This document shows, one piece after another, positions 1-34,238 of a DNA stretch of 34,238 bases. The DNA lies in IMG/VR virus record IMGVR_UViG_3300031949_000117, positions 1-34,238 of that record. One strand, given 5' to 3'. The stretch's first letter is position 1, and each line of letters starts with the position of its first letter. Both the position numbers and the translations under genes were made by a program. Origin of the DNA: a virus (taxonomy: Duplodnaviria > Caudoviricetes). The notes beneath the pieces are model-generated. The model made no database searches, was not told where the DNA came from, and worked only from the letters and a program-made list of their open reading frames with translations.

Positions 1-1296
1 GTAGTGCAGTCGGCAACTACGCGCCAGGTTACACTTAGTCAAATTGGCACCTGGATTCTTCAGACCTTCGCGGGCTTCACCCAATCCGGCACCGGGGCAG
101 TGACGAGGACGGTGCAGAATAAGGCGCAGGAGAGTGTAAGCGTATTCGACTGGATGACAGCCGCGCAAATTGCGGATGCTCAATCCGGAACTCCAGTGAT
201 AGATTTGTCCACTCAAATTCAGAAAGCACATGATGAGTGCGCCTTGGGAGCGGATTTGGTATTCCCTGGTATCTTCCTAATCGGAACCAAGATTACTCAC
301 TCTCGCAATGTGCGATTCGTTTTTCCTGGAAAACGTGCAGTAACGGCGACTGATCTACCTGGCTCTTATTTGCTGAAGAAAAGCACCATGACGACCGCTG
401 CCGTTGATATTACGGTCAATGGAGCTACGTGGTCTGGTGGTGGAGTTCTGGGGCAAGCCGGGAATACTGGCGATGGAATCGTAGTTCTCGCTAACAATGT
501 GATTCTCGATCAGGTAATGGGGAATCTGATGGGGAACGACGGTATCCGCATTGGCGCTGATGCCGACGGCACAAATTCAAACGCCTTCCTGCTGATTAAG
601 CCGGTTGCCTCTTTCAATGGTAGACGCGGAATTTATGTGCATGATGGAGGAGCGAGTGTTGATGCAAACGCAGGGGTTCTTCTTCTGCCTTTCGTGCAGT
701 CCAACGGAGAGGATGGCCTGCGTTTCGAGAGCGCTAGATTGAACACCATCATTGGCCCCTTAGCGGAAGCTAACACCGGAGTCGGAATACGCGAAGCATC
801 TGGCGCAAAGAATAACACTTATATTGGCGGTGACTCAGAAGCCAACACGGGGCAAGACATACAAATTGATTCTGGGGCACAGTTCACCCAGATTTTCGGA
901 ACAACGCCAGCCTCCTTAAGCAAATATACGGACAACGGCGCGAATACCTTGTACTTGACTGCTCAATACGCGATTCGTCTGCGCGGGAGTCATGGCGCGA
1001 ACGTCGCAACTGCAAATAATTTGACGCTTGGAAATGGAAACTTTTTCCAGCTAACTGGCACGACACAGGTAAACCTAATTAATATCACAGGATGGGTGGG
1101 CGGAGACATTGTGCGACTGCTGTGCGCCGGAGGTGCTGTCACGATCAAAAATGGCTTTGCTACCTCCGGGAGTTTCCAGCCGATTTATACAGCGACCGGA
1201 GCAGATTATGTATCAGGTGCTGCTGGTCTAGGAGTTCTTACATTGCTATTTGATGACGCTATACAAGCGTGGCGCGAAGTCTCGCGTGTCGGATGA
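1..1296 (+). CDS. Tail spike/tail fibre with pectin-lyase-like beta-helix (5' truncated by window edge)
   Basis: FTQSGTGAVTRTVQNKAQESVSVFDW is typical of tailspike neck regions. Recurring G/N-rich beta-helix motifs follow (GNTGDGIVV, GNDGIRI, NGRRGIYV, NGEDGLRF, NTGVGIRE). Frame is open to the window start; lies just before the lysis cassette. Confidence 0.8.
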   Translation, partial: VVQSATTRQVTLSQIGTWILQTFAGFTQSGTGAVTRTVQNKAQESVSVFDWMTAAQIADAQSGTPVIDLSTQIQKAHDECALGADLVFPGIFLIGTKITHSRNVRFVFPGKRAVTATDLPGSYLLKKSTMTTAAVDITVNGATWSGGGVLGQAGNTGDGIVVLANNVILDQVMGNLMGNDGIRIGADADGTNSNAFLLIKPVASFNGRRGIYVHDGGASVDANAGVLLLPFVQSNGEDGLRFESARLNTIIGPLAEANTGVGIREASGAKNNTYIGGDSEANTGQDIQIDSGAQFTQIFGTTPASLSKYTDNGANTLYLTAQYAIRLRGSHGANVATANNLTLGNGNFFQLTGTTQVNLINITGWVGGDIVRLLCAGGAVTIKNGFATSGSFQPIYTATGADYVSGAAGLGVLTLLFDDAIQAWREVSRVG

Positions 1297-1327
1297 TGAC
1301 CCTCCTTGACTACTCCGGGCAGGTGAG

Positions 1328-1630
1328 ATGAGCGAACAAGCCGAACCGAACTGCGGACTGGAGGGTGCTGATGGCGACCCTGTTCAGGTCGGCCGCTTCA
1401 ACCGCTGGCTGGCGATGGGCATGCGGCACCACTTGATTCCGATGAAGGCGGAGGTCAGTGCGACACGCAAGGAACTCTCTGAGCACATCTTCGAGGATAA
1501 GCTGATGCAAGCACAGATTCTCGGGGGGATTCGGGTGCTGAGATGGATGCTTCCACTTCTCGCTATAGTCGTGCCGGCGATTCTAATCTTCATTCTTTAC
1601 TTAATGCACAAGGGAGGAATTGTGTTATGA
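1328..1630 (+). CDS. Membrane protein with C-terminal TM helix, holin/antiholin candidate
   Basis: RBS AGGTGAG; hydrophobic WMLPLLAIVVPAILIFILYLM; first gene of lysis cassette. Confidence 0.5.
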   Translation: MSEQAEPNCGLEGADGDPVQVGRFNRWLAMGMRHHLIPMKAEVSATRKELSEHIFEDKLMQAQILGGIRVLRWMLPLLAIVVPAILIFILYLMHKGGIVL

Positions 1631-1989
1631 GTGATGAGCGACGTATTGGTGAACGAGGGGTTGCTGCAACAGCGGCTACCACCGTCAGGATAACTAGTCG
1701 TTCGTTCTGGCACTGGTTTGAGAGTCACCACATTGATAGTCTAGGAGTGATAGTAGTTACGCTCTGGCTCACAGTCCGTGTAGTGGATTGGATGCTTGAC
1801 TTCCCCTACGATCTGGAGACTAAGTTGACCGGCGCCGAGAAAGCAATGATCCTCGGCGCAGTGCTGACGCCCTGGGGAATCATGCAGGGGCTGATGTTCA
1901 AGTTCTACGTTGACCTGAAAGGCAGAAATGGAGCAGCGTATATAGTAGCGCCTGCACCAGCAGCACCAGTAATACCTCCAATAACCTGA
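1627..1989 (+). CDS. Two-TM membrane protein, holin candidate
   Basis: ATG 1627 overlaps the upstream stop (ATGA) with GGAGG RBS; two hydrophobic segments (LGVIVVTLWLTV, AMILGAVLTPWGIM); upstream of endolysin. Confidence 0.5.
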   Translation: MSDERRIGERGVAATAATTVRITSRSFWHWFESHHIDSLGVIVVTLWLTVRVVDWMLDFPYDLETKLTGAEKAMILGAVLTPWGIMQGLMFKFYVDLKGRNGAAYIVAPAPAAPVIPPIT

Positions 1990-2001
1990 AAGGAGAGTTC
2001 T

Positions 2002-2409
2002 GTGGAATCGTTCTTTCGTATCCTGATCGTGACGTTTGTATCCCTCGTCTGGGGCCTGATGCTGTTTGGCCTGGCAAGGCCGGCCTTCGCCTGGGATGAT
2101 GATGGACCCAGTCCGACACCTGCTGTAACGGCCGCTCAGGCCCAAGAACCTGACCGCCACCAGCAGAACCTCTGGGGTGGAACAGCCTTCGGTGCGCTTG
2201 CTGTGACCGCTTACTCCAAGTCTGACCACCCCACGCTCTACGCCATCGGGACAGGAGTAGCGGCCGCGGCGGCGGTAGAGACAGCGCAGCCTGGAGGATT
2301 CAATGGTAAGAACTTCCGTTATGCTGTAGGCGGGGTCGTGCTGGGGGCGGGGGCTACTGGTCTCGTATTCGGCAAGCGGTTCTTCGGCTGGCGGACGACG
2401 TTCAAGTGA
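2002..2409 (+). CDS. Hypothetical secreted/membrane protein with Gly/Ala-rich helices
   Basis: AAGGAG RBS, GTG start, N-terminal hydrophobic segment ending AFA, glycine-zipper-like segments. Confidence 0.55.
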   Translation: MESFFRILIVTFVSLVWGLMLFGLARPAFAWDDDGPSPTPAVTAAQAQEPDRHQQNLWGGTAFGALAVTAYSKSDHPTLYAIGTGVAAAAAVETAQPGGFNGKNFRYAVGGVVLGAGATGLVFGKRFFGWRTTFK

Positions 2410-2843
2410 TTACGCTTACCGCCTACTGGATGGGCCGCGATGCTACTTATGCAGCGGAATTAACTGAGGAGATAAATCGAAATGCTCAAGTCACTGTGGC
2501 GAAGTGTAATGAATTACTTGTCCGCGCAGGACGTTCCGACCTCGACTCGGTTCGTAGCGGATGGCGTCCGCAAGGTGTTAACGATGCTACTCGGAACGCT
2601 GCAGCAAGCAGCCGCCACCTTACCGCCCAGGCTGTTGATTTGCCTGACAGCGATCGTGCTCTTGCTGAATGGTGCGTGGATAATCTGGACGTTCTAGACG
2701 AAATAGGACTCTGGATGGAAGACCCCCGCTGGACGCCGACCTGGGTGCATCTGCAGACTATCCCACCGAAGTCTGGCCGGCGAGTCTACGTGCCCTCGGC
2801 GGCCCCAGCACTTGATCCTGACTTTAAGGTAACCTGGACATGA
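2406..2843 (+). CDS. Endolysin, peptidase M15 family
   Basis: SGWR, SRHLTAQAVD (HxxxxAxD) and WVHLQ zinc-peptidase motifs; located between holin candidates and spanins. Confidence 0.85.
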   Translation: MITLTAYWMGRDATYAAELTEEINRNAQVTVAKCNELLVRAGRSDLDSVRSGWRPQGVNDATRNAAASSRHLTAQAVDLPDSDRALAEWCVDNLDVLDEIGLWMEDPRWTPTWVHLQTIPPKSGRRVYVPSAAPALDPDFKVTWT

Positions 2844-3313
2844 ACCCACTTCAGATTATTTCCGGTGTAGTCAGCGTCGCCATTCTGAGCGCGATGGGAT
2901 GGTATGTCTGGCAGTGCGAAGAGGCCAAGGACTTCAAGGACAAGGCTGTCATGCTTGCTGAGAAAGCCAGAGATGACGCAATCGTAACGATAGCGCTCTA
3001 TCGCAAATCAAAGGAGAATGCCGATGCTGAACTCAAGAAACTTCGTGTTGATAACCGTTCTCTTTCTGAGCGGCTGTCCGGCGAGCGTGCCCGTAGCCGT
3101 TCCCTGTCCGCCCTTGCCGCCCGTGCCCCAAGTCCTGAACGAGCCTGCTTCAAAGGAGCCATCCTTGACTCAGCAATTGCACGACTCATTGATGAGACAT
3201 CAGAAACGAACGCAGAGCTTGATCGAGAACTATCTCAAATCGTTGGACTCGGCCAAGACGCAGTAATGGGGCTAGACGTAGCGAAAGCCTGGACTCAATC
3301 ACTTCCGCGCTGA
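2840..3313 (+). CDS. Rz: Inner-membrane spanin (Rz-like)
   Basis: N-terminal TM helix then coiled coil; follows endolysin; contains an embedded lipoprotein ORF. Confidence 0.8.
   Translation: MNPLQIISGVVSVAILSAMGWYVWQCEEAKDFKDKAVMLAEKARDDAIVTIALYRKSKENADAELKKLRVDNRSLSERLSGERARSRSLSALAARAPSPERACFKGAILDSAIARLIDETSETNAELDRELSQIVGLGQDAVMGLDVAKAWTQSLPR
3018..3266 (+). CDS. Rz1: Outer-membrane lipoprotein spanin (Rz1-like), embedded in Rz in the +1 frame
   Basis: AAGGAG RBS; signal peptide with lipobox LSGC; proline-rich PCPPLPPVP. Confidence 0.8.
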   Translation: MPMLNSRNFVLITVLFLSGCPASVPVAVPCPPLPPVPQVLNEPASKEPSLTQQLHDSLMRHQKRTQSLIENYLKSLDSAKTQ

Positions 3314-3333
3314 GCGGGCCAGGGCTAGGAAGG

Positions 3334-3780
3334 AAGGTCAAAACCGTCGGTAGGGCAAGGCCCTCGCTTCATGCGAGGAAAGCGTCGGCAACCTGGAAAA
3401 TCCAGGGCCAGTGGTATTGCAAGGCCGCCGCTTTGAGGAGACTCAGTAATGGCTGGTTATAAACAGTCGATGAAGGTTCGTAAGGTCCGTGAGCGAAGAG
3501 CCTGACCTGTCTGGGCCAACCTGAAGCTAATGAGGGAATTCTACATCCTGGCCGAGAAGTGTAGAGAGCTTAGGGTAAATGTGCAGGTAGATCATGAAGT
3601 GCCGCTACAGCACCCGCTTGTTTGTGGTCTTGACTGCGAGTTCAACTACAGGCTAATTACTGTTGAGCAGAATAGAGCAAAGCACAACAGGTTCGAGGTT
3701 TAGAGGCACCGGCGTTTCCTCACAGCGACGCGGCGGCCTCCCAACTATCTCCTGACTGTCGCGTAGTTGCTTTTGACCTT
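3334..3780. repeat. Nested inverted repeats enclosing the HNH pseudogene
   Basis: AAGGTCAAAA 3334-3343 / TTTTGACCTT 3771-3780; AGGCCGCCG 3422-3430 / CGGCGGCCT 3731-3739; CTTTGAGGAGAC 3431-3442 / GTTTCCTCACAG 3714-3725 (one mismatch, one G-U). Confidence 0.75.
3449..3703 (+). pseudogene. HNH endonuclease interrupted by an in-frame TGA
   Basis: GAGGAG RBS, ATG 3449. Translation MAGYKQSMKVRKVRERRA*PVWANL...VQVDHEVPLQHPLVCGLDCEFNYRLITVEQNRAKHNRFEV; TGA at 3503-3505; DHxxPL...CGL...N...N.xK pattern. Confidence 0.75.
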
Positions 3781-3810
3781 AGCGACGCCCTTGCGTCGCA
3801 ATGGATCAGC

Positions 3811-4020
3811 TCAAAACAAGCGACCCTTCAGGCAGTTCTCCCGCTTCTCGCAGCTGAGGCAGTTGTCCTTGAAGGCCATCTTGTGATATCTGATTGCCCG
3901 GTCACTAACACCCAAGCGAGCAGCTATTAGGCCAGTTCGCTTATATGTTTTGAAGAACGCGTATAAGCAGCAGTAGCCTAAGCCTTCTACTACTAACTTT
4001 TTAACAGTTACTCTTGCCAT
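3811..4020 (-). CDS. Small HTH-like, Cys-rich protein (putative regulator)
   Basis: ATG 4020; IAARLGVSDRAIRY is HTH-like; cysteines CC and C..C.....C. Confidence 0.55.
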   Translation of the reverse strand: MARVTVKKLVVEGLGYCCLYAFFKTYKRTGLIAARLGVSDRAIRYHKMAFKDNCLSCEKRENCLKGRLF

Positions 4021-4415
4021 CTTTTGCCTTCTAATATATCTGCTATTGTCTGCTGACTGCAATTGAATCTTCTGGCTAGGCTAGCCTTGAGTCCGTATCT
4101 TCGTCGCTCCAGCTTGTATAGTCTTCGTATTTCTCTAGCCTGCTCTAGACTTAATACTGTTGTGGACCTTCCACGAATATTGTCTCTAAGAGTAGTCCAG
4201 CGACAGTTTTCTCTGCTGTATCCTTTGTTATTGTCTATTCTGTCTAGTGTCATTCCTTTTGGACACTCCCTCATATCCTCAAAGAACTCTTTAAAGTTTT
4301 CCCAGCGCAATTCATATCTTATGTCGAGAGCTCCATACCATTTATAGTTAGGAGCTCTTGGGTTATTACACCTCTGCTTCATCAAGCACCAGGCATTATA
4401 GGTTCTTGTGCTCAT
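4008..4415 (-). CDS. HNH-type homing endonuclease-like protein with C-terminal HTH
   Basis: TYNAW..MKQRCNNP..YKWYG...MTLDRIDNNKGYSRENCRW signature; C-terminal LARRFNCSQQTIADIL; more AT-rich than neighbours. Confidence 0.8.
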   Translation of the reverse strand: MSTRTYNAWCLMKQRCNNPRAPNYKWYGALDIRYELRWENFKEFFEDMRECPKGMTLDRIDNNKGYSRENCRWTTLRDNIRGRSTTVLSLEQAREIRRLYKLERRRYGLKASLARRFNCSQQTIADILEGKRWQE

Positions 4416-5692
4416 ATGTTACTGTCCTTTATACTGGTTTCGGAGGTTGGAAGTCCATTATGCGGCGATAATGGGCGTTTATGATCAGCAGCCTTGAGGC
4501 AGAATCCACCGGCGCTGTTGTTGACTAGCAGCAGCTGCCCTGAGCGGATTGCTCCATCTAGCATCCCTTCGAAGTCGCGGAAGTCCGGGAAGTGTGTATG
4601 GACCAGGCGGTAGGCCTGTTCATAGGGAACTATTCCCTGCCGCCGGATAACCTCGATAAACTTCTCAGCTTGCACTGATTGCACAGTGCGGCCTATCTGC
4701 GAGAATACTTTATCGAGGGAACCCTCGACGTGCTTTAGCATCTCGTTAGAGAGCTGAAGTTCCTCTTCGGTGATGATCAGTTCGTCCTTGTGTGAAGCGC
4801 TCAGCACCATAGCTATCTTGTGCATATGGGTCTGCTTCCGCGCGATGTAGCCCATTAGCTTATCATCACTGTAGTGCTCTTTGGCTCCAGTCCAGAGCTC
4901 TTCATACCAGCGCTTGCCCCAAACCTTGGCCGCCGAGGTTATCTTGAAGGGGCCGACGAGCGTGACTGCCATATGCTCGAGGTCGTGAACGAGCGCATCT
5001 CGGACGACCTTGTGAGCGCGTTTGTCCTTGATACCATCCTCGGGGTAGGCGACTAGCTTCTCCTTCTCGTCACCGTAGAGGAAGATGATCCGAGAGATCA
5101 GCCCGCCGCCCAGGGCACTCTGCGGCACGTTGTCAGCTATCCAGGAGGGCGTGGTTGCTCCCATCAGGTTTATCCAGGGAGACTCCACTCGGTCGTCACC
5201 TGACATCTTCGTAACCTTCTCGTAGAGCGGAGCGCCATCGTAGAGTTCAATGAAGAGATTTACTAGATCCTGATCGCGGGGATTCAGCAGCGAACCTAGC
5301 TCGCGGGAGACTAGCGTGATCGCTGACATTGGCCTCTGATCGCCAGAGCCGACTGGGTATTCGAAGAATTCGGAGGCCTTTGCGAAGGAGGTCGCTAGGG
5401 CCTGCCAAGTTATGTTATTCGGCCCGAAGTGAACGAGGCCGCTAGGCAGCTCGCGAAGGAGACTACTGGAGAGGTCGGTTGTGGTGCTCTTGGTCAGGAC
5501 GCCCGGCGGCCCTACGAAGATAATATACAGCGAGGGAGTCCAACTGAATTGGTCCTGGTCAATCCAGACCCGGCGGCGAAGGGTGCTGGCGATTGCACTG
5601 ATACCGGACCAGGAGCGCAGGAGGCGTGGAGCTTCCATATGCTCAGTGTAGTCCAAAAACGCCGAAAGCCAATCATCCAACAGCCGGGCCAT
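4412..5692 (-). CDS. DUF3987-like P-loop NTPase (putative replicative helicase)
   Basis: LYIIFVGPPGVLTKST Walker A variant; ELGSLL, ELYDG, NLMGATTP, GGLISRIIF motifs; downstream of polymerase. Confidence 0.7.
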   Translation of the reverse strand: MARLLDDWLSAFLDYTEHMEAPRLLRSWSGISAIASTLRRRVWIDQDQFSWTPSLYIIFVGPPGVLTKSTTTDLSSSLLRELPSGLVHFGPNNITWQALATSFAKASEFFEYPVGSGDQRPMSAITLVSRELGSLLNPRDQDLVNLFIELYDGAPLYEKVTKMSGDDRVESPWINLMGATTPSWIADNVPQSALGGGLISRIIFLYGDEKEKLVAYPEDGIKDKRAHKVVRDALVHDLEHMAVTLVGPFKITSAAKVWGKRWYEELWTGAKEHYSDDKLMGYIARKQTHMHKIAMVLSASHKDELIITEEELQLSNEMLKHVEGSLDKVFSQIGRTVQSVQAEKFIEVIRRQGIVPYEQAYRLVHTHFPDFRDFEGMLDGAIRSGQLLLVNNSAGGFCLKAADHKRPLSPHNGLPTSETSIKDSNI

Positions 5693-5864
5693 CTTCGCTC
5701 CTGGGAGGCTTTTCTAGGGCTGTGCGCTGTTCTGCCGCTTTAGTTATCAGCTCCAGTCGGTTAGCAATCGCCGTAGCGTCTTCCCAGGGAAGCTTGTATT
5801 CCTCCTGCAGAACTCTCATTCTGCGCATGAAGCGGCGCTGCTTATCAGTCAGCGCGAATATCAT
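5673..5864 (-). CDS. Hypothetical protein
   Basis: ATG overlaps the polymerase stop (TAATG) and the ORF fills the gap to the next gene. Confidence 0.5.
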   Translation of the reverse strand: MIFALTDKQRRFMRRMRVLQEEYKLPWEDATAIANRLELITKAAEQRTALEKPPRSEDGPAVG

Positions 5865-8425
5865 TAGGCGGCTCCCCAATTTAAGTTGGACGTTCCTACA
5901 GTAAAGGGGATTATGAGAGGGTCTGAGTAAGGGACTACTATCCGGGATAGCTCGAGAATTCGTTTGACTGCCCAGTCTTTCTGATGAGTAGGAAATTGAC
6001 CGGCGAGAGAGTCGTGGACCTGCAGCAGGGTTTCTACCACAGCTGGCTGGTGCATCAGCTTATACATATGCTCTGGTGAAAGATCCCACTCTGGTTCAGG
6101 AACTCCCTGGAAGATACTCATCCAGATCTTATTGATGATGATAGAAACAGTAGACTGAGGAATCCACGCTACCGCCTCCGGCATAACCTGATCATCAATC
6201 CTGTCGAATATATACCAGCGATAGCCGAAGCTGTTCTCTACATATCGACGCTTCTTAACCTCGTCGATCACGCGGTCTTGCCATTGCTTGATGCCTTTGT
6301 AGGTGCCGAGATAGATTGCCTGCGCGCGCTCGGTTTCATGGATAGTCCGTCCAGTGTGGGCCGCGACGGTTCTGGCCTTGCCGAGATAGTCCGTAGCGTG
6401 GCAGAAGACTTTAGAGAACTCCCGCTTGTGCTTCCGCGGCTCGCGGTGGCTCCAGTATTTCGGGTGAGTCTCTACTAGTTCCTCTAGCGGAGGCGGATCT
6501 TTTCCATCCAGGACGTAGACGTTCAGCAGGTGGATGTCTACGCCCTTACGAATAGCCGCCTTGAGTAGCTTGTCGTCGGCGTCCCAGGCCATTACGGTCA
6601 GGTCGGCCCGATCTAAGTCTCCGTTGAAGAAAGTGAATCCGTGGTCTGGCCCGAACATAGAGCGGAGATTAGGGAGCTGATAGGGATCTCCAATCATCGA
6701 GAAGTGTTGGCGTTGGCTCCATTTGCCAACGGACTTAGATTTCTCTGAGGGAATCGTTTGCAGGTTAGCCCCTGATCCAAAGGGATTCTTGGAGGAGGAT
6801 AGCCGGTAAGTCTTCGGGGCCGACTTCCCACTTTCCGAGCCGCCGATGTTAAAGCTGCACCGCATCCGGCCATCGTGGTCACGCTTAGCCATCACAAAGT
6901 CACCAAGGAACTTTCCTAGGGTTCGCAGGTCGGCCACGCAGCTAGTGATTGGGCGAAGCAAGGGCTCCCTCTCTCCAATCCTTCGCAGTGCGTCGTCGTC
7001 GCAGGTGGGGTGAGCAGGCTGTCCCTTTTTTGCCCTAGTCATAATGACCTGCTGTTGTAGGTCCTCGTAGAACAGCGCCATCATTTGCTTTGGGGAGTCA
7101 ATGTTAATGACGTAGCCGAGGACCTCCTTGAGGAACTCTTCTCGAAGGGAAATCTGGTCCTGAATCTCGCCGGCCAAGCTCGCGGCGTTCTCTTCGATTA
7201 CGCGGATTCCCCTCAGCATCGCGCGGAGGACCGGCCAGAACATGGCTTGCTGGAACTGATGAACGCGCTGGAGATTAAGCTTCTCTACAACGCTGGTCTC
7301 AACCTCTCCGACTTCGCGGGTGTAGATGCAGTCTAAGCAATTATACTTCCATCGTGTCTCCGGAGCCATCTTCGGGTTCCAGTGCTTCCCTTCATCCTTC
7401 CAGTAGACATACCACTCGGCGTAGGTGGAAGCTTGGAAAGCCAAGCTCTTCGGTAGATCGGAGAAGATTGTGTGCTGGCTTATCATGGTATCCTGGCCGC
7501 CGCGAGGAACGAAGTGCCACCAGCGATGAACATATTGTGCATCATACAAACCATTCTGCCAGCGAACCTTAGCCTTCAAGTGGGTCGTAACTTTATACAT
7601 CAAGTAGAGAATCTGGGTTTCTTCCTCCAGTGACCAGTAGCCTTCCCTTCCATCATAGCTCATTATAGGAACGCAGATTGCATCGAGCCGTGACCAGGAT
7701 AGACTGAAACATTCGATATGCCCGCCGCGAGTCTCGATATCGAAGTCGAGCCAGGTTTCTTCTCCCGCTTCTAGTCGTCGGTGGAGGGTGCTGAGAACAT
7801 CAATGACCTGGCTGAAGTTTGGCCGGATGATAAAGTTCCACTTGGGCGGGTGGTATTCTCTGGAGTCAAGGTGCTTCGCGGCCCGGCGAAGGTCGTTGAG
7901 GACTGAAGCACGCTGCGACCACTCGCGGAGGACAGAGGCGGGGTGGATGGTAGGAATTAGCTTAAGACCAAGTTCTCTTACTCCAGCTCCTTGAATGACT
8001 TCAGCTTTGAGCTGCGATCCTCGCCACTTTAAGATGCCCCAATGCCCTGTCAACGCCCATAAGGCGGTATTACCGAAGGCCACAATAAGGTTAGGCTGGA
8101 CCATTTCTATCTCAGCCATAAGCTGATGATAGCCTTCCCACACGACTGGAAGCACTTTCTTATCTCGCATCCAGACGTGCTGCGGAGTCACGCCCTTCTT
8201 CTTCATCGCTATCCACGCACCCAGATCATTCCCTGGCGGTCTGTGATTCACCAGGTTAGTGACGAAGCATTCCGAACGCAGAATACCTGCTTCGTGAAGC
8301 ATCCGGTTGAGTTCCTGCCCTGACGCGCCGACAAAAGGAATCCCCTCGCGCTCTTCGTCAGCGCCCCAAGCTTCTCCAACGAGCATTATGCGAGCGGGTA
8401 TAGGCCCGTCGCCGCGGTGAGGCAC
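5864..8425 (-). CDS. polA: Family A DNA polymerase with N-terminal uracil-DNA-glycosylase-like domain and 3'-5' exonuclease
   Basis: UDG family-4-like IMLVGEAWGADEEREGIPFVGASG, IVAFGNTA, PTIHPASVLR; exonuclease FDIET, QNGLYD, YNCLD; polymerase TYRLSS, NLQTIP, motif A DLDRAD, motif B REFSKVFCHATDYLG, motif C QVHDS. Confidence 0.93.
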   Translation of the reverse strand: MPHRGDGPIPARIMLVGEAWGADEEREGIPFVGASGQELNRMLHEAGILRSECFVTNLVNHRPPGNDLGAWIAMKKKGVTPQHVWMRDKKVLPVVWEGYHQLMAEIEMVQPNLIVAFGNTALWALTGHWGILKWRGSQLKAEVIQGAGVRELGLKLIPTIHPASVLREWSQRASVLNDLRRAAKHLDSREYHPPKWNFIIRPNFSQVIDVLSTLHRRLEAGEETWLDFDIETRGGHIECFSLSWSRLDAICVPIMSYDGREGYWSLEEETQILYLMYKVTTHLKAKVRWQNGLYDAQYVHRWWHFVPRGGQDTMISQHTIFSDLPKSLAFQASTYAEWYVYWKDEGKHWNPKMAPETRWKYNCLDCIYTREVGEVETSVVEKLNLQRVHQFQQAMFWPVLRAMLRGIRVIEENAASLAGEIQDQISLREEFLKEVLGYVINIDSPKQMMALFYEDLQQQVIMTRAKKGQPAHPTCDDDALRRIGEREPLLRPITSCVADLRTLGKFLGDFVMAKRDHDGRMRCSFNIGGSESGKSAPKTYRLSSSKNPFGSGANLQTIPSEKSKSVGKWSQRQHFSMIGDPYQLPNLRSMFGPDHGFTFFNGDLDRADLTVMAWDADDKLLKAAIRKGVDIHLLNVYVLDGKDPPPLEELVETHPKYWSHREPRKHKREFSKVFCHATDYLGKARTVAAHTGRTIHETERAQAIYLGTYKGIKQWQDRVIDEVKKRRYVENSFGYRWYIFDRIDDQVMPEAVAWIPQSTVSIIINKIWMSIFQGVPEPEWDLSPEHMYKLMHQPAVVETLLQVHDSLAGQFPTHQKDWAVKRILELSRIVVPYSDPLIIPFTVGTSNLNWGAA

Positions 8426-8517
8426 TACCTTCTCCAGATAACCAACAGGACCCCAGCAAGAAGTCCAAGTATAGCGCCCATGAGTTCAGCTATAATCATT
8501 TCCCAGGAAGGAGCCAT
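8425..8517 (-). CDS. 30-aa single-TM peptide (below ORF-track cutoff)
   Basis: MAPSWEMIIAELMGAILGLLAGVLLVIWRR; start overlaps the MazG stop (TGATG), stop overlaps the polymerase GTG (TAGTG). Confidence 0.55.
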   Translation of the reverse strand: MAPSWEMIIAELMGAILGLLAGVLLVIWRR

Positions 8518-8861
8518 CAGAACTCCTTCCCGTGCTTGTAAGGCCGCCCTGCATTAAACGCCATCTTCGCATCGAAGGCATCTCCGAGTCGAAGGTTATG
8601 CCCAACTGCATAATCCATCACTCGAATAATGAGGTCGGCTACTTCTTCCTCTTCTGCGGAGTAAGCAGGGAGATGACTGCTTGGTAGAGGGACGGTTGAC
8701 CGAACCGCCTCTAGGCGCTCAGCGATTTCACTGACCTCCAGCATCATCATCTCGGCCTTGTTGCGGCCTTCCGGCGGCCAGAATCCCTTCTCCTTCGCGT
8801 TCCGGTGGCAGCGGCGGGCGAGAATATCGAGGGGGTGGTCGGACTTGATTGAGTTGCTCAT
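8517..8861 (-). CDS. mazG: MazG-like nucleotide pyrophosphohydrolase
   Basis: EVSEIAE...EEEVAD acidic motifs and C-terminal KMAFNAGRPYKHGK. Confidence 0.85.
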   Translation of the reverse strand: MSNSIKSDHPLDILARRCHRNAKEKGFWPPEGRNKAEMMMLEVSEIAERLEAVRSTVPLPSSHLPAYSAEEEEVADLIIRVMDYAVGHNLRLGDAFDAKMAFNAGRPYKHGKEF

Positions 8862-10204
8862 GTTAACCCCTCCAGTTCTGGCTCTGCCTTCAACGCATCG
8901 AGCCTCTTCGCACAGAGCGCATACGCCGCCGGGTTATCTTCGAGTGCGGTCGCTTTGCACTTAAGCTCGTTCGCTGCGGGAAGTAGCGGGCCACTCCCAG
9001 CAAAGGGGTCAAGGACAGAGTCCCCTGGTCCAACAGAACGTCGTAATAGGTCGGTATATAGAGCAACTGGCTTCTGCGCGTTATGCCCGAGGTTTTCGTC
9101 GGCTGGGTAGGTAACGAGGTCTGGGTAGATCCGCGTGACGAGCTTCTTCCCTTTGTTCGCGTAGAGGATAAGCTCGTATTTCCTCTGCGGCCCTTGGTCG
9201 ACCCACGGGACTCTGTTCCCGTTCGGCTTGTGCCAGACAAGCGGCGTCCTGAACGGACTCCAACCAGCCGCTGCAAGTATCTGCTTGAGCTCTTCAAATC
9301 GGGTAATGTCACAGAAACAATAAAGATGAGCCTGAGGCTTGGTGATGCGGAAGCCTTCCTTCGCCAGCGTCGTGATGACCGAGAGCCAGTATTCATAGTT
9401 GTCCTTGTATTGGTGTGCGCCGGCTGTATGACCGCCGGAGTCGCCAAACTCATCTGCGTAGATTCCGTAGGGAGGATCAGTGCAGATTATGTCGAATTGT
9501 TCTGCAGGAGCCGCAACCATCCAGGCTAGTGAGTCCTCGTTCAGCACTCGGTGAGCAGTCTCCGCCGAGTAGGTCCGCCCGATCTCAGCAGCGAGCTGGA
9601 CTCTGCGCGCTGTATCTTCCTTCCGTCGAAGGATCTTGAAAGCCTCATCTACGTTCTTGGCTGCCTTGACCTCTGGATCACTAAGGTGCTGCGCGACGAT
9701 CAGTTGCCTTCTCGTAATCTCTTGATGAATACCCACTGCGGAGCCACGCCATTCCTCCGCAACCGCAGCGATCGAAGGAGTAGGCTCGCCGGCCGCAGCA
9801 GCCTGTTCCGTGCGAAGCTCGGCAAGCTGCTTGACAGCATCGGCCTCCTCCTGCCAAGTAAGATTCTCCCGGCGATAGTTCTCATCGAATTCTGCTTCCT
9901 TGAGGGCAAGGCCACTGAGCTCTCCTTTGTCTGTGTAGGGGATTTCGCCGGCGGGAACTAGCTGGTTGTCGTGGGTGAAGCTCCCGCCGAGGTCGTAGAT
10001 GTCTTTGATGGCGCGAAGTCGCCGCTCGCCAGAGACTAGGAACTTCTGGCGGCCGACAAGGGTGTGCTCCTCTCGAAGCACTATCGCATGGGACAGACCG
10101 ACTTTCTTGATAGAGTCGCCAAGCTCGTTCAAGGTAGCTAGATCGAACTCCCTTCGCTGGCGGTTCGAGGGGATGAGAATCTGATCAACAGGTATTGTTT
10201 TCAA
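8858..10204 (-). CDS. ParB-like N-terminal domain fused to N6-A/N4-C DNA methyltransferase (beta class)
   Basis: LGDSIKKVGL...LVSGERRLRA...EN..RENL (ParB); TDPPY catalytic motif precedes VLDPFAGSG SAM-binding motif; HNAQKP. Confidence 0.9.
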   Translation of the reverse strand: MKTIPVDQILIPSNRQRREFDLATLNELGDSIKKVGLSHAIVLREEHTLVGRQKFLVSGERRLRAIKDIYDLGGSFTHDNQLVPAGEIPYTDKGELSGLALKEAEFDENYRRENLTWQEEADAVKQLAELRTEQAAAAGEPTPSIAAVAEEWRGSAVGIHQEITRRQLIVAQHLSDPEVKAAKNVDEAFKILRRKEDTARRVQLAAEIGRTYSAETAHRVLNEDSLAWMVAAPAEQFDIICTDPPYGIYADEFGDSGGHTAGAHQYKDNYEYWLSVITTLAKEGFRITKPQAHLYCFCDITRFEELKQILAAAGWSPFRTPLVWHKPNGNRVPWVDQGPQRKYELILYANKGKKLVTRIYPDLVTYPADENLGHNAQKPVALYTDLLRRSVGPGDSVLDPFAGSGPLLPAANELKCKATALEDNPAAYALCAKRLDALKAEPELEGLT

Positions 10205-10437
10205 AGAACTCCTTTCACGTGCATCCAGTTAAACAGCCGGCGGACCCAGTAGCTCCTGACTACGCTAACTGCAGTAAAGATTACTGCAATCCAGAAGCTC
10301 TGGGAGAGTGTTGCAGGGAATCCAAAGAGGGGCAGGACTACCCAATTCGCAGCGATAGCTACAGCGAGGCCAACAAGAGTGCCGATACCGGCCTCTAAGA
10401 GACTGTGCCTTCGGAGCTGCACGAAGCTTCCCTTCAA
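10201..10437 (-). CDS. Small conserved-looking phage membrane protein
   Basis: QLRRHSLLEA..G, two TM segments, SVVRSYWVRRLFN; stop overlaps the methyltransferase start. Confidence 0.65.
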   Translation of the reverse strand: MKGSFVQLRRHSLLEAGIGTLVGLAVAIAANWVVLPLFGFPATLSQSFWIAVIFTAVSVVRSYWVRRLFNWMHVKGVL

Positions 10438-10462
10438 ACAGGACGCAGGGGCGCGTCCTCTT

Positions 10463-10489
10463 AAAAGGGGGCTCCCGGAGGAGCCGCCC
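10463..10489 (-). terminator. Probable intrinsic terminator after SSB-like gene
   Basis: Minus strand GGGCGGCTCC-TCCG-GGAGCCCCC followed by TTTT. Confidence 0.55.
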
Positions 10490-10497
10490 GAAGGGGA

Positions 10498-10998
10498 TTA
10501 CGTCCGGCGGAGAATGGTGCTGATGCGGTCTTGTGGCTCTCCATTATACATCTCGTGCTCGATCTTGACCTTCACCGCCTGGCCGGTGACCTTCCGCCAG
10601 TTCCAGACATCTCCGGACTTGTTGAGGTCGAGGGCCTCGCGGTAGAGGCGCTGCCGGCGGTTCCTGCCCGGCGCGTTGTCGATGGTCTTCTGAGGAGTCA
10701 GGTCGATGAAGACCCTGTCCGTGATGACCACGACAGGCTGCAGCTTCATGCTGTCCTGCAGCTGCTGCGGCACCTCTATCTGGTGCTGGACAGCCATTGA
10801 GAGCCACGGCTCGCCCTTCCGCGGGCCGTCTTTCTCGATGATGCCTGTGTCGGTGATCGGCTCCTTCATTATCGAGATGTAGGTGCCGTCGGGAGAGAAG
10901 GGATTCTCCGCGGGAAGCGGAGGCCGGCGCTCGTTGGTTTCGGAGACTTGTGCATCTAGAAACAGCTTAGGATCGAACCCGCTTGGTGCTTGACTCAT
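10498..10998 (-). CDS. Putative single-stranded DNA-binding protein (DUF669-like)
   Basis: AAGGAG RBS; PLP..GTY...W...GQAVKVKIEHEMYNGE pattern; follows the AAA ATPase as in phage recombination modules. Confidence 0.55.
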   Translation of the reverse strand: MSQAPSGFDPKLFLDAQVSETNERRPPLPAENPFSPDGTYISIMKEPITDTGIIEKDGPRKGEPWLSMAVQHQIEVPQQLQDSMKLQPVVVITDRVFIDLTPQKTIDNAPGRNRRQRLYREALDLNKSGDVWNWRKVTGQAVKVKIEHEMYNGEPQDRISTILRRT

Positions 10999-11062
10999 GA
11001 GTAGAACTCCTTAAAGTTGAATTGCCGCTGATGGCTGGGCCGGCGGCGTAGCCCTTTGATTT

Positions 11063-11094
11063 GGGCGTCTATTATGAAAGAATAATAGGCGTCT
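11063..11094. promoter_or_regulatory. 32-bp palindromic site, copy 1
   Basis: GGGCGTCTATTAT-GAAAGA-ATAATAGGCGTCT upstream of the SSB-like gene. Confidence 0.65.
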
Positions 11095-11968
11095 ACTTCC
11101 CACCCCGTGCCTTCCACAGATCAAGAATCTGTGCGAAGTTGGGATCAATCTTGCTCTTGTAACCGAGACTCCGGGTCTTGGTCACGACTCCGTATGCCGC
11201 AGTGTCCCAGTAGAAGCGGTCTCCTTCTCTCACAGTGTAGATCACGTCCGAGAACAGCGGAGGAATGTCCGGCTGTATTGCAGTTCCAACTGTCCTTACG
11301 GTTGTCTTGACCGCGCCGGAGACCTCATCCTTATCCCTTGCTGGGTGCGAAGTCATCACGAAGATACAGGGAGTCCCATGAGTGCAGAGCCGAAGAAAAT
11401 TCATCAGGTGGTTCTGCGCCACGCTGTAGTCGGGCGGAGCCATCGTGGGCTTCGAGCCCACCTGCATCTTCGCGGCCGCGTTGCTCAGCTCGGTGAAGCT
11501 ATCCAGCAGGAACGCGCGGCTCGTGTCAAAGTGATCTACCGGGCCGAACTTCTTTCCAGTTCTGTCATCTGGGAAGTCTGAACAGGCAGAGAGGATCTTC
11601 CAGAAATGGTTATTCTGTCCCCGGTTCGGGTCAACCATCTTGGTCAGGGTCTCGTAGCTGAAGTCCCCAGTGTCCTTCGCGGCCTTGAGCATCTGCACTA
11701 GGTTAATCGGCGGCGTAGTGATCTGATGCCAGCGAAGGCATTCAGGAATAGGGAGCTTCCTGTCTAGCCAGTAGCCGAGAAGAGTCTCCAGCGAGTTCTC
11801 GATGTCGAGATAGAAAGCTTCCTTTCCGTTCGCTTGGCACCAGTCTACGAGAGTGCCAAGGGCATAGGTCTTCCCGGTGCCGGATTCACCGTTCAGCAAG
11901 ACATTTGGGCCGGCGAGGAGGCGCTCAACTTGAACTGCTACTGAAGCCTCGCTCATACTCGTATCCAT
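11093..11968 (-). CDS. AAA ATPase (AAA_24/Sak4-like recombination protein)
   Basis: Walker A GESGTGKT, YLDIE, Walker B LLDSFTEL, VMTSH. Confidence 0.8.
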   Translation of the reverse strand: MDTSMSEASVAVQVERLLAGPNVLLNGESGTGKTYALGTLVDWCQANGKEAFYLDIENSLETLLGYWLDRKLPIPECLRWHQITTPPINLVQMLKAAKDTGDFSYETLTKMVDPNRGQNNHFWKILSACSDFPDDRTGKKFGPVDHFDTSRAFLLDSFTELSNAAAKMQVGSKPTMAPPDYSVAQNHLMNFLRLCTHGTPCIFVMTSHPARDKDEVSGAVKTTVRTVGTAIQPDIPPLFSDVIYTVREGDRFYWDTAAYGVVTKTRSLGYKSKIDPNFAQILDLWKARGGK

Positions 11969-12165
11969 TTAGTGCTCCAGTCTACGTTATCTTCGTCGTC
12001 TGGGTCTGTCTCTGACTCACAGACTAGATGCTCGAAGCACTTCTCTTTCTCATTCCAGCGCACGATTGACATCTCCTGATTCTCGATGCTCTGGAAGTCG
12101 TCTTCGTCTGCTTCCAGGTTTGATGCGGTCAGATCAAGTCCGCTTACTATTCTTAGGTAAACCAT
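11953..12165 (-). CDS. Hypothetical acidic protein
   Basis: AGGAG RBS; packed between neighbours. Confidence 0.55.
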   Translation of the reverse strand: MVYLRIVSGLDLTASNLEADEDDFQSIENQEMSIVRWNEKEKCFEHLVCESETDPDDEDNVDWSTKWIRV

Positions 12166-12166
12166 T

Positions 12167-12586
12167 TTATTCTCCTAACTGTTGTGAATGAATCCTGAAT
12201 TCTCGCCTTACTGCAGCTTCTGGTAGTAAAGGTAATAGTCCTTCGAGTCGTGCCCCTAGAAGGGAACCTGCAATTCTCCACTGATCATAATGCTTTTCGC
12301 AGGATACCTGCTCTACGTCTAGGGGCGTGCGCCTTCCCTGTGAGTCGGTGAATACCAGCCTTGCCCAAACTTCCCCGCAATGCCAGCAGTAGTAGGCTGC
12401 ACCAGTCCTGCGATAGCCAAGCTCTGGGTGGTCACCTGGGTCAAGTCGAAACTCTCCTAAGAACTCGCGATCAGCAAAGACCAGCACGTTATACCATTCA
12501 TGAAGGGTTCCATCAGAATCCACCCAGACGCTTTGCGTGCCAGGCGAGGATGAGGAGGAGGGTGAAAATGATAACAGTCCATTCAT
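12167..12586 (-). CDS. Hypothetical protein with putative Zn ligands
   Basis: YYCWHCGEVW and CEKH; ATGA overlap with the upstream gene. Confidence 0.6.
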   Translation of the reverse strand: MNGLLSFSPSSSSSPGTQSVWVDSDGTLHEWYNVLVFADREFLGEFRLDPGDHPELGYRRTGAAYYCWHCGEVWARLVFTDSQGRRTPLDVEQVSCEKHYDQWRIAGSLLGARLEGLLPLLPEAAVRREFRIHSQQLGE

Positions 12587-13449
12587 GCCATTTCACCGGA
12601 AGGGCCTTTCTTCTTCTCCGCAGGCGGGGCGGCAGAGAGCATGTGGTGATAGACAAACGCGCTTCGCCCTAAATGCCCGAGACCATGAAAGCGATTATTT
12701 GAGTAGTCGCTGTCGGCTTTATCGCCAGCATTTTCCATTTCAATCGTTGGCTCCCTCGGCACCCACTTCCACCCCTCCCGCTTCTCGCGCAGGGAGAGGG
12801 CGTAGGCGCGGAGAGCGACCGCATACTCCCTCAATAATTCGTAGCGATCATGGATGTTGTAGTCGCCTACATTCTTCGGATATTCTGGCATTCCTTCCCC
12901 GCTGTCGGGGGCCGCGCTCGACTGCGCCTTAGTGGTCACTTCGTCTACCGATGGGATCGCAGTTACGCCATCGGCCACCCTAGCGGGCGCGGCTTTCGGT
13001 TGGGCAAGGAGGGCGCGGATAAGATTCTCAGCTTGCGCTAAAATTTCATCCTGGATACGGTAGCGATCCGCATTTTCACTTGCATGATTGTAAGGGCCAC
13101 GAATTCTCGCCACACAATTCGCGCACTCCTCGATCACCCTCTCCCGCTCTGCGGCCAGCGCGGACTCGGCGGCTTCGGAGCGTTGCAGTATCAGCGTAGA
13201 TTCTTCGTCAGCGGCTTTACGCTTTGTCACTTCCAGGTCCAGCAGATCGGTTAGTTGGCGAGTCATGCTCAGTTCGGTTGCAAGCAGCATGTCAGTTGCT
13301 TCTGCCACTCTCACCAGCCGCTCGTTCTCGGTGCGGAGGGCGTCGTAATCGTTAGCAGCTATCCAGTCGTCCTTGTCATGGCAGCGAGTATAGTGATACC
13401 GCTGTGCTCTCGGCGTCTCCCCGCACACCGGGGCGGGCTTGGTGGTCAT
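12583..13449 (-). CDS. Mosaic accessory protein (Ead/Ea22-like)
   Basis: DYDALRTENERL coiled coil, ERERVIEECANC, WKWVPREPTIEM..A segments typical of phage accessory proteins. Confidence 0.6.
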   Translation of the reverse strand: MTTKPAPVCGETPRAQRYHYTRCHDKDDWIAANDYDALRTENERLVRVAEATDMLLATELSMTRQLTDLLDLEVTKRKAADEESTLILQRSEAAESALAAERERVIEECANCVARIRGPYNHASENADRYRIQDEILAQAENLIRALLAQPKAAPARVADGVTAIPSVDEVTTKAQSSAAPDSGEGMPEYPKNVGDYNIHDRYELLREYAVALRAYALSLREKREGWKWVPREPTIEMENAGDKADSDYSNNRFHGLGHLGRSAFVYHHMLSAAPPAEKKKGPSGEMA

Positions 13450-13452
13450 AGT

Positions 13453-13605
13453 TTATCTCCGTTCAGTGGTGAAGAATACACAGAACTCAAGCAGCGGCCC
13501 TTTAGTATAATAGCCACATACATAAGCAGAGCCGTCCTTTTTAACTCCGTGGATAATTTCTATGGGAGAGTAGACAACAGCCAGAAAAATCAGTGTAGCT
13601 ATCAC
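13453..13605 (-). CDS. Possible 50-aa AT-rich small protein
   Basis: GTG overlapping the nuclease stop (GTGA); MIATLIFLAVVYSPIEII...; fills the gap. Confidence 0.4.
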   Translation of the reverse strand: MIATLIFLAVVYSPIEIIHGVKKDGSAYVCGYYTKGPLLEFCVFFTTERR

Positions 13606-14507
13606 AGCGCCGTCTCTGTCCGTGTGACTGGGTCCCAGCGCCGGCGTTCGTAGAGCTGCTCTAGTATCTGCGTCGGGTCTTTGGCGAGGCAGACTGAGCG
13701 GAAGGGGCAGCCGCCATATTCGCTGCAGGCGTGATCGAGATTGTAGTCGAAGTAGCCCTCCTTCCAGTTCTCGATCATGCGCTGAATGTCGCGGAGTAGC
13801 TGCTTATACCAGCGTTCGATCTGCCAGTCAGGGCGGAAGGTGATGGCCTCCAGAGTGTCATACTTAGTCTTAAGAATAGAGACTCCGCGGATCAGGAATC
13901 CGTTGAGCTGCACTCCGTTTCGCGCGGCACCCCAGACGTAGCTGGTGAACTGGCTTCGCAAGTCCCACTGCCGCGGCCAGGACGCACCGAGCTGCGAGGT
14001 GGTCTTATCGTCCTCTCCAAGCTTCATGTTGTTCAGGTCAACCGCCATGTCCATGCGCCAGGAATACTGGAGGGGGTTGCCTGTTTCTGGGTGGAGGATG
14101 TCGAGCGCTTCTACTCCGCCGAACTCAATCGCGCGCTTGCCGGAGGGGAAGACCAGCGGAGTAGCCTTGTCTGTCCCGAGTGGATAGCGTTCGAAGTAGA
14201 ACTCTAGCGCGCCGGCGGTTCTGGAAGCCGACTTCGCGGAATCCTCTGGACACTGAAAGTTGCCGTAGTGTAGAAGGAGCGCCGTGAGGCCGAGAGCTAC
14301 TGCGTCGGCGGCCGCGCTGCCTTGCTCATAGAAGGCTCTCCGGGCCACCTCCAGTCCCTTCGCGTAAGAGGCGCCAGCGTGTAAGTGGGCGTTTGGCTCG
14401 CGGCCTTTCCAGTGCTGGAAGAATTCCAGATTAGCTTTCTGGCCACAACTGCGAAACGCAGCGATCAAGCTGGAGTCGATTACGTCGGGGAAGGGGGGGC
14501 GGGTCAT
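13602..14507 (-). CDS. PD-(D/E)XK exonuclease, Cas4/RecB-like
   Basis: N-terminal AFRSC, LHAG, RMD...EDDKTT catalytic motif, QFTSY, C-terminal C..YGGCPFRSVC (four Cys, likely Fe-S). Confidence 0.85.
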   Translation of the reverse strand: MTRPPFPDVIDSSLIAAFRSCGQKANLEFFQHWKGREPNAHLHAGASYAKGLEVARRAFYEQGSAAADAVALGLTALLLHYGNFQCPEDSAKSASRTAGALEFYFERYPLGTDKATPLVFPSGKRAIEFGGVEALDILHPETGNPLQYSWRMDMAVDLNNMKLGEDDKTTSQLGASWPRQWDLRSQFTSYVWGAARNGVQLNGFLIRGVSILKTKYDTLEAITFRPDWQIERWYKQLLRDIQRMIENWKEGYFDYNLDHACSEYGGCPFRSVCLAKDPTQILEQLYERRRWDPVTRTETAL

Positions 14508-14713
14508 ATATCTCCTAGTTCATCAAGCATTTCATCCGCAGATTTAATCACTGCTTTCGCCTTCGCCCTGCGAGAGCTGTCACTCGCAGAGGCTCCAGCT
14601 ACTCGGTCGGCCCGCATTAGAACTACCCCTTCGCGGGCTTCCTCTACTGTCAGCGTTCCTTCAACGGCCTTCTGCCGGAGGACGACGATTCGGTCGCGGA
14701 CTTCAGGAGACAT
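14504..14713 (-). CDS. Hypothetical protein
   Basis: Start and stop overlap both neighbours. Confidence 0.65.
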   Translation of the reverse strand: MSPEVRDRIVVLRQKAVEGTLTVEEAREGVVLMRADRVAGASASDSSRRAKAKAVIKSADEMLDELGDI

Positions 14714-14988
14714 CAGTAAGCACCTTTCTTCAGTCGGTATTCCAGCTCCTTTAGCGTCTCTTTCGTGGCGGAGATGTAGCAGCCTGTCGGGAACCCGTAG
14801 GGCTGTAGATCCAGCTGTCGGTGTTCAAAGAACTCCTGAATCCTCGCGGCGAAGAAGTCCTGGTAGGCTCCCTTTGGCACCCGGCCTTCCAAGGCGCTGA
14901 ATAGCAGTAGGTCCAGCCGCGCGCGGACGGACTCAGGGAGCTTGAGGGTGAGAGCGACCGGGCGATCGAGGTTGAGCTTACGGGGCAT
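14713..14988 (-). CDS. Ribbon-helix-helix-like DNA-binding protein
   Basis: PVALTLKLPESVRARLDLLL fits the RHH strand-helix pattern; ATG overlaps the upstream TAA. Confidence 0.5.
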   Translation of the reverse strand: MPRKLNLDRPVALTLKLPESVRARLDLLLFSALEGRVPKGAYQDFFAARIQEFFEHRQLDLQPYGFPTGCYISATKETLKELEYRLKKGAY

Positions 14989-15176
14989 TACTCCAGATCC
15001 TCCCACTCTCCTTCATCATTCACAAACTGGCAGTGAAGATCATCCACCACCAGCACCGACTCGATCAGCTTGCTGATCTCGTCTTCGACTTCGTTCTCGT
15101 CCTCCTCCGCTGCATTGCGGACGGAGACTTCGATCCAGTCGGCAGAGCCGTATCGGCGGACTCGGAATAGCGTCAT
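14988..15176 (-). CDS. Hypothetical acidic protein
   Basis: GAGG RBS, ATG 15176 (MTLFRVRRYG...). Confidence 0.6.
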   Translation of the reverse strand: MTLFRVRRYGSADWIEVSVRNAAEEDENEVEDEISKLIESVLVVDDLHCQFVNDEGEWEDLE

Positions 15177-15291
15177 GGTAGGTATTTCCTCTTTGATTTC
15201 TCTCGGGCGAGAAGGTAGACCCGCCAGGCGTAGTGGAGATCTATCCACCAAAGGCGCCAGCGGAAGCGCCAGGCTCTGAATGCTGTAGGGA

Positions 15292-15465
15292 TCATCCGCG
15301 TAGGCTCTTTCCATTAGCGCGAACGAAGCCGGCTGAGCGCATCTTATAGTCGGCAGCGCGGACGTAGGGCTTATAGGGGTAGACTCGGCGTGAGTCGGAG
15401 AGCTGAGTAACGAGGACTGTTCGCCGCTCGCCAGTCTTGGGGTTGAGATACTTGATACGATTCAT
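15292..15465 (-). CDS. Hypothetical basic protein
   Basis: ATG 15465 overlaps the upstream stop (MNRIKYLNPKTGERR...). Confidence 0.5.
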   Translation of the reverse strand: MNRIKYLNPKTGERRTVLVTQLSDSRRVYPYKPYVRAADYKMRSAGFVRANGKSLRG

Positions 15466-15869
15466 GAGACTGGCTCTTCTACTTGTGGTGCCGCGGCTAG
15501 TAGGGGCTCTCCGCAGTCCCACTCAACTATGTCCTCAGTGTGTGCGGGGATTACCTCCTCTGGAGTTATCCTTGCTGGGATAACTTGAGTGCCGACCTGC
15601 CTCTGTCCAACTATACGGCGCTGGCACACAGCAGTTCGATAGAACATGAAGGTGAGTTTGACCGGGCCGAACTCCCGGCTGAGGTAGAAATTGCTCTCCG
15701 TGTAGTCTTTCTTGCAGGGTGTCAGTGCCTTAAGGCAGGCTGCAGCTTCCTCCCTTGAATTCAGGCTGTAGCAGGTAAGAGTGCCTCCTGGTCTGGGCAT
15801 CTCCGGATTGGCTTCAATCCAGTCAGCAAGCTCTCTTAGTCCCGCTGCGTATTCTGCGCTTGTAGTCAT
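15462..15869 (-). CDS. Hypothetical protein
   Basis: GGAGG RBS, coupled start and stop; LRELADWIEANP, WDC motifs. Confidence 0.7.
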   Translation of the reverse strand: MTTSAEYAAGLRELADWIEANPEMPRPGGTLTCYSLNSREEAAACLKALTPCKKDYTESNFYLSREFGPVKLTFMFYRTAVCQRRIVGQRQVGTQVIPARITPEEVIPAHTEDIVEWDCGEPLLAAAPQVEEPVS

Positions 15870-16534
15870 GCTACTGCCCTCCTAGCCGCCGCCTTCGTAT
15901 CTATGCTGCACGCGGCCCAGATGTCCGTCCCGGCCGGGAGCTTCAGCAGCAACCCGCCGGAAGGCGTAGCCAGCTGCGTGTCGGCCAGTAACTCCGCCCT
16001 GACTATCGTGCTGATCTGCAAGCAGACCTTCAACCGCACGTCTGGCGCTTCCGCGAACATCTGATCGAGCAGGACGTGCAGCGTGATCTCTCGCTCTGCG
16101 TCCCAAAGGACTCCGCGGACTTTCCGTTCCAGTTCCGTCCCGATGAACCCTTCGACTTCCTCCTGCCCATCTATTACTATCGGCTGATGCTCATGAAGGA
16201 GCTTTCGGGTAGTCGGAAACTGCCGGTGGACGTATTCGCTGTAGTTGCCCAAGACAGTATGGGTCGCGTGGTCTATCAACATCAGGCCACGCGTTCGCTT
16301 CCAGTTGTCGGGATTGCTGTAGCACTCCCGCATACGCTTCGCGGCGGCCTCCAGTGCATCACGAAGCGCTGGGTCTGTCCGGCGCTGCGGCTTGCGAAGC
16401 TTCCGTTCTTGAAAGGCCTCGTTGAAGAGATCTTCCAGCGGGTCAGGTTCCGTCGGGGTAAAGATCTCTGCTTCTATTTCCTTAGACAGGGCGTCTAAGT
16501 CGTCATTGGTCGGTTCTTGCGGGGAGGAGGTCAT
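15866..16534 (-). CDS. Hypothetical protein
   Basis: 222-aa ORF coupled to neighbours. Confidence 0.7.
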   Translation of the reverse strand: MTSSPQEPTNDDLDALSKEIEAEIFTPTEPDPLEDLFNEAFQERKLRKPQRRTDPALRDALEAAAKRMRECYSNPDNWKRTRGLMLIDHATHTVLGNYSEYVHRQFPTTRKLLHEHQPIVIDGQEEVEGFIGTELERKVRGVLWDAEREITLHVLLDQMFAEAPDVRLKVCLQISTIVRAELLADTQLATPSGGLLLKLPAGTDIWAACSIDTKAAARRAVA

Positions 16535-16713
16535 ACTGCGCTTCTTACGAACCAGCCGTATCCTGGCCGCTGGATCAATCCCTCTTCGCTTACGTAGCTT
16601 CGCGCCGTGATCCAGTCAGGTGCGTCTATCTCTTCGAGGAGCCCCTTCTTTTCTTCCAGTGTTTCGGAAAGGAATACACGGCCTTGTTTGTTCTTCTGCA
16701 GGTAGTATTTCAT
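16531..16713 (-). CDS. Hypothetical protein, first gene of replication operon
   Basis: Leader AGGAGGCTCAGATG; promoter-like sequence upstream. Confidence 0.65.
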   Translation of the reverse strand: MKYYLQKNKQGRVFLSETLEEKKGLLEEIDAPDWITARSYVSEEGLIQRPGYGWFVRSAV

Positions 16714-16748
16714 CTGAGCCTCCTGTTGTTGCGGTCACTGAAAATCGT

Positions 16749-16788
16749 AACCGTCCATTATTATCCCATAAACGACGCCCAAATGCAA
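16749..16788 (-). promoter_or_regulatory. Sigma70-like promoter overlapping palindromic site copy 2
   Basis: Minus strand TTGCAT-N17-GATAAT (16788-16760); palindrome AACCGTCCATTAT-TATCCC-ATAAACGACGCCC at 16749-16780. Confidence 0.6.
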
Positions 16789-16829
16789 TAAAGGAATGAT
16801 GCCCGTAGATCAACTCTTTGCCTCGCAGT

Positions 16830-16865
16830 AAAAGCAAAGCCCCGGCTTTTGACCGAGGACTTTGC
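16830..16865 (-). terminator. Intrinsic terminator ending the tRNA transcript
   Basis: Minus strand GCAAAGTCCTCGGT-CAAAA-GCCGGGGCTTTGC then TTTT. Confidence 0.7.
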
Positions 16866-16966
16866 CGCCGTGGAGGAGGCTCAGAACCACGCCACGACTT
16901 GCCGGGGGCAGGGTTTTTATCCCTGTCGGCTGAAGCTCGCGTAGTCTGGCGAATCTGCGAGCCTGT
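16830..16966 (-). ncRNA. Candidate small regulatory RNA in tRNA 3' trailer with anti-RBS loop
   Basis: Three hairpins (16935-16962, 16901-16930, 16869-16891) plus terminator; third loop is UUCUGAGCCUCCU. Confidence 0.55.
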
Positions 16967-17041
16967 TGGATGCAGAGGAAGGAATTGAACCTTCTACCTC
17001 TAGGTTATGAGCCTAGCGAGCTACCGATGCTCCACTCTGCG
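16967..17041 (-). tRNA. tRNA-Met (CAT), initiator (fMet) type
   Basis: Cloverleaf CGCAGAG/CTCTGCA, D-stem GAGC/GCTC, anticodon stem CTAGG/CCTAG with loop CT-CAT-AA, T arm GAAGG-TTCAATT-CCTTC, encoded CCA; C1:A72 mismatch and A11-U24. Confidence 0.95.
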
Positions 17042-17049
17042 TAGACTTC

Positions 17050-17139
17050 GAGTGCAACTGGAAGCGTTCATCCGTTATCAGGGCCATCTCCCTTATCCGG
17101 CAGTATAGCTATTGGCTGATGGGCCATATCAGCGCACTC
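17050..17139 (-). ncRNA. Candidate structured RNA immediately upstream of the tRNA
   Basis: Closing stem GAGTGC/GCACTC; internal hairpin GCTGAT/ATCAGC; ATGGCCC occurs twice at hairpin apices. Confidence 0.35.
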
Positions 17140-17175
17140 TGGAATAACCCCTGCTCTCGCAGGGGCTCGACCAGA
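17138..17175 (-). terminator. GNRA-capped hairpin after the 221-aa gene (weak terminator or processing site)
   Basis: AGCCCCTGC-GAGA-GCAGGGGTT, extended by TCTGG/CCAGA; only a short U-rich tail. Confidence 0.45.
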
Positions 17176-17184
17176 AAGCCTTGC

Positions 17185-17850
17185 TTAGGCAGTTGCCAGG
17201 TTATCCAGCTCAGCGTCCGCGTCCACCTTCGTGGATTTCGCAAGCCGCTCGTCCTCCATCCGCTTGACCACCTTCCCGACCTTGGAGTTCGGGTTGCGGA
17301 AGGAATCATACAGCTCCTTGCGGGACAGCTTCTCGCTCTTGGCCTTGGCGTCGTCCAGCTTCTTCTGCAGGAACGCCTTGACTTGATCGAGAGTCTTGCC
17401 GGAGACTTCCACCAGCGCTTGCACGACCACCGAGGCACCAGCGAACCCGCCGCCGCCTTCACTGACTGCGCGCCATACGCCTTCGCCGTAGAGCTGATCG
17501 TGCAGGCTGTCTGTTGCCAGCACCATGTCATCCTCGCTCAGCGGCTTGTCGGCTGGGGCGGCCAGTTCATCCCCGTATTTCTGCTCTCCGCCGTGGCCGG
17601 CGAACTTGGGGATCAGCCCGGCTCTGATCGGATACACCCGGCTCTTCCCGTTGCGGTAGTCCATACGGATCTTGACCGCGCCCTCTTCCAGCGTGATGGT
17701 CGCGCCATCCACGATGATCTTGGACTCGTCGATCAGTGTCTCCTTCTGAACCTTCCGCTTCCCGGCGAAGCCGACTTCCCGTCCATCTTCCATCTTGACG
17801 AGGGTGATTTCGGTCTTGGCCTTCTTGCTGCTTTCTTGCGCTTCTGCCAT
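17185..17850 (-). CDS. Hypothetical early protein, paralog of 21182-21745
   Basis: AGGAG RBS, strongly biased codon usage; shares W....GGGG, V.A...V.G and KVDAD..L..LA with 21182-21745. Confidence 0.85.
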   Translation of the reverse strand: MAEAQESSKKAKTEITLVKMEDGREVGFAGKRKVQKETLIDESKIIVDGATITLEEGAVKIRMDYRNGKSRVYPIRAGLIPKFAGHGGEQKYGDELAAPADKPLSEDDMVLATDSLHDQLYGEGVWRAVSEGGGGFAGASVVVQALVEVSGKTLDQVKAFLQKKLDDAKAKSEKLSRKELYDSFRNPNSKVGKVVKRMEDERLAKSTKVDADAELDNLATA

Positions 17851-17922
17851 GATATGACTCCTATCTAAGGGTGAGCAGCCTATTATAAGGGGCGCTGCTC
17901 GAACTCCCCATGAGGAAACCGG

Positions 17923-17951
17923 ACTATACCATCATTTCCGCCGAATGTCAA
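17923..17951 (-). promoter_or_regulatory. Near-consensus sigma70 promoter
   Basis: TTGACA-N17-TATAGT, with TG upstream of the -10. Confidence 0.85.
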
Positions 17952-18120
17952 CGAAGGGAATAGCGAGCTGCAGCCCTTCTCGCTCAAAGCCTAGAAGCCG
18001 CATACCCTTATCGGTAAAGGGCTTGGGTTCACAGCAGAGCCGCTGCCCGAGCTGTCGGCTAATCGCTTGGTCGCCGGCCACAGGCCGGGGAATGCTGGTG
18101 CGGAGGTAAGTGACTCTCAT
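17932..18120 (-). CDS. Hypothetical protein
   Basis: GGAGG RBS, ATG 18120 (MRVTYLRTSIPRP...). Confidence 0.5.
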   Translation of the reverse strand: MRVTYLRTSIPRPVAGDQAISRQLGQRLCCEPKPFTDKGMRLLGFEREGLQLAIPFVDIRRK

Positions 18121-18376
18121 ATAGCTTCCTCCGTGTTTTGGTTTCTGAGGGTTTCTGCAATCGTCAGCGCTATAATCGCCTTCGCTGCCTCCAGCGTGGA
18201 GGAGTGACCTAAGTATACCCCGCCTAGCCAAGCGTGATAACGCTCGCTACTTACCCAGCGGTAGTTCTTCCGTTCATGCTTCCTGATGAAGCGCTTCTGG
18301 CCTTCGTAGGTAGCGACTGCCGCGGCCCTGCGGCACTCAAAACCCTGGGGAGACTTCCAGTTGATCTTTATATCAC
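18117..18376 (-). pseudogene. Open frame lacking a canonical in-frame start (frameshifted or ATA-initiated gene)
   Basis: IKINWKSPQGFECRRAAA...TEEAI* runs 18371-18117 and its stop overlaps the next ATG; the GTG at 18376 is out of frame by 2 nt. Confidence 0.4.
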
Positions 18377-18534
18377 CACCCTGCCTTTCTTGGCGTGAGT
18401 TTATGCCAGCACTGTCCCAGACCGCGTTGATGCAGCCAAAGATACGCTCCGCAGAGACAGACTCGCGGGCGAGATAGAACGATTAAGATTCGCTGGTGAG
18501 GGCGGGCGAGACAGGGGAGGGGAGCTTGGTTCAT
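18373..18534 (-). CDS. Possible small Cys/His-containing protein
   Basis: AAGGAG RBS; ATG 18534 overlaps the upstream stop. Confidence 0.45.
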   Translation of the reverse strand: MNQAPLPCLARPHQRILIVLSRPRVCLCGAYLWLHQRGLGQCWHKLTPRKAGW

Positions 18535-18707
18535 GCGCTCTCCTTCCTCTTCCCGCTGCTCGCCAGCGTAGTCCACTCGATCTTCGCATCGCTAAGGAGC
18601 TGCATCAGCAGCTCTGCTTCCCGCGAGTGTTCAGGAACCTGATAGACCAGCACGTCGGATTTGCCCGGGGCTGGTCGCGGGTCTACAGCGATTAGGCGGA
18701 TTATCAT
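18531..18707 (-). CDS. Hypothetical 58-aa protein (below ORF-track cutoff)
   Basis: MIIRLIAVDPRPAPGKSDVLVYQV...; ATGA overlaps at both ends. Confidence 0.55.
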   Translation of the reverse strand: MIIRLIAVDPRPAPGKSDVLVYQVPEHSREAELLMQLLSDAKIEWTTLASSGKRKESA

Positions 18708-18976
18708 CTCAGCAACTCCTTCAGTCCCTCTGCGAACTTCCGCGGCCCAACGCCGGATTTCTTGACCACCACCGCTCCGAGTTCCTTCTGTATGCTGTAG
18801 CCTATCCCATCGCAGCCCCAGACACTTCCTGGCCGTGACATGATGAAGCGGGAGAGGATAGTATGGGCCTCCTGCAGCTCTCGGTCGAAGTCCTCTGCTG
18901 CGATGTTCGGCTTGCTGACATTCACAACAGACTCGTCGTGAGTGATCGAGAAGCCTTTATACGTGACGGTTTTCAT
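18704..18976 (-). CDS. Hypothetical protein
   Basis: Leader AGAGGCTCAGATG. Confidence 0.65.
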   Translation of the reverse strand: MKTVTYKGFSITHDESVVNVSKPNIAAEDFDRELQEAHTILSRFIMSRPGSVWGCDGIGYSIQKELGAVVVKKSGVGPRKFAEGLKELLR

Positions 18977-19044
18977 CTGAGCCTCTGTGTTCGCGGCCTG
19001 ATCGCCGCCGAAAGGGGCCGGTTGCCCAGCCCCTTCAGGCGTGG

Positions 19045-19227
19045 TCAGTCCTTCCAGGTCACGGTCACTTCGATCTCATTCGCAGGAATCGACCCCATCA
19101 CCGCTTGCTCGACGTAGACGCTTTCCACGACCGGCTTGTCACTTGCTGCTGGACGCGGCGTAGCCTTGAATACGTGGGTGTTCTTGGTGCTTTTGTAGAT
19201 CTGCATATTAACAATCTTGCTTGGCAT
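19045..19227 (-). CDS. Hypothetical protein
   Basis: Leader GGAGGCTCAAATG; followed by a GCAA-tetraloop hairpin (~19010-19036). Confidence 0.65.
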   Translation of the reverse strand: MPSKIVNMQIYKSTKNTHVFKATPRPAASDKPVVESVYVEQAVMGSIPANEIEVTVTWKD

Positions 19228-19239
19228 TTGAGCCTCCAG

Positions 19240-19473
19240 TTAAGCCTTCCATTGATAAGAGCCGACTCCGACTCGCTGCACCTGTCCAGCCCGCACCAGT
19301 GCATCCAGCGCGTTCCTGATTTCCTTGTCAGTGAATTGCCGCAGGTCGGCGGCCAGGGTAAGCCGTGCTGGTGTGAACAGTTCCTCACATCCAGCTTCCT
19401 CGCATATTGCGATTTGACAGGCCTTGTGACGCGACACGCGGCCCAGGCCAGGAATTGCAATTTCCTCTTTCAT
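19240..19473 (-). CDS. Small winged-helix-like protein
   Basis: GGAGG RBS; FTPARL...EIRNALDALVRAGQVQRVGVGSYQ resembles a wHTH recognition helix and wing. Confidence 0.55.
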   Translation of the reverse strand: MKEEIAIPGLGRVSRHKACQIAICEEAGCEELFTPARLTLAADLRQFTDKEIRNALDALVRAGQVQRVGVGSYQWKA

Positions 19474-19546
19474 TTCACCTCCAGTCCCGGCACGCCATTG
19501 CGCCAAATTCCATTCTACCACACCACCCCATCGTCGGGTGAAAGAG

Positions 19547-19645
19547 TTAGCCCTTCCGCCGCAACTCTTTCAAATACCACAGCAGCCAGATCCCGGCTCC
19601 GAAGGTCGCGGCCATCCAGAAAATCATCATCAGCAAGTCTCTCAT
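19547..19645 (-). CDS. 32-aa single-TM peptide
   Basis: AGGAG RBS; MRDLLMMIFWMAATFGAGIWLLWYLKELRRKG. Confidence 0.5.
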   Translation of the reverse strand: MRDLLMMIFWMAATFGAGIWLLWYLKELRRKG

Positions 19646-19780
19646 TTCAGTCTCCTATTCTCACCGCGAACTTGATCCAGTATTCGAATTTCCTCTTCAG
19701 CACCGGGGCGCACTGGGCGACACCACAAACCCCGCGCAAATCCCGCCACTTGATACAAGCCGTCCTGAAGCACGGAGCCT

Positions 19781-19822
19781 CCCTTGGCCGCCGACATCTC
19801 ATCCCCCCCTTGGCCGCCGACA
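19781..19822. repeat. 16-bp direct repeat, two copies
   Basis: CCCTTGGCCGCCGACA at 19781-19796 and 19807-19822. Confidence 0.85.
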
Positions 19823-19836
19823 CCCGTCGGCTCGGC

Positions 19837-20217
19837 TCAGCTATCCAGTATAATTCCACCCTTCGAAAGTCGGTCGCTGGGCAACCGCTGCCCTGGATCA
19901 GCCAACGCTGCGGCCCGTTCAATATCCTCTTTGCATTCCAGGTAATCCTTCACCTGCTTCTCCATCCCCGCAATGCTCTCCTTCGCTAGTCCGTCTATCG
20001 CGCCTTGCAGCACGAACAGCGCTTGCCCTATCGCTCGGTTCCCGCGGCCTTGCCGCGCCACAATCCCCAGTGCGTGGTTGATCGCTCCCAGCGACATGGT
20101 AAGCCGGAAGAGCCGCGGCCCATGTCGCTCCACCAGCGGCTTGAGTGCTTCCGGCACATTCTGCAGCCACCTCTCCTCCTCGGTCAATTCAGGCATTGCT
20201 GCTGGTGCTTCCGGCAT
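19837..20217 (-). CDS. Hypothetical protein
   Basis: AGGAG RBS before ATG 20217; helical sequence. Confidence 0.65.
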   Translation of the reverse strand: MPEAPAAMPELTEEERWLQNVPEALKPLVERHGPRLFRLTMSLGAINHALGIVARQGRGNRAIGQALFVLQGAIDGLAKESIAGMEKQVKDYLECKEDIERAAALADPGQRLPSDRLSKGGIILDS

Positions 20218-20563
20218 TGGGTTCTCCTGTGAGTTCATCGGTCATCTTATCTCCAGCGTGCTCTTTCTCTCGCGCCTTCGCAATATCCTCGGCCATTCGA
20301 TCTCGGCTTAGGCCCTTCTGCACCTCCATTAGTCGGGCGGCCGAAGCGTTCAGATCCTCCTCTGTCACCGGGTCTGGCACGTTCTGCCAAACTTCCCCAC
20401 GCAGTATCCGTCCGATCTGCACGACCGACACTCCGTATTCTTGGCACAGTTGCCCCTGCGTAATTCCTCCCTTCCGATAGCGCGCGCGGATTTCCATTAC
20501 CTGCCCTGCATTCAGCTTCGCACTCTTGGTGTTCCGCGGCCAGAACTTTCCGCTTGGCATCAC
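20189..20563 (-). CDS. Stand-alone HTH DNA-binding protein (homing-endonuclease-type C-terminal domain)
   Basis: SAKLNAGQVMEIRARY...TQGQLCQEYGVSVVQIGRILRGEVW. Confidence 0.7.
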   Translation of the reverse strand: MMPSGKFWPRNTKSAKLNAGQVMEIRARYRKGGITQGQLCQEYGVSVVQIGRILRGEVWQNVPDPVTEEDLNASAARLMEVQKGLSRDRMAEDIAKAREKEHAGDKMTDELTGEPNAGSTSSNA

Positions 20564-20889
20564 CAGTCTCCGTTACGTATCAGGTATTCTATCAGGTTCT
20601 GTAATAACTCTTTGTTATCTTTTATCTTCCCCAGGAAATCATTGCATCCTCTGCATAGGAGTCCTCTTACCTTTCCTGTTTCATGGTCATGGTCTACTTC
20701 TGGGCGCTTTGCGAAGATTACATCTTTAGTCAGTGGGTGAGCTAGTTGTCCTTTGCATCCTGCGCATTTACCGTCTTGCACAGTCCACAGTTTGTTGAAC
20801 CCCTCAAGTGTTATTTTATAGTGTATCCATAGATTGGGCACGTATTGCCTTCCGGCCCATCCGCCGACAACCAGGACTTCTTTCGCCAT
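20560..20889 (-). CDS. Recombination endonuclease VII family protein
   Basis: YKITLEGF...QDGKCAGC...VDHDHETGKVRGLLCRGCNDFLG. Confidence 0.88.
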   Translation of the reverse strand: MAKEVLVVGGWAGRQYVPNLWIHYKITLEGFNKLWTVQDGKCAGCKGQLAHPLTKDVIFAKRPEVDHDHETGKVRGLLCRGCNDFLGKIKDNKELLQNLIEYLIRNGDW

Positions 20890-20916
20890 TGCTTGCTCCT
20901 TCGTTAAGCTTTCCCA

Positions 20917-20945
20917 AGTATATCACAATCTAGTTAATAAGTCAA
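20917..20945 (-). promoter_or_regulatory. Near-consensus sigma70 promoter
   Basis: TTGACT-N17-TATACT, with TG extended -10. Confidence 0.85.
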
Positions 20946-20958
20946 TAAAGGGAATACA

Positions 20959-21119
20959 CACATCATACAACACACGATGCGGTATACCTTCCGAGACTCA
21001 GGCGCGTCGGTTCTAAGGTCTGTGTTTAAAAAAAAAAGAAAGTAAAAAAACAAACCCTAAGCCCCGCTTTTTCCAGGCGGCTTTCTGGAGAGCATACCGC
21101 AATGTGTGTTGTTGTTGTG
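20959..21119. repeat. Imperfect ~27-bp inverted repeat flanking A-tracts
   Basis: CACATCATACAACACACGATGCGGTAT (20959-20985) / ATACCGCAATGTGTGTTGTTGTTGTG (21094-21119); long A runs at ~21027-21054. Confidence 0.65.
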
Positions 21120-21137
21120 CATACCGAATTTCAGGCG

Positions 21138-21164
21138 AAAAAAAAACCGGGCATTTCTGCCCGG
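21138..21164 (-). terminator. Intrinsic terminator
   Basis: CCGGGCA-GAAA-TGCCCGG followed by T9 on the minus strand. Confidence 0.9.
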
Positions 21165-21181
21165 TCAAATTTCCAACCTGC

Positions 21182-21745
21182 TTACGCGAGTTCTTCGAGC
21201 GCCTTGTCTGCATCCACCTTCGGCGCAGGCATTTTCTCGCGCCTGATCTCCTCCATCGCTTCCGCCACCCGTTTCCCGCTTCGCAGAAACGCAAGGGCTG
21301 CTTTTGTATCCCCTCCAAATGACATCTCTTTCCCGTCCGGCATCCTGCGTTTCGCGCTCGCGTATTGCGCGACAAAGGCCTCGGCCGTTTCGTAATTGAC
21401 GCCCTTGACTCGGGCAATCGCTTCAACGGTCAAGCTCCGTCCGCCCCCACCCGCGCCGGTCAGCGTCCAGTCCGCCGTCCCCGATTGATAATGCTCGATC
21501 AGGGATTGCATAGCCAACGATTTCTCGGCTGGCGATGCCGGAATACCCGTTTTCGGGTCGCGGGATTTCGCAGCCTTGTCCGCGATTCGATCCGACATTC
21601 CCTCAACCAGCGCCCGTTCCAATACCTCCGGGCTGATTTGGTCGCGGTGCAATGTCAGGGTTCCGACACCAGCTACGCCGAATGACCAGATACCGTCGGC
21701 GTATGACGTGGATACAACGCTGTTGCTTTTCGGTTTGTTTCTCAT
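21182..21745 (-). CDS. Hypothetical first early protein, paralog of 17185-17850
   Basis: Leader GGAGGTTCAGATG at ATG 21745; motifs shared with 17185-17850. Confidence 0.8.
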   Translation of the reverse strand: MRNKPKSNSVVSTSYADGIWSFGVAGVGTLTLHRDQISPEVLERALVEGMSDRIADKAAKSRDPKTGIPASPAEKSLAMQSLIEHYQSGTADWTLTGAGGGGRSLTVEAIARVKGVNYETAEAFVAQYASAKRRMPDGKEMSFGGDTKAALAFLRSGKRVAEAMEEIRREKMPAPKVDADKALEELA

Positions 21746-22221
21746 CTGAACCTCCGATATGCGTGAGTCGTCCGCCCGCACAATGCGGGAGACGATGACA
21801 CGCCGTAATGTTAAAGAGCAAATGCACTGTTCTGGTGCATGTCCGGCGACCGCCGGATACCACTCTGACATGCAAACCGCGTGCCAGTTCCCCACTCAAT
21901 GCAATCAATGGGTTACGTGGAGGGGTGGCTGGTGATGTGCCGCCCTGCGTCACATTGTGCCGCAATTTGCGGCTGGTCAATCATGCACCAATTCAGTGCA
22001 TTGTATACCTTATCATGTTGCGCTGCAGCATCGCCACCCATGCGGCACTGCACCATCGCCCACCCCTTGCCGCCGCGAGCCCGGAATCAAGGGGCCGGGG
22101 GGAAATCGCGGCCCCTGAAAAAATTGATAAATGCACTGGGAAATTTTCCAGTCCCCTGGGTATTAGACGTCTACGGGCCGAAGGCCCGAAGGATAGATGC
22201 CCGGGGAGACGCCTGAAGGGT

Positions 22222-22253
22222 AGATGTCCATTATGGGGAGATAATAGACGCCT
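22222..22253. promoter_or_regulatory. 32-bp palindromic site, copy 3
   Basis: AGATGTCCATTAT-GGGGAG-ATAATAGACGCCT upstream of the packaging genes. Confidence 0.65.
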
Positions 22254-22324
22254 AGCGGCGCAGCCTAAGCGTTCCCGGCGTCCAAAAACCGTTCCGACGG
22301 TGGGGCTTCCCTTTGGGGGTAGAT

Positions 22325-22335
22325 TGTGGTATAAT
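22325..22335 (+). promoter_or_regulatory. Extended -10 promoter for the structural arm
   Basis: TGTGGTATAAT; no good -35. Confidence 0.6.
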
Positions 22336-22442
22336 GCAATATGGTTCCTGCGTCTACTTCAGCTGCTTTCCAGGCCGGCGATGCGCTGGTAGAGGAGCTA
22401 CAGGGTGGATCTCAAGCCCGGGGGCCCAACGGAGCACCAACG

Positions 22443-22922
22443 ATGGGGCGGCTGCAGAAGTGCAGTTATACCCACGACGCGCTAATCGACTTGATCATCA
22501 GCAATCCCGAGATGACTCAAAATCACCTGGCCGCTCACTTTGGATACACCCCTCCCTGGATCAGTAACATCCTGGCCTCCGACGCCTTCCAGGAGAAGAT
22601 GGCCGCGCGCCGGGAAGAGATCATCGACCCGGAATTGAAGGCAACAATCGAAGAGCGCTTCCGCGCGCTTGTGATTCGTTCCCTGCAGGTGCTGCAGGAG
22701 AAGCTGAATGCTCCGCAGGTCAGTGATCTTGTCGCCCTCCGCGCAGCGGAGCTGGGAGCGAAGGCCCTGGGAGTCGGCGGCCACGCGGCCCCGAAACCGC
22801 AGGAAGCGAGTAGTGACCGGCTGGAGCGTCTTGCCACCAGGCTAGTCGCACTGCAATCACGAACGAGAGAAAGGGTGATAGATGGCGAAGTTCAAGTCCT
22901 TGAAACTAAGCCGATCAGCTGA
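22443..22922 (+). CDS. Putative terminase small subunit (alternative start 22341)
   Basis: N-terminal HTH (TQNHLAAHFGYTPPWISNIL) then helices; first gene of the late arm, upstream of TerL. Confidence 0.6.
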   Translation: MGRLQKCSYTHDALIDLIISNPEMTQNHLAAHFGYTPPWISNILASDAFQEKMAARREEIIDPELKATIEERFRALVIRSLQVLQEKLNAPQVSDLVALRAAELGAKALGVGGHAAPKPQEASSDRLERLATRLVALQSRTRERVIDGEVQVLETKPIS

Positions 22923-22968
22923 GTCCTGCGTCCCCACGCCAGGGAGCCCGATTCGCCTGCACGCGCAG

Positions 22969-23106
22969 ATGGCCGGCGACCCTGTGCGTAGTGTGGGCGG
23001 CGGCTACCGCTGGGGAAGCCGCGGAAAGACTTACCGAGGAAAGGGCGCGAAGCGGAGGGCGGCCAGGCAAGGCCGTGCGGCCTACGCCAGTGGATACAAG
23101 GGATGA
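22969..23106 (+). CDS. Small basic protein
   Basis: MAGDPVRSVGGGYRWGSRGKTYRGKGAKRRAARQGRAAYASGYKG; ATGA overlap with the next gene. Confidence 0.6.
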   Translation: MAGDPVRSVGGGYRWGSRGKTYRGKGAKRRAARQGRAAYASGYKG

Positions 23107-23354
23107 GCTTAGCCCGCGCAATTCAGTTACTGCAGGCGGAAGTTGCTGCCTTTGGTCAGGGGACCAAGAATCAGCCGGCGGAGAAATCAACTGAGTGGTT
23201 TCTCCTGCGGGCGAAGGCTAGCGGTCTGTCCCTACTCAAACGAATGCAGCAGCTCGACGTGGAGAATGACCCGGCCGCCGCCGAGCATTACTATCGGCGG
23301 GCGTCTAAGGAAGCGAAACTAGAGACCGCGGAGGCACCAGTTGAACCGAGCTGA
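23103..23354 (+). CDS. Hypothetical protein
   Basis: Coupled ORF. Confidence 0.6.
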   Translation: MSLARAIQLLQAEVAAFGQGTKNQPAEKSTEWFLLRAKASGLSLLKRMQQLDVENDPAAAEHYYRRASKEAKLETAEAPVEPS

Positions 23355-23652
23355 GCTCTCTCCGAAGCTCACCGGCGAGACGAAGCTCTATACCTTCGAT
23401 TTCACCAGCGAGCTCGCTGTGGGAGAAACCATCTCCACGAAGGCTGTAACGGCTGCTGTCTATTCAGGGACGGATGCCAGCCCCTCCTCTATCGTGTCTG
23501 GCTCGGCAACCTCCTCTGGGGCCATCGTCACCCAGGCAATAACTGGAGGCACCCTCGGAGTGATCTACGAGCTTACCTGTCAAATCACGACTTCGCTCTC
23601 GCAGACCCTGCAGCAGATTGGGCTGTTGGCTCTCGTGCCGAAGGAGCCTTGA
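23341..23652 (+). CDS. Beta-rich putative virion accessory protein
   Basis: K..GE...YTFDF...L..GETI....V...ITGGTLG..YELTCQITT pattern. Confidence 0.6.
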   Translation: MNRAELSPKLTGETKLYTFDFTSELAVGETISTKAVTAAVYSGTDASPSSIVSGSATSSGAIVTQAITGGTLGVIYELTCQITTSLSQTLQQIGLLALVPKEP

Positions 23653-23825
23653 TGGCTGATCCTCGGCCTCAGGACAACGCGCTGGATGCTCCACCAGAGT
23701 ATCTGCAGTCTGGAGAGGATGTGCATGTGTATCCTATCTTTGGCCCTCCTCACATCATGTGGGATCGCTGCTGGTGTCATCCAGAGCGGGATGGGCTGGT
23801 AGTAATCCACAACACGGTGCATTGA
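23652..23825 (+). CDS. 57-aa His/Cys protein (below ORF-track cutoff)
   Basis: VHVYP...H....CWCHP.....VVIHN; TGATG overlaps at both ends. Confidence 0.6.
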   Translation: MADPRPQDNALDAPPEYLQSGEDVHVYPIFGPPHIMWDRCWCHPERDGLVVIHNTVH

Positions 23826-25333
23826 TGCAGCCCTCAGTCAAGCTCACCGCCGATATTATCGAAGCGTTTGCCGGGGCGTTTCTCTCCCCACGCTACGACC
23901 AGCCGGTTCCTACACCAGAGTTTCATCGCGCTGGCTGGGCTCTATATACCTCGGATGAGCCCTTGGTGGCGCTGGCCGCCCCTCGTGAGCACGCGAAGAG
24001 CACTGCACTCACCTTCGCTTACATCTTAGCCGAGGTTGTGTTTCGCGCCTCGGATTATGTTATTCTAATTAGCTCGACTGAGGAGTTGGCAGCAGAGCAG
24101 TTATCGAATATCCGGGAAGAGTTACTAGAGAACGATGACCTACGGGAAGAGTTTGGGATCGTAGGGCTGGAGAAGGATTCCAGCACTGACATCATTGCTA
24201 GCTGTGATGATGGACATCGCTTTAGAGTTCTAGCTCGTGGCTCCGAGCAGAAGATCCGCGGCCGAATGTGGAAGGGCAAGCGGCCTAACCTCATGGTCTG
24301 CGATGACCTGGAAGACGACGAACAGGTTGAGAACAAGGAGCGCCGCGCGAAGTTTCGTCGGTGGGTCTTTCGGGCCGCTCGACAAGCTTTAGGCCGTGGA
24401 GGCCGCTTCCGCGTTCATGGCACGATCTTACACGAAGATTCGCTACTTGCGCGCTTGATGAAGAGCAAGGCCTGGAAGCCTCTCTTCTATAAAGCTCACC
24501 GAGCCTTTGATGACTTCAGCGACATTCTCTGGACTGAGGCCTGGCCCGAGAAGCGCCTCCGCGCTCGCCGCCAGGAGTTCATCGAGGATGGTGATTCCGC
24601 CGGCTACAGCCAGGAGTTTCTGAACGATCCGCAGGACGACGCGGATGCTTACCTTCGCAAGCAGGACTTCCTGCCAATGAGCGAGCAGGAGCGAGAGCGC
24701 CCGAAGGTTATCGGCGCTGCTGCCGATTTCGCTGTCTCCAAGACTGACATGGCCAACCGAACCAGCTTTACTGTTGGTGGGAAGTGCACGCAGAACCTGC
24801 TGCACATAGTGGATCAGCGTGTCGGTCGATGGGCTTCAGTTGAGACCCTCCCCGATGGCACTAAGGCTGGCTGGATTGAAGAGATGTTCAGTATCCAGGC
24901 TCGCTGGAATCCTGAGTTCTTCTGGGTCGAGGATGGAGTGATCTGGCAGGCTATCCGGCATATCGTCTATAATGAGATGCGGGAGCGAGATGTCTGGATG
25001 AACATAGTCGAGGTGCCTTCGGTCAAGGACAAGGCGACGCGTGGCCGCACGCTGCAGAAGCGTTCGCGGGCCGGCGGGATGCGCTTTGATAAAGAGGCCG
25101 AGTGGTATCCTGGCTACGAGACGGAGTTGCTGAAGTTCACCGGCGTCTCCGAGGCGAAGCTCGATGATCAGTTCGATTCGACTTCTCTGCTCGCCATCGG
25201 CTTTGATCGCTACATGGACCGGGTGGAGGAAGAGGACTTCGTGGATGATGAAGAATTTCAGATTCGCATGGCCGCCCGCGCTCGACGTTCTGGGGCTGCC
25301 AGCGACGGTCGATCGCAAGTGACAGGATACTGA
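23825..25333 (+). CDS. terL: Terminase large subunit
   Basis: Walker A APREHAKST, IRG, Walker B VCDDLED, HGTILH, nuclease ADFA and DDQFDS. Confidence 0.93.
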   Translation: MQPSVKLTADIIEAFAGAFLSPRYDQPVPTPEFHRAGWALYTSDEPLVALAAPREHAKSTALTFAYILAEVVFRASDYVILISSTEELAAEQLSNIREELLENDDLREEFGIVGLEKDSSTDIIASCDDGHRFRVLARGSEQKIRGRMWKGKRPNLMVCDDLEDDEQVENKERRAKFRRWVFRAARQALGRGGRFRVHGTILHEDSLLARLMKSKAWKPLFYKAHRAFDDFSDILWTEAWPEKRLRARRQEFIEDGDSAGYSQEFLNDPQDDADAYLRKQDFLPMSEQERERPKVIGAAADFAVSKTDMANRTSFTVGGKCTQNLLHIVDQRVGRWASVETLPDGTKAGWIEEMFSIQARWNPEFFWVEDGVIWQAIRHIVYNEMRERDVWMNIVEVPSVKDKATRGRTLQKRSRAGGMRFDKEAEWYPGYETELLKFTGVSEAKLDDQFDSTSLLAIGFDRYMDRVEEEDFVDDEEFQIRMAARARRSGAASDGRSQVTGY

Positions 25334-25449
25334 TGAAACTTTGCCCGCACTGTAAAGGCCGGCTGATTTATCAGCCCTCGCAGTTTCAATTTTGGTGCAG
25401 CGCCTGTCGGCTGACCTTCAGCCCTGATAGCCTGAAACAACATGCTTGA
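25333..25449 (+). CDS. 38-aa zinc-ribbon microprotein
   Basis: MKLCPHCKGRLIYQPSQFQFWCSACRLTFSPDSLKQHA; TGATG overlap with terL; stop overlaps the portal start. Confidence 0.6.
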   Translation: MKLCPHCKGRLIYQPSQFQFWCSACRLTFSPDSLKQHA

Positions 25450-27577
25450 ACTGAGCACCAAACTTACACTTGACGAAGAGGCGGTTAAATCACCGAATCT
25501 CTGCGGGCGGTTCTCCACCGAGGATCTCAGCAAGCTCGGCAATCATGTCTGGGAGGGCTACGACAGGGACAAGCGCTCCCGCGCGAAGTGGGAGAAGCGC
25601 ACCGCGGCCGCGATGGACTTGGCAATGCAAGTTCAGAAGGACAAATCGTTCCCGTGGCCTGGCTGTTCCAATATCGCCTTCCCCCTTATTACTATCGGCG
25701 CGCTGAACTTTCACTCTCGCGCCTACCCCGCGCTGATCTCCGGTGCAGACATTGTGAAGTGCCGTGTGATCGGGCAAGATCCAACTGGTAGCAAGACTCG
25801 CCGGGCCGGCCGGATCTCCCTGCACATGAGCTGGCAGGCGCTGGAAGAGGACCGCGCCTGGGAAGAGCAGAAGGACCGCTTGCTGATCAACCTTCCGATT
25901 GTAGGGACAGTCTTTGTGAAATCCTACTGGGACGCTAACAAGGGCCATAAGGTTGATGAGACTGTCCTCGCCCAGGACCTCGTGATTGACTACTACGCGA
26001 AGAGCGTGGAGTCCTGCCCGCGAAAGACCCATGTGATCCCGTTCTTCAGAAACGACATTCACGCCGGAATGAAGCGAGAAATCTTCCGCGACGTGAGCGG
26101 GGAAGCCTGGTATGGGCAGCCGCCGGCCGTGAAGCCACTGGATGCCTCGGCGGCCAAGCGAGATAACCGAGTTGGCGTGACGCCGCCGGCTCAGGCTGAC
26201 GAGACGACTCCCTATATCTTCCTGGAGCAGCACGTCGATGTAGATCTTGATGGTGATGGTTACGCCGAGCCTTACATCATCACTATCGAGGAGAGTGAGC
26301 ACTGCGTCGTTCGCATCGTAACCGGCTTTGACCAGCTAGAAGATATAGAGCGAAACAAAGAGAAAGAGATCATCTCTATCCGCCGGATGGAATACTTCAC
26401 CAAGTATTCCTTCATTCCCTCTCCTGATGGCGGTATCTACGATGTAGGCTTCGGAATGCTCCTGGGCCCCCTGAACGAGTCCGTTAATACCGGCATTAAC
26501 CAGCTGACCGATGCTGGCACGATGCAGACAACTCGGGGTGGCTTTCTTGGCCGCGGTGCTAAGATCCGCGGCGGCGTCCACACGATGTCGCCCTTTGGCT
26601 GGACGCGGGTGGACAGTTCCGGCGATGACCTTCGCAAGAACATGGTTCCCTTCGAGCCGGGTGAGCCTTCTCAGGTTCTATTTAGCCTCCTAGGTCTCCT
26701 GATCAACTACGTTGAGCGCCTCAGTGGCACTACCGACCCGATGGTCGGGGAGAACCCTGGGCAGAACACGACCGCCGAGACTATGCGGACGATGGTGCAA
26801 GAAGGCCAGCGGGTCTACACCGCAGTCTTCAAGCGCGTCTGGCGGGCGATGAAGGAAGAGTTCAAGAAGGGCTACATCCTCAACGGTATCTACATGCCGA
26901 CCAGAAAGTCCTTCGGCTCTGGGCAGATGGCGCTGCGAGAGGACTACCTGGGCAACCCAGACGAGGTTGCTCCGGCCGCCGACCCGAATATCGCCTCGGA
27001 ACAGATGCAGATCGTCCAGATTCAGCTGGTCAAGCAGGCCGCGGCTACCACTCCCGGCTACGACGCCGAGGCCGTCGAGCGGCGCTACCTCAAGGTCCTG
27101 AAGGTCGATGCTATCGACGAGATCTTCCCAGGAATGGCCAAGACCGGCGCTCCGAAGGACGTGCGAGTGCAGATCCAGGAGCTGAAGAACGAGAACGCGA
27201 TGCGAGAACTGCAGGCGAATATGCAGCGCTTCGTCATAGAGATGCAGGAAGAGGTCAGGATGAACGATGCGGCTATTGCGAAGATGGCCGCCGAGGTAGT
27301 AACAGCTCAGATGGATACTGCTGGAGACGTTGAGGACCGCAAAGTTGCAGTTATGAACGCAATGCTCGGCATGTTGAAGACTAAGAACGAAACACTGACC
27401 AAGAGGATTGATATTTATCTCAAGCAACTCGATGTTCAAATGAAGGAAATGGAGCTGAAACGTGAGCAACGTGAAGATGCTACTGACAGAGGAAGCGTTC
27501 GCAGATTGGCTGCAGCACCCAGTAACAGAGGCAGTCAAGAAGCTGCTGGCCGCAAAGCGACAGGAGCGCAAGGATGA
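25442..27577 (+). CDS. Portal protein
   Basis: 711 aa directly after TerL; KSFPWPGCSNI, YFTKYSFIPSPDG..Y..GFG, NQLTDAGT motifs; C-terminal coiled coil. Confidence 0.85.
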   Translation: MLELSTKLTLDEEAVKSPNLCGRFSTEDLSKLGNHVWEGYDRDKRSRAKWEKRTAAAMDLAMQVQKDKSFPWPGCSNIAFPLITIGALNFHSRAYPALISGADIVKCRVIGQDPTGSKTRRAGRISLHMSWQALEEDRAWEEQKDRLLINLPIVGTVFVKSYWDANKGHKVDETVLAQDLVIDYYAKSVESCPRKTHVIPFFRNDIHAGMKREIFRDVSGEAWYGQPPAVKPLDASAAKRDNRVGVTPPAQADETTPYIFLEQHVDVDLDGDGYAEPYIITIEESEHCVVRIVTGFDQLEDIERNKEKEIISIRRMEYFTKYSFIPSPDGGIYDVGFGMLLGPLNESVNTGINQLTDAGTMQTTRGGFLGRGAKIRGGVHTMSPFGWTRVDSSGDDLRKNMVPFEPGEPSQVLFSLLGLLINYVERLSGTTDPMVGENPGQNTTAETMRTMVQEGQRVYTAVFKRVWRAMKEEFKKGYILNGIYMPTRKSFGSGQMALREDYLGNPDEVAPAADPNIASEQMQIVQIQLVKQAAATTPGYDAEAVERRYLKVLKVDAIDEIFPGMAKTGAPKDVRVQIQELKNENAMRELQANMQRFVIEMQEEVRMNDAAIAKMAAEVVTAQMDTAGDVEDRKVAVMNAMLGMLKTKNETLTKRIDIYLKQLDVQMKEMELKREQREDATDRGSVRRLAAAPSNRGSQEAAGRKATGAQG

Positions 27578-27731
27578 GTGGGAGGAAGGAAAGGTTCTGG
27601 ACCTTGGCAAGGACCAGCAGCTGCTGCTTAATGCAGCCGCTATTGGTGAGTGTCAGGCGTTCAGGTTTCTGCAAGAGCTGGATTACGAGAGGCTGAAAGG
27701 AGAATTTGAGGATGAATCAGAGCGGACTTGA
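27477..27731 (+). CDS. Hypothetical protein following portal
   Basis: F.DWLQHPVT motif; overlaps the portal 3' end; start uncertain (27462 or 27477). Confidence 0.6.
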   Translation: MLLTEEAFADWLQHPVTEAVKKLLAAKRQERKDEWEEGKVLDLGKDQQLLLNAAAIGECQAFRFLQELDYERLKGEFEDESERT

Positions 27732-28035
27732 GCCAGTAGGACGAGCGGTCTTGATCAGGATGATCGAGCTAGATAGCCTAAAGGCTTCCTTGATCAAGAT
27801 CCCTGATCACGTGCAGCGAAACTCTGCGGTAATGGAACAGCGAGCGGAGATTATCGCGGTCGGTCCAGAGTGCTGGGCCGATGAAAAGGAGCCGCGGGCG
27901 GCTGTCGGTGACAAGGTGATCGTCACTAAGATGGCCGGATATATCACGAAGGGTCCTGCCGACGGGCAGCTGTATCGCCTGGTGAACGACAGGGATGTCT
28001 TTTGCAAGATCTCGAAGGAGAGCAACGGTGGCTGA
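27712..28035 (+). CDS. groES: GroES-like co-chaperonin
   Basis: LEPVGRAVLI, AEIIAVGP, VGDKVIV.KMAG, YRLVNDRDV. Confidence 0.85.
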   Translation: MNQSGLEPVGRAVLIRMIELDSLKASLIKIPDHVQRNSAVMEQRAEIIAVGPECWADEKEPRAAVGDKVIVTKMAGYITKGPADGQLYRLVNDRDVFCKISKESNGG

Positions 28036-28903
28036 CGATAGCACAGAACGGGTAGAAGTAGAGAAGAAGGCACGACTCTTCGGCTGGGTGCCGAAAGAGG
28101 AGTATAAGGGCGAAGAGAAAAGCTGGCTCGACGCGCCAGAATTCGTTGAGCGGGGAGAGCAGATTCTCCCGATTGTGCAGAGCAACAACAGGCGGCTGAT
28201 GGGGCAGATTCACCAGATGGGCACCGAGCTGTCCTCAGTGCAGGAGTCTCTGAAGGCCTCCGATGCGACTATCCGCGCGCTGGAAGAGTCGCGCGATAAG
28301 GACGTGAAGGCGCAGGTCGAGGCCACACGGAAGCAGCTGAAAGAGGAATTGACCCGTGCTTCCCGTGACGGAGATCATGAAGCAGTGGCTGACCTGACAG
28401 ACCAGATGACCCGGCTGACCGCGGCCGAGACCCGGGTTGCTGTGGATGACGAGGGTGATGAGCAGTCTGGAGACAAAGTAACGCCTCGCGGTGGTGATAG
28501 AATCCCGCCGGCCTTGAAGGCTGAGGTCGAGAGTTGGTATGACAAGAATCCTGAGTTTCGCACGAACGCGCGAAAGATCGGACTCGGCCGCGCGATCTCG
28601 GTCGAGTTTCGTCAGGCCGGCGATCTCCGGGTCGGCGCGGAGTTCCTGAACGCTGTAGCTGAGGAGGTCGATAAGGCCCTTGGTGGCAGCGCGCGTGGTG
28701 GCTCCTCCAAGGTCTCCGGAGACAACGGAGGTCGGGGGCGTCAGACAACTGTGACCGGCGGCCAGAAGACCTACGCGGACCTTCCAGCGGAAGCCAAGGC
28801 GGCCTGCGACAAGATGACAGCGCGGCTGGTCGGCCCGAATCGAGCGCATAAGGACATCAAATCCTGGCGCGACAGCTACGTAACGCAATACTACAAGGAG
28901 TAA
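28028..28903 (+). CDS. Putative scaffolding protein
   Basis: AAGGAG RBS, GTG start; ARLFGWVPKEEY, long charged coiled coil; upstream of capsid genes. Confidence 0.65.
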   Translation: MADDSTERVEVEKKARLFGWVPKEEYKGEEKSWLDAPEFVERGEQILPIVQSNNRRLMGQIHQMGTELSSVQESLKASDATIRALEESRDKDVKAQVEATRKQLKEELTRASRDGDHEAVADLTDQMTRLTAAETRVAVDDEGDEQSGDKVTPRGGDRIPPALKAEVESWYDKNPEFRTNARKIGLGRAISVEFRQAGDLRVGAEFLNAVAEEVDKALGGSARGGSSKVSGDNGGRGRQTTVTGGQKTYADLPAEAKAACDKMTARLVGPNRAHKDIKSWRDSYVTQYYKE

Positions 28904-28909
28904 GGAATC

Positions 28910-29485
28910 ATGAGCGCACTTGAACAGAAGGCCGCGGAAGCGCGGGCGAAGATGGAACTACAGAATCCAGCCGCGTCTCTCGACAAAACGGCCGCGGAGC
29001 GCAAGAGGATTCCTCTATCGGTTCCGCAGCGAAAGCTGGAAGTCCAGGATATTCCCGGCTACCATCTTCGCTGGATTCGAGGGACTGCGCAGCGTCTGGC
29101 TCAGGCAGAACGCGCAGGTTACGATTACGTCTCGCCAGAGGAGGTTCAGCTCAACGATACTCTTCTCGGCGGGGACGGAAGCAGAACTGGAAGCACAGAC
29201 ATGGGCTCCAGGGTAAGTGTGGTTGAGGGAGGCGAGACCGACGGCTCCGGAAACGCAATCCGGCTGTATCTGATGAAACAGAAGCAGGAGCACTTTCTTG
29301 AAGATCAGGAAGTTGCACAGAAACGGAATGACTCAGTCGCAGACGCACTAACCGCGGGCTATGCTCAGGGCCGGGTTGGTGGACGAGCAGAGGGCGAGAC
29401 AATGGAAGACCTCGCCAGTCGCTACGTCGATCAGAAGCGGTCGAGGGTGCCGGAACTTTTCAGAAAGAAAAGCGGCCGGCGATAA
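28910..29485 (+). CDS. Head-module hypothetical protein
   Basis: IPGYHLRWI...GY.YV...LYLMK motifs; between scaffold and capsid genes. Confidence 0.7.
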   Translation: MSALEQKAAEARAKMELQNPAASLDKTAAERKRIPLSVPQRKLEVQDIPGYHLRWIRGTAQRLAQAERAGYDYVSPEEVQLNDTLLGGDGSRTGSTDMGSRVSVVEGGETDGSGNAIRLYLMKQKQEHFLEDQEVAQKRNDSVADALTAGYAQGRVGGRAEGETMEDLASRYVDQKRSRVPELFRKKSGRR

Positions 29486-29512
29486 CCCCCACTTTAACCT
29501 GGAGATTTTCAA

Positions 29513-30118
29513 ATGGCAAATGCAGACAAGCCATCAGGACTAAGCCCGGTCGGGTTCCTGAGTGGCGCACCCTGGACGGGAGGCGGTAGAGTCTACTGTA
29601 TCCCGGACACGGATGATACCTTGGTGTATGCGATTGGCGACCCAGTGGTCTGGGCCGGCAGCGCAGACGCACGAGGTGTTCCGACCATTACGCTGGCAAC
29701 CGCTGGCGTTGGCAATACAGTGCTGGGCGCGATCGTTTCGGGAGCAGGGGCTCTGGCCTACGGCGGCCAGTATGGTGTTCCTGCCGACACTCCGATTGTG
29801 ATCCCGGCGACCAAGACACGTAACTACTACGTCCTGGTAGCCGACGATCCGAGCACGATCTTCGAGATCCAGGAGGTCTCGGGCGGCACGGCACTGACAG
29901 CGGCGGAAGTCGGTCTCAACGCGGATCTGGTTTCGGGCACCAACAACGGCTTCGTGTCGGGGTGGGAAGTCAACAACGCCGGCGAAGGCGTAGGTGCAAC
30001 GATTCAGCTGCGGCTGTTGGGGCTGGCCCAGAGAACCGACAACGCCTTTGGCGAGCACGCGAAGTGGTGGGTGACGATCAACCACCACAGCCTCCGCGCT
30101 GGCAACGTCGGACTATAA
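29513..30118 (+). CDS. Putative capsid decoration/minor head protein
   Basis: MANADKPSGLSPV, GDPV, VADDPSTIFEIQ, VTINHH; immediately before the MCP. Confidence 0.65.
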   Translation: MANADKPSGLSPVGFLSGAPWTGGGRVYCIPDTDDTLVYAIGDPVVWAGSADARGVPTITLATAGVGNTVLGAIVSGAGALAYGGQYGVPADTPIVIPATKTRNYYVLVADDPSTIFEIQEVSGGTALTAAEVGLNADLVSGTNNGFVSGWEVNNAGEGVGATIQLRLLGLAQRTDNAFGEHAKWWVTINHHSLRAGNVGL

Positions 30119-30130
30119 AGGAGAACACAC

Positions 30131-31045
30131 ATGCCAGCAGGCGTAATCACCACCGGCTCGCACCCGAAAGCACTCTGGCCGGGAGTGCACGACTTTTGGG
30201 GCCAAGTCTACGAGGCCCATGCAAGAGAGTGGCCAGACCTCTACGACGAGGAAGATTCGGAGCAAGCTTACGAGGAAGATGTCCAGATCACCGGATTCGG
30301 CCTCGCTCCGATCAAGCCTCAGGGTCAGTCACTCACCTACGACTCAGAAGTTCAGGGTCCAGTAACCCGCTACACACATATCGCTTACGCGCTGGGCTAC
30401 ATCTGCACCTACGAAGAGCTGAAGTTCAACCTCTACGAGCAGGTGTCCATGCGCCGGGCGAAGGCGAATGCCTTCTCGATCAATCAGACGATTGAGAACG
30501 TAGCGGCGTTTCTGTATAACAACGCTTTCGTCACTACCTACTTCACTACAGGTGACGGAGTGGCGTTGATCTCGACGGTGCATACGAACACTACCGGCGG
30601 GACTTACAGCAACGAGCTGAGCCCCTCAGCCGACCTCTCCGAAGTCGCATTGGAGGATATGTGCATCCAGATCATGGGCACGCAGAACGACCGCGGGCTG
30701 CTGATCTCGATCATGCCGCAGAGCCTCCACATTCCGCGCCAGGAGTGGTTCAACGCGAATCGGATTCTGCAGTCAGTCCTGCAGTCCGACACAGCGAATA
30801 ACAACATCAACGTGCTGAAGGCGACCAATGCGTTCCCCGGCGGACTGAAGCTGAATCACTACTTTACCTCAGCCAGTCCGTGGTTCGTGAGGACCAACTG
30901 CCCGAACGGGATGCAGATGTATTGGGCGGAGCGGCCGAACTTCGATCAGGACAATGACTTCGATACGAAGAACGCGAAAGCAGCGACGTATATGCTGTTC
31001 AGCGTGGGTTGCACCGACCCGAGGAGCATCTTCGCGTCGCAGTAA
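30131..31045 (+). CDS. Major capsid protein
   Basis: 304 aa, strong RBS, followed by terminator; KALWPGV, GFGLAP.K, YTH..YALG, DGVAL, P.SL.IP, NHYFT...WF, FDT.N motifs. Confidence 0.85.
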   Translation: MPAGVITTGSHPKALWPGVHDFWGQVYEAHAREWPDLYDEEDSEQAYEEDVQITGFGLAPIKPQGQSLTYDSEVQGPVTRYTHIAYALGYICTYEELKFNLYEQVSMRRAKANAFSINQTIENVAAFLYNNAFVTTYFTTGDGVALISTVHTNTTGGTYSNELSPSADLSEVALEDMCIQIMGTQNDRGLLISIMPQSLHIPRQEWFNANRILQSVLQSDTANNNINVLKATNAFPGGLKLNHYFTSASPWFVRTNCPNGMQMYWAERPNFDQDNDFDTKNAKAATYMLFSVGCTDPRSIFASQ

Positions 31046-31058
31046 CTGATTCCCCTTT

Positions 31059-31082
31059 GCCCCTCGTAAGAGGGGCTTTTTT
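31059..31082 (+). terminator. Intrinsic terminator after MCP
   Basis: GCCCCTC-GTAA-GAGGGGC then T6. Confidence 0.88.
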
Positions 31083-31114
31083 AGACGGCCATTATCGTTT
31101 CATAATAGATGGCT
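31083..31114. promoter_or_regulatory. 32-bp palindromic site, copy 4
   Basis: AGACGGCCATTAT-CGTTTC-ATAATAGATGGCT directly after the MCP terminator. Confidence 0.6.
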
Positions 31115-31206
31115 GTCTGAGAAGGCTGGTTCATCGGCCTCGGTGTTGCCCCTATACGGCCGGGGGTGTAGGACGGTTTCCACGAACCCGAGGTTAGGAG
31201 ACTAGT

Positions 31207-32148
31207 ATGACAACTGTAAGAGATGGGTTGTATCAGTGGGGTGGTGCGCCAGTCGGCGGGATGAGCAGGTTTGCGGGTCTGTGGAGAGGCCGAACCTTCT
31301 ACGTCGACGGGACCTCTGGAGTTCTCGGAAACAACGCGCTGACACCGCGCAGGGCAACGACTACGCTGGCTCGCGCGGTTGCTCTTGCCGGCACAGACGA
31401 CACGATCTATATCCGCCCGCAGGCAGTCGGGGTCAGATATACCGAGAACGTAGTCGTTCCAGTCACCACGCACGGTGGTCTGAGCATCATCGGCACTGGC
31501 AACGGCCGCGGGAACTCGGTCTATCAAGCCTGCAGTTTCAAGGGAGCGACCAGCGTAGATTCTCCCATTCTCGACCTCGATTCCTCCTACGCGAACGTGG
31601 AGAACCTTCACTTCTGGTCGAACGCCGCTCAGCTCGTGGTCGGGATGATCAGGATGCGCTGGAATACCGGCGGGGGTCTCAATATCGGGTCCAGCATCAT
31701 CAACTGCTCGTTCTCCGAGAATCCAGACAGCGTGGCCGCCGCCGGGGTGCTTCAGTCCTATATCAGGATGGACAGCACCGAGGGGCAGCTGGTTCAGGGC
31801 TGCATGTTCGAGAACGCTCGGATCGCAATCAGCCTTCACTCGACCGCATCTGCCTGCTATTCCATCAAGATCCTGAACAATAACTTTGGTGGGCTGGCCG
31901 CAGCAGTCGCTGCTGACATTGCGATGACTGATGCTACGATCGTAGACATCAACGATAACACCTTCAATCATGGTGTCCCAACGCAAGCAGCCGCTTACCA
32001 GAAATATATCTTCGTGGTGAGCACTGGGACTGGTGGGATGGCCAGGAACTATCAGGCCGCCAGTGCAGTAGCAAAGGGAACCAACAACACCGCTACCAAC
32101 ATCCTTGCCGCCGGCAACTTCGGCCTCGGCGGTCCCTGGACGAGCTAA
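31207..32148 (+). CDS. Beta-helix (pectin-lyase-like) virion protein
   Basis: FYVDG..G...N..TP..A..TL..AV......DTIYI.P...Y.E motif; NVENLHF, IINCSF, VQGCMF, ILNNNF, INDNTF coils. Confidence 0.75.
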   Translation: MTTVRDGLYQWGGAPVGGMSRFAGLWRGRTFYVDGTSGVLGNNALTPRRATTTLARAVALAGTDDTIYIRPQAVGVRYTENVVVPVTTHGGLSIIGTGNGRGNSVYQACSFKGATSVDSPILDLDSSYANVENLHFWSNAAQLVVGMIRMRWNTGGGLNIGSSIINCSFSENPDSVAAAGVLQSYIRMDSTEGQLVQGCMFENARIAISLHSTASACYSIKILNNNFGGLAAAVAADIAMTDATIVDINDNTFNHGVPTQAAAYQKYIFVVSTGTGGMARNYQAASAVAKGTNNTATNILAAGNFGLGGPWTS

Positions 32149-32149
32149 G

Positions 32150-32353
32150 ATGCTTATCATCGTAAAGGACAGCAAGCCGAAAGGCCAGACGAGAACCCAT
32201 GATGATAAGGTTCTGCAGGAAGCTGGCTGGGGATCTTCCTTCAAGAGTGAAGAGGACTCCGACAAGTGCGGCTTCATCGAAAGGAAGCTGAAGAAGGAGC
32301 TTGGCGCTGACAACAGCAGGGTTACTGCCAAGCTGATCAATCGAGTGCGCTAA
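32150..32353 (+). CDS. Hypothetical protein
   Basis: ATG 32150 right after the upstream stop. Confidence 0.5.
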   Translation: MLIIVKDSKPKGQTRTHDDKVLQEAGWGSSFKSEEDSDKCGFIERKLKKELGADNSRVTAKLINRVR

Positions 32354-32360
32354 CCTGAGT

Positions 32361-32382
32361 GGGGGACTTCGGTCCCCCTTCT
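32361..32382 (+). terminator. UUCG hairpin, probable weak terminator
   Basis: GGGGGAC-TTCG-GTCCCCC then TTCT. Confidence 0.55.
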
Positions 32383-32395
32383 CAAGGAGATTTCT

Positions 32396-33031
32396 ATGAC
32401 GATGAGACCAGTTTACTACAGCTTTACCCCGTCAAATGTAAGCTTGATTGGGATAGCGGAAAACCTAACTGGTGCTGGTCCCTGGGATAGCAGTGATTTC
32501 ACGCGGACAGACGTGCCGGATGGGTTTGCGCATTTCATCAGCTTGGATTCTGCTGCAAATCTCTCGGCTATCAATATCACCATCACAGGCACAGATGCTG
32601 ATAATCAGGTGATTTCTGAGACTCTTGCTGGCCCAAACGCCGCGCCCACCGAGACCACTAAACACTTCAAGACAGTAACAGCAGTCTCGGCCGCCTCGAC
32701 CCTTGGTGGCAATCAGCTGGATGTCGGCTGGGCAGATACGTTCGTCTCCAAGACGATCCCACTGGAGACCTATCTGCACAACGGAACAGTTCAGGCGCAG
32801 GTGACACTCACCGGCATTGCCGGCTTCGACATTGAGGACACCATGAGCGATATTCGACAGTCGCCACAGGTAGAGCAGGCGGATTATACCTGGCTGAACG
32901 ACGCGAACTTCACAGCGAAGAGTGCGAGTCTGTCAGCGGCGCTGGCCGTGGTCGCGCGAGCGATTCGGCTTGTAGTGAATAGCTATACAAATGGGGCGGT
33001 GTTAGAGCTAGGCCTCATCACGCCGGCCTAG
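32396..33031 (+). CDS. Putative virion structural protein
   Basis: AAGGAG RBS; ITITGTDA....ISETLAGPN...TTKHFKTVT; beta-rich. Confidence 0.7.
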   Translation: MTMRPVYYSFTPSNVSLIGIAENLTGAGPWDSSDFTRTDVPDGFAHFISLDSAANLSAINITITGTDADNQVISETLAGPNAAPTETTKHFKTVTAVSAASTLGGNQLDVGWADTFVSKTIPLETYLHNGTVQAQVTLTGIAGFDIEDTMSDIRQSPQVEQADYTWLNDANFTAKSASLSAALAVVARAIRLVVNSYTNGAVLELGLITPA

Positions 33032-33035
33032 GCCG

Positions 33036-33170
33036 ATGGCACAGGGTTCAGCAGGACTACCGGCGGCGTGTAGATCGGTAGAAGTTAGACTTGTTGTGGT
33101 TCTAACGCAGGCAGAGTATGATGCCTTGCCTGTAAAGGACCCAGAGACGTTGTATCTTATCGTGGGGTAG
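33036..33170 (+). CDS. 44-aa protein consisting of a tail-fibre-type module
   Basis: VVVLTQAEYDALPVKDPETLYLI motif. Confidence 0.6.
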   Translation: MAQGSAGLPAACRSVEVRLVVVLTQAEYDALPVKDPETLYLIVG

Positions 33171-33173
33171 CCA

Positions 33174-33347
33174 ATGATTGACAGAGCAGCAGTTGGAAAT
33201 GTGAAGGCTGCGCCTGCGCCGAACAGGCTCGAAGCGCAAGCCGCGAAGGTTACTGCGCAGATCATCGTGCGGGATAAGGACGGAAAGGTGAAATACGAGG
33301 GTCCGCTGGTGATGGACGTAGTGCAGGACAACACGAAGGAGAAATAG
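33174..33347 (+). CDS. 57-aa hypothetical protein
   Basis: MIDRAAVG...IIVRDKDGKVKYEG; fills the gap and carries the RBS of the next gene. Confidence 0.55.
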   Translation: MIDRAAVGNVKAAPAPNRLEAQAAKVTAQIIVRDKDGKVKYEGPLVMDVVQDNTKEK

Positions 33348-33348
33348 C

Positions 33349-33726
33349 ATGGCCGTAACACATCCTACTGCGGTTCGCACTGGCATTGCCAACTTCGTTG
33401 TCGATCAAATCGACGAGGGCGCACCGCCGGGAGATCTGTTCTTTCTTACCTCTGGCGACGTAACAGTCTGCTCGATCGAGCTGGCGAATCCGGCCTTTGG
33501 AGCAGCGGCTGCTGGAGTAGCTACGCTGGCGGGTGTGCCGCTGACAAGCGGAGGCGCTACGGCTGGAACGATTGCTAAGGCGGCGTTCAGGAACCAAGCG
33601 GGCACTGACAAGATTCTGTGTGCGGTAGCGACAGGAGGGAGCGATATTAACATTCCAGGCGGCTTAACACTCGCAACGAATGACACGGTGACTGTAACGA
33701 GCTTGACCTACACAGCTTCAGCATAG
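33349..33726 (+). CDS. Putative virion/tail-associated protein
   Basis: AAGGAG RBS; LANPAFGAAAAGVAT...GTIAKA...VTVTSLTYT. Confidence 0.7.
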   Translation: MAVTHPTAVRTGIANFVVDQIDEGAPPGDLFFLTSGDVTVCSIELANPAFGAAAAGVATLAGVPLTSGGATAGTIAKAAFRNQAGTDKILCAVATGGSDINIPGGLTLATNDTVTVTSLTYTASA

Positions 33727-33933
33727 ATGCCCGCTCCCGCCCAACTACGCACCGCCGCCGCCGCGCTGCTCGATGCGGCGTTCGACGCTTGGCAGACCGG
33801 GCGGCCGGTCAACGAGAACGTGCGCGTCACTATTGCTGGCCGCACGGTGAAGCTGCACATCGTCGGCAACGACTTGGACTATCCCAAGGGGTTCGTGCTG
33901 CGCGTGACTTGGAAGCCCGCCGATGGCGCTTAG
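33727..33933 (+). CDS. Hypothetical protein
   Basis: Abuts the upstream stop and overlaps the next start. Confidence 0.5.
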   Translation: MPAPAQLRTAAAALLDAAFDAWQTGRPVNENVRVTIAGRTVKLHIVGNDLDYPKGFVLRVTWKPADGA

Positions 33934-34238
33934 AACCAAAACCCTGTGGTATGCGACGCAGCTTGCCGCCGACGTGGTAGATGCCACGTTGACGGCATTA
34001 GGCACCATCACGATCTACACGGAGAACTCCAGTCGAACGTTCCGCTCAGTGCAGGTCTGGTTGAGCTATGAGGACATCAGCACCGCGACCGGGGCGACGG
34101 TGGGCGAGCATCGATGCGCGTGCAGCGTGAACGGCGCTGCGGCGACGACGGTCACGGAGTTGGACGACATCGCCCACTCTGGCGAGAACATGAGCGGGAT
34201 ACTCGGCCCGTTCGATTTCACTTCACACTTCACAACCA
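33923..34238 (+). CDS. Putative structural protein, 3' truncated by window edge
   Basis: MALRTKTLWYATQLAADVVDATLTALGTITIYTENSSRTFRSV... open to the end of the window. Confidence 0.65.
   Translation, partial: MALRTKTLWYATQLAADVVDATLTALGTITIYTENSSRTFRSVQVWLSYEDISTATGATVGEHRCACSVNGAAATTVTELDDIAHSGENMSGILGPFDFTSHFTT

Follow-up and report, generated by a model that had tools for sequence, protein, structure and literature searches.

A structured RNA that is not yet catalogued is encoded on the minus strand of the phage contig studied here. The comparison of related phages makes it very probable that this RNA is real, with strong evidence that its seed pairs with the leaders of a set of tagged early genes. 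The tip of its seed hairpin changes in step with the tag across a large group of uncultured phages, so that one RNA likely turns the tagged genes off together. The window, that is, the whole stretch of 34,238 nt that was analysed, is one 34.2-kb phage contig with a completeness estimate of 74%. According to its annotation, the genes for DNA polymerase, primase, a Sak4-like annealing protein and a methyltransferase lie on the minus strand, and the terminase and portal genes lie on the plus strand. The RNA locus is located within a cluster of small unannotated minus-strand genes, between the strand divergence at ~22 kb and the replication genes. This cluster is called the early block here, a timing that we infer from its position and from sigma-70-like promoters. 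The features that are needed below are as follows.

16830..16931, minus strand: conserved RNA unit (5' hairpin, seed hairpin and terminator); its 5' boundary is the start of conservation with the closest relatives
16830..16866, minus strand: intrinsic-terminator-like hairpin with a U-rich tail that ends the RNA (predicted fold and terminator listing)
16867..16898, minus strand: seed hairpin; outer stem GUCGUGG (16898-16892) / CCACGGC (16873-16867) with 18 nt enclosed
16874..16886, minus strand: seed UUCUGAGCCUCCU, complementary to the Shine-Dalgarno sequence (SD), the spacer and the first start-codon base of tagged genes
16902..16931, minus strand: 5' hairpin (AGCCGAC...CCCCCGG), retained in the closest clade and variable in others
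16934..16964, minus strand: hairpin 1 of the initial annotation, missing from the closest relatives and outside the conserved unit
16967..17041, minus strand: tRNA-Met(CAT), an insertion in the lineage of the window (2 of 112 loci)
17138..17175, minus strand: long hairpin with a 3x3 internal loop past the anchor stop codon, a candidate processing site
17185..17850, minus strand: anchor gene (221 aa, no family, leader untagged) with a basic C-terminal helical domain and a weak ANTAR-like fold match
17923..17951, minus strand: sigma-70-like promoter (11 of 12 consensus positions) upstream of the anchor gene
16713..16724, minus strand: leader tag of gene 16531-16713, the first gene past the terminator of the RNA (12/12 pairs)
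18976..18985, minus strand: leader tag of gene 18704-18976 (10 pairs)
19229..19237, minus strand: leader tag of gene 19045-19227 (9 contiguous pairs)
21745..21755, minus strand: leader tag of gene 21182-21745 (11 pairs, one G-U)

Three further genes of the window deserve mention. A GroES-like co-chaperonin gene (27706-28035, plus strand) is flanked by portal and head genes, a DNA methyltransferase (8858-10204, minus strand) has a fused ParB-like N-terminal domain, and the N-terminus of the DNA polymerase (5864-8425, minus strand) resembles what we take to be a uracil-DNA glycosylase motif. A nucleotide search of cultured phages with the window returned the tRNA as its sole match. The host hints, one metagenome-assembled Gammaproteobacteria contig and one cultured relative labelled Microcystis phage, are too thin to assign a host.

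The initial annotation had described a tRNA followed by three hairpins and a terminator. This arrangement was confirmed: the tRNA upstream of the RNA is tRNA-Met(CAT), and the fold has a z value of –3.96 with none of 200 shuffles equally stable. The third hairpin had been drawn as a CGUGG/CCACG stem with an open 13-nt loop. That register was given up, as it costs +5.8 kcal/mol and the relatives retain the outer GUCGUGG/CCACGGC register. In the predicted fold of the window, the outer stem surrounds an inner GGUU/AGCC hairpin. The seed therefore does not form an open anti-SD loop: in the predicted fold, the bases specific to the tag lie exposed and those of the anti-SD are masked in part. Over 57 clusters of relatives with the canonical seed, the predicted mean unpaired probability is ~0.9 for the seed UGA and ~0.35 for the anti-SD U and C. 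The length of the RNA was also revised, because the conserved unit has ~100 nt (16830-16931), not 137, where an RNA of ~135 nt had been proposed. Its origin as a tRNA trailer did not survive as a general rule. In only 2 of 112 loci (the window and L001) does a tRNA separate the hairpin from the upstream gene, and the closest relatives, L083 and L084 (90% protein identity), have neither the tRNA nor the first hairpin; their stop codon is followed almost immediately by the unit that starts at 16931. On the same grounds, the known class of tRNA 3'-trailer sRNAs was rejected as the rule for this RNA. As a side observation, the acceptor of the two tRNA-Met(CAT) genes (16967-17041 on the minus strand of the window and 3580-3654 in L001) has C opposite A at its first position and is thus unpaired there, a trait of initiator tRNAs, and both adjoin an RNA directed at translation starts.

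Related loci were collected through the 221-aa upstream gene (17185-17850), and 125 non-redundant loci were retained, the window counted. L082 (the same as the window), nine loci in which the anchor end was not usable and 27 that were duplicates or had short flanks were left out. Clustering at 90% protein identity gave 81 clusters. The hairpin was found in 112 of the 125 loci, 95 of them by nhmmer with a profile made from 49 of the same sequences at a loose threshold (E ≤ 10) and 17 by eye; a diverged copy in L024 brings the total to 113. It is always on the strand of the anchor gene, at most ~940 nt from the gene end. Both stem anchors were located in 63 of the 81 clusters, and the 18 others were left out of the stem counts. 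When the anchors were set beforehand, pairing was seen in 194 of 252 variable cells, compared with 101–114 for slid partners and a maximum of 124 cells in 1000 shuffles. Across the 63 clusters, pairs 4–7 show every one of the four Watson-Crick types, and pair 2 of the outer stem is a conserved U-G (61/63). Judged on the sequences of the relatives, the seed-hairpin stem is maintained by compensatory changes. The strand of the RNA was assigned because of this U-G pair, because the sense strand folds better in 67 of the 81 clusters and because a downstream terminator-like element is present in the sense direction in 36 of the 81 and in the opposite direction in 5. That no more than 36 of the 81 have such an element by this test speaks against the preferred reading.

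A pattern scan that was independent of the protein gave 74 further loci, many on contigs already in the set. When the stem had at least 7 bp, 20 of 23 loci had tagged starts and 18 of 23 had the anchor gene; when there was no such stem, the corresponding counts were 3 and 1 of 51. Three of the five stem-positive loci without the anchor gene end at most ~400 nt upstream. The stem-positive locus L179 has the last codons of the anchor gene, and L224 has no tag and may be a chance match. The RNA matches no Rfam family; the tRNA was the only match in the window, at gathering score as well as at E ≤ 1, and 28 related loci gave two tRNAs only. Literature searches, in which the set of 10,006 candidate viral RNAs of PMC10690425 was checked in part, yielded no description of it. 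No repeated tag was found in six long-flank loci without the RNA, and the sole cultured relative found, Mel-JY34 (L239, PP438425; 912-1755), has the anchor gene, no hairpin and no repeated tag. Three loci (L023, L034 and L048) have tags and no RNA within the 438–757 nt of sequence at hand. The sister loci L009 (5636-5890) and L066 (5796-6140), which lack the hairpin, share another long structured non-coding region behind the anchor gene, with no Rfam match for it.

The covariation of seed and leaders is the main evidence. It had been set beforehand as the test of the proposed trans-acting, multi-leader RNA, and it was found in the relatives; repression by this RNA, its expression and its processing are parts that we infer. 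The seed-by-tag table is diagonal across clusters. In 57 canonical-seed clusters (688 kb), 147 starts have the canonical tag, and in 22 variant-seed clusters (264 kb), 55 starts have their own tag versus 9 with the canonical tag. L007 is the clearest case in counts, with 11 own-tag starts and 0 canonical ones; its seed is UUGAGCACUCC and its leaders are GGAGTGCTCAA. The corresponding seeds and leaders are AUGGUUGCCUCC and GGAGGCAACCAT in L004, UGAGACUCC and GGAGTCTCA in L136, and UUAGUCUCC and GGAGACTAA in L012. In L038 (seed UGAGCCUU, leaders AAGGCTCA), a seed change within an SD position is matched in four of five leaders. Copies of the own tag precede a start in 207 of 292 cases on the same strand and in 10 of 72 on the other strand; a control that preserved the SD gave a mean of 10.6 and a maximum of 21.

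When the own tag was ranked among 11 tags in 79 clusters (2 of the 81 were left out of this count), it came top in 51, tied in 12 and lost in 11, and 5 had no tags. Several of the losses are short 7-nt matches (L011, L074, L076 and L079). L041 is discordant, with a single position at which the seed fails to match the five tagged leaders, and in canonical loci 27 of 145 leaders pair across only 6–7 nt. There are about a dozen seed classes, and 84 of the 112 loci have one common seed core; most relatives thus have a common seed, and related phages are non-independent samples. Variant seeds appear at scattered positions on the protein tree, a quick tree whose many unsettled forks allow no count of events.

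The matches in the window itself are less telling. All four leader matches proposed at the outset were recovered at their starts and lengths, and the plus-strand copy indeed has no ATG after it. The four tagged leaders took ranks 1–4 among 50 hand-picked window leaders in predicted, accessibility-corrected binding (–12.7, –10.9, –10.8 and –9.6 kcal/mol; the next leader, –6.7), and untagged SD leaders, including that of the anchor gene, score much lower. With dinucleotide shuffles of the 137-mer, 30 of 1000 matched three leaders by an exact 8-mer and 12 of 1000 matched at least two by a 9-mer; with G-U permitted, 48 of 300 shuffles matched at least four leaders. The leader matches in the window genome alone are only modestly beyond chance. 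Therefore, the single-genome match is suggestive only, and the comparative data carry the case. Two more sites in the window belong here. A 43-codon GTG ORF (19647-19773, minus strand), outside the 50 ranked leaders, has a fifth, weaker 8-nt tag. The gene at 15866-16534 (minus strand) is, by position and size, a member of the family most often tagged in relatives (30 genes). It is untagged in the window; its overlap with the stop of the 16713 gene, which is tagged, may let control pass through translational coupling.

Among the relatives, tagged starts number 213 and are most frequent between –6 and +2 kb of the anchor gene, which is itself untagged in 74 of 75 clusters. Six relatives that are complete or nearly so gave 46 tag rows, of which 40 are in the early block on the anchor strand (the 46 rows count two tag sites of G003 twice, for alternative starts). 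In 42 of 73 clusters, the first gene past the RNA has a tag. The targets are mostly unannotated; a scan of 30 proteins gave matches to SprT-like, HD and PD-(D/E)XK families for a few that are tagged. An SD-like word is retained in 189 of the 213 tagged leaders and is lacking in 24. Sigma-70-like promoters precede 26 of 187 tagged genes versus 17 of 810 random sites. The anchor gene probably has a distant paralogue in the gene at 21182-21745 (hhalign probability 80). This paralogue is tagged and the anchor gene is untagged; in the relatives, two genes of a 19-member tagged family are matched by the anchor profile.

Taken on sequence grounds, it is likely that the RNA is a trans-acting antisense RNA derived from a 3' UTR, which represses the tagged early regulon. 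The exposed UGAG of the seed would make the first contact with the CUCA spacer. Pairing would then zip through the weakly paired anti-SD bases until it covers the SD together with the spacer and, in many cases, the start-codon bases AU. With recognition beginning in this way at the tag-specific spacer, ordinary SD leaders would be spared. Repression is the most likely outcome because the duplex spans the SD and often the start codon, and because most tagged leaders have an SD-like word, so that pairing would compete with the ribosome. Transcription of the anchor gene from a host-type promoter would yield the RNA as the 3' end of the transcript. A sigma-70-like site between the anchor gene and the RNA was seen in 1 of 79 clusters; with no such promoter of its own in the other 78, the RNA is probably derived from the anchor transcript. 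It would be trimmed at the upstream hairpin and, in the window, possibly also at the tRNA. The long hairpin at 17138-17175 may be an RNase III-like site by its resemblance to such sites. In 27 of 79 clusters, versus 5 expected, a long internal-loop hairpin of this kind separates the gene from the RNA; the closest relatives are without it. As the RNA accumulates, it may act as a delayed off-switch of the early regulon from which its own anchor gene escapes. The 21745 gene has its own terminator (21166-21145) and the 16713 gene lies past the terminator of the RNA, so that both would need pairing in trans.

The anchor protein has no PHROG, Pfam, PDB-sequence or Foldseek assignment. One unnamed homologue was found in BFVD, the Atlas gave unnamed viral clusters only, and the family has at least 1581 clusters, all unannotated. 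Residues 133–205 have a confident model (pLDDT 88). The best four of 48,161 chains for this C-terminal model were ANTAR domains with Z values of 4.9–5.4, which fall under the trust level of the tool for helical bundles (rmsd 1.6–2.3 Å, 51–53 residues), and a second structure comparison had the same four among its top 5. The domain is basic and in its predicted fold resembles the ANTAR RNA-binding domains of NasR, EutV, AmiR and Rv1626. However, the anchor protein differs from ANTAR domains in having no sequence-level match and no enriched dual-hexaloop target motif. ANTAR was not seen in the Foldseek results for the anchor model, Pfam ANTAR was absent among the matches listed for 12 and for 78 members (for the 78, 25 of 36 families), and no ANTAR link was present in 47 of 150 listed distant homologues. 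The tandem hexaloop motif (G at loop positions 1 and 4) occurred near the RNA in 10 of 81 cases versus 29 of 405 random windows. ANTAR-like bundles also exist outside RNA binders, as in ArdA (PMC2731889). The ANTAR likeness of the modelled C-terminal domain is thus a weak lead only. It underlies a possible but rather unlikely extension, in which a phage ribonucleoprotein has the RNA as its guide: the untagged upstream protein would bind the conserved stem base via its ANTAR-like domain, and the exchangeable 8–12-nt seed would steer it to the tagged leaders. Besides the weak fold match, this is opposed by at least six loci and Mel-JY34, which retain the protein without a recognisable RNA. If true, this would amount to a translational silencer that is guided by RNA and reprogrammed in nature, and it would explain in general the purpose of phage start-associated sequences.

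An antisense repressor acting in lytic timing has also to be weighed against immunity. C4 of P1 and P7 is a processed phage RNA whose loops pair with a phage ribosome-binding region, and its specificity follows the loop (PMC5320573, PMC12197685). The RNA described here has the same logic. It might accordingly serve for immunity or superinfection exclusion in a latent or carrier state, with no lytic timer, and its seed variants would be immunity groups, as the loop-dependent specificity of P1/P7 C4 (PMC5320573) and the dozen or so seed classes would allow. We consider this improbable, because the seed core shared by 84 of the 112 loci is unlike diversifying immunity and because the bacterial genome collection yielded only one locus. 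Moreover, an integrase or repressor was found neither among the 55 window ORFs scanned (contig 74% complete) nor in the annotation of two complete relatives. No antirepressor showed up among the same 55 ORFs, which come from a contig that is 74% complete and include targets that lack annotation. Membership in the C4 family itself was rejected. C4 has three stems, is a substrate of RNase P and acts on ant mRNA in immunity through two loops, a' and b' (PMC5320573, PMC12197685); the RNA family here has one seed hairpin instead of three stem-loops, many dispersed targets and no Rfam match.

Somewhat less probable still is that the RNA activates or licenses the tagged mRNAs, either by opening them or by bringing ribosomes together with a phage protein. 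What stays constant in the match is the spacer beside the start codon, the 7-nt pairing of some clades falls outside most of the SD, and 24 of the 213 tagged leaders are without an SD-like word, all of which would suit activation. The pairing nevertheless spans the SD and often the AU of the start, a usable SD is present in 189 of the 213 leaders, and some tagged genes would be transcribed before the RNA, and 26/187 have a sigma-70-like promoter in front (17/810 for random sites). It is very improbable that the tag is a binding or cleavage site of a phage protein, of the RegA/RegB or CsrA type, with the hairpin as an other-strand decoy or an inverted DNA operator. The opposite strand would indeed present the tag itself, and the neighbouring protein has a basic helical domain. 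On that strand, however, the U-G of pair 2 (61/63) becomes a C-A mismatch; folding (67/81) and terminators (36 versus 5) favour the sense direction, and an operator has no need of compensatory stems. Finally, a plain tRNA 3' trailer with chance or generic anti-SD leader matches can practically be dismissed, even though the window hairpin does come after a tRNA and 48 of 300 shuffles reach four leaders with G-U permitted, since a tRNA is at only 2 of 112 loci, untagged SD leaders, that of the anchor included, score far lower, and the seed-by-tag table with its covarying seeds and tags largely refutes it.

For the antisense repressor that is preferred here, two kinds of known systems are relevant. 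Bacterial sRNAs derived from 3' UTRs can act on several targets by a short seed that occludes the ribosome-binding site, and they come from mRNA ends with a terminator. As a trans-encoded base-pairing sRNA would have it, the present RNA shows short complementarity to several unlinked mRNAs that is kept by covariation. It differs from the 3'-UTR-derived sRNAs in that its targets bear a dedicated common tag in the same phage genome and its seed is held within a stem with a sequence-conserved base.

The second system, the start-associated sequences (SAS) known from mycobacteriophages of cluster K and Microbacterium phages of cluster EF (PMC3203893, PMC7302621), consists of conserved asymmetric tags at the position of the ribosome-binding site. 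They have extra bases unable to pair with 16S rRNA, one orientation and non-structural genes behind them, and in four K1 phages there is a single, oppositely oriented copy unconnected to a start. The SAS paper leaves undecided whether an RNA or a protein is the binder, and it puts forward no hairpin. The tags of the window family share these features: they are at the ribosome-binding site, have extra conserved bases and are in one orientation before non-structural genes. The single inverted copy away from a start has its counterpart in the seed itself. In contrast, the tags are unlike the 13-bp cluster K or EF consensus and the phages are unrelated. Here, furthermore, the inverted copy is located in an RNA stem that covaries, and it follows the tags from relative to relative.

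In lytic phages, the shut-off of early genes is attributed mainly to proteins. If the antisense reading is true, the ribosome-binding spacer would contain a barcode that marks a phage-wide regulon and that one RNA reads, and the seed would switch together with up to 11 leaders in evolution. It would represent a compact, seed-swappable repressor design. It would also give a testable model for the start-associated sequences, which have been unexplained since 2011.
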